The notes beneath the pieces were generated by a model, which saw only the letters and a program-made list of their open reading frames with translations, did not search any database and had not been told where the DNA came from. DNA of 64,000 bases. Origin: Candidatus Latescibacterota bacterium (lineage in GTDB: Bacteria > Latescibacterota > UBA2968). The first letter of the stretch is position 1; each line of letters opens with the position of its first letter. Location of the stretch: assembly GCA_965205975.1 (NCBI GenBank), contig OZ242195.1:2208001-2272000 (forward strand), in the 5' to 3' direction. Of the stretch, positions 1 to 64,000 are shown in pieces. The position numbers and the translations under genes were made by a program.

Positions 1-791
1 ATTTTTTTTCCGAGTATTTCAGGATCGGGGAATTGCGGAGGGGGCGATTCGCTCGAAATTTCACCTGATATTTGCTCATTGCCATAAGCCTCGTCCAGTT
101 TGGTCAGAACATGGTCAATATCCACATCGCCGATTACAACGACCAATCTCTTCTGGCGGCGCAGAAAATTTTCATGGTACGCTTTCAGAGCAACGGGTTC
201 GAGTTGTTTAATAAAGTCCTCTGTCCCAACGCCACTAAAATCCTCTTTTTTATAGACCAGGCCCCAAAAGCGATTGACAATTTTTCTTTGAAAATCTGAC
301 CGTCTGCGGCTTATTTCCGTCAGTACAATTCTCTTCTCCTTTTTAACGACTTCTTCATTGATCACTGTGTCGTAATATCTATCGCGGTCTATCTCAACTG
401 CGAGGTCAATTTTGTCCTTTGGAAATCTCATTACAAAGTATGTGAAATGAGAAGAAGTAAAGGCGTTTAATTGTCCCCCATTCTCGTTAACGATTTGTCT
501 GAGTTGCCCATATTCCTGGCTGCCAGTACCTGATATGATATGCTCTAAGAAGTGTAGCCGTCCTTGCTTCCCTTCCTCTTCATCTGCTGAGCCAGCGCAG
601 TAGTAGGTATGGTATTCAAAGGTCGAAATTGTGCTATCTACAACAATAACGGCGTCGAGATTGGGATTGATAGTATAATGCTGTGCGGTGAGTTTTTTGG
701 ACAAAACCTCTGTCCCAACAAGCTCATAGGCCGGACAGATATCCGACAAGCCGCAGATAATGAACACAATGAGTACATGTGTTTTCATCAT
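1..791 (-). CDS. M16 (insulinase/pitrilysin) family zinc peptidase, runs off the window start
   Basis: Not in the ORF track. Manual translation from ATG at 791 is open to the window edge: MMKTHVLIVFIICG...AGSADEEEGKQGRLHFLEHIISG...NGGQLNAFTS...VVKKEKRIVLTE...VVVIGDVD. Inverted zinc motif HxxEH (HFLEH). Confidence 0.85.
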   Translation of the reverse strand, partial: MMKTHVLIVFIICGLSDICPAYELVGTEVLSKKLTAQHYTINPNLDAVIVVDSTISTFEYHTYYCAGSADEEEGKQGRLHFLEHIISGTGSQEYGQLRQIVNENGGQLNAFTSSHFTYFVMRFPKDKIDLAVEIDRDRYYDTVINEEVVKKEKRIVLTEISRRRSDFQRKIVNRFWGLVYKKEDFSGVGTEDFIKQLEPVALKAYHENFLRRQKRLVVVIGDVDIDHVLTKLDEAYGNEQISGEISSESPPPQFPDPEILGKK

Positions 792-800
792 ATTTAATAC

Positions 801-1826
801 TCACGAAAGTTCGACATCCACCGGAGCTTTTCGCTCGATACTATCGCAAATCGCTTCGCATACCACCATCGCCTGACACGCATCTCTCAGAGTTGGCGAA
901 CCTGACTCCCCTTTTTGTACAGCCCGCGCAAAAGCCTGCATTTGCCCCCAGTACCCACCTCGTTTTTCCGCATTGTCCCGCACAGCGGGCGAATACGATT
1001 GGGATGGAATACCGGGTGAGGGTTGGTATCCCCCTTCGGGCGAATGGGGTTCAAAATCCAACGTGTGCAAATTCACCAAACGCAAATGCGCCCGCGCATC
1101 GCCTGACGCTTCAATCTTACACGTCCAATTTGGGGTACAACCAGTCAGCGTAATCATCCCCGTGGCACCGCTATCAAAATGCGCGGTACAGGCAATTGCA
1201 AATCGCCCACCCTCACCAACCGACAAATCCGCGTAAACCCGCTCGATCTCCCCACCCAAAAAACGCGCGAGATCTACCGCATGTGTTGACTGAAAAATCA
1301 TATACTGCCAGCCCGCGCGATAGTCCATATCATCCGGCCACATCGGACCTGGCATAAAATATCGGCTCTCCAAAAAGAGCAATTTACCAAACTCGGGCGT
1401 CGCCATCAGTTCTCGAAATTTCTGCACCCCAGGCGCATGCCGCATATTGTGACCAATCTGCGTAATCAGTCCTCGCCCCCCAGCCATATCGGCCAACTCC
1501 CGGGCATGGGCTGTTAAACGCGCTGGAGGTTTCTCCATCATCACCGGCAACCCCGCCGCCAGCACCTGCTTGCCGCACTCAAAGTGCATATCCGGCGGCC
1601 CCACGACCATCACGGCATCCAGGTCTTCTTTCTCGATCATCTCAGACAAATTTGTGTACCATCTTCTCGCCCCAAAAAACCGCGCATTCCGCTCTGCCAG
1701 TTCCGCTTGCAAATCACAGCAGGCGTACAGGTCCAATTCCGGTATGGTTGCAAAATTGGGATACCACGATGCACTCGCCTGTCTCCCACAGCCAACAAAC
1801 CCAACGCGAACAGGTGCGTCACTCAT
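801..1826 (-). CDS. Gfo/Idh/MocA family oxidoreductase
   Basis: N-terminal Rossmann VGFVGCG, EKP motif, H-x-x-D (HAVDL). Confidence 0.9.
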   Translation of the reverse strand: MSDAPVRVGFVGCGRQASASWYPNFATIPELDLYACCDLQAELAERNARFFGARRWYTNLSEMIEKEDLDAVMVVGPPDMHFECGKQVLAAGLPVMMEKPPARLTAHARELADMAGGRGLITQIGHNMRHAPGVQKFRELMATPEFGKLLFLESRYFMPGPMWPDDMDYRAGWQYMIFQSTHAVDLARFLGGEIERVYADLSVGEGGRFAIACTAHFDSGATGMITLTGCTPNWTCKIEASGDARAHLRLVNLHTLDFEPHSPEGGYQPSPGIPSQSYSPAVRDNAEKRGGYWGQMQAFARAVQKGESGSPTLRDACQAMVVCEAICDSIERKAPVDVELS

Positions 1827-2371
1827 TTCTCACCCCTCAGTTTATTGCGAAACGACTTGCGAAACTTTTGCACCTTGGGATTGATAACAAAGATGCAATA
1901 CGGTTGATGTGGATTCTCGACAAAATAATTCTGATGATACGCTTCCCCCTCGTAAAATATTGGAAGCGGCGCAATCTCCGTCACAATCGGATCGGGCCAC
2001 AAATCCGATGCCTCTGTCTCTGCCATTGACTGCTCGGCAATTTCTTTCTGCTGTTCATCGTGATAATAGATCACCGACCGATACTGCGTACCCACGTCAT
2101 TCCCCTGGCGATTCAAAGTCGTCGGATCATGCGTGCGCCAGAAAATGAACAGGATCTCCTCAAACGAAATCACAGTCGGATCAAACACAATCTGCACCAC
2201 CTCTGCGTGCCCTGTAGTGCCTGAACACACCTCCTGATACGTCGGATTTTCTACCTCCCCTCCCGCGTACCCCGACACGACTTTATGCACGCCAATCACA
2301 TCCTGATAAATCGCCTCCACACACCAGAAACATCCGCCCCCAAGCGTCGCGGTCTCCATTGTACTGGACAT
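1823..2371 (-). CDS. msrA: peptide-methionine (S)-S-oxide reductase
   Basis: GGGCFWC active site, GYAGG, GHAEVV, RQGNDVGTQYRS, YHQNY. Start set at ATG 2371 after an AAGGAG RBS. Confidence 0.95.
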   Translation of the reverse strand: MSSTMETATLGGGCFWCVEAIYQDVIGVHKVVSGYAGGEVENPTYQEVCSGTTGHAEVVQIVFDPTVISFEEILFIFWRTHDPTTLNRQGNDVGTQYRSVIYYHDEQQKEIAEQSMAETEASDLWPDPIVTEIAPLPIFYEGEAYHQNYFVENPHQPYCIFVINPKVQKFRKSFRNKLRGEK

Positions 2372-2569
2372 AGTAATACTCCTTATATGGCTATTTACAC
2401 GCTGCATTTTGCATGCATCATATTCCCCCCCACGTCTTTTGTCAAGGTGAAATCAGAATCCCACCGTGCAACAGATGGCAATTTTCTATTTGACACACGC
2501 GCGCGATCCTGTCAAATTAAACCCTTGTCTTATACCGTTATTTTTTCGCTAACCTTAAAGGAGTGTTAC

Positions 2570-3394
2570 ATGCCCCAACGGGAATTCAACCTCAAATACG
2601 CCCCGCATTACGGCCATTTCTCAAACAGTGCGGGCGATGACTATCTCGACCAGCTCAAATACGCCGCGGATCAGGGCTTTACAGCCTGGGAAGACAATGG
2701 CATGCCCAAACGCGACATAGGAATGCAAGAAAAAATCGCCGCAGAAATGACCCGATTAAACCTCGAAATGGGTGTTTTTGTCGCCACGGGATCTTTTTCA
2801 GATGTCACATTTGCCGGCGACGATGAAGACGCAAAACAGGCCGTCTTAAAAGATATCAAAGCCGCCATTGAAGTTGCCAAGCGCGTAAATGCAAAATGGT
2901 GTACGGTCGTGCCCGGGCTTTACGACTTAAAACTCGCGTGGGATTATCAAACAGCCAATGTGATCGAACTGCTCAAACGGTGCTGCGACATTCTCGAAGA
3001 ATCGGGTCTGGTAATGGTGTTGGAACCGCTCAACCGCTTGACAAACCATCCCCGCGTTTATCTGGCTGGCTCGCCGCAAGCATATCTGGTCTGCCAGGCC
3101 GTCAACCACCCGTGTTGCAAAATCCTCTTTGACATCTACCACCAGCAAATCACCGAAGGCAATCTCATTCCCAATATCGACCGTTGCTGGTCTGAAATCG
3201 GCGTTTTTCAAGTGGGAGACAACCCCGGTCGCAAAGAACCCACCACTGGCGAAATCAACTACAAAAGTATCTTCAAACATCTACATGAAAAAGGCTGTAC
3301 AAGCATCGTCGGCATGGAACACGGCATCAGCCTGCCCGGCAAAGAAGGCGAAGACCGCCTGATCCAGGCTTATGTCGAATCGGATGATTTTTAG
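2570..3394 (+). CDS. hydroxypyruvate isomerase-like TIM-barrel protein (Hyi/AP_endonuc_2 family)
   Basis: LEPLN, LFDIYHQQITEGN, DNPGRKEPTTGEINY, GMEH. ATG 2570 follows AAGGAG. Confidence 0.85.
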   Translation: MPQREFNLKYAPHYGHFSNSAGDDYLDQLKYAADQGFTAWEDNGMPKRDIGMQEKIAAEMTRLNLEMGVFVATGSFSDVTFAGDDEDAKQAVLKDIKAAIEVAKRVNAKWCTVVPGLYDLKLAWDYQTANVIELLKRCCDILEESGLVMVLEPLNRLTNHPRVYLAGSPQAYLVCQAVNHPCCKILFDIYHQQITEGNLIPNIDRCWSEIGVFQVGDNPGRKEPTTGEINYKSIFKHLHEKGCTSIVGMEHGISLPGKEGEDRLIQAYVESDDF

Positions 3395-3490
3395 ATCCGC
3401 AGATAGACGCAGATGAAAGGCGAGGAACCGGTGAAGTGGCCCTCTTACGTCTTGCGTCGCACCTTTCACGCCTTTTAAGGAGCCTATCTC

Positions 3491-4489
3491 ATGAAAGCAA
3501 TTCTCGTCGGCCTCGGTGGTCGTGCGCGTCACTGGCAGGCCGCGTGCGAAGCACATCCCGAAGTCGAATTGGTCGCCTATGTCGAACCCTCAGAAGAAAA
3601 TAAAAAACGCGCGATAGAAGAACGCGGCGTCCCTGCGAATCTCATCTACGACGACCTCAGCGATGCCGCCTCAGTAGAAGCTGACTTTGTCGTTGACGTC
3701 ACCCCACCCGCTGTTCACGAAATCATCGCGATGAAAGCCTTTGATGCGGGCCTCAATCTATTGGGCGAAAAACCCCTGAGCGATAATTTCGAAGCCGCCA
3801 AACGCATCGTTGAAGCGGGTAAAAAAGCGGGTGTCAAACACATGATCACACAGAATTATCGCTTTAATGAACTGCCCCGCACCACGCGGCGCCTGCTCGA
3901 AGCCAGACATATTGGCGATGTGGCGCAACTCGACGTATCGCTCTATGTCGATTGGGCAGACAACCCGGGCAGCCACTATGTGACGGAACCCTATATGTTC
4001 CTCACCGACATGGGCATCCATCACTTTGACATGATGCGCTATACCCTCAATGCCGACCCCGTCAGCGCACACGCCATCACCTGGAATTTGCCCTGGGGCT
4101 GGCATCGGGGCGACGCCTGTCAGATTATCGTCTTCAAATTTGAAAACGGCATTGTCGCCACACATCGCGGTATTGGCTGTACAATGGGACATGTACCTGC
4201 GGGACACAACGGCGAATGGCGCTACGAAGGACCAAAAGGCACGTTGACCTGGGAGGGTTTTGATCTCTTTTACACACTCAAACACAAACAAAATCCACAA
4301 ATCCGCGAGCAAATCGAACTCGACGAAATCGACGGACCCAATCCCGTGCTCAACGAATTTGTCCGCGCCCTTCGCGAAGACCGCCAACCCGAATGCAATG
4401 CCGAAGACAACCTGAAATCCATGTCCATGGTCTTCGGATCCGTCACGAGTGCAAAAGAAGGACGCGAGGTACAACTATCAGAACTTTAA
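3491..4489 (+). CDS. Gfo/Idh/MocA family oxidoreductase
   Basis: ILVGLGG, EKPL, QNYRF, DMGIHHFD. Confidence 0.9.
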   Translation: MKAILVGLGGRARHWQAACEAHPEVELVAYVEPSEENKKRAIEERGVPANLIYDDLSDAASVEADFVVDVTPPAVHEIIAMKAFDAGLNLLGEKPLSDNFEAAKRIVEAGKKAGVKHMITQNYRFNELPRTTRRLLEARHIGDVAQLDVSLYVDWADNPGSHYVTEPYMFLTDMGIHHFDMMRYTLNADPVSAHAITWNLPWGWHRGDACQIIVFKFENGIVATHRGIGCTMGHVPAGHNGEWRYEGPKGTLTWEGFDLFYTLKHKQNPQIREQIELDEIDGPNPVLNEFVRALREDRQPECNAEDNLKSMSMVFGSVTSAKEGREVQLSEL

Positions 4490-4544
4490 GTAAAGGATCT
4501 GTGAGATTCTTGAACTGACATCAAAACAGATTGCACAATCTCGA

Positions 4545-4736
4545 GTGATCGCCAAAGGCAATCGCATTCGCGAGGTTCAACGTCTGATTCATACTTATGG
4601 TGGTCGCGCATCGAGATGGGTTAAAAAGAGCAGTCCCCGCTTTGAAATTGCCGGGTATCAATACGAAATTCACTGGTATGAACATCCCGATATTGGCCGC
4701 ATTGAGTTAAAACAAAAACGAGTTAATTCGCTATGA
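4545..4736 (+). CDS. small basic hypothetical protein, putative toxin of a TA-like pair
   Basis: 63 aa, IAKGNRIRE..RL...YG...EIHWYEH..IG..E.K pattern; stop overlaps the next ATG (ATGA). Confidence 0.55.
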   Translation: MIAKGNRIREVQRLIHTYGGRASRWVKKSSPRFEIAGYQYEIHWYEHPDIGRIELKQKRVNSL

Positions 4737-5068
4737 TTGTTCAATTTAGAGAACAAAACAACGAATACCCCGATCTCACGCCTAATCAATATTATGTCGT
4801 AATTGGGATAGAAGCCGATGATTTTAGGATTTTGAACGACGCGGGCAGACCCTTTCTCTATAATGCTTCGTCATTTGAGGTAGTCGATCCTAAAGAGCCT
4901 GATGATTGGGTAACAGAGATTGGCGAAGATGGCGAGCGTTATGCCTATCCATTGCCGTTAAATTCGGTTGGTTTTTTTGAAGATTTTTTTGACGGAAAGA
5001 AAGACGCAGTCGTCACATTCTGGCGGGTTGTCAATCATCAGCTTGCTGCTGCATCGGAAACTGTTTAA
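4733..5068 (+). CDS. small acidic hypothetical protein, putative antitoxin/immunity partner
   Basis: 111 aa, acidic, YPDLT...Y.VIGIEAD..RILND.G.P.LY; coupled to the upstream ORF. Confidence 0.6.
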   Translation: MIVQFREQNNEYPDLTPNQYYVVIGIEADDFRILNDAGRPFLYNASSFEVVDPKEPDDWVTEIGEDGERYAYPLPLNSVGFFEDFFDGKKDAVVTFWRVVNHQLAAASETV

Positions 5069-5083
5069 GATAAAGGAGACCAC

Positions 5084-6388
5084 ATGTCAGACCTGCAGGG
5101 TGACACGAGTTGGTTTACGCACGACCGTTTTGGATTATTCATCCACTGGGGATTATACGCATTGCCCGCACGGCACGAGTGGGTAAAGCAGCGAGAAGAA
5201 ATATCCGACGCGCAATACGATCGGTATTTGAAATACTTTGATCCGGATTTGTACGATCCCGAAGCCTGGGCAGATGCGGCGGCCAATGCGGGCATGAAGT
5301 ATTTTTGTGTCACCACCAAACACCACGAAGGCTTCGCGCTGTGGGACTCCAAACTGACGGAATACAAAGCGACCAATACACCCGCGCACAGGGATTTGTT
5401 AAAACCCATGGTAGAAGCGTTTCGCTCACGGGGAATGAAAGTCGGCTTTTACCATTCCCTGATCGACTGGCACCACCCGCATTTCAGAATTGACGCCATT
5501 CACAGCATGCGGAACCACCCCGATAAGGACAAACTGAACGAACCGCGCGATCAAGCCCAATACGCGGCGTATTTGCGCGGTCAAGTCCGCGAATTGCTCA
5601 CCGAATACGGCAAAGTGGATATGCTATTTTACGATTTCAGCTATCCGGCTGGTGCAAAGGGCAGACCCGAGGGTTTTGACGGCAAGGGACGAGATGATTG
5701 GAACAGCATCGAACTGATGAAAATGACGCGCGAGTTGCAGCCGGGTATTGTGATTAACGACCGACTGGACCTGGACGATGTGGAAGGCGGATGGGATTAT
5801 CGCACACCCGAACAATTCATGCCGCGAGAGTGGGTCACCTATCAGGGCGAGCGCGTATTGTGGGAGACCTGTCAAACATTTTCGGGGTCGTGGGGCTATC
5901 ACCGCGATGAAACAAGTTGGAAAAGCATCGAGCAACTCGTGCAAATGCTGGTCGGCGTGGTAAGCCGCGGAGGCAACTTATTGCTCAATGTCGGACCCAC
6001 CGGACGCGGGGTATTTGACGATCGGGCATTGCATTGCCTGAGCGAAATGGGCGAATGGATGAAATGGCACAGCCGATCCATTTATGGATGTACTGCCGCG
6101 CCAGAGGAATTTCAGACGCCAGAGGATTGCCGCTTGACCTATAATCCCGAGACCAATCGGATGTACGTACACCTGTTCACCTATCCGTTCCGCCATCTGC
6201 ATCTCGACGGATTTGCCGGCAAGGTAGAATACGCCCAGTTATTAAACGATGCTTCAGAAGTGCGATTTCACCAACCCCGCGCTGGACACACGGGAGACAG
6301 CAGTATCGAAAGAGAAACCCTCACACTGGAATTACCCGTGCAAAAACCCAATGTAACAGTACCCGTAGTCGAGTTATTTTTGAAGTAG
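5084..6388 (+). CDS. alpha-L-fucosidase (GH29)
   Basis: RFGLFIHWGLY, TTKHHEGF, GFYHSLIDWHHP, VINDR, SWGY, GGNLLLNVGP. Confidence 0.93.
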   Translation: MSDLQGDTSWFTHDRFGLFIHWGLYALPARHEWVKQREEISDAQYDRYLKYFDPDLYDPEAWADAAANAGMKYFCVTTKHHEGFALWDSKLTEYKATNTPAHRDLLKPMVEAFRSRGMKVGFYHSLIDWHHPHFRIDAIHSMRNHPDKDKLNEPRDQAQYAAYLRGQVRELLTEYGKVDMLFYDFSYPAGAKGRPEGFDGKGRDDWNSIELMKMTRELQPGIVINDRLDLDDVEGGWDYRTPEQFMPREWVTYQGERVLWETCQTFSGSWGYHRDETSWKSIEQLVQMLVGVVSRGGNLLLNVGPTGRGVFDDRALHCLSEMGEWMKWHSRSIYGCTAAPEEFQTPEDCRLTYNPETNRMYVHLFTYPFRHLHLDGFAGKVEYAQLLNDASEVRFHQPRAGHTGDSSIERETLTLELPVQKPNVTVPVVELFLK

Positions 6389-6445
6389 GGGCGATCCGTG
6401 AACTGGTCTGGGCTGCGACCAGTTGTACACCGCTCGTGGTCGCCC
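6385..6445. repeat. GTAG-type REP-like palindromic element
   Basis: GTAGGGGCGA...TCGCCC with an inner AACTGGTC...GACCAGTT stem; related elements at 16094 and 44123. Confidence 0.6.
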
Positions 6446-6476
6446 GTAGTCAAGTTATTTTTAAAGGAGTAAAAAA

Positions 6477-7184
6477 ATGACAATGACAGAAACGACCTTG
6501 CGAAAACTCAGTGCCGACGAGTTGGAAATCTATCGCGAACAGGGCTATGTGATTGTGCCAGACGTTTTTCCGCTGAAGGAACTCGCGGAAATCGACCGCG
6601 AGATCGATCGCCTTCAGGAAACACAAAAAAAAACGGGGCGCAACAAAGGATGGATCATGCAGTTGGGATTGCGCTCAGAAGTGACCCGCCAATTTGTCCA
6701 GGATGAGCGGGTATTGACACTGATCGAAGACATTGTAAAACCCGGCATTTCGATTTATTCGGCCAAGTTGACGGCAAAAGTGCCGCATTCCAACGACATC
6801 TGCCACTGGCACCAGGACGACGCGTATTACAATACGCGCGCCCTGAGCAAAACGCGCATGTCCACCTGGATACCGCTACAGGATGCGGATGAGACAAATG
6901 GGTGTTTGTGGGTCGTGCCACAAAGCCATAAGGGCGGCGTGGTCACGCATGGACCATTTGGCGGACAATGCCCAAAGTGTATGGGACCAGCCGATCTCAT
7001 GTTCGATGATGCGATCCCCTGTCCTGTAAAAGCCGGGGATATCCTTTTATTCCACGCCTGTTTGTGGCATCATTCCAAAGGCAACCAGACAGACCATGTG
7101 CGGCGGGCATTTATTGTCTCTTATCAAGAGGCCACCGTGCCGCGTGGCAATGGCGATCAGTATAAAATTCTGAGGTCCGCATAA
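6477..7184 (+). CDS. phytanoyl-CoA dioxygenase (PhyH) family Fe/2OG dioxygenase
   Basis: WHQD, WIPLQDA..TNGCL.VVP.SHK, GDILLFH...HHS..N...R. Confidence 0.9.
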   Translation: MTMTETTLRKLSADELEIYREQGYVIVPDVFPLKELAEIDREIDRLQETQKKTGRNKGWIMQLGLRSEVTRQFVQDERVLTLIEDIVKPGISIYSAKLTAKVPHSNDICHWHQDDAYYNTRALSKTRMSTWIPLQDADETNGCLWVVPQSHKGGVVTHGPFGGQCPKCMGPADLMFDDAIPCPVKAGDILLFHACLWHHSKGNQTDHVRRAFIVSYQEATVPRGNGDQYKILRSA

Positions 7185-7240
7185 GGAGATGGTAGAACAG
7201 GAGTTTGGGATCTGTTGTTCCCGCTCGACTTTTACCTTGT

Positions 7241-10200
7241 ATGAAATATAAAATCCCAAAACTAAAGATTTTCTCGCTTCTCCCCCCCATCCGCGTATTA
7301 TCCTTCCTATTCTTGTGCGCTACCCTATTGCACGCACCCACCTGGGCGCAATCTCAGGCGACCACCGGCGTTATCCGCGGCTTTGTCTGGGATCAGTTCG
7401 GCAACCCCATTGGCAACGCCACCATCGCCCTCAAAGAAACCAGCACCAATTACCGGCGCACCCTCACATCATCCGATCTGGGGATATTCACCGCGACCCT
7501 GTTGCCCCTGGGTTTTTACGACATCACAGTACAGGCGGAGGGACAGGCAGAAGTGCGTCAAACAGGGGTGCAAGTGCGGGTTGGCGAGACAGTGGAACTC
7601 GTCTTCAAAATGGCATTGCAAATGGACGAAGTCCTCATCGAAGCCACGAGACCCGCCGTTGACATTACCCAGAGCGAAACAGCCACGCGCCTGCCCGAAG
7701 CAGCCGTGCAGGACCTGCCCAACAACGGGCGCAATTTCCTCAATCTCACGCTGTTGACTCCGGGCGTGAGCATCGTGCAAGGACCTGATGGCGATGAATT
7801 GACCATTGCCGGTCAGCGCGGCATACACAACAACATCTCGGTAGATGGCGCGGATTTCAACAACCCCTTCTTCGGCGAACAGCGCGGCGGACAGCGCCCC
7901 GCCTTCACCTTTAATTTAAACGCAGTAGCGGAAATGGTAGTCGTACCCCAGGGAGCCAATGCCGAATTTGGACGCTCCAGCGGGGGCTTTGTCAATGTCA
8001 TCACCAAATCGGGCACCAACCAATTCCAAGGCTCCGTACATTTTTTTGGCAAACACGACGCCCTGTCCAGCACAGCAAGGCACAACGGGATGGAACGCAC
8101 GCCCAATTTCAAACAGGGGCAATTCGGCTTCACCCTGGGTGGCCCACTCAAAAAGGACAGGGCATTTTTCTTTGCCGCGTATGACCAGCAAATTTTCAGA
8201 GATACCAAACAGAACAATATCGAGCGAGGGGATGCCCGCCTGCGCCACTTCATATCGACCGGATTCAATGGCGTTTTATCCGACGACTACGGTGCCATAG
8301 ATCGCACCAACGATGCCCGCGCGTTTCTCCTCAAAGTCGATTACCACCTGTCGCAGGAACACTCCGCCACCTTCAAATACAATTACACCTGGTCCGAACA
8401 GGAAAACGGCACCTTTGATGTGGACTCGTGGGCGCGTAGCGCCAATGCGATAGAAAGGGACTGGTCACACGCCTTCAATGGCAGTCTGGTCTCGCTTCTA
8501 TCCACCAGCACGGTAAATGAATTCCGCTTCCAAATCGCCCGCGAAGACCGTCCTCGTCCCTACGGTGGACCGCAAAATCCCAATACCGGGCGTCCCTTTC
8601 CCGATACGGGCATGGACTTTGTACACGGCTATCGCTTTGGCATGCCCTTCTTCATTCCCATCGAATACTACGACTCCCGCATCCAGTTGCTCAACAATAT
8701 CTCTATAAGCAAGGACAATCACCTGATCAAAGCCGGGATCGAATGGAACCGCGTCGAATCCGTACAAACCTTTATCGGTTTTGCCAATGGGCGCTACATC
8801 TTCAATTCCGTAGATGGCTTTCTCAACTTCGTCCAGCAGGGCAACAGTTATGTCGAATGCTCAGACGGCAGCACCAGTTCCACCGGGACCTGTCCCGACG
8901 GAACGGAAATCACCGGGCCTGTTCTCATCTACTTGCAGCAGTCCGGCGTCGGCGGCCTGAGCGTAGAAGATGCGGGCACGCAGAAGATCCCCCAGCACGA
9001 ACTGGCTCTGTTTGTGCAGGATAGTTGGCAACCCTCGAACAAACTCACACTCAATTATGGCTTGCGCTGGGAAGCGCAGATCCAGCCCGATGTAATCACC
9101 GATCCAGACGAGGTCTTTTTCGCAGATTTCATTGGCAAAACTGTCACCAACCAGACGGGCACATACACATTCCCATCCAACGGCAAAATCCCCTCTGCCT
9201 GGGATATGTTCCAGCCGCGGTTGGGCATAGCTTACGATGTACACGGCGACAATAAGACCCTGTTGCGAGGTAGCGCGGGGATCTACTACGCCCGCATTCC
9301 CGGCTTGAACCTGGCGGGCACCCGCTCGACCAATGGCTCGCGGGGGCAATCCATCTTCCGCTCCAGCGCACTGACGCCCATTTTGGGTCCGCCCCCGACC
9401 TACGGCGAGTTATTGCCCTCACCCACTGGCGATCCCTTTCGCCCCAATATCTTTGTCTTCGACAAAAATTTTAAAAACCCCCGCACCATCAGCACGCATG
9501 TGGGCCTCGAACGCGAATTACATGCAAAGGGGGTAGTCGGTACCTTCGGCTATACATACTCCCACACCAACAACTTGACGCGCTTTGTCAACCGCAACGA
9601 CGCGGTCTTCGGTTCACCTTGGTCAACGGGTTTGGGTCCCGATAGCAGCAACGGCGTCGGCGACTTGGCCGTGGTCGAGAGCACAGCCAAATCGCGCTAT
9701 CATGGCCTCAGCTTTGGGCTGCGCCAGATGGTGCGAGACGATTTCCAATTCCAGATGAACTATACCCTGTCGTGGGACAAATCCGACGACGACAACGAGC
9801 GCGATCCCTTCACCTTCCGCTACGTCGATGCAACGCAATTGGACCGCGAATGGGGCTATTCAGACCGCGACCAGCGCCACCGCTTCAATCTGTGGACCCT
9901 ATCCAGATTGCCCGGCGATCTATTCCTCAACAATCGCATAAGCTACTATTCGGCACAACCGACCTCCGCATCCTGCACGGGCCAGCCCACGACCAACCCC
10001 TGGGGCGCTACCTCTGACCGTATATGCGCCGACGGCAGCATTATCCAGCGCAACACCCTCCGCAAAGACAATGCCTTCTTCTCATGGGACACGCGCCTGT
10101 CCCGCCCCATCCCATTGGGCAACGGCCACTTGGAAGCCATCGTCGAAGTCTTCAACCTGCTCAACACAGACAACTTCCGCGATCCCTCCACCGCGGGCCT

Positions 10201-10282
10201 GCTCTTCAACTTTGACGGCACCGTCCAATCGGGCCTCGGCGACCCACGCGAAGTGCAAATCGGCATGCGCTACGTTTTTTAA
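7241..10282 (+). CDS. TonB-dependent receptor with N-terminal carboxypeptidase-regulatory-like domain (Oar-like)
   Basis: Signal peptide, LP.NGRNF..L..LTPGV, AEFGRSSGG.VNVITKSGTN, LNYGLRWE, QPRLG.AYD, C-terminal Phe (RYVF). Confidence 0.9.
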   Translation: MKYKIPKLKIFSLLPPIRVLSFLFLCATLLHAPTWAQSQATTGVIRGFVWDQFGNPIGNATIALKETSTNYRRTLTSSDLGIFTATLLPLGFYDITVQAEGQAEVRQTGVQVRVGETVELVFKMALQMDEVLIEATRPAVDITQSETATRLPEAAVQDLPNNGRNFLNLTLLTPGVSIVQGPDGDELTIAGQRGIHNNISVDGADFNNPFFGEQRGGQRPAFTFNLNAVAEMVVVPQGANAEFGRSSGGFVNVITKSGTNQFQGSVHFFGKHDALSSTARHNGMERTPNFKQGQFGFTLGGPLKKDRAFFFAAYDQQIFRDTKQNNIERGDARLRHFISTGFNGVLSDDYGAIDRTNDARAFLLKVDYHLSQEHSATFKYNYTWSEQENGTFDVDSWARSANAIERDWSHAFNGSLVSLLSTSTVNEFRFQIAREDRPRPYGGPQNPNTGRPFPDTGMDFVHGYRFGMPFFIPIEYYDSRIQLLNNISISKDNHLIKAGIEWNRVESVQTFIGFANGRYIFNSVDGFLNFVQQGNSYVECSDGSTSSTGTCPDGTEITGPVLIYLQQSGVGGLSVEDAGTQKIPQHELALFVQDSWQPSNKLTLNYGLRWEAQIQPDVITDPDEVFFADFIGKTVTNQTGTYTFPSNGKIPSAWDMFQPRLGIAYDVHGDNKTLLRGSAGIYYARIPGLNLAGTRSTNGSRGQSIFRSSALTPILGPPPTYGELLPSPTGDPFRPNIFVFDKNFKNPRTISTHVGLERELHAKGVVGTFGYTYSHTNNLTRFVNRNDAVFGSPWSTGLGPDSSNGVGDLAVVESTAKSRYHGLSFGLRQMVRDDFQFQMNYTLSWDKSDDDNERDPFTFRYVDATQLDREWGYSDRDQRHRFNLWTLSRLPGDLFLNNRISYYSAQPTSASCTGQPTTNPWGATSDRICADGSIIQRNTLRKDNAFFSWDTRLSRPIPLGNGHLEAIVEVFNLLNTDNFRDPSTAGLLFNFDGTVQSGLGDPREVQIGMRYVF

Positions 10283-10299
10283 TTGTAGTGAGAGAGAAA

Positions 10300-13092
10300 A
10301 TGGCAAATACGCGAGAAGAAGTACTAAACACTGTTGTGGCTTCGATACTGTCCAAATATGATGACAGTATCGAGGCTGCCCCTGAACAGCGCGAAGGTCC
10401 AGAGGCGATTGATATTACGGTGCGTCATGAGAATGCCCGCAATACAGAGGTGGTTATTGAAGCCAAAATTGGAACGTCTGCGGGAAAGAGGAAAGAAGCC
10501 ACCAAACAAGTTCGCCAGCGTTTGGAGAGTCGGCCAAGTGCTATGGCATTTGCGGTGTGTTATCCCAATGATCTCAAGGGTCTTGCCTCTCTGTCACAAC
10601 TGGAGACAGGCATGGCAAATACGCAGCAGTTATGGTTTGCTCCTGTGACCCGCGTAGGCAAGACACCCACATGGCGTGAAGGCTCTGTGCAGGAATTTGC
10701 CAGCGTTTTATTTCAAAATGATCTTCCACAAAGTAATGTTGCGGATGCGATTGAGTATTCGGTTCGTCAGGCGGCAGACTTGATTTCTGATAGAACGCTC
10801 TTCAGCCCTACCCAGGCAGAAAAATTGCCCCCTTTGCTCGCCGAAGCATTGGCATTGCCTTCTAAGACGCCAAAAGATAAACGCGCTACGGTGTTGATTG
10901 CCGCATTGATGGTATCCAATGCGGCTTTGCTTCACCATCGGTTGCGTGTAGTAGATAACCTTTCGGACGTGCCAACTTTGCAAAATTGTATGGATCGCGG
11001 TGACGATACATTTTTGCGGGCATTGATAGATGCTTGGAAAGCCATATTAAAGATCGACTATCATCCTGTATTTGATCCTGCGGTATCGGTTTTGGAAACT
11101 TTCATGGCAGTTGACCACAATGCGCGTATAGGTGCTGTTCATGCTGTCCGTTTGCTGGTCCAATACGCCCTTGCACATGCGGATGATTTGGCCGCACTAC
11201 GCTTCGATCATGCGGGGCCACTGTATCATCGCCTGTTGGAATCGGCAAGGTATGATGGATCATTCTATACAAACAACGTTTCCGCATTGCTGTTAGCGCG
11301 ACTGGCCCTGACAAAAGATTTTACTGACTGGTCAGATGAGGAAGGTCTAGGAAAACTGAAAGTGATTGACCCGGCGTGTGGAACAGGCACGTTGCTGATG
11401 GCTGCGATGCACACCATCCGCGATAGGTATATCAATACTGCGGGTCAGGATGCCGATTTTTTGCACCTATTTATGGTAGAAGATGTGCTTCATGGCCTGG
11501 ACATCAATAGGCATGGCATACAGTTGGCGGCCTGCAACTTGACGCTGGGCAATCCGCGGGTGGATTATACCAAGATGAATTTGTTCACCATGCGTCATGG
11601 TCCTCATACCAATGGCAAAACGCACATTGGGTCGTTAGAATTGCTTGCAACAGCAGAGGATGATGGCACACCAAATCTCACACAGTTTATTTCGCCACTG
11701 CCGAGACTGGAAAACCTCGAAGCAGAACGCGCACAGCCTGGGGATGTCAATGGAGATTCTTACGTCGGTATATTTGATGTGGTGATCATGAACCCGCCAT
11801 TTACCCGCAATGATATACGCAATAGGCAATACACCGCACGTGATCGCAAGCGTATTCAAGATCAAGAAAAAGAGGTTGTTGATTTTGTTCGGCAACGCGA
11901 CCCGGAAGCCGGTGAAGCTATAGATCATACCAATGCGAGAGGCTTTTTTACACCATTGGCGGATATGTTATTAAAGAAAAAAACGGGTGTATTGGCTGAA
12001 GTTCTTCCGACAACGGCTTTGATTGGCGCATCAGGAAAGCGGGAGCGCATGTTTCTTGCGAATCGTTTTCAGATTGAGACCATTATCACCAGCCATGACC
12101 CATCGCGTGTGAATTTCTCTGAGAATACAGCGATCCATGAATCTCTGTTTATTGCGCGTCGATCTGATGCGGAGAAAAAACCTACCCGATTTATTTCTTT
12201 GGGACGCATGCCAGGAGATGCTCATGAGGCGATGTTGCTATCAGATATGATCAATCAAGGCAAAATTTCTACCGAGTGGGGCAGGGAGCACGAATGGCGA
12301 TGGGAGCGAATGCGAGAGGGTGATTGGCAAGCCGCGTTGTTTTACGATGGGGAACTGGCTGAAGCGTATTACGATCTTGCCGCGCTCAATGGCACGCGAT
12401 TACAAATTGCTGGCAACGCATGTGCCATAGAACCGGAGGGACGACGTGTGCGAGACGCTTTTTCTCGTAACTCAAATTTAGATACCCCCTGGAAAACACC
12501 GGTTCTGTGGGATCATCAGACAGATGTCCGTACGACGATGGCTGCAAAGCCTGATGTGGTAGCAACACCCAAGCGAGGTAGAGAGAAGTATGCACAGAGT
12601 TTGGTGAAGAAAGCCAGCCGATTGGTTATCTCAGGACGTCTTTATACATACGCCGTGCGAACAGCAGCATGTTATACAGAGGAGCCAGTGCTTGGCTCTG
12701 CCTGGGTGCCTGTCACCTCACTATCAAAAACACCTCACTTTGATCAGGCGCTGTGTGCATGGTGGAACTCGACGCCTGGGATACTGACGATGCTTCATGC
12801 CAGGTCCAAAAAGTTGACATATCCAGCATATTCTTTGGACCTACTACGCAAATTGCTCATCCCCAATCCGCGCAATGTCAATGTCTCCCCGCTCATTGAT
12901 GTTTTCGCTAAAACTCACCAGCAAGTACTCAAGCCTTGGAAAGAGATGGACACCTGCCCTGTACGCGCCCTTATCGACGAAGCAGCAGCACAGGTTCTTC
13001 ACATGGATGGGACAAAGATTGCGGACTGGCGCAAGCGAATCACGCTTGAACCTACCGTCTCTAACCGTCCGGCAGTGGAGCATTTTGGCTGA
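10300..13092 (+). CDS. type IIG-like fused restriction endonuclease/N6-adenine DNA methyltransferase
   Basis: N-terminal ID...VVIEAK (PD-(D/E)xK-like), GSFYT, motif I DPACGTGT, motif IV NPPF, long C-terminal putative TRD. Confidence 0.8.
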   Translation: MANTREEVLNTVVASILSKYDDSIEAAPEQREGPEAIDITVRHENARNTEVVIEAKIGTSAGKRKEATKQVRQRLESRPSAMAFAVCYPNDLKGLASLSQLETGMANTQQLWFAPVTRVGKTPTWREGSVQEFASVLFQNDLPQSNVADAIEYSVRQAADLISDRTLFSPTQAEKLPPLLAEALALPSKTPKDKRATVLIAALMVSNAALLHHRLRVVDNLSDVPTLQNCMDRGDDTFLRALIDAWKAILKIDYHPVFDPAVSVLETFMAVDHNARIGAVHAVRLLVQYALAHADDLAALRFDHAGPLYHRLLESARYDGSFYTNNVSALLLARLALTKDFTDWSDEEGLGKLKVIDPACGTGTLLMAAMHTIRDRYINTAGQDADFLHLFMVEDVLHGLDINRHGIQLAACNLTLGNPRVDYTKMNLFTMRHGPHTNGKTHIGSLELLATAEDDGTPNLTQFISPLPRLENLEAERAQPGDVNGDSYVGIFDVVIMNPPFTRNDIRNRQYTARDRKRIQDQEKEVVDFVRQRDPEAGEAIDHTNARGFFTPLADMLLKKKTGVLAEVLPTTALIGASGKRERMFLANRFQIETIITSHDPSRVNFSENTAIHESLFIARRSDAEKKPTRFISLGRMPGDAHEAMLLSDMINQGKISTEWGREHEWRWERMREGDWQAALFYDGELAEAYYDLAALNGTRLQIAGNACAIEPEGRRVRDAFSRNSNLDTPWKTPVLWDHQTDVRTTMAAKPDVVATPKRGREKYAQSLVKKASRLVISGRLYTYAVRTAACYTEEPVLGSAWVPVTSLSKTPHFDQALCAWWNSTPGILTMLHARSKKLTYPAYSLDLLRKLLIPNPRNVNVSPLIDVFAKTHQQVLKPWKEMDTCPVRALIDEAAAQVLHMDGTKIADWRKRITLEPTVSNRPAVEHFG

Positions 13093-13251
13093 ATAGAAAG
13101 GCGTTGAATTCGGGCTTGAGTAGGATGTTGCTTTGGATAAATTTCAATGGGGTCGCTCTGCAGAGAGCGACCCCATTTCAAATCAAGTTACTCGGGCTTA
13201 CTTACTATAGGGAGAAGAAAAAGTCGTTCTGATCCCACAAAATTGAGAAGA

Positions 13252-13629
13252 TCAACCCGTGCCTGTATTGGCGAGCTCTTCTGGACTCTTACTCGTCCAT
13301 TCACGAGCATGGAGAAGAACCGGCGCACGATCTTCCTCCGACCAAATGGGCATAGAAAGTCCCCAGTATAAAAAATGGATCCTATGCCCATTTTCTTCTA
13401 TCTCGTTTTCGCGACCATCTTTTGTGTAAACCACTACGATGTCACCCGTTTTTACTCTTTTATCGGGAAACCAATAGGTGTTGTACGTATGCGTGGTTAA
13501 GCCGCTGTCATCGTAAACCGTTTGGAGCAATATATATTCACCAATATCTGTATTGGCACGCACATTAAGGATCAGGCGTTCCTTTTTCAGATCCCCCTTA
13601 TTTTCTACGGAAAGAATAGCCAGTCTCAT
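13252..13629 (-). CDS. hypothetical protein, lamin-tail-domain-like
   Basis: ERLIL...YWFP...VK.GDIVVVYT..G...LYWG...IW....APVL resembles the LTD beta-sandwich pattern (by eye). Confidence 0.55.
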   Translation of the reverse strand: MRLAILSVENKGDLKKERLILNVRANTDIGEYILLQTVYDDSGLTTHTYNTYWFPDKRVKTGDIVVVYTKDGRENEIEENGHRIHFLYWGLSMPIWSEEDRAPVLLHAREWTSKSPEELANTGTG

Positions 13630-13633
13630 GACT

Positions 13634-14059
13634 TCACCACCTTCTCACTTTAGCGGCAATACCACCGAGAATCAATATTATTCCTAATGCCAAGATGATC
13701 CCATTGTCTGGTTGTGCAGGCGCGTACCCGACAGCGGCAGCTCCGATGGTAAGGCAGGCTATTGAGATGACTTCAAAAGCGATGTTCGTTTTGATCTTCT
13801 CTTCGAGAACGGCAACCTTTTTATTTTCTACATGGAATTGATTCCGATATTTATTGAGTTCATGGTTCTCAATATCAAGCCGCTCTATCTCGTCAAGCAA
13901 GAACTTCTGCACCACCGGACTTGCAAAATCCTCATCAGACAGTTCCCGCGTAATCCCTTGAAGTGCCTGACGATGACGCTCTTTCTGTTGTCTTTGGTGT
14001 CTCTGGCGAGAGCCTTCTCCAGGATCTTCAGGCACCAGGTTGTTTACTTCTTCTGCCAT
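13634..14059 (-). CDS. hypothetical coiled-coil protein with two C-terminal transmembrane helices
   Basis: Charged helical N-terminus; hydrophobic VISIACLTIGAAAVG and GIILALGIILILGGIAA; 4 nt from the next gene. Confidence 0.7.
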   Translation of the reverse strand: MAEEVNNLVPEDPGEGSRQRHQRQQKERHRQALQGITRELSDEDFASPVVQKFLLDEIERLDIENHELNKYRNQFHVENKKVAVLEEKIKTNIAFEVISIACLTIGAAAVGYAPAQPDNGIILALGIILILGGIAAKVRRW

Positions 14060-14569
14060 AAGTATTCACTAACGCATTGTAAGCCCTAATAGCCTACTTG
14101 CACGTATATTCTCTCTGATTCTGGTCGCCATCGCATAAGAACAATTTAGGCACTTGCCCTGTAATGTCAAATAATAAAAAGCAAAAAGGTTGGCTTTTCT
14201 ATGACAGCTTTGTAATAAAAAAAATACTTTGCTTTTTTTTATTTGCATTTTTGTTCAATCTCTGTATCCATGTCTAAGGATTCACTTTGAATCTCGACGA
14301 AATATTTTAAGTGCTCGTAGCCTTGACAACATCAAAAATTTTGGCTATTTCATAGTGAGTTTTCTAATATCGCTCGACTTCGAGATGGTCCAACCATATA
14401 GAATTATTGTTTCACAGCCCTATAGCCATCGCCCATGATCTAGATGCGATTATTTCCTGGAACTTCAGACATATGGTGAATCCTTTGCGTCGGCGTCAAA
14501 TCCAGTCCGCCTGTCTGATGTTGGGGCATCGTCCAATCGATATTATTTCGCCTCCGGAGGTGATAACAA

Positions 14570-14749
14570 ATGGAGCCTGAAAACAAACCTCTAAGTCCCG
14601 AATGGTTGCGGCGTCTGAGAGATACCAATTCCGAAAAAGGTCCCAAAGAAGCTCAGGATCGTCGAGAAGCTGCACTGCAACTTGCCAAACGTTTCGGTTT
14701 AAAAATATCCAAATCAGACACTTGCCAAAAAAGGCAGGGAGCGTTTTAG
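14570..14749 (+). CDS. small hypothetical protein (59 aa)
   Basis: Below the ORF-track cutoff. Strong GGAGGTG RBS just before the ATG; MEPENKPLSPEWLRRLRDTNSEKGPKEAQDRREAALQLAKRFGLKISKSDTCQKRQGAF. Confidence 0.45.
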   Translation: MEPENKPLSPEWLRRLRDTNSEKGPKEAQDRREAALQLAKRFGLKISKSDTCQKRQGAF

Positions 14750-14800
14750 GGCTTTGCTACACCCTCAAAAATTCGCATCCTCTTTAAGTACCTGACAGCC

Positions 14801-14852
14801 TTGACAATACCTGAATTTTCGGCTATTTTGCAGTGTAATTGCAAAATAGCCG
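14801..14852 (+). promoter_or_regulatory. sigma70-like promoter overlapped by a perfect 13-bp inverted repeat (putative operator)
   Basis: TTGACA (14801)-N17-TATTTT (14824); CGGCTATTTTGCA-N7-TGCAAAATAGCCG at 14820-14852. Confidence 0.65.
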
Positions 14853-14871
14853 TTTTTTTGGGTATCTCAAA

Positions 14872-16083
14872 ATGTACATTTCCCGCACACTTGAACCCTT
14901 TGTCGCATCTTCCCGATTTCCCGTCCTCATGCTCTCTGGAGCCAGACAGGTTGGCAAGACGACATTTCTACGACACTTAAGCGAACCGGACCGAACATAC
15001 ATCACCCTGGACGATCCGCTTGTCCAGAGCCTGGCAAAAGAAGACCCTGCCCTGTTCATGCAGCGTTACCCGCCGCCCGTGCTTATCGACGAAATCCAAT
15101 ACGCGCCAGAGTTATTGCCCCATATCAAAATCGCCGTGGATCGCGACCGCTCTCCCGGTCAGTTCTGGCTTACGGGATCGCAGCAATTTCATCTGATGAA
15201 AGGCGTATCCGAATCCCTAACTGGTCGGGTGGGCATCGTGCAGCTTTTTGGTCTTTCGCGACGCGAGCGAATCGGGAGCGACTCATCTCCATTCTTGCCT
15301 GTCTCCGACATTATTCACAACAGACTCCAGACCGGAGATCCCCTCGGCCTGAAAGAACTCTACAGGCTGATATGGCGCGGCGACTTTCCAGCCATTGCTC
15401 TGGACGACCAGATGGATTGGAACCTGTTTTACAGTTCATACTTGCAAACCTACCTCCAGCGCGATATTCGGGACCTCGCCCGGGTGGGCGATGAGCTATC
15501 CTTTCTCAGGTTTCTCAGAGCTACCGCTGCCCGAACCGCACAAATGTTAAATTTTTCGGACCTGGCGCGCGATGCGGATGTTGCGCCAAACACGGCAAAA
15601 ACATGGCTATCCATTTTACAGGCCTCCGGAATCATCTATCTTCTGGAACCCTATTATACCAACCTTACCAAACGACTGGTGAGAAGCCCCAAACTCTATT
15701 TTTTCGACACCGGACTATGTGCCTACCTCACCGAATGGACCAGCCCTGAAACACTGGAAGCTGGCGCAATGTCCGGCCCCATTTTGGAATCCTGGATCGT
15801 GAGTGAACTGTTGAAAAGCTACCGGCACAACGGTCACATGCCCCCGTTCTATTATTACCGGGATCGAGACGGAAAAGAAATTGATCTCCTCATCGTGCGG
15901 GATGGAACAATTTATCCGCTGGAAATCAAAAAAACCGCTTCCCCCAACAAAAACCACGTCCAGAATTTCCGCGTACTAAAAAAATTAAACCTGCCCATTG
16001 GACCGGGCGCCGTAATCTGCTTATCAGAACAACTTTTACCACTCACAGAAACTGCCATGTCGATTCCCGTATCTGCACTTTGA
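14872..16083 (+). CDS. AAA_14 + DUF4143 ATP-binding protein
   Basis: GARQVGKTT, IDEIQYAP, LTGSQ, ESLTGR, KLYFFDTGL, C-terminal EIDL...PLEIK. Confidence 0.9.
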   Translation: MYISRTLEPFVASSRFPVLMLSGARQVGKTTFLRHLSEPDRTYITLDDPLVQSLAKEDPALFMQRYPPPVLIDEIQYAPELLPHIKIAVDRDRSPGQFWLTGSQQFHLMKGVSESLTGRVGIVQLFGLSRRERIGSDSSPFLPVSDIIHNRLQTGDPLGLKELYRLIWRGDFPAIALDDQMDWNLFYSSYLQTYLQRDIRDLARVGDELSFLRFLRATAARTAQMLNFSDLARDADVAPNTAKTWLSILQASGIIYLLEPYYTNLTKRLVRSPKLYFFDTGLCAYLTEWTSPETLEAGAMSGPILESWIVSELLKSYRHNGHMPPFYYYRDRDGKEIDLLIVRDGTIYPLEIKKTASPNKNHVQNFRVLKKLNLPIGPGAVICLSEQLLPLTETAMSIPVSAL

Positions 16084-16093
16084 CGGACAGGCT

Positions 16094-16120
16094 GGGCAGG
16101 CACAGGGGCACTGCCTCTAC
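16094..16120 (-). repeat. GTAG-type REP-like element
   Basis: Reverse complement GTAGAGGCAGTGCCCCTGTGCCTGCCC, similar to the 44123 copy. Confidence 0.6.
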
Positions 16121-16132
16121 AAAGGCCATCTT

Positions 16133-17092
16133 ATGATACCCGATCTCTTACCCTTAAAACCCTACCTCCGCGAAACCGTCTGGGGGGGACGCAGCCTGGG
16201 GACACACTACAACAAAGCACTTCCCCCGGATGTGCCCATTGGCGAATCGTGGGAAGTCTCGGCATACAAAGGGATGGAAAGCATCGTTGCGGACGGTCCA
16301 CTTGCCGGACAAAATCTCGCCGACCTCGTCGCAATTTATGGCGCAGACCTCCTCGGACAGCGCGTTATCCAGCGTTACGGCACCGAGTTCCCATTGCTCA
16401 TCAAGCTCCTCGACGCGCGCGACGACCTCTCCATTCAGGTACACCCCGACGACACCTACACCCGCGTAGAAAACCTGGGCACGTATGGAAAAACAGAAGC
16501 GTGGTACGTACTCAAATCAAATCAGGGACGCGTGGCGTGTGGCTTGAAAGACGGCGTTGACAAACACAGCTTGAAATTATCCATCCGCGAAAATCGCGTA
16601 CAGGACACCGTGCAATTCTTCGATGTACAGGAAGGCGATGTCATCTTCGTACCGCCCGGCACAGTACACGCCCTGTGCCAGAACGTCATGATCTACGAAG
16701 TACAACAATCCAGCGACCTCACCTTTCGCATCTACGACTACAACCGCCCCGGCACCGACGGCAAGCCGCGCGAACTGCACATTGACCGCGCCCTCGACGT
16801 CATCGCCTTTGACGCATCCGCACCAGAACCTCGGCACTCACGCCACGAGGCAAACGCCACACTCATCGGAGATGAAGACACCGAATACTTCCGCCTCGAA
16901 CGCTTTGCCCCTGTAGGCACCATCCAACACACCTACCCCACATTCGCAGCGCTCACCATCCTCAACGGTCAGGCACGACTAAACAAAACCTTCACCGCTC
17001 AAACAGGCGACACCTTCTTCATCCCGGCCAATCGCACCGTCACCGTCTCGCCTGAAGAACAGGTGGAATATTTGATCTCATCATGTGGGTAG
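16133..17092 (+). CDS. manA: mannose-6-phosphate isomerase, class I
   Basis: VWGG, GESW, FPLLIK.LDA..DLSIQVHPDD, GKTEAWY, PGTVHA, EVQQSSD.TFR.YDY.R. Confidence 0.88.
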   Translation: MIPDLLPLKPYLRETVWGGRSLGTHYNKALPPDVPIGESWEVSAYKGMESIVADGPLAGQNLADLVAIYGADLLGQRVIQRYGTEFPLLIKLLDARDDLSIQVHPDDTYTRVENLGTYGKTEAWYVLKSNQGRVACGLKDGVDKHSLKLSIRENRVQDTVQFFDVQEGDVIFVPPGTVHALCQNVMIYEVQQSSDLTFRIYDYNRPGTDGKPRELHIDRALDVIAFDASAPEPRHSRHEANATLIGDEDTEYFRLERFAPVGTIQHTYPTFAALTILNGQARLNKTFTAQTGDTFFIPANRTVTVSPEEQVEYLISSCG

Positions 17093-17178
17093 AAAAACGA
17101 GTCGGCGATGGAGTTTGGAACAACGTTGGGAGATTGGGCGGGGTTCGTCTATTCGTTGATTCGTATATTCGTCGATTC

Positions 17179-17445
17179 TTAAACCTGAGCTTCACCGTAA
17201 AGATCAATGCGGGCGCGGAGGGAGGGTTTGATGAAAACATCATCGAGGGGCAATTGAGAAAAAGCGTGTGCGAGAATATCGACCTGCGTGGGCACATCGA
17301 GGCGGTAATCGAGAATCAGGCGCTGTTCGCCGCGCACCACACACAGGCCACCTGTACCACCCATGAGATCTTCGCGGAATAAGGGAATATTCAGGCGATG
17401 AGCAAGGGCTTCAAATTCTTGGAGAAGTTGGGAATCTGTCATCAT
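17179..17445 (-). CDS. small conserved-looking hypothetical protein
   Basis: 88 aa, GGLC.V.GE..LILD and DDVFIKPSLR; fills the gap between convergent genes. Confidence 0.6.
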   Translation of the reverse strand: MMTDSQLLQEFEALAHRLNIPLFREDLMGGTGGLCVVRGEQRLILDYRLDVPTQVDILAHAFSQLPLDDVFIKPSLRARIDLYGEAQV

Positions 17446-17548
17446 GTAAAAATTGGGAAAGAAACTGGAGGAAAGTCACATCTGATATTTGCAAATATAG
17501 CGAAAAAAAAGAAATGCACAACTGGATCGGCGAAGGTCGGTCCAGTTT

Positions 17549-19168
17549 TTATGCAATAATATGTTCTTTGATATATTCTTTCAGGGCAGATAACGTATTT
17601 GCATCCCCCGGCAAGAGCGGAAGGCCGCCAATGCCATGGGAAAGACTGGTATAAAAAGCGTGGGTCTGATACGCGGAATCCACCTGAGCGGGAAACAGAA
17701 CAACAGCACTTTTGAGAATGCGTTGAAAATCTGTATCTATTACCTGGCCGATAGCGTCCCGATAAGCGTGCATCTTATCAATATCCTCGCGCATGGGAAT
17801 CCACGTCCCATTGTAATCTTCGCGGCGATATTTGGCGTCAAATGCATAAATAGCGCGTTCCCTACTGGATTTAGACATTCCAGCACATGCATTCGAGTTG
17901 TTGATCTCGATAATCATATCGGGTCTCAGATCGTGGGTGAGCGCGCGTCCCGACGAAGTAGTATAGGTCATATTGTAGAGACAACGGATGCGGCACTCGC
18001 CGCGCTGAAGATATATCGCAGAGGCTTCGCCCTGCGTGGGAGAAACGCTCAAACCTCGGTTGGTCAGGTGAAAAAGGTTATGGTCGCGGGTCGGAACAAA
18101 GCCGACATCACACAAAGTGTGAACGAGCGTAAAATAGACCCAGTATTCGTAAAGAGCGTGTGTATCGCGAAAGGACAGATCAAATGGGCCACCCGTACAG
18201 GGCGCGAGCGCGCGATTGAGATCTCGGATAAGCGCGAAAGCTGTCTGGTAACGCACATCGACATGAACGGGCAAAGCGTCATCGCGTCGCGCAGGTGGCA
18301 AAGGGAGCAAACGCAAGCAGCGATCCACGTATATTTTCAGGCGATGTCCCAGATCGGTATGTGCAATAGATCTCGCGCGCAGTGACAGACGCTTTAAGCG
18401 TGCAACGAGATGGCGATTGAGCGATGTATCAATACCGGAATGGCGATGGGTCTCGCGCAAATGCGTACAGACGACATCGTCCGCTATAGGCAAGTGTGGG
18501 AGATCGGTTCCGCTATGCGTCCAGAATTGTGGCGAGCGAATCATATCGACAATCGCATCGGGGTCGCGGCCCTGTGCGCGATCAACCGCGCGGATGCTTT
18601 GAACGGTTTTGAGACGGCGATGCGGGCGTTTGAGAATCGCCTGTAAAGTGCGGAAGAGTTGATTCAGAAGACGATCCAGCACTTGATGAAAATCTAAATT
18701 GCTACCCCTATCATCTATCAGACGAGTCGTAATACGGGTTTGATCGGGCAAAAGGTAAACGAGTTCACGGCTGATGCGCTCGAGATCGGCGCGCATGATT
18801 TGATAATCGGTTTCGTAGTCGAGATGCGAGGGGCGCACATCGAGTTCGACATAGAGCAGATCGGCATCTTCTGAGCGAATGCAAAAACGGATATGTCCCG
18901 GATGATCGCCCGTAGCGAGCCGTCCCCACAGCGCGTACCCATCGCGGAGAAAACCGAGAGCCTCAGCGGGTTGATCGTCGATATAGACCGAAATATCTTT
19001 CTCATTGAGCGGACGAATGAGGCAGTTGCATTCGGTAGCTTCAACCAGATGGTCAGCAATTACATTACCCTGCACCGGAGAGAGCAAAATGCGGGCGTGT
19101 TCATTTTCTGCAACAAGACCATCGGATGTTTTCGAAAAGGAAGCGCGGATGTGTTGACCTGAGTCCAT
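17549..19168 (-). CDS. DUF2357 + PD-(D/E)xK nuclease (McrC-like restriction component)
   Basis: LYEYWVYF, LRPDMII, FDAKYR, EDIDKMHAYRDAI, IGGLPLLPG. Confidence 0.8.
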   Translation of the reverse strand: MDSGQHIRASFSKTSDGLVAENEHARILLSPVQGNVIADHLVEATECNCLIRPLNEKDISVYIDDQPAEALGFLRDGYALWGRLATGDHPGHIRFCIRSEDADLLYVELDVRPSHLDYETDYQIMRADLERISRELVYLLPDQTRITTRLIDDRGSNLDFHQVLDRLLNQLFRTLQAILKRPHRRLKTVQSIRAVDRAQGRDPDAIVDMIRSPQFWTHSGTDLPHLPIADDVVCTHLRETHRHSGIDTSLNRHLVARLKRLSLRARSIAHTDLGHRLKIYVDRCLRLLPLPPARRDDALPVHVDVRYQTAFALIRDLNRALAPCTGGPFDLSFRDTHALYEYWVYFTLVHTLCDVGFVPTRDHNLFHLTNRGLSVSPTQGEASAIYLQRGECRIRCLYNMTYTTSSGRALTHDLRPDMIIEINNSNACAGMSKSSRERAIYAFDAKYRREDYNGTWIPMREDIDKMHAYRDAIGQVIDTDFQRILKSAVVLFPAQVDSAYQTHAFYTSLSHGIGGLPLLPGDANTLSALKEYIKEHIIA

Positions 19169-19221
19169 TGTTCACGTAGATTTCAAAAGGGTTTATTTTT
19201 AACCATTTCAAGGAGGGTGTC

Positions 19222-19521
19222 ATGGCTGTTGATATTACTATAAAAAATATGCCGTCTAATCTCTACAAAAAATTGAAGGCACGCGCCACTGCACACCGTC
19301 GCAGTGTGAATAGCGAGGCAATCAATTGCTTAGAGAAAGTCTTGAATCCTCAGCACGCAGATCAGAATTTACAGGATCCTCCTGATAATCTCGATAATCC
19401 TGATCAAACGGAAGAATTGCTGGCCAAGATCAAGGACCTGCACAAGCGCGTTTCCCCTATTCCCCCTCATTTTTCGACGGATGAATTTTTGAGAAAAGCA
19501 AAAGAAGAAGGTCGTCCATGA
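19222..19521 (+). CDS. Arc/FitA-like ribbon-helix-helix antitoxin
   Basis: ITIKNMP..LY.KLK.RA..HRRS.NSE; ends AKEEGRP overlapping the PIN gene. Confidence 0.85.
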   Translation: MAVDITIKNMPSNLYKKLKARATAHRRSVNSEAINCLEKVLNPQHADQNLQDPPDNLDNPDQTEELLAKIKDLHKRVSPIPPHFSTDEFLRKAKEEGRP

Positions 19522-19958
19522 TTGTTGCAGACACGAATCTTATTGCGTATCTCACCATTCCAGGGGATAGGACAACACTTGCAAAACAAATTTTACAAAA
19601 AGATGCAACTTGGGTTGCCCCGCGGATGTGGCAGAGTGAGTTCCAAAATGTGATTGCGATATATCTTAACCAAGGGTTATATACGCTGGATGAAGGACTT
19701 GAATTTATTCAGACAGCTAAAAATTTAATGCGACACGGTGATTATCAAGTTGCATCTGAGCAAGTTATTCGCCTTGCCCATCGTTCAAAATGCTCCGCCT
19801 ATGACTGCGAATTTGTTGCTTTGGCTCAAGATTTAGGCGTGCCTTTGGTTACATCAGATCGAAAAGTCTTAACGGCTTTTCCCGAGATAGCGGTTTCACT
19901 TGAAGATTTTTTGGTTGATGAAGAAAATAAAAATGAAGAGGAAGAGGAGGAGTTGTGA
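19518..19958 (+). CDS. vapC: VapC family PIN-domain toxin
   Basis: IVADTN, SE, SAYDCEFVALA..LGVPLVTSD. Confidence 0.9.
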   Translation: MIVADTNLIAYLTIPGDRTTLAKQILQKDATWVAPRMWQSEFQNVIAIYLNQGLYTLDEGLEFIQTAKNLMRHGDYQVASEQVIRLAHRSKCSAYDCEFVALAQDLGVPLVTSDRKVLTAFPEIAVSLEDFLVDEENKNEEEEEEL

Positions 19959-20593
19959 TTCGTGCAATCTTATGGGATAACGATGGCGTGCTGGTGGATA
20001 CCGAAGGTCTGTACTTTCAGGCGGGACATGAGGTATTGGCAACACAAGGAGTTGAACTAACACATAGAGATTTTGCCGAACAATCGCTACAAAAAGGGCT
20101 GAGTGTATTCGATTTTCTGCCCGATCAAAATGCTGAATTGATCGAGCAGTTGCGCTTGAAACGCAATGCGCGGTACAGCGCGTTATTAGCCGAAGGCGTG
20201 CAGGTCGTGGATGGCGTGGTCGAAACACTCAAAACTTTCCATGGCCGCGTAAAAATGGGCATTGTAACGGGTTCCCGCAGAGATCACTTCGACATTGTCC
20301 ACGCAAAGACGGATTTGCTCCCATTCTTCGATTTTGTGCTGGCAAGAGAAGATTACCGAGAAGCAAAACCACATCCAGATGCGTATTTGACGGCCATGAG
20401 ATTGCACGGGCTACAACCCGATGACTGTGTAGTTGTGGAAGATTCTGAACGCGGATGTGTCGCGGCAGCAGCGGCTGGTTTGCGCGTGCTCGCCGTGCCA
20501 AATGCATTGTCGAAATACGGAGACTTTTCATCCGCGTACAAAATACTGAACTCAGTGCGAGATGTCGTAGATGAAATAGAGAAGTTGGATTGA
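19955..20593 (+). CDS. HAD superfamily phosphatase
   Basis: DNDGVLVDTE, KPHPD, VVEDSERG. Confidence 0.9.
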   Translation: MIRAILWDNDGVLVDTEGLYFQAGHEVLATQGVELTHRDFAEQSLQKGLSVFDFLPDQNAELIEQLRLKRNARYSALLAEGVQVVDGVVETLKTFHGRVKMGIVTGSRRDHFDIVHAKTDLLPFFDFVLAREDYREAKPHPDAYLTAMRLHGLQPDDCVVVEDSERGCVAAAAAGLRVLAVPNALSKYGDFSSAYKILNSVRDVVDEIEKLD

Positions 20594-20632
20594 GTCTATT
20601 TTTCTGTTCATAACAAACAAAATGAGGAATGT

Positions 20633-22708
20633 GTGATGAGTGAATTAAAAAACAATCCCCTGCTGGTCAAAGAGGGATTGCCGCGGTACGACAAAATTGA
20701 GCCAGAGCACATTGTACCGGGCGTAAAACATATGCTATCAGAAGCAGAGAAACAGATTGCGGCATTGGAGCAAAACATGACCCCATCGTGGAATGGGTTG
20801 CTTGCTCCCCTCGAAGAACTCGACGTCCCCTTTTCTTATGCCTGGGGACCAGTGGGCCATTTGCTCAGCGTAAAAAATTCCGATGACTTGCGCGAAGCAC
20901 ACGAGGTAGTCCTGCAAGACGTCGTGGCATTTGGTCTGCGCGTACAACAGAGCCGTCCCATTTACGAAGGCCTGGTGGCAATTCGAGACGGCGAGGAATG
21001 GGCGAAGTTAGATGAGGCTCAAAAGCGATGTATCGAGCTGAAAATTCGCACAGCCGAACACGCCGGAGTGGGATTAGAGGGCACAGCAAAGGAACGCTTT
21101 AATGAAATCGCCAAAAAATTGTCGCAAATCAGCACAGATTTTTCCAACCATGTGCTGGATGCGACCAAAGCTTATGAACTAATTATTGAAAATAAAAAAG
21201 ATACGGAAGGCTGGCCGAATAGTTTGCGACAAGTGACCGCGCAATCTTATGCACAGGCCAATGAAGGCAGCGAAGCCACACCGGAAAATGGCCCCTGGCG
21301 TATTACACTGGATTTCCCGAGCTTTTATCCCTTTATGCAACACCATCGCAGGCGCGACCACCGCGAACAAGTGTACAAAGCTTATGTCCAGCGTGCATCC
21401 TCTGGCGAATGGGACAACAGCGACTTGATAGCGCGCACCTTAAAATTGCGCAAAGAGCAATCCGCACTCCTGGGTTTTGCGACCTATGCGGACAGGAGCC
21501 TGAATGTCAAAATGGCCCCCGATGTGGCATCTGTCGAGCGCATGATCGGCGAATTGCAAGCGGCTTCGCAGCCCCATAGCGAAAAGGATTTCGGCGCGCT
21601 GGAAGCACTGGCAAAGGCAAATGGTCAGGAAGAACCAGTCATGCACTGGGATACATCCTTCTGGTCAGAGCGGTTGCGTGAGCAAAAATTCGATTATACC
21701 GACGACCAGTTGCGCCCTTATTTTCCACTTCCCAAAGTACTCGATGGCATGTTTGCATTGGCAGAACGCCTTTTTGATATTGAGATCGCGCGAGCAGATG
21801 ATGAAGACGCGCACAAATGGCATGAAGATGTGCAGTTCTTCAAAGTGCTCCGTGATGACGAGCGCATAGCATCGTTTTATCTGGACCCCTATTCGCGTCC
21901 GGCTGAAAAGCGCGGTGGCGCGTGGATGAACGACTGTCTGGGACGGCGATGGCTCAACGGCGAACTTCGCTTGCCCGTAGTACACCTCGTGTGCAACGGC
22001 ACGCCACCTGTGGGAGACACGCCATCGCTGATGAGTTTTTCAGAAGTGGAAACCCTGTTCCACGAGTTTGGACACGGGTTGCAGGGCATGTTGACAACCG
22101 TTGATTACGCCGATGTAGCGGGCTTGCACGGCGTGGAATGGGATGCCGTAGAGATTGCCAGCCAGTTCATGGAAAACTGGTGCTACCAAAAGCCCACACT
22201 GATTGGAATGACCGCACACGTAGAAACGGGTGAGCCTTTGCCAGATGATCTATTTAAAAAAATCGTCGCCGCACGCACATTTCAGGCGGGATCTTTGATG
22301 ATGCGCCAGTTGTCCTTCGGAAAAACGGACATGCTGCTGCATTCCACCTACGATCCAGATGGCGAAGAAACGGCTTTTGATGTAGAGCGCAGGATAACCG
22401 AAGAAATGTCCGTATTGCCCCCCCTACCAGAAAGCCGCTTCTTGTGCTCATTCTCCCATATTTTCGCCGGAGGCTATGCCGCCGGGTATTACAGCTACAA
22501 GTGGTCAGAAGTACTGAGCGCAGATGCATTCGGCGCGTTTGAAGAGGCCGGACTGGATGACGAAGAAGCCGTAAAAGCAACCGGACGCAAATTCCGCGAC
22601 ACAATTCTCGCCCTGGGTGGCAGCAAACACCCCATGGATGTGTACCGAGAATTTCGCGGGCGCGAACCGAGCACAGAAGCGTTGCTGCGACACAATGGCC
22701 TGTTGTAA
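20633..22708 (+). CDS. prlC: oligopeptidase A (M3 family)
   Basis: KRGGAWM, TLFHEFGHGL, WDAVE..SQFMENW, FSHIFAGGYAAGYYSYKW. Confidence 0.93.
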   Translation: MMSELKNNPLLVKEGLPRYDKIEPEHIVPGVKHMLSEAEKQIAALEQNMTPSWNGLLAPLEELDVPFSYAWGPVGHLLSVKNSDDLREAHEVVLQDVVAFGLRVQQSRPIYEGLVAIRDGEEWAKLDEAQKRCIELKIRTAEHAGVGLEGTAKERFNEIAKKLSQISTDFSNHVLDATKAYELIIENKKDTEGWPNSLRQVTAQSYAQANEGSEATPENGPWRITLDFPSFYPFMQHHRRRDHREQVYKAYVQRASSGEWDNSDLIARTLKLRKEQSALLGFATYADRSLNVKMAPDVASVERMIGELQAASQPHSEKDFGALEALAKANGQEEPVMHWDTSFWSERLREQKFDYTDDQLRPYFPLPKVLDGMFALAERLFDIEIARADDEDAHKWHEDVQFFKVLRDDERIASFYLDPYSRPAEKRGGAWMNDCLGRRWLNGELRLPVVHLVCNGTPPVGDTPSLMSFSEVETLFHEFGHGLQGMLTTVDYADVAGLHGVEWDAVEIASQFMENWCYQKPTLIGMTAHVETGEPLPDDLFKKIVAARTFQAGSLMMRQLSFGKTDMLLHSTYDPDGEETAFDVERRITEEMSVLPPLPESRFLCSFSHIFAGGYAAGYYSYKWSEVLSADAFGAFEEAGLDDEEAVKATGRKFRDTILALGGSKHPMDVYREFRGREPSTEALLRHNGLL

Positions 22709-22731
22709 AGTTAAAAATGAAGGAAATCATA

Positions 22732-24006
22732 ATGTTCGAATTCATTTACGACTGGTTACTCAGCCTGGGCACCGAACCAGAGATGGCTCAAAATTGGACC
22801 GCACCACTATTGGTGGGACTGTGCATTCTGGCACTCAGTGTGATTGCCGATTTTATCGTAAAGCGCATAGCTCTGCGAACGCTAAAGTACGTAATAGAAA
22901 AAACGACAACACCCTGGGACGATGCATTTGTGGAGCATCGGGTTCTGGATCGGTTGGCACATCTGGCCCCAGCAGTGGTCATCTACCTTTTGGCCGATTT
23001 GCCATTTGCGGGAATGACAGAAGCAGACCGGGATTATTGCGTAGCAATTGTTCGGGATGCCGTGCAGATTTTTGTCGTAATCATCAGCATCTGGGTGGTT
23101 GCGGCATTTCTCAATGCCGCGCTATCTGTTTATCAGACATTTGAGATCTCCCGCGAAGTCCCCGGCAGGGGTTTTGTGCAGGTCTTGAAAATACTGACGT
23201 ATTTTGTAGGCGGCATTTTGATTTTGTCAATTTTGTTAGATCGCAATCCCGTATATTTCCTGAGCGGATTGGGTGCATTGATGGCCGTGTTTTTGCTGAT
23301 ATTCAAAGACGCCATCCTGGGACTGGTCGCGGGCATACAACTGAGTGCAAATAAAATGGTCGCCGTTGGCGATTGGATTGAAATGCCGAAATACGGCGCA
23401 GATGGAGATGTCATTGAAGTGGCATTGACCACCGTAAAAGTGCAAAATTGGGATAAAACAATCTCTACGATCCCGGCGTATGCATTGATCAGCGAATCGT
23501 TTAAGAACTGGCGCGGCATGCAGGAATCGGGTGGCCGTCGGATCAAGCGATCAATTTTAATCGATATTCAAACAATCAAATTTTGCGACGAAGAGATGTT
23601 GACGCGATTTTCAAAAATCAAATACATCGCTGCCTATATCGAACACAAGAAAGACGAACTCGCAAAATTCAACCAGCAGCAAGAGGTAGATGAGTCGAGC
23701 CTGGTAAATGGACGGCGCATGACCAACGTGGGCACATTTCGGGCATACATCGTCGCGTATTTGAAAAATCATCCAAAAGTCAACCTGGACATGACGTTTT
23801 TAGTGCGACAACTGCCGCCACAAGAACACGGCTTGCCAATAGAAATTTACGTTTTCTGCAGCGATACGGTATGGGCGAACTACGAAGCGATTCAGGCGGA
23901 TATTTTCGACCACATCCTATCCGTAGTACCCGAATTTGACCTCAGTGTATTCCAGGCACCAACAGGACATGATTTTAAGCACCTCGCTGAAAAAAATGAA
24001 AACTAA
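22732..24006 (+). CDS. MscS-family mechanosensitive channel (YbdG-like)
   Basis: FKDAILGLVAGIQL, GDWIEMPKYGADGDV, VKVQNWDKT, NWRGM.ESGGRRIKR, TNVGTFR. Confidence 0.9.
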   Translation: MFEFIYDWLLSLGTEPEMAQNWTAPLLVGLCILALSVIADFIVKRIALRTLKYVIEKTTTPWDDAFVEHRVLDRLAHLAPAVVIYLLADLPFAGMTEADRDYCVAIVRDAVQIFVVIISIWVVAAFLNAALSVYQTFEISREVPGRGFVQVLKILTYFVGGILILSILLDRNPVYFLSGLGALMAVFLLIFKDAILGLVAGIQLSANKMVAVGDWIEMPKYGADGDVIEVALTTVKVQNWDKTISTIPAYALISESFKNWRGMQESGGRRIKRSILIDIQTIKFCDEEMLTRFSKIKYIAAYIEHKKDELAKFNQQQEVDESSLVNGRRMTNVGTFRAYIVAYLKNHPKVNLDMTFLVRQLPPQEHGLPIEIYVFCSDTVWANYEAIQADIFDHILSVVPEFDLSVFQAPTGHDFKHLAEKNEN

Positions 24007-24018
24007 CTCACTTGTCTT

Positions 24019-25164
24019 ATGTCAGACCAACTCAAAAAACGCAATCGCGAACTCTCAATCCTCAACGCGATTGCCCATGCACTCAACCAATCCGTCAATC
24101 TCGATCAAGCCCTCGAAACGGCACTTGAAAAAGTAGCCGCACTGCTCGGCTTGAGCACGGGTTGGATCTGGCTCATGCACGAAGACACACACCAACCCTA
24201 TCTGGCTGCCGCGCAAAACCTGCCCCCCGTACTGCGCGACAACCCCAGTAAAATGGGCGGCTGGTGCTATTGTCTGGACACGTACGAAAAAGGCGACTTG
24301 AAGGGTGCGGCAAACGTGAATGTCGTGGCCTGTAGCCGCCTGAAAGGACTTGTAGAAGGCACAGATGGCTTGCAGTATCACGCGAGTATCCCGCTGTACG
24401 CGCAAGACAAAAAAGTGGGCGTATTAAATGTGGGCAGTGTCAAATGGCGAGAACTCTCGGATGAAGACCTCCGCTTGCTCAACACAGTGGGCGACTTGAT
24501 GAGCATTGCAATAGAACGCGCGCGTCTATACGAAAAAAGTATTGAAACTGGTGCAGTAGATGAGCGTTTCAGACTCGCGCGGGAATTACACGACACCCTG
24601 GGACAGAATCTGGTGGCTATCTTAATGCGTCTGGAAACTCTGGATGCCTTGCTCGACGGCAATACAGATCGCAAAATCCTGTCCAAAACCGTGCGCGATG
24701 CCATAGCTCTGGCGCGCGATAACCTGGAAGATGCGCGTCGGGCAGTGCTGGATTTGCGCGCTGCCCCACTTGAAAATCGCACATTGATTGAAGCGCTGGA
24801 AACTCTGGGACAAAATATTGGCGGCGCAGCGCGTGTACGCGTAAAAAGTATTGGCGAACATCCCCTATCCGTCAGAATAGAAGCGAGCTTATACCGCATG
24901 GCACAAGAGGCGTTGAACAACATCGCGCAGCATGCAGATGCCCAAAAAGTCCTCATCGAACTGACGTCAACACCTCAATACGTCCAACTCGCAGTCGAAG
25001 ACGACGGTCGCGGATTTGATCCGGCAAATGTGCGAGAAGATCGACACGGCCTCATTGGCCTGAATGAGCGGGCGCATTTGCTGGGCGGTTTATTCGCAAT
25101 TGAAAGCGCGCCCGACCACGGCACGCGTTTGGAAATCCACATCCCCCTGGAGCGCGAGATATGA
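24019..25164 (+). CDS. GAF-domain sensor histidine kinase (HisKA_3)
   Basis: GAF with CYC...C; ER.RLARELHDTLGQ; QEALNN..QHA; DDGRGF; GL.GL.ER. Confidence 0.9.
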   Translation: MSDQLKKRNRELSILNAIAHALNQSVNLDQALETALEKVAALLGLSTGWIWLMHEDTHQPYLAAAQNLPPVLRDNPSKMGGWCYCLDTYEKGDLKGAANVNVVACSRLKGLVEGTDGLQYHASIPLYAQDKKVGVLNVGSVKWRELSDEDLRLLNTVGDLMSIAIERARLYEKSIETGAVDERFRLARELHDTLGQNLVAILMRLETLDALLDGNTDRKILSKTVRDAIALARDNLEDARRAVLDLRAAPLENRTLIEALETLGQNIGGAARVRVKSIGEHPLSVRIEASLYRMAQEALNNIAQHADAQKVLIELTSTPQYVQLAVEDDGRGFDPANVREDRHGLIGLNERAHLLGGLFAIESAPDHGTRLEIHIPLEREI

Positions 25165-25781
25165 GCACCCCCATTCGCATTGTCGTTGCAGACGATCATC
25201 CCGTTGTGCGCGATGGCCTGATTGCCATGCTACAGACCCAATCCGATTTTGAGGTCATAGGAGAAGCTGGCGATGGCGCAGAAGCCTTGCACATGGCCGC
25301 CGAACGCACCCCCGATGTGCTATTGCTCGATCTGGAAATGCCGCGCGTAGATGGTATAGAGACGCTCCAGCGACTGGGAGAACTGGGAAGCAACGTGCGG
25401 GTAATCGTATTTACAGTCTTTGATACGGACGAGCGCATCGTATCGGCAATGCGGGCTGGCGCAAAAGGCTATTTGCTCAAAGGCGCACCCCGAGATGATG
25501 TGTTTCGCGCCGTGCGCGTTGTGAACGAAGGCGGGTCCCTGCTCGAACCCCTCATCGCTTCCAAGCTATTGGACAGCGTGAACAACCCCGATGCATTGAC
25601 CGCACGACAAAAAGAAGTGCTACACCTGTTGGCAACGGGGCTATTGAACAAAGAAATCGCCGACCAACTCAACATTTCCGAACGCACGGTAAAATTTCAC
25701 GTCAGCGAAATCCTGGGCAAACTCGGCGCAGGCAACCGCACAGAAGCCGCTGCAATTGCGATGCAGAGAGGACTGATATAG
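25161..25781 (+). CDS. NarL/LuxR family response regulator
   Basis: ADDHPVVR, LLDLEMP, GYLLK, LTARQ.EVL...GL.NKEIA..L.ISERTVK.H. Confidence 0.93.
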   Translation: MSTPIRIVVADDHPVVRDGLIAMLQTQSDFEVIGEAGDGAEALHMAAERTPDVLLLDLEMPRVDGIETLQRLGELGSNVRVIVFTVFDTDERIVSAMRAGAKGYLLKGAPRDDVFRAVRVVNEGGSLLEPLIASKLLDSVNNPDALTARQKEVLHLLATGLLNKEIADQLNISERTVKFHVSEILGKLGAGNRTEAAAIAMQRGLI

Positions 25782-25929
25782 AACTGATAATTAATATTAG
25801 AGATAGAACTTGCTCCTCTTTTCGCTTCAGGAACGCTACCGAGACCCGGAGTATCAGAGACGGTTTTCGGATTGCCCGGTCTTTTTAGTCCCTGATTCTT
25901 TAATTTTTTGTCTTCAAAAGGAGAGAGAC

Positions 25930-26974
25930 ATGGTCAGATTGATAGTCATATCCACACTTATGATAGCAACGGTAGCTTCTGCCAACCCCCCAGATACTTC
26001 AGTACATAGAACCCGAAGAAAACGATGACGAAAACTTCAAAAAATGGACCTATTCGGTGATACGCCCGTTTAAAAAGGATTCATTGATCGTTCTGCTTGA
26101 GATACCCGAATGCACATACGTTAGCCTTAAGTCTCCTAATTCAGCTACACTGCAACAGGAGCGATTAGATGGAAACTGGTTAGAGCTCACTTTCATTGAT
26201 ACCACGGATACCACGGATACCACGGATACCACGGAAAAATCAAAAAAACAAAAATTTACCTTCGAAGTCATAGATTTGCGAAGTATGACAATGGATGGCA
26301 AAATCAAATGGACTACCAAAAACCCTAAAGGCAAAGGGAGAATATATGGTCCAACGGTTCTGTACGATCCCAGTTTGATTCGTTTTATCTTTACAGTGGG
26401 TATTAGCTATAAATACGACGATTTCGTCAACTTCAAGACTTATAACAACGTCTTGTTGGTCAAGAATGACAGTAGATTGCGGCCTTCAGCTGTCATCGGC
26501 TTCTTGATAAAGCTCTTCGACTTTCAAATGAAAGGGAAGAAGACAGTTGACCTCCTGCTATCATTCGAATTCGCCCAGGATACCTCAAACATCTTGGATG
26601 GTTTTTTTAGCGGCGTCGGACTTGGTTTGAATCGATACTTCGAAATCTTTGGCGGGTTCTCGTTCCGCACCGGGCAAGAAATAAGCTTTGGATTTAGGCA
26701 AGCAGCAAAACAACTCTCGGAGGAAATAGAAGCACTACCAAGCACGACAGATGAAAACAAAAGGATTCAGTTGGATTTCGCCCGCTTCAAAAATGAAACC
26801 GACGAATACTTTGAAACCGACAAGTACTATGATGGATTATCAACCATCAGTCCCATAACTAAGGAAACATTTTTTCCTGGCTCGCCTCTGACCAACAGCA
26901 CGAATAAGGCCATAGTATTCGGGATCGCAATGCCCTTAGATATTTTAGATATAATTCGAAATAAGAACCAATAG
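25930..26974 (+). pseudogene. secreted hypothetical protein split by a +1 frameshift
   Basis: Signal-peptide ORF MVRLIVISTLMIATVASANP joins the 26057-26974 frame if one C is removed from the C6 run at 25986-25991. Confidence 0.6.
26198..26233 (+). repeat. 9-bp tandem repeat (GATACCACG)x4 encoding DTT x4
   Basis: Four exact units read directly. Confidence 0.95.
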
Positions 26975-26977
26975 GAA

Positions 26978-27214
26978 TTGGGAATCGAGCGACACCCAAT
27001 ATCGGGAAATTACTTTATCATAGCTGCTCGTCAGGGAGCTATCGCGGAGATTACGCCGGGTGGCCGGGTCGTTGCAGTCAGAGAGTTTCCTGCCCAGTGG
27101 CATCGTCAGGCTGAAGGTATTACCTTCGCTGCGGACGGCACGCTAATAATTGCCGATGAAGGCGCGGGGAAGAGAGCGAGACTAACCCTTTATCCGGTCT
27201 CGGATAGTCAATAA
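26978..27214 (+). pseudogene. C-terminal fragment of an SdiA-regulated/YjiK-like beta-propeller protein
   Basis: GI..HP.SG..FII...QAEGITF..DG.L.IADEG pattern; no N-terminal part and no convincing RBS. Confidence 0.55.
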
Positions 27215-27263
27215 CAACAGTATAAACCCAACCTGCATCCATAACTAAAAAACAGGACACGCA

Positions 27264-28751
27264 ATGGCACATTCAAAACCCAACCTGCTATACATCCACT
27301 CCGACCAGCACGACCCTTATGTGACGGGCTGTTACGGCGACAAAGTCGTACAAACCCCCCATCTCGACAGCCTCGCGGCAAATGGCGTTGTATTTGAAAA
27401 CTGCTATTGCCCCTCGCCGATATGCGTGCCCTCGCGCATGTCCATGTTATCGGGACGCTATCCCTTTGAAAACGAAGTATGGACAAACTCCCATAGTCTC
27501 AACTCGAGCATTCCCACATTTGCCCATGCAATGGGCGCAGGCGGTTACGACCCCGTGCTCGTCGGACGCATGCATTCCAATGGACCGGATCAGCTACACG
27601 GATACGCCCAGCGCCTCGTAGGCGACCACGGGCCCAATCATCCCGGTGGCGGCGGCGTCAACCACGGAATGCTCTCGGGCACAGCGGGTCCTGCCCGCGT
27701 CAGCCTGACGAAATCGGGTATCGGGCAAAGCGCGTATCAGGTACACGACGAAGACGTAACCGCAGCAACCGTTGCATACCTCGACCGTCTGGGCGTAAAA
27801 AAACGCGCGGGACAACCTTCAGAGCCTTTCTCTCTAACCGTTGGGTATATGCTCCCCCACCAGCCATTTGTCGCGCGCCGCGCCGACTACGAACGCTACG
27901 ATGGCCGCGTACCGCCCCCCACTATCTCTGTCCCTTTCTCAGATGACCTGCATCCCCACATCAAATCCTGGCGAGAACGCTGCGGTATTAAAACCGTCAC
28001 AGAAGCCGAAATCCACCGCGCGCGCACCGCATACTGGGCACTCGTTGACCGCATGGATTACATGATCGGACAGATCCTCACAGCCCTCCGCCAAAACGAT
28101 TTAATCGATAATACCCTCGTCATTTACATGTCAGACCACGGCGAACAAGCCGGCGAACACGGCCTGTGGTGGAAACAAACCTTCTACGAACACTCAGTCA
28201 AAGTACCCGCCATCCTCTCCTGGCCCGGTCACCTGCCCGAAGGCACGCGCTTTGACAACGTCATCTCTTCTCTCGACCTCAACGCCACCATGATCGACGC
28301 CCTGCAATGTCCCGAACTCCCCCACTCTCGCGGGCGTTCACTCCTGCCCCTTATGCGCGGCGAAAACACATCCTGGGACAACCTCGCCTTCTCCGAATTT
28401 TGTCAGGACAGAGCGGGAGGAGGAGGCCCCTTCTCCGCCGAAGGCGTGTACCAGCGCATGATTCGGCAGGACGAATGGAAATTCAATTACTACCACAATC
28501 AACCCTGCCAACTCTTCAACCTGAAAGAAGACCCCAACGAATTGCACGATCGCGCAAATGACCCGTCCTGTCAAAGCCTGATCAAAAATTTCACCACCCG
28601 CATCCTCAATGGCTGGGATCCCGACGCCATCGCATCCCAACTCGCCGCCCGCAACAGAGACTCCCGCATCCTCTCGGCATGGGCACGCCACACCAAACCC
28701 GCAGATACGATCCGCTGGGACTTGCGCCCCGAAATGGATTATCTGGAATAG
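27264..28751 (+). CDS. Cys-type sulfatase (choline-sulfatase-like)
   Basis: PNLLYIHSDQH, CVPSR (CxPxR), SDHGE, LFNLKEDPNE. Confidence 0.92.
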   Translation: MAHSKPNLLYIHSDQHDPYVTGCYGDKVVQTPHLDSLAANGVVFENCYCPSPICVPSRMSMLSGRYPFENEVWTNSHSLNSSIPTFAHAMGAGGYDPVLVGRMHSNGPDQLHGYAQRLVGDHGPNHPGGGGVNHGMLSGTAGPARVSLTKSGIGQSAYQVHDEDVTAATVAYLDRLGVKKRAGQPSEPFSLTVGYMLPHQPFVARRADYERYDGRVPPPTISVPFSDDLHPHIKSWRERCGIKTVTEAEIHRARTAYWALVDRMDYMIGQILTALRQNDLIDNTLVIYMSDHGEQAGEHGLWWKQTFYEHSVKVPAILSWPGHLPEGTRFDNVISSLDLNATMIDALQCPELPHSRGRSLLPLMRGENTSWDNLAFSEFCQDRAGGGGPFSAEGVYQRMIRQDEWKFNYYHNQPCQLFNLKEDPNELHDRANDPSCQSLIKNFTTRILNGWDPDAIASQLAARNRDSRILSAWARHTKPADTIRWDLRPEMDYLE

Positions 28752-28759
28752 CGGTGCCT

Positions 28760-29902
28760 ATGAAAACCGAATTCACCAGACTCGATTTGGCCTGTTGGGG
28801 CGGGTTTATGATGTTCGCCACCAGCGGTGTCGTCACCCCAATATGCCTGCCTGAAATATCCAGAGCCCTATCCATCTCCCTCTCTGAAAGCGGCGGTCTG
28901 GAAACCGCGCGAACATGTCTCTTGCTCGTCGTCTTAATCCTGTCCGGCATCCTCGCGCGCAAATGGGGCAAAAAACATTTTGTGACCTATGGGCAATATC
29001 TCCTCGCCATCGGCCTCCTCATGATCAGCTATGCCGACAGCTATCCCATGCTCATCCTGTCCCTCATGGTCACTGGCATTGGCGGTGGATTCACCGAAGC
29101 CCTCATCAATCCCCTCGTCATCGACATTCACCCCAAAGACTCGGGCAAATACCTCAACATCACCAACGCCTTTTATCCCATCGGCGTCCTGGTCTCCGCG
29201 CTCCTCTTTGGCGAACTCCTGACCCTTGGATATTCCTGGCGGCTCGTGTTTCGCATTGCCGCAGCGGGCGCGCTTTTCATGGGCATCTCGTTCCACCTGT
29301 CGCGTTTTCCCATCCCCGTAACAGATCAGCAATCATCCAAACACCTGATTGCACAAATTCTCAAAACCCCCAAATTCTGGCTCTTTGCCATCGCCATATT
29401 TTTGGGCGCAGGTATCGAAGCGGCATTCACATTCTGGAGCCGCAGCTATGTGGAAACCTACCTCCAGGACATGCCCCGCGCTGGCGCAATCGCAGTTGTC
29501 CTCTTTGCGATCACAATGGCACTGGGCCGCTTGCTCTCCGCAAAATTGTCCCAGATGATCAGCCTGAAAACCCTTATGCTCGGTTCCGCCATCCTCGGTG
29601 TTGTCGTCAGCAGCGGCATACCCTTCTCCGAAAACCTGATCGGATTTTACATCCTGCTCCTTTTCGCTGGATTTGCAACCGCCTGCTTCTGGCCCACCAT
29701 ACTCGCCGAAGCAGCGGCACACTTGTCCTTTGACACCACCATGCTCTTTGTAATACTCGCCTGCTTTGGCATCGCCGGATTTGGCCTCATCCCCTGGATC
29801 ATGGGTGTTATCGGAGACGCCGCTGACCTGAAAGCGGGCTTCTCTATTATCCCCGGTCTCTTTGTCGGCTTAATCGTAGTAATCGCCATCACAAAGCGTT
29901 AA
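28760..29902 (+). CDS. MFS transporter
   Basis: About 12 hydrophobic segments, SG.LARKWGKK loop motif, GRLL. Confidence 0.85.
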   Translation: MKTEFTRLDLACWGGFMMFATSGVVTPICLPEISRALSISLSESGGLETARTCLLLVVLILSGILARKWGKKHFVTYGQYLLAIGLLMISYADSYPMLILSLMVTGIGGGFTEALINPLVIDIHPKDSGKYLNITNAFYPIGVLVSALLFGELLTLGYSWRLVFRIAAAGALFMGISFHLSRFPIPVTDQQSSKHLIAQILKTPKFWLFAIAIFLGAGIEAAFTFWSRSYVETYLQDMPRAGAIAVVLFAITMALGRLLSAKLSQMISLKTLMLGSAILGVVVSSGIPFSENLIGFYILLLFAGFATACFWPTILAEAAAHLSFDTTMLFVILACFGIAGFGLIPWIMGVIGDAADLKAGFSIIPGLFVGLIVVIAITKR

Positions 29903-31426
29903 TCACTCTGGCGGCCAAACCGTTTCCTTTGTATATGCCTCTTTCAAATCGCGCCAATAGCGCCTACCCTTGTGAACCAGATTTGTCGGCGCAAACCGCT
30001 TGTTCAAACCCTTCTCGTGACTCGACCGCCCCGTATCGGTCCGATATTGCAACGTGAACCGCATCAATTGTGCGAGCAAATCAAAACGCACATCTGCATA
30101 CGCTGGATCGGCCCAAACATTTTCGATCTCACCCGGATCATTGCGGTGATCGTACAACTCTCCCTCCTCCAATCCCCCGTAAAACACCAGCCGAAAATCG
30201 CGCGTGCGAATCGCCGACACCTTGCCCCCGGGATTGCCCCAATCCCACTCGCAAAACGCCGCGTCTTTTCCATCTGCCCTGCCATTCACAATGGGAATCA
30301 AATCGCGCCCATCGCGCCCATCGGGAATGGGAATATCGCAGAGACGGCACAGCGTGGGATACCAATCGACCGATTCTACAATCTCATCACACCTCACGCC
30401 CGACGGACCACCCGGATAGCGCAACACAAAAGGAATGCGGTGAATCGAATCATAAATCCCAAAATTCTTGTGAAACAACCCGTGATCACCCGCAAAATCC
30501 CCGTGATCCGCGCAATACAACACCACGGTATTCTCCAACTCCCCTACCTCATCCAGATAATCCAGCACCCGCCCAATCTCGGAGTCAATCGCCGTAATCA
30601 GCGCGTAATAACTCGCCAAACAGCGCTTCAAGCGATCGGGATTTGGATCGGCCAGAGGATACCCACACTCATCGGCCAAACGCTCTTGCATAAACTCGGG
30701 CTTGCCGGCAAAGCGACGCTCAAAATAATCAATCGCACTATCGGGCAACACCATCTCATCCGGATTGTACATATCAAAATGCTCTGCCGCAGGCGCAATC
30801 GGCGCATGGGGCCTTTGAAAACTCATGTGCAAAAAAAACGGCCGCTCATCGTCTCGCTCCTTCAAAAACGCCAGCGACTCATTGCCCGTATAATGCTCAA
30901 TCGAATGCTGGTATGGCAATTTGGCTGGCGCACTGCCATCCATCGTATATTCCTGCCCGGGTCTGGCCGAGCCTTCTTCGTAAAAATCCGACAACCCCAG
31001 ATCTTCCAGATACTTAAAATAATGCGTCTCGGTCGGATCCAAATGCGTCGCATCGCACAAATCCGTATATCGGATGCGCTCAAAACCATCTTCATCCCAG
31101 CGCCGAACCATGTGCGCCTTGCCGATCACAGCCGTTTGATACCCATATCTCCGAAACTGACACGCCAGCGTATTGGGATTCGCCTCGGGAATCTCCGAAT
31201 GATCATTGCCAAACATCCGATGTGTGTGGCAATACTGCCCGGTCATAAAACAGATCCGCGACGGCGAACAAATTGGGTTATTGCAAAAAGCGCGTGTAAA
31301 CACCACGCCCTCATCCGCAATGCGGTCCATATTGGGAGTCTTGACATTTGGATGCGCGGCAAATCCCGTGCAATTGGCATTGTGCTGATCCGACATCAGC
31401 CACAAAACATTGGGTCTTCGCGCCAT
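29903..31426 (-). CDS. Cys-type sulfatase
   Basis: PNVLWLMSDQH, CSPSR, GKAH, ADHGD, ELYD...DPGE. Confidence 0.92.
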   Translation of the reverse strand: MARRPNVLWLMSDQHNANCTGFAAHPNVKTPNMDRIADEGVVFTRAFCNNPICSPSRICFMTGQYCHTHRMFGNDHSEIPEANPNTLACQFRRYGYQTAVIGKAHMVRRWDEDGFERIRYTDLCDATHLDPTETHYFKYLEDLGLSDFYEEGSARPGQEYTMDGSAPAKLPYQHSIEHYTGNESLAFLKERDDERPFFLHMSFQRPHAPIAPAAEHFDMYNPDEMVLPDSAIDYFERRFAGKPEFMQERLADECGYPLADPNPDRLKRCLASYYALITAIDSEIGRVLDYLDEVGELENTVVLYCADHGDFAGDHGLFHKNFGIYDSIHRIPFVLRYPGGPSGVRCDEIVESVDWYPTLCRLCDIPIPDGRDGRDLIPIVNGRADGKDAAFCEWDWGNPGGKVSAIRTRDFRLVFYGGLEEGELYDHRNDPGEIENVWADPAYADVRFDLLAQLMRFTLQYRTDTGRSSHEKGLNKRFAPTNLVHKGRRYWRDLKEAYTKETVWPPE

Positions 31427-31530
31427 AAATTTCTCCTTTCCAAGTGTATGTGTTTGCAGACTATGAGATAAAGCATTAAATTGTTCCGGTTAGATGAAAA
31501 TGAATCGATCTCTTGCATAGGAAAAACACC

Positions 31531-32880
31531 ATGTTTTTTGACAACATCGCGCTCGGCGTACCCAAAATTTTGCTCCCAAACCCGGAAATCGATTGCAGCA
31601 AATGGGCAGTCATCGCTTGTGACCAGTATGTACACGACATATCGTATTGGGAAGAAGTTAAAAGCATTGTGGGAGACACGCCTTCAACCCTGGACCTCAT
31701 CTATCCCGAAGTCTATCTCTACGACGACGAACACGAAGAACGCATTGCCCGCGTACACAACAACATGAAACGCTTTGTCACCAATGGCATTTTCCGCGAC
31801 GAAACCGAAGGCTTTTTGCTCGTCGATCGCATTTTGCCCTCGGGAAAATCGCGCAAAGGACTTGTCGTAACCCTCGACCTCGAACATTACGACAGCCGCA
31901 GCCAGTCCAAAACCCTCATCCGCACAACCGAGGGCACCTATCCCAAAAACCTCGAAGCGCGTTTTGAAGTTCGAGGCAACGCCTCCCTCGAATCCCCGCA
32001 TATTTTAGTACTCATCGACGACCCCAAAAAAGAAATTATCGAACCTCTCTTTGACGAAGGCCATCCCAAGATCGTCGATTTCGAACTCATGATGAATGGG
32101 GGACACCTCAAATATCACTTAATCGACAATAAAAAAGACATCGCGCGTATTGCCCAAAAACTCGCCAAACGCATTGAACCCAATTACATCCATCAAAAGT
32201 ACGGCGTCGGAAACGAAACACTCCTCTACGCCATGGGGGATGGCAACCACTCATTTGCCGCCGCGCAAAAAGCATGGAAAAAAATCAAATCAACACTCAA
32301 TGATACACAACGCACAACACGACATCCGGCCAGACACGCCATGGTCGAATTGATCAACCTGCACGACGACGCGATAGATATAGAGCCAATCCACAGATTG
32401 ATCACCCGCATTGATCCAAAGACCACATGCAACACCCTCGTCGCACTGCTCAACACATCGGGCACCCGGGCGCATCTGGAAAAAGTCTCATCGCCCGACG
32501 CGCAACATCAGCGCACCGCAGCCCTATCATCTGCATCCACCCATTGCCTCCCCTATCGCGCCGCGGGAGACCTGGGCATACTCGTAATTGAAAACCCATC
32601 CCAAAGAACCATACCCGAAACAATGGAAGCCGCGCTCGACCTGTTCACGCGAGAAAACACCGAAGCCGAAGTCGGATTTATCCACGGCGAAGACGTGATT
32701 GACGACCTCGGCAACAAACCCGACGCCCTCGGCTTTTACATGCCACCCATTTCAAAGGACAGTGTCTTCGAATCTATCGTTCGTTACGGCGCCTATCCCC
32801 GAAAATCCATATCCATCGGCCACGCCGACGAAAAGCGTTACTATATGGAATGCCGAAGCCTTATCCCTGCTAAACGATAA
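31531..32880 (+). CDS. DUF1015 family protein
   Basis: KWAVIACDQY, PSTL.LIYPE, LIR.TEGT, LYAMGDGNH, PRKS.S.G.A.EKRYY.E. Confidence 0.85.
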   Translation: MFFDNIALGVPKILLPNPEIDCSKWAVIACDQYVHDISYWEEVKSIVGDTPSTLDLIYPEVYLYDDEHEERIARVHNNMKRFVTNGIFRDETEGFLLVDRILPSGKSRKGLVVTLDLEHYDSRSQSKTLIRTTEGTYPKNLEARFEVRGNASLESPHILVLIDDPKKEIIEPLFDEGHPKIVDFELMMNGGHLKYHLIDNKKDIARIAQKLAKRIEPNYIHQKYGVGNETLLYAMGDGNHSFAAAQKAWKKIKSTLNDTQRTTRHPARHAMVELINLHDDAIDIEPIHRLITRIDPKTTCNTLVALLNTSGTRAHLEKVSSPDAQHQRTAALSSASTHCLPYRAAGDLGILVIENPSQRTIPETMEAALDLFTRENTEAEVGFIHGEDVIDDLGNKPDALGFYMPPISKDSVFESIVRYGAYPRKSISIGHADEKRYYMECRSLIPAKR

Positions 32881-32920
32881 TATATGATGATTTCAATTGC
32901 AATTCAGATATAGGAGATAT

Positions 32921-34162
32921 ATGACTGAGATATACGACATGATCATTGTTGGCGCGGGACCAGCAGGCGCGACAGCGGCGTTATACGCCCATCGCGCGGG
33001 ACTCAATGTCTGTCTGGTGGATAAGGCGCGATTTCCGCGAGATAAAATCTGTGGTGATGCGCTATCGGGCAAAGTCGTGTCGATTTTACACGAACTCGAC
33101 TTATTCGATCAGATCGCGCGATTGCCTGGCGCGACCATTCGAGAAGTCGTATTTGGCAGCCCGAATCACGTGGATGCGCGTGTGGATTTGCGGCGGTATG
33201 ACCACCGGGATCAGGCCACGGGCAAAATACTGCCGATGGAAGGGTTTGTGATCCGGCGCGAGATACTGGATAATTTTCTCTTTGAAGAAGCCCAAAAAAT
33301 TGTACGCACCTGTTATGAGGGATTTGCCGTTAAAGACCTGATACTGGAAAACGAGCAAATTGTGGGCGTGCGCGGCGTGGTGGATGGCCGGGAACGCGAA
33401 ATACATGGCCGCGTCGTGCTCGGCTGCGATGGTTTTAATTCAATGGTCGCACGCAAAGCGGGATTGTACGCCCATGATGCCGTCCATTGGGTCGTAGCGA
33501 TTCGCTGTTATTACGAAAATGTGGCGGGTCTGGGGGATCAAATCGAGTTACATTTTGTGGATGAAGTCTTGCCTGGCTATTTCTGGATTTTCCCGCTGGA
33601 AAATGGGACGGCAAATGTGGGCATTGGCATGCGTCACGATGTATTGAAAAAGCGGCGTGTGGATTTAAAAGTAGCACTAAACGAAGTAATCAACCGCTCG
33701 CCTTATGCCCATCGGTTCAAAAATGCGCGTCCAACAGAAGACCCGGTGGGATGGAATCTGCCAGTGGGAAGTACTCGTCGAAAAAGTTATGGAAATGGCG
33801 TATTGCTTTTGGGCGATGCCGCGGGATTGATCGACCCCTTTACGGGCGAGGGAATTGGCAATGCACTGTATTCCGCGCGTTTCGCCGTAGATGCCGTGCA
33901 AGAAGCCATTGCAGCAGACAATTATTCAGCAGCTTTTCTAAGGCATTACGAAGACCGATTATGGGATGCAATAGGCGATGAATTGGCGACCAGCACGCGA
34001 ATGCAAAAATTGGGACAATGGCGTCCCCTCCTCAATTTTACCATCCACAAAGCCGCACACAACGACAAAGTGCGCGATCTAATCTGTGGCATGATGGCCA
34101 ATGCCGTCCCCAAAAAACAACTCACCAATCCCCTGTTTTATTTGAAACTGCTGTTTAGTTGA
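32921..34162 (+). CDS. geranylgeranyl reductase family FAD-dependent oxidoreductase
   Basis: IVGAGPAG, FPRDKICGD, PGYFWIFP, NVGIG, GDAAGLIDPFTGEGI. Confidence 0.9.
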   Translation: MTEIYDMIIVGAGPAGATAALYAHRAGLNVCLVDKARFPRDKICGDALSGKVVSILHELDLFDQIARLPGATIREVVFGSPNHVDARVDLRRYDHRDQATGKILPMEGFVIRREILDNFLFEEAQKIVRTCYEGFAVKDLILENEQIVGVRGVVDGREREIHGRVVLGCDGFNSMVARKAGLYAHDAVHWVVAIRCYYENVAGLGDQIELHFVDEVLPGYFWIFPLENGTANVGIGMRHDVLKKRRVDLKVALNEVINRSPYAHRFKNARPTEDPVGWNLPVGSTRRKSYGNGVLLLGDAAGLIDPFTGEGIGNALYSARFAVDAVQEAIAADNYSAAFLRHYEDRLWDAIGDELATSTRMQKLGQWRPLLNFTIHKAAHNDKVRDLICGMMANAVPKKQLTNPLFYLKLLFS

Positions 34163-34183
34163 ACCATTTGTATTCTCAGGTAA

Positions 34184-34365
34184 CGTCATGTGTGACTTCA
34201 AGATCAGTGGCCAATTAGCCCTGTCATTCTGAGCGGAGCGCAGCGGAGTCGAAGAATCTGCTGCCTCAACGGCGTTTATGGGTAACAGATGCTTCGTCAG
34301 CCTATCGGCTTCCTCAGCATGACATGGTGTAGTAGCACATTTACTTTTAAAGTCACACATCGCGT
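34184..34365. mobile_element. MITE-like nested palindromic element with 11-bp flanking direct repeats
   Basis: Terminal IRs ATGTGTGACTT (34188-34198) and AAGTCACACAT (34350-34360); inner TGTCATTCTGAG...CTCAGCATGACA; TTCTCAGGTAA at 34173-34183 and 34366-34376. Confidence 0.6.
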
Positions 34366-34385
34366 TTCTCAGGTAATGAAAAACC

Positions 34386-35900
34386 ATGAAACGAATTTTA
34401 ATATGCTGGATCGGCAACACAGACTTGCTAGCCTCTGAAGGGGAAGATGTAGGTGTGGGACCTATCGCTCAGGCACTGGACAAGCGCGAATTTGACGAGG
34501 TCTTTTTCATCTCAGATTATGAAGATACCCGCGTAAAGCCTTACATCAACTGGATAAAAAAAAGAGTCCCAACACCACACAAACTATTTTATCGACAACT
34601 TTCAAGCCCCACCCACTTTGGAGAAATTTACGAGATTGCCGCAAGCGTCTGTCAGGAAGCCCTAAACCAATATGGTGATCAAACAGAACTGACCTTCCAC
34701 CTCAGCCCCGGCACGCCAGCAATGGCCGCGGTATGGATCATCTTGTCGAAAACGCGCTTTCCCGCTGAATTGATTGAATCCTCAAGAGCGCACGGCGTTC
34801 AAACCACCTCTGTTCCCTTCGATATTTCTGCAGAATTTTTGCCGACCCTCCTGCAAAAGCCCGATGCAGAACTCCGCTCATTAAACGAAGAAAAGCCCAC
34901 AGAATCAGCGAACTTTGGAGACATAATATACAGAAGCCCAGTCATAGCTCGCGTGGTCAAAAAAGCGCGACGTGCTGCCGTGCGAGATATTCCCGTCTTA
35001 TTCGAAGGGGAATCTGGCACGGGAAAAGAACTCTTTGCACGCGCCATTCACCAGAACAGTCCGCGAAAAGAGGGACCATTTATCGCCGTAAATTGCGGTG
35101 CAATTCCCCCCAATCTCGTGGAATCTGAACTGTTTGGGCACAAGGGAGGTGTGTTCACAGGTGCCCCTGATGATCGCAAAGGCCACTTTGAAGAGGCAAA
35201 TAAAGGCACCATCTTTTTGGATGAAATTGGCGAATTGCCCAAAGATATACAGGTAACAATATTGCGCGTCTTACAAGAAGGAGAGGTCGTGCGACTCGGT
35301 GAATCCAAACCCAGAAAAGTAGATGTACGCATTGTTGCGGCGACAAACCGGAATCTCATTGAGGAAGTTGGTGAAGGACGGTTCCGCGAGGACCTGTTCT
35401 ATCGGCTTGTAGTAGCCTATCTCAAATTGCCCCCACTGCGCGAACGCGAGGGAGATATGGGGCTGTTGATTGACCATTCGCTCGAATTGATTAACCAGGA
35501 GAATGAAACGCAACCCGGCTACAAACATAAAAAAATTTCCGCTGGCGCAAGAAATCTTATCTTCAATTACCATTGGCCCGGCAATATACGCGAGTTACAA
35601 AACACGCTCAGACGCGCAATGGTGTGGACAGATGGAGAAACTCTTACACGACAGGACATTGAAGAAGCCCTCTTACCTCCGTTTGGAAAACGAGATGACG
35701 GTATCCTGAATCGCCCTCTGGATGCGAATTTCAGCTTGCCCGATCTGATTGATGAAGTTGCAAAACACTATCTTAATCGCGCTTTACAAGAATCAAAAAC
35801 AAAAAAAGAAGCCGCCGAACTCGTTGGCCTACCCAGTTACCAGACCCTCGCCAACTGGGCAAAAAAATACGGCGTAGCAATTGAAAAAAAAAGAAAATAG
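34386..35900 (+). CDS. sigma-54-dependent activator with RtcR-like (CARF-type) N-terminal domain
   Basis: N-terminal WIG.TDL...GP and FHLSPGTP motifs; GESGTGKE; NCGA; SELFGH.GGVFTGA; FLDEIGE; FREDLFYRL; WPGNIREL; C-terminal HTH. Confidence 0.85.
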   Translation: MKRILICWIGNTDLLASEGEDVGVGPIAQALDKREFDEVFFISDYEDTRVKPYINWIKKRVPTPHKLFYRQLSSPTHFGEIYEIAASVCQEALNQYGDQTELTFHLSPGTPAMAAVWIILSKTRFPAELIESSRAHGVQTTSVPFDISAEFLPTLLQKPDAELRSLNEEKPTESANFGDIIYRSPVIARVVKKARRAAVRDIPVLFEGESGTGKELFARAIHQNSPRKEGPFIAVNCGAIPPNLVESELFGHKGGVFTGAPDDRKGHFEEANKGTIFLDEIGELPKDIQVTILRVLQEGEVVRLGESKPRKVDVRIVAATNRNLIEEVGEGRFREDLFYRLVVAYLKLPPLREREGDMGLLIDHSLELINQENETQPGYKHKKISAGARNLIFNYHWPGNIRELQNTLRRAMVWTDGETLTRQDIEEALLPPFGKRDDGILNRPLDANFSLPDLIDEVAKHYLNRALQESKTKKEAAELVGLPSYQTLANWAKKYGVAIEKKRK

Positions 35901-35936
35901 AAAAATTTTTAAAAAAATATCCAATTTTAGCGTGTA

Positions 35937-35953
35937 TTGGCACGAAATATGCA
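35937..35953 (+). promoter_or_regulatory. sigma-54 (-24/-12) promoter
   Basis: TTGGCACGAAATATGCA: GG at 35939-40, exactly 10 nt, then GC at 35951-52; just downstream of the activator stop. Confidence 0.8.
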
Positions 35954-36042
35954 TGAACAATGGGCGTGACAGCGACGCGGACTCCCGTCACCTGAAAGAA
36001 TTTCTTGACAAAACTGATGTGTTAGCGAAAAAATCAGTATGC

Positions 36043-36141
36043 TGACCCATTCCAAATCGTAGAAAGTTGGATATTCCCAAAATTTGTCAACCTCAAGTGT
36101 TTCAGACAAGCCTGAACGTTTTTTTCACCTTGTGAGAAATT
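36043..36141 (+). repeat. conserved cassette leader, copy 1
   Basis: TGACCCATTCC...TTGGATATTCC...TTTGTCAACCTCAAG...GACAA.CCTGAAC...TTGTGAGAAAT immediately before the ATG. Confidence 0.9.
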
Positions 36142-37860
36142 ATGGCTATTACATCTATCACCATTGAGAACTTCAAGGGCATTGGCGATGCCGTGACCAT
36201 TCCCATTCGCCCCGTCACCTTGTTGTTTGGTAAAAACAACTCGGGCAAGTCAACAGTGTTGCAGGCATTGCGTTATTTACGCAAAATTTACGAATGCGAA
36301 TATCTAAAATTTGAAGAAAAGTTAGAGGCATTACAAGATCAAGAAAGAGGCGAATCAAAATTGGAGGCCCACTACTCTCTACTCACTTTGTTGCAGGAGT
36401 TACCCAATCTTCGTACCCACCTCAGTACTCGTAATTTTCGCGAAATTCAAAAAATTATATCGCAAGAGATATTAAATCTTGATCTATCCAACTTTGACTC
36501 CCTACGCGACAAAGCTCTAAAATCCATGCAAGAAGAATTCTACTCAACATACGTTGAGCTTGCCTCAGAAGACGATTTTCTTAACGAAGATTCCGATTAT
36601 GGGGAATATGGAGAAATCAATCCAGATCACTTTACTGCGTTGGGGAATTTTTCATCCCTTGTGCATCGCCATGAGTTAGATCGGAAAATTCGAATTCGTC
36701 TTGAATTTGACATAAAACCCGAACAATTGACAAGTTCGAATAGTATTTTGCATCGTGCTATAAGGCCGGAGGAAGTGACGAATCCAAAGTCCGCGTGGAT
36801 AGAAATGATAACAGGTTGGGACGAAAAACAAGGGATTATTTATCTCGATTCATACAAGTACGCTTTGAACGGCGTAGAATGGATTTGTCTTACACCAATG
36901 GATAGACCATTACCTGATAAAGACAGATGGAATTATGAAAGGCGGTTTACAGACCTAAACATATATTCAAATCCTAATCATCCGTTCACAGTCACCCAGG
37001 CAATTGAGTTTGGTCTGAGTCAAAGTGAATTTCTGAAAGATTTCTCTTGGCTTCTCGGCACTGATAGTAGTGAGGGTAAAAAATTGGGTTTGAGCGAAAG
37101 TAATAAAAAAAAGATACGATCTTGGTTGGAGGCACATGAGAGCGAAGATATCGTAAAGAATATAGTTGAAGAATTACATCGCATTTTGGGAGAATTATGT
37201 GATATACAACATTTAGGACCTGTGCGAGATATTCCACGTCGGGATTATGCCCCATACTCATATGAAGAATTGCGATGGGCAACAGGACTACAGGCATGGG
37301 ATGTACTGGTAGGAAAACCTCAATTGGTCAAAAAGATAAACCAATATATGAAAAATTTAGCTCTTGGATATAGCTTCAAGCTATCTGAAGACCGCAAACA
37401 GAGGATGCAACTTTATGATGAGACCCATAAAATATACCTTCATCCCTTAGATATCGGTTTTGGTATCTCTCAAGTTATTCCAGTCGTGGTCGGTGCGTTA
37501 GATGACACATCTCAGATTTTCGCGGTTGAACAACCAGAGCTTCACGTTCACCCTGCCGTTCAAGTGGCTTTAGGCGATGTGTTCATTGATGGCATACAAA
37601 ACAGCAATCGCACTATCCTCATTGAAACGCATTCAGAGCACTTGCTACTGAGGATTATGAGGCGGATGCGTGAGACTTTTGAAGATAGGATTGAAGAAAA
37701 TCGTTTCCCTATAACCCCCGATGATATTGCCGTGCTATTCGTCGAATGGCATGATTCGCAAACAATCATACGAGAAATGCCTGTTAATGAACGCGGAGAA
37801 TTGGTAAAAGCCTGGCCGGGCGGTTTCTTTGAAGAAGATATAGAAGAGGTATTTGCTTAA
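36142..37860 (+). CDS. ABC/AAA_21-type ATPase with DUF3696-like C-terminus, copy 1
   Basis: ENFKG, Walker A GKNNSGKS, signature-like DIGFGISQ, Walker B/D-loop AVEQPELHVHP, IETHSEH, WPGGFFEE. Confidence 0.88.
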   Translation: MAITSITIENFKGIGDAVTIPIRPVTLLFGKNNSGKSTVLQALRYLRKIYECEYLKFEEKLEALQDQERGESKLEAHYSLLTLLQELPNLRTHLSTRNFREIQKIISQEILNLDLSNFDSLRDKALKSMQEEFYSTYVELASEDDFLNEDSDYGEYGEINPDHFTALGNFSSLVHRHELDRKIRIRLEFDIKPEQLTSSNSILHRAIRPEEVTNPKSAWIEMITGWDEKQGIIYLDSYKYALNGVEWICLTPMDRPLPDKDRWNYERRFTDLNIYSNPNHPFTVTQAIEFGLSQSEFLKDFSWLLGTDSSEGKKLGLSESNKKKIRSWLEAHESEDIVKNIVEELHRILGELCDIQHLGPVRDIPRRDYAPYSYEELRWATGLQAWDVLVGKPQLVKKINQYMKNLALGYSFKLSEDRKQRMQLYDETHKIYLHPLDIGFGISQVIPVVVGALDDTSQIFAVEQPELHVHPAVQVALGDVFIDGIQNSNRTILIETHSEHLLLRIMRRMRETFEDRIEENRFPITPDDIAVLFVEWHDSQTIIREMPVNERGELVKAWPGGFFEEDIEEVFA

Positions 37861-38813
37861 TGGCTTTATTTTCTGAGTATGCTGTAACACCTGATGTATT
37901 CAATGAGAGTTGTTATGATTCTCCGGCATTGTGTGACGTACATTTTAAACAATTGCTGGAAGTTTTTTTGAGTGAAGGGCTCGTTCGAAATCTTCGCAAT
38001 GGCGAATGGCAAGCGTTCTTTTCAACCCATGCAAGACCCTGGCACGGCCGTACAAAGCATATTTTGAAAAATTTGATAGATGCTGGTCGTTTGGTACCAA
38101 GTGACCCAGCATCAAGTCACACTCCTCAGACTGATCGTGGATGGTGCAACGAGGCGTTAGAGTCACATAAAACCATACCTTTGAATGGCATTATAGTAAG
38201 CGATGACATTCAAAGGACCTATCGCAGAAATCAGTTGGTTGAAAGTGTGAGCAGACTATCGCAATCTACCTGCGCGTGGTGGGAACCCACAAATAGTTCG
38301 CTTCGATTAGAACGTACTATCAGTCAGTATATAGACGCTCTTAAACTGATTCTCAAACACGCTAAATCCATTATGTTTATCGACCCCAATATCGATCCGG
38401 CAAAGAACAACTATGCTGATTTTGTACAATTACTTGAAGCAGCAGGTAATAGACCATCACAATCACCCCAGCCACTCGTTGAGATACACCGCAAAAGTCT
38501 TCGCGGCTCTGGGAAAAATGCTCCTGTATGGGATCAACAAGATATGGAGAATACATTTCGAACCGAATTTGGCCCAGTTCTTTCGCAGTCAAACTTAAAA
38601 GCAGAAGTCTTTATATGGGATGATTTTCATGATCGTTATCTGATCAGCAATTTAGGGGGAATACTGGTCCCCTATGGATTTGACACGTCAAGCAAGCCTG
38701 ATGACTTAACTACCTGGTCACGACTTGGACGATCAGATCGAGATGATGTACAGCGCGAATTTGCTCGCGAGAGTAATAAACACAAACTGCAGTTTAATTT
38801 TACTATACCGTGA
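37860..38813 (+). CDS. ATPase partner with PLD-like motifs (putative nuclease effector), copy 1
   Basis: TAATG coupling; YAVTPD, IMFIDP, FHDRYLISN.GG...GFD. Confidence 0.65.
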   Translation: MALFSEYAVTPDVFNESCYDSPALCDVHFKQLLEVFLSEGLVRNLRNGEWQAFFSTHARPWHGRTKHILKNLIDAGRLVPSDPASSHTPQTDRGWCNEALESHKTIPLNGIIVSDDIQRTYRRNQLVESVSRLSQSTCAWWEPTNSSLRLERTISQYIDALKLILKHAKSIMFIDPNIDPAKNNYADFVQLLEAAGNRPSQSPQPLVEIHRKSLRGSGKNAPVWDQQDMENTFRTEFGPVLSQSNLKAEVFIWDDFHDRYLISNLGGILVPYGFDTSSKPDDLTTWSRLGRSDRDDVQREFARESNKHKLQFNFTIP

Positions 38814-38914
38814 AATAGATACCTGACCGAACAATGGCTTGAAGGCGTCCGGGACCAATTGTATTTTTTATTTCACTACTCCCCGACTTTATAGGGTAAC
38901 ATTGATTGGTTTGT

Positions 38915-39013
38915 TGACCCATTCCTAATCGGAGAGAGTTGGATATTCCAAAAGTTTGTCAACCTCAAGCGTTTCGGACAAACCTGAACATTTTTTTCAG
39001 CTTGTGAGAAATC
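38915..39013 (+). repeat. conserved cassette leader, copy 2
   Basis: 99-nt ungapped homolog of 36043-36141. Confidence 0.9.
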
Positions 39014-40720
39014 ATGGCTATTACATCTATCACCATTGAAAATTTCAAAGGCATCGGCGATAAAGCCGTGACGATTCCCCTTCGCCCCATCACCTTATTA
39101 TTTGGCAAAAACAGCGCGGGCAAGTCAACAGTGTTGCAGGCAATGCGCTATTTACGTGAAATATACGAAAGTCTGAAAATTGAAGAACCATTGCCGGAAA
39201 TGCGTGATCGCGAAAAAAACGAAGATATGGAACTTGAGCCAAGGTTGCGTAAAATTTATAAACTACATGACCGGTTGAAAGCAGCGCACTTTTTATATTT
39301 AGACGACCCATCTAACTATAGTAAAATTTCAAGTTCTGTACAAAAAATTATATCAGAAGATATATCAAATATATCGCAGACTGATCCTCTAGACTTTGAA
39401 TCTCTACGTGGCGAAGCTCTAAAATTCCTACAAACAGTAGAAGATGATATAGATGATTGGGTAGATGATTGGATAGATGATTGGGTAGATAAAAAAGGAG
39501 TAAGTGATCTAGACCACCTTACTAAGTTGGGCGATTTTCATTCTCTGGTACATTGCCAGGATCTGAGTCGGAAAATTCGAATTCGTCTTGAATTTGACAT
39601 AAAATCCGAACAATTGGAAAATTTGAACGATATTTTGAATCTTGCGATGAAATCGATGAAGGGAACAAATCCGGAGTCCGCCTGGATAGAAATGATAACA
39701 GGTTGGGACAAAAAACATCAGAAAGTCTATCTTGATTCATATACGTATGCTTTGAACGGCGAAGAGTGGATTTGTCTCACGATGAACAGATCCAGGCAAG
39801 ATGAAGCGGAATGGAATCATGAAGGGCAGTTTATAAATTTAGACATATATTCAAAGAATTTCGGCTTGAGTGAATGGATGAAAGACCTCTCTTGGCTTCT
39901 CGGCACTAATAATAGTGAGGGTAAAAAATTCGGCCTGAATGAAAGTAAGGTAAAAAATATAAGGCCTTGGTTGAAGCAGTGTGTATTCGAAGATAGATCA
40001 AAGGGTATACTAAAAAATTTGCATAATATTGTACTCGGAGCATTGAAGGACATACGATATTTAGGGCCAGTGCGAGGTGTGCCACGTCGCACTGGCGACT
40101 CATCAGATGGGTCCGAAGATCCAAAGGGATTATGGGCCTGGCGTGATCTTAAACAAGATCCTCAATTGCTGAAAAAGACAAATCACTATATAAAAAAGTT
40201 AGCCCTTGGATACAGCATCAGGCAACCTAAAGATGACGATCATGAGGTTCAACTTTATGATGAAACTCATAAGATATACCTCCATCCCTTAGATGTTGGC
40301 TTTGGCATCTCTCAGGTCATTCCAGTTATGGTCGGTGTGTTAGATGACACGTCTCATATTTTTGCAGTTGAACAGCCAGAGCTTCACGTTCACCCTGCCC
40401 TTCAAGTCGCTTTGGGCGACTTATTCATTGACGGCATAAAAAACAGCAATCGCACCCTGCTTATTGAAACGCATTCTGAGCACTTGATGTTGCGATTGCT
40501 GCGGCGCGTGCGTGAAACAACCCGTCGTAGCAGACGCCGCCAGACCACCGACTTAGAACAGACAGCTCACGAATTGACACCTAATGACCTTTCTGTGGTC
40601 TATGTTCGGCCAACGCCAGCAGGCGTTAAATTCACGCCACTCACTGTAACGAATGACGGTGATTTTGATGCACCATGGCCAGAAGGCTTTTTCGAAGAAC
40701 GTGATTCGGAGTTGTTTTAA
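39014..40720 (+). CDS. ABC/AAA_21-type ATPase with DUF3696-like C-terminus, copy 2
   Basis: GKNSAGKS, DVGFGISQ, EQPELHVHP, ETHSEH, WPEGFFEER; internal 12-bp repeat x3 (39452-39487, DDW[V/I]). Confidence 0.88.
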   Translation: MAITSITIENFKGIGDKAVTIPLRPITLLFGKNSAGKSTVLQAMRYLREIYESLKIEEPLPEMRDREKNEDMELEPRLRKIYKLHDRLKAAHFLYLDDPSNYSKISSSVQKIISEDISNISQTDPLDFESLRGEALKFLQTVEDDIDDWVDDWIDDWVDKKGVSDLDHLTKLGDFHSLVHCQDLSRKIRIRLEFDIKSEQLENLNDILNLAMKSMKGTNPESAWIEMITGWDKKHQKVYLDSYTYALNGEEWICLTMNRSRQDEAEWNHEGQFINLDIYSKNFGLSEWMKDLSWLLGTNNSEGKKFGLNESKVKNIRPWLKQCVFEDRSKGILKNLHNIVLGALKDIRYLGPVRGVPRRTGDSSDGSEDPKGLWAWRDLKQDPQLLKKTNHYIKKLALGYSIRQPKDDDHEVQLYDETHKIYLHPLDVGFGISQVIPVMVGVLDDTSHIFAVEQPELHVHPALQVALGDLFIDGIKNSNRTLLIETHSEHLMLRLLRRVRETTRRSRRRQTTDLEQTAHELTPNDLSVVYVRPTPAGVKFTPLTVTNDGDFDAPWPEGFFEERDSELF

Positions 40721-40722
40721 TT

Positions 40723-41706
40723 ATGCTGAATATTTTTGCTATTGATCCCAAAATATGTCAAAATTTGGAGTGGTTTCGATATTGCACGGAGCACTGTCAG
40801 CCGTCACAAGGACGTGCAATTGCAGATTTACCGTATGACCAATGGTATGAAAATGCGTTTGCGATCATTCAAGACCTTCAACTTCCTCCTATGGAAGAAA
40901 AAAGCCTGAAAAGGCGTCTGGATCTGGTGCGAGCACAACTGGTAAATCGTCCAAGAACTGATTGGACAGATTGGTATTATGATGATTTTTCAAAATTTCC
41001 CTGGATTGCCGAAGTAGAGAAGGAGCATCAGCGAGCGCGTTTTTCTGCCGTTGTCAGCCCTGATTACGAGGGGGCTGATGATACGGAACTCAAGTATCAT
41101 CCTGATGAACTCAATAGAACCGTAGAGGCCTAGAATACTCCCAGTGGCGTTTCAATTACGCGCAGCCCTGGAGACTTCGTAAATGCCATTCTGCCAATGC
41201 TTCGGATTGCTCGGAATATTCACTTTTTGGATCGATATTTTAACGTGGACAGTAACAGTTCATTTACCCAAAATTACACGCAGATGATCCAGGATTTAGC
41301 CTCATATTGTGATTCCTTTCCATCACTGACAATCCATTGCTGCCCAGACGAAAATGATACGCCTGATTCACGTTACTTTGAAAATGAACTGAATAAGCAC
41401 TACGCGTCCTTAATACCAACAGGAAAATCTGTAAAGGTTCTTTTGTGGCAAACAAATCAAGATGCCCAAATAGAAAGAGGTGCTCATCCCTTTCACAATC
41501 GCTATGTGCTATCTAATCATTGCGGTGTCATTGCGGGATATGGTACGGATAGTGCAAAAGCACCGACTGATGCACCAGATGTCCTTCAGATTGTTGACCA
41601 CAAAATATATTTAGAAATGTGGAATCAAATTCGGGATGAAACATTTCCTATGATCCACATTGAGGAGGAAAACAAGTTTGTGATTAACGGTACTAAAAGC
41701 GCGTGA
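40723..41706 (+). pseudogene. ATPase partner, copy 2, interrupted by an in-frame TAG at 41131-41133
   Basis: ORFs 40723-41133 and 41197-41706 share a frame and are separated by one stop; FAIDP, IHFLDRYF, FHNRYVLSN motifs match the other partners. Confidence 0.75.
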
Positions 41707-41770
41707 TTAACAGCGTATAATACGATACCGAAAAATTGAGACCTGTCATAAACGACGGGCTGCAATTGTT

Positions 41771-41845
41771 TTAGATATTCCAAAAATTTGTCAACCCCAA
41801 GCGTTTTAGACAAACCTGAACGCTTTTTTCACCTTGTGAGAAATC
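41771..41845 (+). repeat. conserved cassette leader, copy 3 (shorter)
   Basis: 75-nt homolog of the 3' part of leaders 1 and 2. Confidence 0.9.
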
Positions 41846-43072
41846 ATGGCTATTACATCTATAACTATTGAAAATTTCAAGTGCATCGGCGATGCCGTGA
41901 CCGTTCCCATACGCCCCATCACCTTGTTATTTGGCAAAAACAGTTCGGGCAAGTCAACTGTGTTGCAGGCACTCCTCTATCTACGCAAAATATGCAAAGC
42001 AGAACCAGAACCCTGGGAATTAGGTGGCAGAGGCGAGGGCTATGGCAGTGGTAGTGGCGAGCTTTTTGGCGGAGACTCTGATAGAGTTAGTAGCGATAGC
42101 AATAGAGAAATCGATCCAAACCACTTTAGAGGATCGGACGATTTTCGTTCTCTGGTGCATCGCCAGGAATTAGATCGGAAAATTCGAATTCGTCTTGAGT
42201 TTGGCATAAAATCAGAGGATGTGACGAAGTCGAAATCCGCATGGATAGAAATAATAACAGGATGTGACGGAGAACTACACATCAAACCTGATAAAACTGC
42301 GTTGCAGCAGTGTAGGCGCGAATTGCGAGACCTATTAGAGTTAGGACCAGTGCGAGATGTGCCAAAGCAGGCTCTTGGATCAACGTCTGATTTTGCTAAA
42401 GGTACCTGGACAACAGGGTTAGAGGCCTGGTATATACTTGCACAAGATCCCCAATTGCGAGAAAAGACAAACCACTATATGAAAAAGTTAGCACTTGGAT
42501 ACAGTTTCAGGTGTTCTGAAAACGGTGAACACGAAATTCAACTTTATGATGAAACCCATAAGATAGACGTTCATCCTTTACATGTTGGTTTTGGCATTTC
42601 GCAAGTCATTCCAGTCGTGGTAGGTGCATTAGAAAGTTCCCGTCGGCTTTTCGCAGTTGAACAGCCAGAGCTTCACGTTCACCCTGCCCTTCAAGTCGCT
42701 TTGGGCGACTTATTCATTGATGGAATAAAAAATAGCAATCGCACCATGCTCATTGAAACGCATTCTGAACACTTGTTGTTGCGATTGCTGCGACGTGTAC
42801 GTGAGACTAATGTTCGTAACTCGAAAAAATACGAATGGCGACAAAGTTCAATGTCCCCTCTACACCAAGAGATGTCAGAGGCCGCCATTCGTGACGCAGA
42901 AAATCAAGACTCAAAAGATCACCAATTGACGCCAGACGATCTGTCTGTGGTCTATGTTCGACCAACGCCAGCAGGAGTTAAATTCACTCCACTCGCTGTA
43001 ACGAATGACGGCGATTTTAATGCACCATGGCCAGAAGGCTTCTTCGACGAGCGAGTGGAGGAACTTTTATGA
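41846..43072 (+). CDS. ABC/AAA_21-type ATPase with DUF3696-like C-terminus, copy 3 (internally shortened)
   Basis: GKNSSGKS, HVGFGISQ, EQPELHVHP, ETHSEH, WPEGFFDER; 408 aa versus about 570 aa for copies 1 and 2. Confidence 0.85.
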   Translation: MAITSITIENFKCIGDAVTVPIRPITLLFGKNSSGKSTVLQALLYLRKICKAEPEPWELGGRGEGYGSGSGELFGGDSDRVSSDSNREIDPNHFRGSDDFRSLVHRQELDRKIRIRLEFGIKSEDVTKSKSAWIEIITGCDGELHIKPDKTALQQCRRELRDLLELGPVRDVPKQALGSTSDFAKGTWTTGLEAWYILAQDPQLREKTNHYMKKLALGYSFRCSENGEHEIQLYDETHKIDVHPLHVGFGISQVIPVVVGALESSRRLFAVEQPELHVHPALQVALGDLFIDGIKNSNRTMLIETHSEHLLLRLLRRVRETNVRNSKKYEWRQSSMSPLHQEMSEAAIRDAENQDSKDHQLTPDDLSVVYVRPTPAGVKFTPLAVTNDGDFNAPWPEGFFDERVEELL

Positions 43073-44001
43073 CAAAAGAACAGCGCGATAATAAAAAGCT
43101 GATTCATGATTATGCGTTAGAACCCGAACTGATCGCAAATTGCGATCAATTCTTATTTCGATACCTTACCCAATACAAAAAATTTGGCTGGGACACAGGC
43201 TGCATCGTAGTTCAATACCCCAATCACTGGCGAGAACTGGTTGAGAGACTATTCAATGATAACAAACGGTCCGAACTATTGCTGACGCGTTTGCTTAGAA
43301 CAAAGGCCGTACGCCATGACTCCACGTGGAACGATTTATTCCCTTGGATTGAAAACGCTGCAAACGAAAAAAGTCCCCATCCGTTTCATGTGATCTTGGC
43401 CCACAATAATCCTAACCCACAGAAATGGTCCAACATCGTATGCGCGGAAGATATTTCTCTCGGAGATGATAGAGCTTGGGACGATCCTCCTTCTTCAGCC
43501 ACAGTAAATCGGACTGCTACTTCAATGGCAGCTTGCATTGAGCCTCTGCTAAGATATGCAACGCAAATTCATTTCATTGATCCACATTTTTGCCCGTTGC
43601 AAGATAGATTCAAGAATCCTTTAAGTAAATTCCTAAAAATCATTTGTCACGATAGCCATGAGGTCTCACTCGAATATCACACCTTAGCTGACAACACATT
43701 GTGCTGGAAAGATTTTCAACAGAAATGCGAAGATGAGCTTCCTCATCTAATTCCTAAAGGTTTTACGCTCACTGTCCGCCGTTGGAAAAACAGGGTCGGA
43801 GGTGAGCGTTTTCATAATCGCTATATCCTCACTAACATCGGTGGTGTAGCTTTCGGTAATAGTATCGCCGAAGCTCCGAAAGGAGAGGATAATATCTCCC
43901 GCTTGAGTGAAATTGATTCTCAAAGATGGCTCAATAAGTACTCTGGTGACTCACCTGCATTTGATCTGGAGGGAGAAGTAAATATAAAAAGCACACTATG
44001 A
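43069..44001 (+). CDS. ATPase partner with PLD-like motifs (putative nuclease effector), copy 3
   Basis: ATGA coupling; YALEPE, IHFIDPHF, FHNRYILTN.GG..FG. Confidence 0.65.
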   Translation: MTKEQRDNKKLIHDYALEPELIANCDQFLFRYLTQYKKFGWDTGCIVVQYPNHWRELVERLFNDNKRSELLLTRLLRTKAVRHDSTWNDLFPWIENAANEKSPHPFHVILAHNNPNPQKWSNIVCAEDISLGDDRAWDDPPSSATVNRTATSMAACIEPLLRYATQIHFIDPHFCPLQDRFKNPLSKFLKIICHDSHEVSLEYHTLADNTLCWKDFQQKCEDELPHLIPKGFTLTVRRWKNRVGGERFHNRYILTNIGGVAFGNSIAEAPKGEDNISRLSEIDSQRWLNKYSGDSPAFDLEGEVNIKSTL

Positions 44002-44122
44002 AGAATCAGATAATTGGTGGAAAATAAGACAGAAGAGTGACTTGTCACAAACAACGGGTTGCAAGTATTCGAGGCAAGTCTCTTTTTTTATTAGTGGGAG
44101 GAATGGGCGGACTAACAACTAC

Positions 44123-44149
44123 GGGCGGGCACAGGAGCACCGCCCCTAC
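44123..44149 (-). repeat. GTAG-type REP-like element
   Basis: Reverse complement GTAGGGGCGGTGCTCCTGTGCCCGCCC. Confidence 0.6.
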
Positions 44150-44197
44150 AGCCTTGGAATGGCTGGATGGACTAATAACTGACTGCTGATCACTACT

Positions 44198-45703
44198 CTA
44201 ACCAAACGCCTCTTGCAAATACCCCAAATCGAGTTCGGGATAAACCGGGAATCGCTCGAGAAGATTGGCGATCCTCTGTTGGGCGTCTTCGAGCACACCA
44301 TCCTGAATCCTGTATTGGACCTTACTAAACTGTCCCGCACTTCTGCCCTTCGTGAACTTCAATGGCCGTGCATGGGTGAGCACATTGCCCATGACCGCGC
44401 CGATCTCTCGCATCTCTTCTGCCCCCATACCAAGCGTCGTAAGCGCCGGTGTCCCAACCCTGAGACCACTGGTGTACCATGGACCATTGGGATCAAAGGG
44501 AATCGTATTTTTATTCAGCGTAATCCCGGCATCGCGGAGCAAGGTTTCGGCCTGGCGACCCGTGAGATTAAAAGGCGTAACATCAATCTGCAGCAAATGA
44601 TTGTCAGTACCCCCAGTAAGAACTGTAAGCCCCGCATCCATACACGCCTGTGCGAGCACCCGGGCATTATCGACAATACTGGCGGCATAAGCACAAAATT
44701 CAGGCGTACTCGCCTCCTCAAACGCGACAGCTTTGGCCGCCATCACATGAGGCAGTGGACCACCGAGCACCATCGGGCAGCCTTTATCGACCTGTTCGGC
44801 AAATTCTTCCGTACACAAAACCATACCCCCTCTGGGACCGCGCAGGGTTTTGTGTGTGGTCGTCGTAACGACATGGGCATGGGCAACCGGATCAAAATCG
44901 CCCGCGAAAACTTTGCCAGCAACCAGCCCGGCAAAATGCGCCATATCGACCATAAAAACAGCCCCCACTTCATCGGCGATTTCCCGGAAAATGCGGAAAT
45001 TAATTTTGCGCGGATATGCACTATAACCCGCTAAAAGAATCAAAGGTTTGATCTCTCTGGCCTGGTCGCGGACTTCATCGTAGTCGATCAGGCCAGTTTC
45101 TTTATTCACCGTGTATGCATGTGCCTCAAACATGCGCCCAGACACATTGATGCGATAGCCGTGCGTGAGATGCCCCCCGGATGAAAGATCCAGCCCCAGG
45201 AGCTTTTGATTGCCCAATTGCGTGCGAAGCACGCCCCATGCTTCATCCGAAAGATCAAACGGCGATTTTTTCCCCATTTCTTCGAGTGCGACATCTTGAA
45301 CGCGCCCCGAAAGAATCGCCCAAAAAGCGACCATATTGGCATCTGCGCCCGAATGGGGTTGAACATAAGCGTGATCCGCACCAAAGAGATCGCACGCCAG
45401 TTTTGCAGCCTGACTTTCGATCGCATCTACATTATCACAACCCGCGTAAAAGCGGTGATCGGGAATCCCCTCGGCGTATTTGTCAGTCAGCAAATTGCCC
45501 ATAGCCAGTTGCGTGGGCAAAGAACAATAATTCTCGCTCGCAATCATTTTGAGATTGGAACGCTGGTCGGCCAACTCGCGTACAATATTTTTTGCCACAT
45601 CGGGCGATACGGAGGCGACCTGTTCCAGCGAGGCCAAATAGGCGACAAATCCGGGATTTGGGGTGGAATTTTGAGACAGATAGTTGGCAAGGGTGCTGGA
45701 CAT
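44198..45703 (-). CDS. glyA: serine hydroxymethyltransferase (long form)
   Basis: [62 protein letters not shown]. Confidence 0.96.
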
Positions 45704-45764
45704 GGATGTTCTCCTCGTATTTGGCCCGATACAAAAATAGCCCGGGCTGTGTGTGGATTTTCAT

Positions 45765-45848
45765 AAGCCCAGGCGATCGGCTATCGGATGAAGAGCGCTG
45801 CGCTTCCCCGTGGTCGATTCCACGTTCATTCGCCAGTCACGCAGACCC
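45765..45848 (-). promoter_or_regulatory. ZMP/ZTP (pfl) riboswitch
   Basis: Minus strand reads TGCGTGACTGGCGAA-CGTGG..CCACG-GGGAAGCGCA...GCCGATCGCCTGGGC, matching the pfl motif; lies upstream of glyA, a typical target. Confidence 0.88.
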
Positions 45849-45895
45849 TTGTCAAAAATCAATATACAGAATTGCAGACCAAAGTCAACGGTTTG

Positions 45896-47323
45896 TTAGG
45901 ACGTAAAAAAACGCCAGCCCCACAAAATAAGGGGATAGCCCGCAACAAAAATAACACGCGCAATAACACCCTCTATTGACGTATCGTGAAGATATGGGGA
46001 TAACACCAAAAAAACGACTGCCCCCGCAATACATATTTTCCCCAAACGCCCGTACTCGTAGGGAACCGGATAAAACCGACGCACGATGAGATAAAGCAAA
46101 ACTGTCATCAAAACATGCGCGACAAGCGTACTATAAGCAGCGGCAATAAATCCGAGTTTGGGTAAAAGGAAAATATTAATAGCGATATTCACACACGCAC
46201 CCATCCCCACAATAAACGGCAGAGATCCTGCCCGACCTTCGGCATATACACCCGCGGTGAGAATGATATAAAGACCGTGAAAGAAAAATGCCAGCCCCAC
46301 CAGCGGGACAACCCGTATGCCTTCGAGATAAGTCTGTGCATTGTCGCCAGTGATCAGAACGATTATTTCGCGTGCAAAAGTGGCTAATATCAGACAGCCA
46401 AAAATACCGAACAACGTGAAATACGTGGTGACACGCGCACACATCTGCCGCGTATCTTCCTCTGTATTTTCATCCTCGGTTTCGTCGAGCACGGCAGGTG
46501 CCCAGGCAGAGCGAAACGCTTTAACCACAAAATAGATGGGCAAACCGAGTTTATAGGTAATGCCGTAAATACCCAGATCGTCGAGGTCCAAAAAAAAGCG
46601 GATTAGAAAGCGGTCAGACAGGCTAATGATGAGAAAAGAAAAGGCCGAGGGTACAAAAGGCAGGCCAAAATGCAGAAGTTCGCGCAACGCGCGCATATCA
46701 AAAGTTGGACGAATTAAGCGCAGTCCAACGGGAAACATGACAATAAGTGCAAAGAGAGAACTGATGAAATTGGCTTCAAAAACCGCGACAGGCCCGCGTC
46801 CAAGACCGGCGATGAAATACGCGGTGAGACCGAGTTGTAGCGTGTGTTGAATCACCCGCACAATCGCATAGTGAAAGGATCGCTGTCGAGCGCGACAAAG
46901 CGTGAAAAGGGGTTCTGACAGCGCGTCCAAAAGGACAACGGCGGCAATAAGTTCGAAGATCGCACTGTAATCCGAACTGCCCAAAAGATGATGCGCGAGA
47001 CTCTCCGCATTGATCCAGACCAGACTCGACAGAATAACACCTGTGGCGAATAGTGCCCAAAATGCGGAGCTAAATGCGGCGCGATATTTGCCGAGATCGG
47101 CCTTGCCAGATAAGAGGCGGACCAGCGCGGGATTGAGACCGAGAGAATAAAAAACCGCGCTAAATCCAATAAATGCAAATGCCAGGGACAAAATGCCATT
47201 ATCAGCAGGTGTGAGATGCCTGGCATAGATGGGTACGAGCAAAATGGACACAGCGCGACCGAGCAGATCGCCCATGCCATAGACTGCCGTGTGTTGTGCG
47301 AGGGATTTAATTCGAGAGAACAT
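45896..47323 (-). CDS. oligosaccharide flippase (Wzx-like, MOP superfamily)
   Basis: Many TM segments, L.PIYARHL...D.G, LL.FGLP, DRFLI...LGIY, LLPKLG..AAA. Confidence 0.85.
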   Translation of the reverse strand: MFSRIKSLAQHTAVYGMGDLLGRAVSILLVPIYARHLTPADNGILSLAFAFIGFSAVFYSLGLNPALVRLLSGKADLGKYRAAFSSAFWALFATGVILSSLVWINAESLAHHLLGSSDYSAIFELIAAVVLLDALSEPLFTLCRARQRSFHYAIVRVIQHTLQLGLTAYFIAGLGRGPVAVFEANFISSLFALIVMFPVGLRLIRPTFDMRALRELLHFGLPFVPSAFSFLIISLSDRFLIRFFLDLDDLGIYGITYKLGLPIYFVVKAFRSAWAPAVLDETEDENTEEDTRQMCARVTTYFTLFGIFGCLILATFAREIIVLITGDNAQTYLEGIRVVPLVGLAFFFHGLYIILTAGVYAEGRAGSLPFIVGMGACVNIAINIFLLPKLGFIAAAYSTLVAHVLMTVLLYLIVRRFYPVPYEYGRLGKICIAGAVVFLVLSPYLHDTSIEGVIARVIFVAGYPLILWGWRFFTS

Positions 47324-47333
47324 AATTCACCGC

Positions 47334-49778
47334 TCAAAGCATCGACATCGGATCGACATTGATCGCCAGGGTGACACCACGAGATCGGCGTTTATTGGGA
47401 GCAAATTGCGTGGCGGCACTGCGGGCGGCGGCATTGAGATGGCTGTGCGAATTGGACTTGAGCAAAACCTGCCAGCGATAGGTGCCCTGGATACGCGCGA
47501 GAGGAGCCTGTACGGGACCCAGAATTTCGACATCGGGAGATGTTTGTTCGCGCAAAGCCTGCGCGATTATGCCAGCCGTGCGTGCAACTTCGTGTTCATC
47601 TTTGCCCTTAAAGAGCAAAAGCACCACGCGCCCAAAGGGCGGATAACCCAGACTTTGACGCGCACTGAGTTCGCGCTGTGCAAAAGCTTCAAAATCGTGG
47701 TGCTGCGCGCATTGCACGGCTTCGCCATCGGGCATATAAGTTTGAATAACGACTTCCCCCGGAATCTCGCCCCGCCCGGCGCGTCCACTGACCTGAGTCA
47801 GCAATTGGAATGTGCGTTCACTGGCACGAAAATCCGGCAAATGGATACTCGTATCCGCAGAAATAACGCCGACGAGTGTCACGCCGGGAAAATCGAGTCC
47901 CTTGGCAATCATCTGTGTGCCGAGTAAAATATCAGCCTCGCCTCGGGAAAAGCGACTGAGTATGCGATCATGCGCGCCCTTGCGGCTCGTGGTATCCACA
48001 TCCATTCGCAAAACGCGCACACCGGGAAATTGCGCTTCGAGGGTCTCTTCAACGCGCTGTGTCCCCACGCCCAACAAATGAAAATTGCTGCTGTTACACG
48101 ACGGACACGCCGAGGGCGATGGCTCAATATAACCGCAATAATGACAGAGCATCAGGCGTCGCGTCGCGTGATAGGTAAGAGTGACCTGGCAGTGATCGCA
48201 CTGAATACTATGCCCGCAGTCGGCGCATTGAACCGCAGGTGCATATCCGCGCCGGTTTTGAAGCAAAATGGTGCGTTGACCCTTTGCAATGCGTTCGCGC
48301 ATCTTTTCCCGAAGCGGGCGAGAAAACAAGCTGCCACCTTCGTGCCGCATATCGACCAGTGTGACAGTGGGCAATGGACGATTGTCGATACGCTCTGGCA
48401 ATATGAGTTCGTTGAATTTTTGCGTCTTTGCATTGTGATGCGACTCGAGAGAAGGGGTTGCCGACCCCAGCACAATGGGCAAATTTTGCAGATGGGCGCG
48501 CATCACAGCGACATCCCGCGCATTGTAGCGAGGTGCGGGATCGTCTTGTTTGTACGAACCATCGTGTTCTTCGTCGATGATGATAAGACCCAGATTTTCC
48601 ACAGGTGCAAAAATAGCTGAGCGCGCACCAATAACAACGGCGCGTTTTCCCCTGCGAACCTCGCGCCAGGCATCGTAGCGTTCCCCAGGGGATAATGCAC
48701 TGTGCAAAACTGCGACGCGATCGCCAAAATGGGCGCGAAAGCGGCGGACGGTCTGCGGCGTCAGAGTGATTTCCGGCACCAGAACAATCGCGCCTTTTCC
48801 CGATGCGAGTGCGTGTGCAACCGCCCGAATATAGACCAGTGTTTTGCCGCTACCCGTCACCCCGCGCAAAAGGTGAACCCGAAAGGTGTTTTCATCAATG
48901 CTCTGTCTAATCGCCTGGATACCCCGCGCTTGATGAGGCGTAAGCGTTACATCCTCTGGCGGAGGAAGATCGGCATCGGCATAAGGGTCGCGCACCACTT
49001 CGCGATCTATAAAACAGATCAAATTGCGCCTGACCATTTCTCTCAGTACGCTCGAAGAAATCCCTTCTGCGGATAGCTGTGAGGCCAAAAGGGAACGATT
49101 TGCCGAACGCAGACGGCGAATACATTGCGCCTGTCGTGGGGCGCGTTTTTCCAGTGTGGGCAATTCCAGATCAAACCAGCGCGGATCATTGGGCACAAGT
49201 GCCACTGCACGCTGGGTTTTTGTTTTTACTTTTGGGGCTGACATCTTTTGAAACGCGACCAGAACACCCCGCCTCAAAAGACCGTATATCGCGGGCTGTA
49301 CGCCCTGTTTTCCAAGTCGTTTTTGGAGTTGGCGCATCGATGCCGAACCGAGTTCGCCCAGTGCAGTGACGACCTCCCGCTGGCGTGGGGAAAGCAGGCG
49401 AATGATCGCGTCGTCAAAGTTTTTTTCAAGGGCAAAATGCTGTCCACTATCCAGGTGAATACCCGATGGAAGAGCTGCAGAAAGCACTTCCGAGAGACTA
49501 CATAGATAATACCAGGCCATCCACTTGCACAATTCGAGCATCGGCGGTATTACAAGCGGGTAGGAATCGAGGATTTGTGCAATGGTCTTAATGCGATTGG
49601 AGGGCAGATCGCACGTTTCGCAAAAGCCGACGACAATACCCGTAACCCAGCGTTCTCCAAAAGGAACGAGAACGCGGTAGCCCGTTTGCAGATCGTTCTG
49701 GAGATCGTCGGGAATGCGGTAGGTAAATGTATCGAGGGACGTGCCCAGAGGAACGATGTGTGCAAAGGGGTGTGCCAT
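47334..49778 (-). CDS. priA: primosomal protein N'
   Basis: GVTGSGKT, LVPEI.LTPQ, IIDEEHD, GSATPSLES, four CxxC pairs, GTQMIAKGLDF, QVSGRAGR. Confidence 0.97.
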   Translation of the reverse strand: MAHPFAHIVPLGTSLDTFTYRIPDDLQNDLQTGYRVLVPFGERWVTGIVVGFCETCDLPSNRIKTIAQILDSYPLVIPPMLELCKWMAWYYLCSLSEVLSAALPSGIHLDSGQHFALEKNFDDAIIRLLSPRQREVVTALGELGSASMRQLQKRLGKQGVQPAIYGLLRRGVLVAFQKMSAPKVKTKTQRAVALVPNDPRWFDLELPTLEKRAPRQAQCIRRLRSANRSLLASQLSAEGISSSVLREMVRRNLICFIDREVVRDPYADADLPPPEDVTLTPHQARGIQAIRQSIDENTFRVHLLRGVTGSGKTLVYIRAVAHALASGKGAIVLVPEITLTPQTVRRFRAHFGDRVAVLHSALSPGERYDAWREVRRGKRAVVIGARSAIFAPVENLGLIIIDEEHDGSYKQDDPAPRYNARDVAVMRAHLQNLPIVLGSATPSLESHHNAKTQKFNELILPERIDNRPLPTVTLVDMRHEGGSLFSRPLREKMRERIAKGQRTILLQNRRGYAPAVQCADCGHSIQCDHCQVTLTYHATRRLMLCHYCGYIEPSPSACPSCNSSNFHLLGVGTQRVEETLEAQFPGVRVLRMDVDTTSRKGAHDRILSRFSRGEADILLGTQMIAKGLDFPGVTLVGVISADTSIHLPDFRASERTFQLLTQVSGRAGRGEIPGEVVIQTYMPDGEAVQCAQHHDFEAFAQRELSARQSLGYPPFGRVVLLLFKGKDEHEVARTAGIIAQALREQTSPDVEILGPVQAPLARIQGTYRWQVLLKSNSHSHLNAAARSAATQFAPNKRRSRGVTLAINVDPMSML

Positions 49779-49787
49779 AGAAACAAA

Positions 49788-50744
49788 CTATCGGCCTATC
49801 TGCGAGTTAGAAGGCTTTTCGTCGAGTTCTTCGACTTTGATGAGCGTGCGGGAAATGGTCAAGCGAAGGCCGCGTTCGGGTGGGCTGGCAAATTCGAGAG
49901 GCTGGTTCTGCAGTGAAAGCGAAATTGAGCCAGCACGCTGTATCTCCACTTGAAAGCGGTCATGGGCCAGCCAGCGTTGCTCCAGGTCGGGTGAAAGCAC
50001 ACCAGTAAAAACCCCGCGACCATCGGCAGTAATGGATAGATGCACGGTTTCACTTGCAACGCCAGAAAGAGTCATGATTTGCTCCGCAGCAATGACGCCG
50101 GGAATGGGCAAATTATATGTGGAGAGCACAGCGAGTGCTGGTTGGGAAGTTGGCGTCTCCTCCACAATATCCGGTGGCATCATCTGGTTTTCCAATAGAG
50201 GTTGAGATGGCATAACAGACTCCGTGCTGTCTCGTAGTTGCATCTCTTGTACGGCGTTCGCACTGTCCTTCTCTGCTTCGGAAATATTTATTTCTTCGAG
50301 TGGGATAACCGATTCCGTGCTATCTGGTATTGGAAGAGGTGATGTGGTTGTATCGAGCGGCACTGTGAGCGGTGTTTCTTCACGCGAGTTAAGAATGATG
50401 ATCACCACTGCAATCACCGCGAATGCGAGTAAAGAGATAAATATTGCGCTGCGGTTTATCCCGCGTTCTGGAGGGGACTGTACTGTGACCCGCTCGCGCG
50501 GCAACGCAACGCTTCTGTCAAAAAGAATAAGGATGTCCCGAACATTGAGGTTGAGTTCTTGGGCATAAGTTTTGAGAAACAAACGCGCGTAAGCTAAGGG
50601 CAATAAATCAAATTGCCCCGCTTCAAGCACTTTGATAAACTCGGGATTGATCCGCGTGTGTTCATATATATCACCGATACTCAAACCCAGATTCTCGCGC
50701 TGCGTTTTGAGTAATTCACCAATGTCTTGTTTTTCATCTGTCAT
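49788..50744 (-). CDS. rodZ: RodZ-like protein (HTH, TM, DUF4115-like)
   Basis: IG..LK..RE..GLS...I...TRI....I..LE.G.F..LP..Y...F.K.YA, a single TM and a low-complexity linker. Confidence 0.75.
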   Translation of the reverse strand: MTDEKQDIGELLKTQRENLGLSIGDIYEHTRINPEFIKVLEAGQFDLLPLAYARLFLKTYAQELNLNVRDILILFDRSVALPRERVTVQSPPERGINRSAIFISLLAFAVIAVVIIILNSREETPLTVPLDTTTSPLPIPDSTESVIPLEEINISEAEKDSANAVQEMQLRDSTESVMPSQPLLENQMMPPDIVEETPTSQPALAVLSTYNLPIPGVIAAEQIMTLSGVASETVHLSITADGRGVFTGVLSPDLEQRWLAHDRFQVEIQRAGSISLSLQNQPLEFASPPERGLRLTISRTLIKVEELDEKPSNSQIGR

Positions 50745-51372
50745 AGATGGTTGTATTCCCGTTATTTGTTAGATCTATTTCGGGTATAATCGCCCAAAGC
50801 GATTGCCCGATCAGACGGTGATAAAGGCTCCAAAAACTCGCAAGTGGCAAACCCACCACATTGTAGAAGCAGCCAGAGATGGATTGAATAAATGCAGATG
50901 CACGTCCCTGCGCACCATAAGCACCGGCTTTGTCCATAGAATCGCCAGTGGCGACATAGCGCGAGATATCCTCCGATGAGAGCACGCGCATGGTGACGTG
51001 AGTAGTAGCAACCTCTGTGAGGGTCTGACCGGTTTCCGTATCTGTAAGGGCCAGCCCGGTATAGACTTGATGGGTTTTTCCCGAAAGTTGCGCCAGCATG
51101 TCTTCGGCGTGTTTGGCGTCATTCGGTTTCTCAAAAATCGCATTTTCCAATACCACAACTGTATCGGCACCCAAAATGAGCGCGTGGTCAAAACGATGGA
51201 CAACTGCCTGTGTTTTGCGCTGCGCGATTTCCCTCACATATTCAGCGGGTGGCAAAATAGTATCCAAAGACTCATTCGCATTGCTCGGCGCAATCTCAAA
51301 TGGAATATCCAACAAACGCAACAAACGCGCACGCCTGGGCGAAGCAGACGCGAGAATTAGTCTCTTCTTCAT
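50734..51372 (-). CDS. maf: Maf family nucleotide pyrophosphatase
   Basis: [40 protein letters not shown]. Confidence 0.95.
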
Positions 51373-51824
51373 ATCTCTGAGTCAATCATCAATGTAACGG
51401 GGCCTGTATTGTAAATTTCGACCTGCATATACGCGCCAAAAACGCCGGTTTCAGTATGAATGCCAAGAGCACAGAAGTGCTGGACAAATTGCTCGTACAG
51501 GGATTTGGCAATATCTGGTGGAGCAGCCCGATTAAAACTCGGACGGCGGCCTTTGCGGGTGTCGGCGTGCAGGGTAAATTGCGAAACCACCAGCGCCTGC
51601 CCACCCGTGTCGAGCAGGGATCTATTCATTTTTCCACGATCGTCCTCAAAAATTCTCAAATTCGCACATTTCTCAGCAACATATTCCATATCCGGCAGAC
51701 CATCGGTATCGCTAATACCCAGCAAAATCAAAAGACCGCCATCAATTTGCCCAACGATTTGTTCTTCAACGCGAACCGTTGCCTCGCACACCCGCTGAAT
51801 CAATGCCCGCACGCTGCCCTCCAT
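51369..51824 (-). CDS. dtd: D-aminoacyl-tRNA deacylase
   Basis: IQRV, LRIFED, VSQFTL, KGRRPSF, G.FGA.M.V, N.GPVT. Confidence 0.95.
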
Positions 51825-51839
51825 TGCTTAAGATGCATG

Positions 51840-51883
51840 TATCATTTATAACTTATTTATGGCATGTGTGCAAGGTGAAAGAT
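51840..51883 (-). repeat. left copy of the 44-bp direct repeat bounding the sterol island (sigma70-like promoter of dtd)
   Basis: 36/44 identical to 59699-59742; minus strand reads TTGCAC-N17-TATAAA. Confidence 0.75.
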
Positions 51884-52063
51884 GTAAGAGGAGTGAAATG
51901 TGAAGTTGTCATTGTAGCCTGATGTTAAGCCGCAATCCATTAACAGGAATACAACGAGCCAAACGGCTTGTATTTTATTAGAGATATTCGTATTATGGAC
52001 GGTCATAGATTTTAGAATCTGTAAGACGGCTTCTCAGGATTATTTCTGATCGAATGAGGAAAA

Positions 52064-55000
52064 ATGAACACAGGTGACAATTTCCACGGTGAACGCCCCG
52101 GACCGATAGCCTACATGGCTGGTAACAGTGTAGCCGCCAATCTACTGATGTGGGCCATTATCGCCGCCGGGCTGGTGTCGCTGACCGGACTCGACCGGGA
52201 AGCGTGGCCCACCACTCCCTTCTACCATATTGAAGTGTCGATGGCCTATCCCGGCGCCACACCGGAGGAGATCGAGGAGTCGATCGTCGTCAAGATCGAA
52301 GATCAGGTCAGTGGATTGGATGACGTGAAGGCGGTCAAGTCCGTATCGGCCCCGGGTATGGCATCCGTGCGGGTTCAAATGGATTTCGATACGGACATGG
52401 CTCGGGCGTTGAACGATATCGAGTCTGCCGTCAATCGCATACAGTCTTTCCCGATCAGTGCCGAACGTCCCAGTTTCAGGGAGATGACTAACCGCATGAG
52501 CATGATGCGGCTCATTGTTTATGGCGATGTGCCCGAGCGTGCGCTGAAGGAATTGGCGTATCAGATCAAGGATGAACTCACGGCTCTTCCCTCCGTCTCC
52601 CAGGTCGAGGTCAGCGGTATTCGGAAATACGAGATCTCTATCGAGGTACCGCTTCATCGGCTAAGAGCACTTGGACTCACCCTCACCGACATAGCCAACA
52701 CGATTCGTCGCAGTTCACTGGACTTATCTGCCGGCAGTATCAATACCCGGGAATCCCAGGTGCGGGTCCGGACTCTCGGTCAGAACTACGACCAAAAGGA
52801 TTTCGAAGAGATCGTCCTTCTCAGTGGCAGCGACGGCACGGTTTTGCGCGTTGGCGATATCGCCGAGGTTCGCGACGGTTTTCAGGAAACCGACCTGATT
52901 GTCCGGCATCAGAACCATCCCGCTGTATTCGTCGAGGTCTATCGGGCCGATGGTGAGCAAGTGATGGATGTCGCCACGACCGTTCGAGAGCACCTGGCGA
53001 ACGAGGTGATCCCATCTCTACCGGACGGTGTGGGCGTCACCATGTGGAATGACGAATCCCAGGTCTATGAGGAACGCGCCGATCTTCTCCTCAAGAACGG
53101 GATCCTGGGCCTGTTGCTGGTGCTGATCGCACTCAGCCTGTTTCTCGAAATCCGGCTCGCGCTTTGGGTCGCCGTGGGCCTCGCCGTTTCGGGAATCGGT
53201 GCCCTTGCCATCATGATGGCATTCGACGTGGCGATCAACACCATCAGCCTGTTCTCCTTTGTCCTCGCCATAGGAATCATCGTCGACGATGCCATCGTCG
53301 TAGCCGAGTACATCCACTACGAACGCAAGCGGGGAACACCCGGGGTCACGGCCGCGATCCGAGGCGTACGGCGGATCAAGGTGCCGTTGACGTTCGCAGT
53401 TCTGACGTCGGTGGTGGCCTTCGTCCCGTTGCTGTTCATTCCCGGCGGCGTCGGTGAGGTGTGGCGGGCCCTGCCGATCATCATGATCGCCATGCTGCTG
53501 GTTTCCCTGGTCGAATCGCTGTTCGTGCTGCCCAACCACCTGTCTCACCTGCACGGCCCGGAGTGGGTGCCGGCCAATGCCTTCGACCGGTTCTTCGCGC
53601 GGCTCCAGGGGCGCGTTGACGCGCTGCTGAACAGGTTCGTCCAAGGCCCGCTGGATCGGGCCCTGCAGTTCGCCACCGACCAGCCCGTGGTGACGATGTC
53701 GGGGGCTGTGGGAATGCTCGTGCTGAGCATCTCCCTGTTGCCCGCGGGGATCGTTCCTACCACGCTGGCCGCTGACGTGGAGGGGGATATCGCGACGGTC
53801 GTCCTGGAGATGCCCGATGGGGCGACCGCTCCGAGGACGTACGAAGTGGCGCAGGAACTGGAGGCCGCAGGCCACCGGGTCATCGAACGACTCTCGCGCG
53901 GCCGGCCCGGGGATGCGCCACCGCTGCTGACTGGCGTAACGGTGACTGTCGGACAGGGCTCGAGACTCGGGGGCGGACTCAATCCGGAGCCGACCCTCAA
54001 TCCGCAAGCCAACATCGCCACCATTGAGTTCAAACTCCTGGGCGCACAACAGAGAGAAATCTCCACCGGAGAGGTCGTGCAGGCATGGCGGGAGGAGGTG
54101 GGTGTGCTACCCCACGTACGCGGCATCACCTTCAGCGGCGAGGTCTTTGACTTGGGCAACCCGGTGGAGGCCGTGTTGTCGCATCCGGACCCGGAGCGCC
54201 TTGCCCGGATTGCAGACTCCGTGGTCGATGGTCTCCGTGGAGTGGGAGGCGTCTTCGATATACGCTCGGATCACACCCCGGGCATCCCGGAAGTTCAACT
54301 GGAGCTGCAGCCAGAAGGTCGAACTCTCGGTCTCACACTCCACGACCTGGCCGGGCAGGCACGGGCGGCGTTCTTCGGCGCAGAGGCCGTTCGGGTGCAG
54401 CGCGACCGGGAAGAGGTCCGGGTCTATGTGCGCCTGCCCTCCGATGAACGAAAATCCATCACCGATGTCGAAGGATACCTGCTCCGTACTCCGAGTGGTG
54501 CCGAGGTCCCGGTTATGAGTGTGGCCTCCCTGAACCCGGGGGTGTCGCCGCCGGCCATTCGACGGAAGGACGGCCAGCGCGTCGTCACGGTCACTGCGGA
54601 CGTGGATGCTTCGGTGATTTCAGGCGACGAAGCCAACGACATCCTGGCCAATTCGATCCTCGCGGATCTGACCGCCCTGCACCCGGACCTGACATACAGC
54701 TTCGGAGGGGAACAACAACAGCAGCTCGAATCCCTGGATGCGCTGTATCGCGGATTTGCGATTGCCATGCTCCTGATCTTCGCGCTGCTCGCCATCCCCC
54801 TCCGATCCTATACAAAGCCGTTCATCATCATGGCCGTCATCCCCTTCGGGTTCATCGGAGTGATCCTGGGTCACTGGGTCCTGGGAGTAGCCCTGAGTGC
54901 CGTATCTTTCATGGGTATCTTCGGCCTGAGTGGGGTGGTCGTGAACGATTCCCTGGTCATGATCGATTTCATCGATCAGGAACTCGAGGAAGGCATGCCG

Positions 55001-55246
55001 GCGCAAACTGCAATCATAGAGGGCGCAAAAGGGCGATTTCGCCCAATTATGCTCACTTCCGTGACTACGTTCCTCGGCTTCACTCCCCTTATTCTGGAAC
55101 GTGCCATCCAAGCCCAGTTCCTGATCCCCTTTGCCGCGTCTCTCGGTTTCGGCATTCTCATTACCACGGCCATACTTATGATGATCGTTCCCGCGCTATA
55201 CGCGATCCATTTGCATCTGATTTCTCTGCGCAGTAATACGAGTTAG
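52064..55246 (+). CDS. AcrB/RND family efflux transporter permease
   Basis: YPGATPEEIE, GIIVDDAIVV, GVVVNDSLV, RFRPI.LTS.TT; 1060 aa. Confidence 0.92.
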   Translation: MNTGDNFHGERPGPIAYMAGNSVAANLLMWAIIAAGLVSLTGLDREAWPTTPFYHIEVSMAYPGATPEEIEESIVVKIEDQVSGLDDVKAVKSVSAPGMASVRVQMDFDTDMARALNDIESAVNRIQSFPISAERPSFREMTNRMSMMRLIVYGDVPERALKELAYQIKDELTALPSVSQVEVSGIRKYEISIEVPLHRLRALGLTLTDIANTIRRSSLDLSAGSINTRESQVRVRTLGQNYDQKDFEEIVLLSGSDGTVLRVGDIAEVRDGFQETDLIVRHQNHPAVFVEVYRADGEQVMDVATTVREHLANEVIPSLPDGVGVTMWNDESQVYEERADLLLKNGILGLLLVLIALSLFLEIRLALWVAVGLAVSGIGALAIMMAFDVAINTISLFSFVLAIGIIVDDAIVVAEYIHYERKRGTPGVTAAIRGVRRIKVPLTFAVLTSVVAFVPLLFIPGGVGEVWRALPIIMIAMLLVSLVESLFVLPNHLSHLHGPEWVPANAFDRFFARLQGRVDALLNRFVQGPLDRALQFATDQPVVTMSGAVGMLVLSISLLPAGIVPTTLAADVEGDIATVVLEMPDGATAPRTYEVAQELEAAGHRVIERLSRGRPGDAPPLLTGVTVTVGQGSRLGGGLNPEPTLNPQANIATIEFKLLGAQQREISTGEVVQAWREEVGVLPHVRGITFSGEVFDLGNPVEAVLSHPDPERLARIADSVVDGLRGVGGVFDIRSDHTPGIPEVQLELQPEGRTLGLTLHDLAGQARAAFFGAEAVRVQRDREEVRVYVRLPSDERKSITDVEGYLLRTPSGAEVPVMSVASLNPGVSPPAIRRKDGQRVVTVTADVDASVISGDEANDILANSILADLTALHPDLTYSFGGEQQQQLESLDALYRGFAIAMLLIFALLAIPLRSYTKPFIIMAVIPFGFIGVILGHWVLGVALSAVSFMGIFGLSGVVVNDSLVMIDFIDQELEEGMPAQTAIIEGAKGRFRPIMLTSVTTFLGFTPLILERAIQAQFLIPFAASLGFGILITTAILMMIVPALYAIHLHLISLRSNTS

Positions 55247-55420
55247 CAATCTCTCCGACCTGCGGTCGGTCTCAGCTACGTAGCAGACCAGTTCCACTGT
55301 TTCAAATGAGAATAAGACTTGCCTTCCCTTGACCAAATATTTGTATTTATTTATATTTGCCATAAGTACAGTAAGGGCAAGTGCCTTATGGTATTGAAGT
55401 AATGCAAGGAGGCCGAGGCT

Positions 55421-57448
55421 ATGGCTAATACTACCGAGGGTTTCCAATCGCTAAGTCTCACCGAAGAGCTCATCCTGATGCTCCTCAACGAGGAGACTGG
55501 TTACTTTCACCAGGTACCCGGCTGGCATTTGCACTGCGCCGTGGTCGGTGCCGTGCTCGCGGAGCTTTCACTCAGATCGCGCATCGACACGGACCTGGAA
55601 TCCCTGTTCCTCGTGGACGAGTCGGAAACGGGGAGACCTGCCCTGGACCCCATTCTGAAAGAAATCGCAGCCGAATCTGTTCAACGGAACGCCCAGTACT
55701 GGATCGAACGGCTCGCTCCCCGTGCGGAATCGATCATTGATTCGGTTCTGGACCGCCTGGTTGACCTGAAGATCCTGGAATATCACGACGGTGAATTCTG
55801 GACACTGGCTCCTACCGTCTGGCGTGGAGAACTGTCCAGCAAGTCGGAAGAGAGCACTGCAGGCCAGTTCATAAAAACGCGGATCAGCAGGGTCATCTTC
55901 ACCGACGAGATTCCCGATCCGAGAGATGTCATCATTATCTGCCTCGTCAATACCTGCGACGTCTTTCGTTTCATATTCCAGCTCGACGACGAGGCGGAGG
56001 AGCGCATCGAGTTCATCTGCAAGATGGATCTGATCGGCCGCTCCCTGGCCTCTGCGGTCTCTCAGAACCTCGCCCGCCGAGCCCTTCGCCGTCCTGCCCT
56101 TGCCAGGAAAATTCCGACGGTTTCGCTGCCCAAGCTGCTGCTGAACCCGCATAGTCGAGACGGCAACCTGAACGCGCTCTTCGGGAACCTTGCGGAGGAG
56201 TACGGTCCGGTGTTCCAGATCCGCCCACCCTTCTCGAAGCCCATGATCTTCCTGGCCGGACTCGAGACAAACCGCTGGGTGCACAAGCGCGGGCGCATGT
56301 ACCTGAGAGCCAGGGACTACTTCAGCGACTTCGAGAAGGTCTATGGCGCGTCCGGCGTCCTGCCCGCCCTGGACGGAGCCGATCACTTCCGGCTTCGCCA
56401 GTCTCTGTCGCCCGCCTATTCTGCCGTGAGGCTGGGAGGGCAGCTAGGCCAGCTCTACAATCAGGGGCGCAAGTACATGGCGAGCTTGACGGTTGGGGAC
56501 TCATACCGCGCCACGTCCATGTGTCGGGAGATGGTGAACGCCCAGCTCTCCCCACTGTTCATCGGCGTCGATACCCAGGACCTCATGGACGACCTGATGG
56601 CGTACAAGGAACGGGCCCTCAGCGTGCACGTCGCCAAGCTTCTGCCCAGATTCACGCTGAACACCCCGGGCATGAGACGCCGGGCGAAAGCCCTGGACAC
56701 ACTGATGCAGCGGGTCCAGGACATCCATACCTCCGCCCAACGGGCGGACAGCCCGCGGGATCTGGTGGACGATTACCTCAGCCTGCACGCGAGCGACCCG
56801 CAGTTTCTCCCAGAGTCCAACCTGCTGTTCTCCTTTTCCGCGGCCTTGATTGCCAGCGTGTACCTCGGCGATACGTTCAGCCTCGTAGTCTACGCCATGG
56901 CGTCACAGCCCGACCTCTACGCCAGAATCCAGGCCGAAGCAGATGCCCTGTTCGCCAAGGGAGACCCCGAGAGAGAGGATTTCACCCCCGCCAACATTGA
57001 CGTTACCCACCGCTTCCTCATGGAGTGCATGCGCATGTACCCGATCGTCTCCATGTCCATTCGGAACGTGATGAATACGTGCGTGGTCGAGGACTACGAG
57101 CTGCCCATGGGGGAACGTATCCACATCGCCATGACCGCCACGCATTACATGAGCGAGGTCTTTCCCGATCCCTACAAGTTCGACATCGACCGCTACCTGC
57201 CATCGCGCCATGAACACCGAAGCCCCGGGTACGCCCCGTACGGGCTGGGCACGCACAAGTGTCTCGGCACCCGGTGGATGGAACTGCACCTGGCGGCCAA
57301 CTTGTTGATGCTGGCGCACTACTTCACGATTGAGGTGTCGCCGGTGAAGTACAATCACAAGCTCCGTTTCAGTCCGTTCCCGTCGCTGAAACCGAGCAAG
57401 AAGCTGAAGTTCCGCATCTCCCAGCAGAGACGGGAGCTGTTCACCTGA
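55421..57448 (+). CDS. GPP34 (GOLPH3-like) domain-cytochrome P450 fusion
   Basis: N-terminal LSLTEEL.L.LL...G...GAVLAEL.L..RI (GPP34-like); P450 ExxR (ECMR), FPDP..FD.DR, heme motif YGLGTHKCLG. Confidence 0.85.
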   Translation: MANTTEGFQSLSLTEELILMLLNEETGYFHQVPGWHLHCAVVGAVLAELSLRSRIDTDLESLFLVDESETGRPALDPILKEIAAESVQRNAQYWIERLAPRAESIIDSVLDRLVDLKILEYHDGEFWTLAPTVWRGELSSKSEESTAGQFIKTRISRVIFTDEIPDPRDVIIICLVNTCDVFRFIFQLDDEAEERIEFICKMDLIGRSLASAVSQNLARRALRRPALARKIPTVSLPKLLLNPHSRDGNLNALFGNLAEEYGPVFQIRPPFSKPMIFLAGLETNRWVHKRGRMYLRARDYFSDFEKVYGASGVLPALDGADHFRLRQSLSPAYSAVRLGGQLGQLYNQGRKYMASLTVGDSYRATSMCREMVNAQLSPLFIGVDTQDLMDDLMAYKERALSVHVAKLLPRFTLNTPGMRRRAKALDTLMQRVQDIHTSAQRADSPRDLVDDYLSLHASDPQFLPESNLLFSFSAALIASVYLGDTFSLVVYAMASQPDLYARIQAEADALFAKGDPEREDFTPANIDVTHRFLMECMRMYPIVSMSIRNVMNTCVVEDYELPMGERIHIAMTATHYMSEVFPDPYKFDIDRYLPSRHEHRSPGYAPYGLGTHKCLGTRWMELHLAANLLMLAHYFTIEVSPVKYNHKLRFSPFPSLKPSKKLKFRISQQRRELFT

Positions 57449-57487
57449 CGACTTGGCTCCTTGTGGAGCCAGGGGAAACACCACAAA

Positions 57488-58522
57488 ATGCGGCTGTGCA
57501 AACTATCGAGAGAGCTGAGAGATGCGTACCGGGGATCGGGCGTCGCACGTCGAGTGCAGCACTTCGACGGCTGGCTTGACCGGGCGGCGCTGGAACCCGG
57601 TGGCCCGGGCGGGTACGATCACACGGAAACAGTGAAAGACTATTACGACCTTTGCAGCGGGTTCATGGTGTGGGGCTGGGGCCAGTCCCTGCACTTCGCG
57701 CCCCTCACGCCTCATGAGAGTCTGGAGGAGTCTCAGGTCCGGCATCAGCGGCTGATGATTTCCAAGTTGGAACTGCAACAGGGTATGACAGTGATCGACG
57801 TTGGTTGTGGAGTCGGCGCCCCCATGCGCCGCGTCGTCCGTGAGGCTGGTGTCAGGGTTGTAGGAATCAACATCAATGAGATCCAGTTGGAAGAGGCGAA
57901 GAGGTTGAACGCCGAGGCAGGGCTTGATCACATGGTCGATTTCGAGACGTGCAGCTTCATGGACATGAGCATCATTGAGGACGACACCTTCGACCGGGGT
58001 TATGCCATAGAGTCAACGTGCCATGCACCGGACAAGCAACGCGCCTTCGAAGAGGTATTCCGCGTGCTGAAACCCGGTGCCCTGTTCTGGGGGCAGGAAA
58101 TGTGTCTGACGGGCAAGTTCAATCCGAAGGACGACCGGCATCGGGCCATCAAGGAGGATCTCATGCGCGGCATTGCGCTGAGGGACATCGCCACCTTCGA
58201 GGAAGTGAATCACGCGCTCGGAGCCGCGGGATTCCAAGTCATGGAAGGGATGGACCGGGCGATCCAGGAAGGACCCTCCACACCTTGGTATCAACCCATG
58301 GAGAGTCGCCATGGGACGGTTGGAAACGCCTTGCGCAGGCTTCCTTGGGGCCGTAAAGCGGTCATCACAGGATCGAAGCTGGCTGAAGTACTGCGGCTCT
58401 TTCCGAAGGGCTCCGCGGAAGTCATCCGACTCCTGGATCGGACCGCGGAGGCTTATATCGCGGGCGGCAAGGCGGGTATCTTTACGCCGCTGTACTGTTT
58501 CTTGGCTCGCAAGCCTCTTTAG
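57488..58522 (+). CDS. sterol C24-methyltransferase-like SAM methyltransferase (SMT/Erg6-like)
   Basis: YYD...WGWGQSLHFA, DVGCGVGAP.R, YAIESTCHAP, LKPG, C-terminal GG..GIFTP.Y. Confidence 0.82.
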   Translation: MRLCKLSRELRDAYRGSGVARRVQHFDGWLDRAALEPGGPGGYDHTETVKDYYDLCSGFMVWGWGQSLHFAPLTPHESLEESQVRHQRLMISKLELQQGMTVIDVGCGVGAPMRRVVREAGVRVVGININEIQLEEAKRLNAEAGLDHMVDFETCSFMDMSIIEDDTFDRGYAIESTCHAPDKQRAFEEVFRVLKPGALFWGQEMCLTGKFNPKDDRHRAIKEDLMRGIALRDIATFEEVNHALGAAGFQVMEGMDRAIQEGPSTPWYQPMESRHGTVGNALRRLPWGRKAVITGSKLAEVLRLFPKGSAEVIRLLDRTAEAYIAGGKAGIFTPLYCFLARKPL

Positions 58523-58555
58523 GCGCGCCTAGGCGCGCCTTCGCGCGGGCCCCTC

Positions 58556-59653
58556 TTAGTCGGAGACCGAGTCCCCACTTCCCTTCGCAATCGTCGGATC
58601 GGGATAGAACTGCTGGCAATACCGGCGGTACTTCCCTATGGGGCCGTCGGCCCTACACAGCCTGGGGGGAGACCGATACCGCTTCCGTTCCCAGATCACC
58701 ACATCCTGCAGGACATCCCGTTTCTGTTGTGACATTAAAATACGATTCATTAACCTGTGCCGCAGCTTCATCGGCAGAAACCCCAGACCTGAGATAAATC
58801 GCCGGGGCTTGCGGATTTCCCTCAGTTGGCTGACCAGTACAAGATCGATGAGGGTGCCATCAATGGGCGTTGCGAGTACCCACAACCTCGCATTCATATC
58901 AATAGTTTTCTCGTGGATCTCGACGAAGGAGTAGCCCAGTCCATAGACATGGGTGATAGCCGAGGGTTCGTACACGAGGTCCTTTACACCCAGGATCCTG
59001 CGAACGCGTTTGAAGTCGAAGCAACTCTTCAGGTAGGCGCCCTCCACCTTTACCGAACCGACCGGATTCACATTGTCGTAACCATGCACATAGCGCAGGT
59101 GTCCCAGATCTACTGAGTTCTCGGTTGTTTCCTGGGGATGTCCACGGAACCGGAATATGTTGAATCTCAGTTCACACCACTCTTGTCCAGTGGTTGGCTC
59201 AGCTGGTAGATCCCACTGCGACGACCGTCCGCCGCTCCCAAACCAGGCGAAGACCATGCCGAGGATCTCTCGCGTCTCATATACTTTCAGCCTCGCGGCT
59301 CTCGGTGCCGGGGCGTTCGGAGTCGCAACGCATTGACCGGTCGTATCGTACTCAAATCCGTGAAACGGACAGACGAGCCTACCATTGCATATCTTCCCAC
59401 CGACCTCCGGTCCCATGTGCGAGCCCAGGTGCGGACATACCGCGTCGGCCACACAGACACGGCCTGCATCGTCGCACCATGCGACGATTTCCTCCCCCAG
59501 CCACGTCTTCTCGATCAGTTTCTCTCGCAAAATGGAATCGCGGCTTGCGACGAAATACCACCCTTCAGGGAACGGCGGTAGCGCATCAGCGCCATTCATG
59601 ACCGGTCGATTAGTATCACTGGTTCGTAAATCCGCAGATTCTGTCAAAGACAT
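58556..59653 (-). CDS. Rieske non-heme iron oxygenase, Neverland/DAF-36 (sterol 7-desaturase) or KshA-like
   Basis: P.GWY, CPHLG...CPFHG, ENSVD.GH...VH, QDV.IW..K.Y...P.LC.ADGPI..YRR...QFY. Confidence 0.8.
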   Translation of the reverse strand: MSLTESADLRTSDTNRPVMNGADALPPFPEGWYFVASRDSILREKLIEKTWLGEEIVAWCDDAGRVCVADAVCPHLGSHMGPEVGGKICNGRLVCPFHGFEYDTTGQCVATPNAPAPRAARLKVYETREILGMVFAWFGSGGRSSQWDLPAEPTTGQEWCELRFNIFRFRGHPQETTENSVDLGHLRYVHGYDNVNPVGSVKVEGAYLKSCFDFKRVRRILGVKDLVYEPSAITHVYGLGYSFVEIHEKTIDMNARLWVLATPIDGTLIDLVLVSQLREIRKPRRFISGLGFLPMKLRHRLMNRILMSQQKRDVLQDVVIWERKRYRSPPRLCRADGPIGKYRRYCQQFYPDPTIAKGSGDSVSD

Positions 59654-59698
59654 AAAGGGTCTTACCTCATATTTAAAACATACAAAGCCATATCGCAT

Positions 59699-59742
59699 TA
59701 TCATCTATAAGATATCTACGGCAGATGAGCAAGGTGAAAGAT
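59699..59742 (-). repeat. right copy of the 44-bp direct repeat (promoter-like, upstream of the Rieske gene)
   Basis: 36/44 identical to 51840-51883; minus strand reads TTGCTC-N17-TATAGA. Confidence 0.75.
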
Positions 59743-59743
59743 T

Positions 59744-62095
59744 TTATATTCCAAATCCCCCGCGTCGGTGTTCAAACTTTATTTGCGGGATGTCCTTAAT
59801 ATTGATCTTAAAAAAGAACCCCTTATTAAAACCCGCGGGATACCACGAAAATCGCGCTTCCCAACAGTGCAGATCGCGGTAAAGCGATAGGCTTTGCGCC
59901 GAGATTTTGGCATCGGGCAGAACATCGATATTGATCGAATAGTCAATTCTTATAAATTGGCGAGGATTGATGCCAACATCTGCTTTGATCCAGGATGTTT
60001 TGCTCGTTGTACTGCCAAACCGCCGCATCGCAATATAGTGTGAGAGATTGAATCGCCAGGGTTGGCTGGTGCCACCGAAATCGCTATATAGATCGCGTTC
60101 AAAGCCAAAATCTGCGCCATATCCCCCCCCGTATCCACCGCCATATCCAGCATCATACCCAGGGTCGTATCCATCGGGAAGAGCGGACTGGATAACCATA
60201 TTGCCTCGTCCAGCTCGACCGCCAGAAAAACGGAAATTGGAGGTAATGGTCAGATTCTGCATGCGCGGATGCAAAAGCGAACGCTGGCCTGTACTGTCAT
60301 AGAGCGTATGGGTCATCGCAATGCGAACATCCACGCGGCGATCTGGTTTGAGAGACGCGCTGGCACGAAGCGGACGCCATTTTTGTCTCGGCGCGTCAAA
60401 ATCATATCCCGTTGACAAATTGAGCGTCGCCAGGGTAAAGCGACGCACATCGTCGTCGCGCTGGGTTTTGAGTTCAAAAGTATTGCCGATATTAAAATTT
60501 ATGCTGCGTCTGGCATCGTCCCATCTGCGATTGCCCCCAAAACCCAGAGTTCCTTGAAATATGCTTCCCGATTGATTGTAATTGAAATTGATTCGAGGCT
60601 GAAAACGATGTCGGATGCCGCGCAACTGGCCAATTTGCGGTTGGAAGATGCCGTATAATGTCGTACCCGAAGACAGTGCCGCATTGTAAGACGTGCGTCG
60701 GGTTGTCGAATCGGTATCGCTATATATAAACTCTTCGCCAAAATTAAAGCCCGGCGTGAGATCGAGCCAGCCCATGGGACGGTGTTGGCTGTTGACCGTG
60801 ACGCGGTTTTGAAGAGAGACGCGCTCCGTATTGGGCGCTGGATCGGGGTTGCGCGCAAAGTTATTCGACAAGGTACTCGAAACACCATAATAAAAGGCAC
60901 GATACCACGGTCCCGTAACAGATGTGGGTTCATTACCTCCAAATATGCGGCGTCTGTTTTGTCGAAAGCTGAGGCGGGGAAAGCCCTGAAAACTATTATT
61001 TTTTGTCCTCAGGTCGCGGTAATACGTTAGACTGCCGTCAATGCTGCGCCCGGATTCTATCCAGCGTTTGTCAAAAGAAAAACTGGACCTCAGTTGCCGA
61101 TTGAGATAGCGATAGAGATTATTGCTATTGCGTCGATCAAAGTTGGTACTGGTCGAAAACTGCCCGCTCCCCCTGATATTGGTCGTGGCGTTGAGGCGTT
61201 GCTGATGTTGCAAATTAAAGCGCCAATTGTGAGCCGTAGCATCGCCTGAGGTATCGTGGTCGTATCCGATATCCATTGAGCCACTGAATCGATTGCGTCT
61301 GGCATAAGCAAATCGCGATTCGAGCAAGAATCCACCACGCTCGCGCAAAGTACTCTTAACCGTGGCATCCCAGTATTCACTCGGCGCAAAATAATATCCC
61401 AAATTGTGAACAAAAATGCCATCGCGGCTGTTGCTGCCCACGCCCGGCGTGAGCAAGCCCGATTGCCGCCCGCGCTTGACTGGAAATACAAAAAAAGGAA
61501 CCCAGAAAACGGGAATCGGGCCAATGCGAAAAGTAACAGATCGCCCAATCGCCTTATCATCTTGCAAAATACGCACATTTTTGCACAAAAAATCGTAGTG
61601 TACATGGTCGCGGTCACAGGTACTCAAAGAGAGGTCCAGAGCATTTAGCGCTTTTTGACCATCGAGTACAATGCGGGCACCGCGATAGTGTTTGCGCTGA
61701 TGTGACGCGCGTCCATCTCGCACCCTACCGCGTTCTGTATCCAGGTTATAGATCATGTACTCACCCGATATTTTTTCGCTGCCGCGGGTAAATTGGGGTA
61801 GTCCCACGGTTTTTGCCCCGGTGGAATCGGGCAATGCGCGTGCCGTAACATGCCGGATGTTTTGATCGTATGTGATATAACCGGCTTTGAGTTGCAAATC
61901 GCGATAGCGCAAGATGGCATTGCCGATCAATTCGACGCGCCTGGTCTGTACGTGATAAACAACCTCGTCGGCGTCAAATGTTATGGAATCGCCAGCCACT
62001 TTTTGCGGCAAAACGGGTTGGCACCATCCCGGCGTAATCGCAAATAGCAGGAACAAAACGAGCCACACGGCTTGTATTTTATTACAAGTATTCAT
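59744..62095 (-). CDS. lptD: putative LPS-assembly protein LptD-like outer-membrane barrel
   Basis: Signal peptide, OstA-like N-terminus, STCD, P.FWVPF..FP...RQSGLL.P, GYYFA, YRDLHCWE. Confidence 0.75.
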   Translation of the reverse strand: MNTCNKIQAVWLVLFLLFAITPGWCQPVLPQKVAGDSITFDADEVVYHVQTRRVELIGNAILRYRDLQLKAGYITYDQNIRHVTARALPDSTGAKTVGLPQFTRGSEKISGEYMIYNLDTERGRVRDGRASHQRKHYRGARIVLDGQKALNALDLSLSTCDRDHVHYDFLCKNVRILQDDKAIGRSVTFRIGPIPVFWVPFFVFPVKRGRQSGLLTPGVGSNSRDGIFVHNLGYYFAPSEYWDATVKSTLRERGGFLLESRFAYARRNRFSGSMDIGYDHDTSGDATAHNWRFNLQHQQRLNATTNIRGSGQFSTSTNFDRRNSNNLYRYLNRQLRSSFSFDKRWIESGRSIDGSLTYYRDLRTKNNSFQGFPRLSFRQNRRRIFGGNEPTSVTGPWYRAFYYGVSSTLSNNFARNPDPAPNTERVSLQNRVTVNSQHRPMGWLDLTPGFNFGEEFIYSDTDSTTRRTSYNAALSSGTTLYGIFQPQIGQLRGIRHRFQPRINFNYNQSGSIFQGTLGFGGNRRWDDARRSINFNIGNTFELKTQRDDDVRRFTLATLNLSTGYDFDAPRQKWRPLRASASLKPDRRVDVRIAMTHTLYDSTGQRSLLHPRMQNLTITSNFRFSGGRAGRGNMVIQSALPDGYDPGYDAGYGGGYGGGYGADFGFERDLYSDFGGTSQPWRFNLSHYIAMRRFGSTTSKTSWIKADVGINPRQFIRIDYSINIDVLPDAKISAQSLSLYRDLHCWEARFSWYPAGFNKGFFFKINIKDIPQIKFEHRRGGFGI

Positions 62096-62294
62096 AATTT
62101 TAAAGTGTGTTGTGGATTTTGTGGAGTACAAACGTAAATTCGAGGATTGGAAAAGTCAACAGAGGTTCTATGGTAGAATCCTCTGGATCAATGCTTTGCG
62201 TCATGTCCTGTACAAACAAGGGAATACCTCGGTTGTTCCGTTTTTATTGATATATTTCAGCGGAATCTGTATCTTTACTTTTCGCAACAAATAT

Positions 62295-62381
62295 GCGGAC
62301 GTGGTGGAATTGGCAGACACGCCAGATTTAGGATCTGGTGGGGTAAAACCCGTGGGGGTTCGAGTCCCCCCGTCCGCACCA
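62295..62381 (+). tRNA. tRNA-Leu(TAG)
   Basis: Acceptor GCGGACG/CGTCCGC, D-arm TGGTGGAATTGGCAGACAC, anticodon arm CCAGA-TTTAGGA-TCTGG, long variable arm, GGTTCGAGTCC, encoded CCA. Confidence 0.97.
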
Positions 62382-62428
62382 AAGAACAATCAGGCGATTT
62401 GAGATCACGCCCCGAATTGCTGGCGAGA

Positions 62429-62460
62429 GAACTCCCTCTGGGGAGCTTTTTTATTTTTTT
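62429..62460 (+). terminator. putative rho-independent terminator after the tRNA
   Basis: CTCCC-TCTG-GGGAG stem followed by a T-rich tract. Confidence 0.55.
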
Positions 62461-62501
62461 ACATATCCAATAACAAAAAACAACGTGAAAGCGAGGAATT
62501 T

Positions 62502-63773
62502 GTGGCAGCATTTTTGAATGACGATCAAGTGCGAACAATTCGAGAGGAATTTGGCACCCCTGTATATGTTTACGACCAGCGCACGCTGGAAGCACAGGCC
62601 GAGGCAGTATTGAATTTCCCCAATGCTTTTGGACTAACCGCGCGCTATGCGATGAAGGCATTGCCCAACAGCACCGTAATTCGCATCTTAACGCAAAAGG
62701 GATTGCACATCGACGCCAGCAGTGGATATGAGGCCGAGCGCGCCATGCGGGTTGGTGTGCCTGGTCCGCACATCATGCTTACGGCGCAGCAGATACCCAA
62801 TAATTTGAAACACCTGATCGAACAAGGCGTGATTTTTAATGCGTGTTCCTTGAACCAATTGCGAACTTATGGCGATCTGTTCCCCGGGCGATCCCTTTCC
62901 GTGCGTATCAATCCCGGCATGGGATCCGGGCACAGCAAGCGCACCAATGTGGGAGGACCGACGGCGAGTTTTGGGATCTGGCATGAATATATCTCCGATG
63001 TTCATAAAATTTGCAAACAGCGCGATTTGACAATAACGACCATGCACACGCATATCGGATCGGGCAGCGATCCCGAAGTATGGGAACGCGTCGCACTGAT
63101 GTCATTGAAAATTTGCGTTGGATTTGAAAACGCCACCACATTGAGCCTGGGAGGTGGGTACAAGATTGGGCGTATGTCGGGTGAAGTATCAACGGATTTA
63201 CAGGTGATCGGACAACACATGGCAGAAGCCTTTGAAATGACCGCGAGACAAACCGGACGATCGTTGCGTTTGGAAGTGGAACCCGGCACATATCTGGTCG
63301 CAAATGCCGGCGCAATCGTTGCAACGGCGATTGATGTGGTAGATACCGGGAAAGACGGGTACAAATTCATCAAAACCGATACCGGTATGACCGAAGTGAT
63401 TCGACCGAGCATGTACGGGGCGCAGCACCCTATTGCCGTGGTGCCCGCCGAGAAAGAAGAACGCGGGATTGACGAATATATTGTCGTAGGACATTGTTGT
63501 GAAAGCGGCGACGTATTAACCCCTGCGCCCGATGATCCCGAAGGATTACTGCCCCGGTTATTGACAAAAACAAAAGAGGGAGACGCAGTGGTCATTGACG
63601 GAGCGGGAGCGTATTGTGCGGGCATGTCCTCTAAAAATTACAATTCCTTTCCCGAAGCAGCCGAAGTATTATTGGACAGAGACGGCGCATTGCACTTAAT
63701 TCGGAAACGCCAGACATTAGATCAGGTTTTGGAAAACGAAATTGTACCGGATTTTTTGACCTCTGAGAGCTAA
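62502..63773 (+). CDS. lysA: diaminopimelate decarboxylase
   Basis: GTP.YVYD, YAMKA, DASS..E, RINPG, HTHIGSG, LGGG, EPG, RP.MYG, G.CCESGD, GAY...MSS.NYN. Confidence 0.92.
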   Translation: MAAFLNDDQVRTIREEFGTPVYVYDQRTLEAQAEAVLNFPNAFGLTARYAMKALPNSTVIRILTQKGLHIDASSGYEAERAMRVGVPGPHIMLTAQQIPNNLKHLIEQGVIFNACSLNQLRTYGDLFPGRSLSVRINPGMGSGHSKRTNVGGPTASFGIWHEYISDVHKICKQRDLTITTMHTHIGSGSDPEVWERVALMSLKICVGFENATTLSLGGGYKIGRMSGEVSTDLQVIGQHMAEAFEMTARQTGRSLRLEVEPGTYLVANAGAIVATAIDVVDTGKDGYKFIKTDTGMTEVIRPSMYGAQHPIAVVPAEKEERGIDEYIVVGHCCESGDVLTPAPDDPEGLLPRLLTKTKEGDAVVIDGAGAYCAGMSSKNYNSFPEAAEVLLDRDGALHLIRKRQTLDQVLENEIVPDFLTSES

Positions 63774-63776
63774 TCT

Positions 63777-64000
63777 ATGACTTATGACGCAATTGTATTG
63801 GGCGCCGGGATCAATGGATGCGGTATCGCGCGAGAACTCGCCGAGCGCGGGCAACGGGTGCTGGTACTGGACAAAGGCGCGATTGGCGGCGGCACATCAT
63901 CCAAATCGTCGCGATTGATCCACGGTGGATTGCGCTATTTGGAAACGCGACAATTTGGGCTGGTGCGAGAGGCTTTGGCTGATCGGTTGGAGCTTTTGGG
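63777..64000 (+). CDS. glpD: FAD-dependent glycerol-3-phosphate dehydrogenase, N-terminal part (runs off window)
   Basis: Manual translation: MTYDAIVLGAGINGCGIARELAERG...GGTSSKSSRLIHGGLRYLE. Confidence 0.85.
   Translation, partial: MTYDAIVLGAGINGCGIARELAERGQRVLVLDKGAIGGGTSSKSSRLIHGGLRYLETRQFGLVREALADRLELL

What the first reader, a model, noticed from the sequence alone, without database searches (positions are those of the whole stretch)
34386..44001. CARF-type sigma-54 activator upstream of a triplicated ATPase/PLD-like effector array: candidate inducible defence system
Seen: an RtcR-like activator, then a GG-N10-GC sigma-54 promoter, then three co-oriented cassettes, each with a leader, an ABC-type ATPase with DUF3696-like tail, and a tightly linked 310-330 aa partner with F(I/L)D and FH(D/N)RY motifs. 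The block is AT-rich relative to its flanks. Established: RtcR CARF domains sense RNA ends with 2',3'-cyclic phosphate; ABC-ATPase plus nuclease pairs are a recurrent anti-phage design (PARIS AriAB, PrrC/RloC; from recall, Menshen NsnB carries DUF3696 but pairs with a DUF262 protein, absent here). Inference: an RNA-damage-inducible bank of sensor-ATPase/nuclease modules, possibly with feedback if the effectors generate the CARF ligand. No rtcB/rtcA is present in the window, so this is not the canonical Rtc locus. I do not recognise this architecture as a named system.
Basis: partly seen in the sequence, partly recalled or inferred. Interest (0 to 1): 0.88.

Follow-up and report, generated by a model that had tools for sequence, protein, structure and literature searches.

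The report
Sensor-swapping, inducible Menshen-like defence array
A nucleotide-sensing switch sits in front of three ATPase–nuclease gene pairs that look like the Menshen anti-phage system without its DNA sensor, and the ATPases appear to swap their sensing middle while keeping the end that matches each nuclease.

Summary
Confirmed, and more specific than proposed. The activator is a PspF2-type CARF–AAA–HTH protein, not RtcR; the genome has rpoN but no rtcA/rtcB (58-60). Each cassette is a Menshen NsnB-like ABC ATPase plus an NsnC-like inactive-PIN/PLD(HxR) protein, with no NsnA nearby. Partner 2 carries a real nonsense codon. Across several phyla the pair lies behind the same activator and sigma-54 box, often with a type I restriction system between. 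New here: the ATPases are mosaics. The last ~50 residues travel with the partner type (35 of 35 in one clade), while the core does not. In slot 1 of eight related genomes the middle is 2-91% identical, whereas the ends are 82-100%. Best reading: a stress-induced bank of second-line anti-phage modules with exchangeable sensors. Ligand, target and defence are untested. The feedback loop is unlikely. The regulator logic and both domains are in print; I did not find the combination there. This scan noted the same family once before, in another genome (e1-5088176).

The parts
34165..44197 (.). Accessory island between a geranylgeranyl-reductase-family gene and glyA; no integrase gene inside
   Evidence: Empty-site joint 34164->44198 in runs X1 and X2; activator found in 11 of 21 genomes of the genus
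34183..34366 (.). MITE-like repeat with terminal inverted repeats and a short target duplication; passenger, not part of the system
   Evidence: 96% copies elsewhere in the genome; form without it in X1
34386..35900 (+). PspF2-type CARF-AAA+-HTH sigma-54 activator (504 aa; loop GVFTGA)
   Evidence: PADLOC PDLC01995 E 2.9e-196 over aa 2-497; CARF fold Z 17.9, rmsd 2.8, 145 aligned to Csm6; motifs
35938..35953 (+). sigma-54 -24/-12 box TGGCACGAAATATGCA
   Evidence: 11 of 12 consensus; boxes of that score follow 24 of 37 co-oriented activator ends against 2 of 459 control genes
36067..36141 (+). Conserved 75-nt leader, copy 1
   Evidence: no covariation in 17 copies, no Rfam match
36142..37860 (+). 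ATPase A1, NsnB-like OLD-type ABC ATPase with B1-type DUF3696 tail (572 aa)
37860..38813 (+). Partner B1, NsnC-like inactive PIN + PLD (FIDP, HDRY); widespread subfamily
   Evidence: 662 homologues; profile match to the B3 family, probability 99.6; MIT_C/BrxL look-alikes
38939..39013 (+). Leader copy 2 (own sigma-54 box absent here, present before later cassettes in relatives)
39014..40720 (+). ATPase A2 (568 aa), A3-type tail
40723..41706 (+). Partner B2, pseudogene (TAG at 41131-41133); intact in relatives
41771..41845 (+). Leader copy 3
41846..43072 (+). ATPase A3 (408 aa, short insert)
43069..44001 (+). Partner B3, inactive PIN (aa ~10-135) + MIT_C/Nuc-type PLD (aa ~140-305)
   Evidence: model pLDDT 93.6; MITD1 2ymb Z 10.7, NucT Z 9.9, PIN rows Z 6-7.9
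44031..44090 (+). Terminator-like hairpin with a U-run, recurring after the last partner in relatives; its 5' half also follows B2 (about 41736-41765)
   Evidence: folding z only -1.35

Best explanation
An inducible bank of second-line anti-phage modules. Step 1 (anatomy shown, trigger inferred): an infection-derived nucleotide or RNA end binds the CARF domain, and the activator oligomerises and opens the sigma-54 promoter behind its own stop codon. Step 2 (inferred): ATPase and partner are made together. The ATPase's DUF3696 tail holds the partner's inactive PIN domain, as predicted for Menshen. Step 3 (inferred, by analogy with PARIS and PrrC): with no NsnA, the ATPase's variable insert is the sensor, probably of a phage protein or of a disabled restriction enzyme. 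Step 4 (inferred): release or rearrangement lets two single-HxR PLD domains form a nuclease site, which damages phage or host nucleic acid. Diversity (pattern shown): recombination between conserved anchors (leader plus P-loop start; signature to H-loop core) exchanges sensor bodies, while tail and partner stay together. One genome thus carries several sensor/effector combinations.
For: Activator family and fold. Boxes scoring 11 or more of 12 follow 24 of 37 co-oriented activators and 8 of 10 opposite-strand ones, against 2 of 459 controls, and 16 of 21 in a second set with some near-duplicates. Six extra boxes stand before later cassettes in 5 of 9 relatives examined. The ATPase is directly upstream of the partner in 76 of 80 genome loci and 66 of 80 metagenome loci, 13 of the rest having under 300 nt upstream. 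Activator or type I hsd genes occur in 47 of 52 and 23 of 24 loci with long upstream flanks; other neighbours include OLD, GmrSD, Mrr, SIR2, AbiTii and Schlafen. The pair lies near the activator in 21 of 33 activator loci of the own phylum. HxR is kept in 89 of 94 and 86 of 97 partners. The tail tree needs 1 change for the B1 label, the core tree 16; the tail motif occurs in 51 of 58 B1 pairs against 0 of 76 others. Slot-1 bodies are 2-91% identical with ends at 82-100%, and bodies often match another slot best. Partners are broken in 4 of 24 copies, ATPases in 0 of 24 (109, 87; p = 0.11).
Against: No function is measured. The sigma-54 contact loop is degenerate in this clade: GVFTGA here and in one relative, GAFSNA in four, GTFANA in two, against GAFTGA in 37 of 57 activators; activation may be weak or lost. 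Twelve of 33 activator loci lack the pair in the stretch fetched (2 of them at contig ends), so the regulator is not dedicated to it. Cas10 is absent from 4 of 11 activator-positive genomes of the genus and rtcA is absent here, so neither candidate ligand has a consistent source. Tail-partner covariation could reflect physical linkage rather than binding. Walker B reads EQPE in 125 of 127 ATPases, so hydrolysis may be slow. The broken-partner excess is not significant. PIN Z-scores are under 8. Many loci are kin or near-duplicates.
Confidence: 0.6

Rival explanations
1. Guard of type I restriction, PrrC-style. The ATPase monitors an hsdRMS complex, and the array here is a remnant that guards restriction enzymes encoded elsewhere in the genome.
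For: hsd genes lie upstream in 25 of 52 and 21 of 24 long-flank loci, often with hsdS abutting the ATPase. The own genome has 18 HsdS-domain matches at about 10 loci. The PrrC precedent is given in 10.1101/2024.01.29.577857 (passages).
Against: All 11 genus arrays and the Binatia loci lack hsd genes yet keep intact pairs. Body variation exceeds what one conserved HsdR/M target would suggest (inference).
Confidence: 0.17
2. Decaying island. The activator has lost sigma-54 contact in this lineage, and the mosaic ATPases and broken partners reflect drift and passive recombination between repeats.
For: Degenerate loops; B2 nonsense codon; frameshifts and IS insertions in partners and activators of relatives; empty site in the same samples.
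Against: Activators stay 86-91% identical and intact, boxes are kept before several cassettes, all 24 ATPases keep their motifs, and B1 stays 89-92% identical. GAFS-type loops are listed as functional in PMC4641369 (passages).
Confidence: 0.1
3. Menshen completed in trans: a DUF262 protein elsewhere supplies the NsnA sensor.
For: Both components match NsnB and NsnC; the genome has two DUF262 genes.
Against: Both are GmrSD-sized (599-647 aa) and far away; the NsnA model scores only E 2e-4. No NsnA-like gene was found among 107 neighbours scanned, only GmrSD (54, 118, 76).
Confidence: 0.05
4. Signal-handling or repair role. The PLD domain removes cyclic or 3' phosphates, or degrades the CARF ligand, giving negative feedback rather than toxicity.
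For: The PLD superfamily includes Tdp1-like end-processing enzymes (rows). The regulator is related to that of an RNA repair operon, and rtcA/rtcB are missing.
Against: Restriction and abortive-infection neighbours, hypervariable ATPase bodies, and partner loss with intact ATPases.
Confidence: 0.08

Closest known systems
Menshen NsnABC (Li et al. 2025, PMC12065111; main text parts 1-6 of 9 read, supplement not readable)
   Same: ABC ATPase with GxG signature, altered Walker B and DUF3696 tail, followed by inactive PIN + PB-PLD1 (MIT_C-like, acid after beta2, HDR motif); frequent link to type I RM.
   Different: No NsnA; ATPases 408-701 aa with large variable inserts (NsnB model 345 positions); EQ rather than EN in Walker B; headed by a CARF activator and sigma-54 box; arrayed. 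That survey was seeded on DUF262, so NsnA-less pairs were outside it.
RtcR-like activators of defence operons (PMC4012209 passages; PMC11090510 passages and section 11 part 1; PADLOC model RtcR_PspF2)
   Same: CARF-AAA-HTH protein at the head of co-oriented defence genes, linked to RM; proposed to sense infection ligands, with a feedback idea.
   Different: The cargo described there is RM and CoCoNuTs; this pair and the promoter evidence were not seen in the passages read.
RtcR-rtcBA (PMC7790460 abstract and section 14)
   Same: Domain order; sigma-54 activation.
   Different: 325 bits against a 650 cut-off; no rtcA/rtcB in the genome; ligand untested.
PARIS AriAB (PMC11464382 abstract)
   Same: ABC ATPase sensor plus separate nuclease that dimerises on release; the working model used here.
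   Different: AriB is TOPRIM; AriA models match only the motif regions.
PrrC/RloC (recalled; PrrC passage in 10.1101/2024.01.29.577857)
   Same: ABC ATPase effector tied to type I RM in many relatives.
   Different: HEPN fused in one protein there; separate PIN-PLD gene here; no hsd genes in this array.
HEC-03 and PDC-M55 (PADLOC)
   Same: Best ATPase scores with NsnB; two-gene ATPase pairs; HEC-03 protects and has a PIN partner.
   Different: No HEC-03 or PDC-M55B model matched the window's partners or 191 aligned rows.

Membership tests
Menshen | NsnA (ParB-DUF262 + ParBDB) directly upstream of the ATPase | tested here: not met
   None in the array (5, 6); two distant GmrSD-sized DUF262 genes in the genome; none among 76 + 31 neighbours scanned apart from GmrSD
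Menshen | NsnB: ABC ATPase with GxG signature, altered Walker B, DUF3696 tail | tested here: met
   NsnB model E 1e-40 to 1e-43 (6); GFG, EQPE (EN in the paper), ETHSE; DUF3696 at or just under cut-off
Menshen | NsnC N-terminal inactive PIN-like domain | tested here: met
   About 20 PIN rows over aa 1-141, Z 6-7.9 (under the tool's caution line of 8); no conserved acidic column shared by the B1 and B3 families there
Menshen | NsnC C-terminal effector of a listed class (PB-PLD1) | tested here: met
   MITD1 Z 10.7, NucT Z 9.9; FIDP and H[DN]R conserved; weak NsnC model hits in 17 of 94 and 30 of 97 rows. The paper's own alignment could not be seen.
Menshen | DUF3696 tail binds the inPIN domain | tested here: inconclusive
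   Tail covaries with partner type (80, 83), which is indirect and confounded by linkage
Menshen | Anti-phage activity | not testable with these tools
   Needs phage challenge
RtcR (canonical) | CARF-AAA+-HTH architecture | tested here: met
RtcR (canonical) | Equivalog score and linkage to rtcBA | tested here: not met
   324.6 against 650 bits; no RtcB or RtcA in a 98%-complete genome
RtcR (canonical) | Binds tRNA halves with 2',3'-cyclic phosphate | not testable with these tools
   Ligand of PspF2-type CARF unknown
RtcR_PspF2 (PADLOC model) | Full-length best match | tested here: met
   651 bits against 227 (PspF1) and 192 (RtcR)
sigma-54 enhancer-binding proteins | Intact GAFTGA loop, Walker A/B, arginine finger | tested here: inconclusive
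   Walker motifs intact; loop GVFTGA keeps F-T-G-A, but close relatives have GAFSNA or GTFANA
PARIS | TOPRIM nuclease partner | tested here: not met
   Partner model is PIN + PLD
PrrC/RloC | HEPN anticodon nuclease fused to the ATPase | tested here: not met
   ATPases end in a DUF3696-like tail
PDC-M55 / HEC-03 | Second gene matches the system's partner model | tested here: inconclusive
   No hit; the PDC-M55B genome search rang nowhere, controls included

The most novel reading that the evidence does not exclude
A two-gate immune bank: a CARF signal licenses transcription, then each ATPase checks for its own phage trigger. The ABC ATPase gene is itself a three-part cassette (fixed start, exchangeable sensor body, tail matched to an effector) that is reshuffled within the array and across phyla. 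Menshen would then be one case of a wider NsnBC module whose input is either a DUF262 protein or a sigma-54 CARF switch.
Probability: 0.3. Interest if true: 0.82.

Novelty: new variant of a known kind. Interest (0 to 1): 0.62.

Why it matters
It gives a compact test bed for two open questions. The first is what the non-Rtc CARF sigma-54 activators sense: here one activator, one box and a short operon suffice for a reporter. The second is how ABC-ATPase defence sensors change specificity: natural chimeras mark the junctions, so body swaps should move the trigger and tail swaps should move the effector. It also suggests that the Menshen ATPase/effector pair exists widely without its supposed sensor (3,040 representatives at 50% clustering match the partner profile; how many lack NsnA was checked only in 160 loci), and would test whether MIT_C-type HxR domains are enzymes.

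Tried and rejected
Complex prediction of two A3 copies with the B3 N-domain gave no verdict; it is used neither way. No RNA holder was listed. The leader as a structured RNA: no Rfam match, folding z -0.68, 0 of 17 pairs with compensatory change; read instead as a homology block. As an enhancer site, CCAG-N11-CTGG in the activator's 3' end recurs (10 of 23 co-oriented loci) but encodes Y-Q-x-x-x-N-W, is missing from divergent loci and from internal promoters; rejected. sigma-70 promoter and terminator scans were at chance level. Strict dependence on type III CRISPR: 7 of 11 activator-positive against 4 of 10 activator-negative genus genomes have Cas10; not supported. Sequence searches of the PDB for the CARF domain and partner found nothing useful. 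Partners were nearly absent from viral contigs (0 and 1 locus) and from plasmids. A reverse survey in one other class found only the seed genome (1 of 95). The tail tree failed and was rebuilt by FastTree on 94 rows; 13 of 107 rows lacking a motif were dropped. Run X5 holds only small pieces. Makarova 2020 (CARF classification) and Krishnan 2020 (ABC ATPases) were not held and may describe this pairing. The supplement of PMC12065111 could not be read and may list such loci.
Full report
1. Observation. The ORFs, the sigma-54 box, the three leaders and the low GC are as described. The block is an accessory island: contigs of runs X1 and X2 join 34164 to 44198, and 11 of 21 genomes of the genus carry the activator. 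The closest named records are Latescibacterota MAGs with the same gene order. Partner 2 has an in-frame TAG, present in contigs of three runs of one study, where 9 of 9 relatives have Trp.

2. The activator. It matches PADLOC's RtcR_PspF2 model over its length (651 bits; RtcR 192) and misses the RtcR equivalog cut-off. The N-domain model (pLDDT 86) aligns best with CARF domains (Csm6 Z 17.9; the first 22 rows are CARF or Csx1-type proteins). The genome has rpoN but no rtcB or rtcA (98% complete), and a type III Cas10 with GGDD. The box is a family trait: scores of 11 or more of 12 follow 24 of 37 co-oriented activator ends and 8 of 10 opposite-strand ones (the two misses are non-CARF activators), against 2 of 459 control genes and 1 of 79 partner genes, and 16 of 21 in a second set with near-duplicates. 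In 5 of 9 relatives examined, later cassettes keep their own box (6 boxes); in the window only the first survives. Against this, the sigma-54 contact loop is GVFTGA here and GAFSNA or GTFANA in six close relatives, versus GAFTGA in 37 of 57 activators. PMC4641369 (passages) lists GAFS variants as functional; loss of Thr probably is not (inference).

3. The cassettes. The ATPases score best on PDC-M55A, NsnB and HEC-03B and have Walker A, a GFG signature, EQPE and an H-loop; EQPE stands in 125 of 127 relatives. The partners match no family alone. The B3 model (pLDDT 93.6) has a PIN-like N-domain (Z up to 7.9) and a PLD C-domain (MITD1 Z 10.7, NucT 9.9). B1 and B3 families are homologous end to end, keep FIDP and H[DN]R, and hit NsnC and BrxL models weakly. 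This is the description of Menshen NsnC with inPIN and PB-PLD1 in PMC12065111 (parts 1-6 of 9 read; supplement unreadable). PMC12839542 (passages) reads the related BrxL HRD domain as a probable DNase. NsnA is absent from the array, from the genome apart from two GmrSD-sized genes, and from the 107 neighbouring genes scanned (one representative per cluster in 54).

4. Context elsewhere. For B3-type partners, 80 of 88 genome loci were kept; for B1-type, 80 of 205 metagenome loci. The ATPase is directly upstream in 76 of 80 and 66 of 80. Among loci with at least 9.5 kb upstream, the activator is present in 34 of 52 and 13 of 24, hsd genes in 25 of 52 and 21 of 24, and either in 47 of 52 and 23 of 24. 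The common order is activator, hsdR, hsdM, hsdS, ATPase, partner. Records come from Desulfobacterota-type deltaproteobacteria, Myxococcota, Acidobacteriota, Binatia and others. Starting from the activator instead, 33 of 168 genomes of the own phylum have it. The pair is nearby in 21 of them, 2 end at a contig edge, 4 have RM only and 6 have neither box nor pair. These sets contain kin and overlap, so the counts are not independent.

5. Mosaic ATPases. The genus carries one to three cassettes in fixed order B1, B2, B3. The three partners are 20-28% identical, and B1 and B3 each have closer relatives in other phyla: the array was collected, not simply triplicated. On 94 ATPases, all 35 B1-linked tails form one clade (FastTree support 100, 1 change), including A1's, while the core tree needs 16 changes (4 forced by strong branches) and groups the window's three cores with the genus. 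The motif RE[ML]xxNxxG[ED]L marks 51 of 58 B1-linked tails and 0 of 76 others. In slot 1 of eight relatives the first 44 residues are 84-95% identical, the last bin 82-100%, and residues 45-352 range from 2 to 91%, with lengths from 430 to 701 aa. Activator bins stay at 57-100% and B1 bins at 80-100%. Bodies often match another slot best, for example both slots within G022 and within G024. A divergent patch of the A1 body (36731-36838) is carried by about 40% of depth in three runs; it may belong to a co-occurring strain. Linkage alone could explain the tail-partner match, but crossovers recurring between H-loop and tail suggest selection to keep them together (inference).

6. Mechanism. Shown: anatomy, folds, conserved promoter, defence neighbourhoods and mosaic pattern. 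Inferred: CARF ligand, induction, tail-PIN binding (predicted for Menshen in PMC12065111), sensing by the insert (argued for ABC defence ATPases in 10.1101/2024.01.29.577857, passages), activation by release and dimerisation (PARIS, PMC11464382 abstract; two HxR halves per PLD site is recalled knowledge). Feedback through the effectors is unlikely: RtcR's CARF bound cyclic-phosphate ends at about 200 nM, 3'-OH ends over 5 uM and 3'-phosphate not at all (PMC7790460 section 14), PLD enzymes leave 3'-OH or 3'-phosphate (recalled), and RtcA is missing. Partners are broken in 4 of 24 genus copies and ATPases in none (p = 0.11), as expected for a costly effector but not significant.

7. Known and new. 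RtcR-like activators tied to RM were noted in PMC4012209 (passages), and defence superoperons with a feedback idea in PMC11090510 (passages, section 11 part 1). I found no paper on NsnA-less NsnB/NsnC pairs under such an activator in searches; the library lacks most subscription papers and two key classifications. An earlier agent note (e1-5088176) describes the activator-RM-ATPase-PLD form in another genome; my reading was fixed before I saw it. Verdict: works like Menshen/PARIS, fails Menshen membership on NsnA; a new variant, whose most interesting feature is the exchangeable sensor body. Interest 0.62.

Noticed in passing
window 34183-34366: MITE-like element with inverted ends and a short target duplication; at least three near-full copies elsewhere and many partial REP-like copies; polymorphic in run X1.
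   Followed up: partly
L083:6510-6720 and similar stretches in L085, L086, L088, L089: Internal sigma-54 boxes are preceded by a shared ~170-nt non-coding stretch that looks like a collapsed remnant of the activator's 3' half, keeping an AAAAAATTT(A/C)C block about 165 nt upstream; a candidate enhancer site, untested.
   Followed up: partly
window 35148-35165 and genus relatives: The sigma-54 contact loop varies (GVFTGA, GAFSNA, GTFANA) in activators otherwise 86-91% identical; could be decay or escape from an inhibitor.
   Followed up: partly
G000:C1:3479899-3492494: Type III (Cmr-like) CRISPR locus with GGDD Cas10 and probable CARF effectors.
   Followed up: partly
G000 genome-wide: 18 HsdS-domain matches at about 10 loci and about 20 other sigma-54 activators; four further AAA_21-type ATPases (near 1.547, 2.520, 3.355 and 5.459 Mb) without a recognised partner.
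   Followed up: no
L180, L186, L187, L189, L191, L192: Six genomes of one family keep an intact PspF2 activator with no sigma-54 box and no defence cargo behind it.
   Followed up: no
L094, L099, L143, L169, L173: A second, divergent PspF2 subgroup whose CARF is closer to CARF1/Csm6 models also heads B1-type pairs; its ligand may differ.
   Followed up: partly
L007, L011, L014, L046, L047, L049, L053: In Binatia the activator is divergent from the pair, as rtcR is from rtcBA, with the box kept.
   Followed up: partly
window 44117-44150: REP-type palindrome with many copies in the genome at the island's right edge.
   Followed up: no
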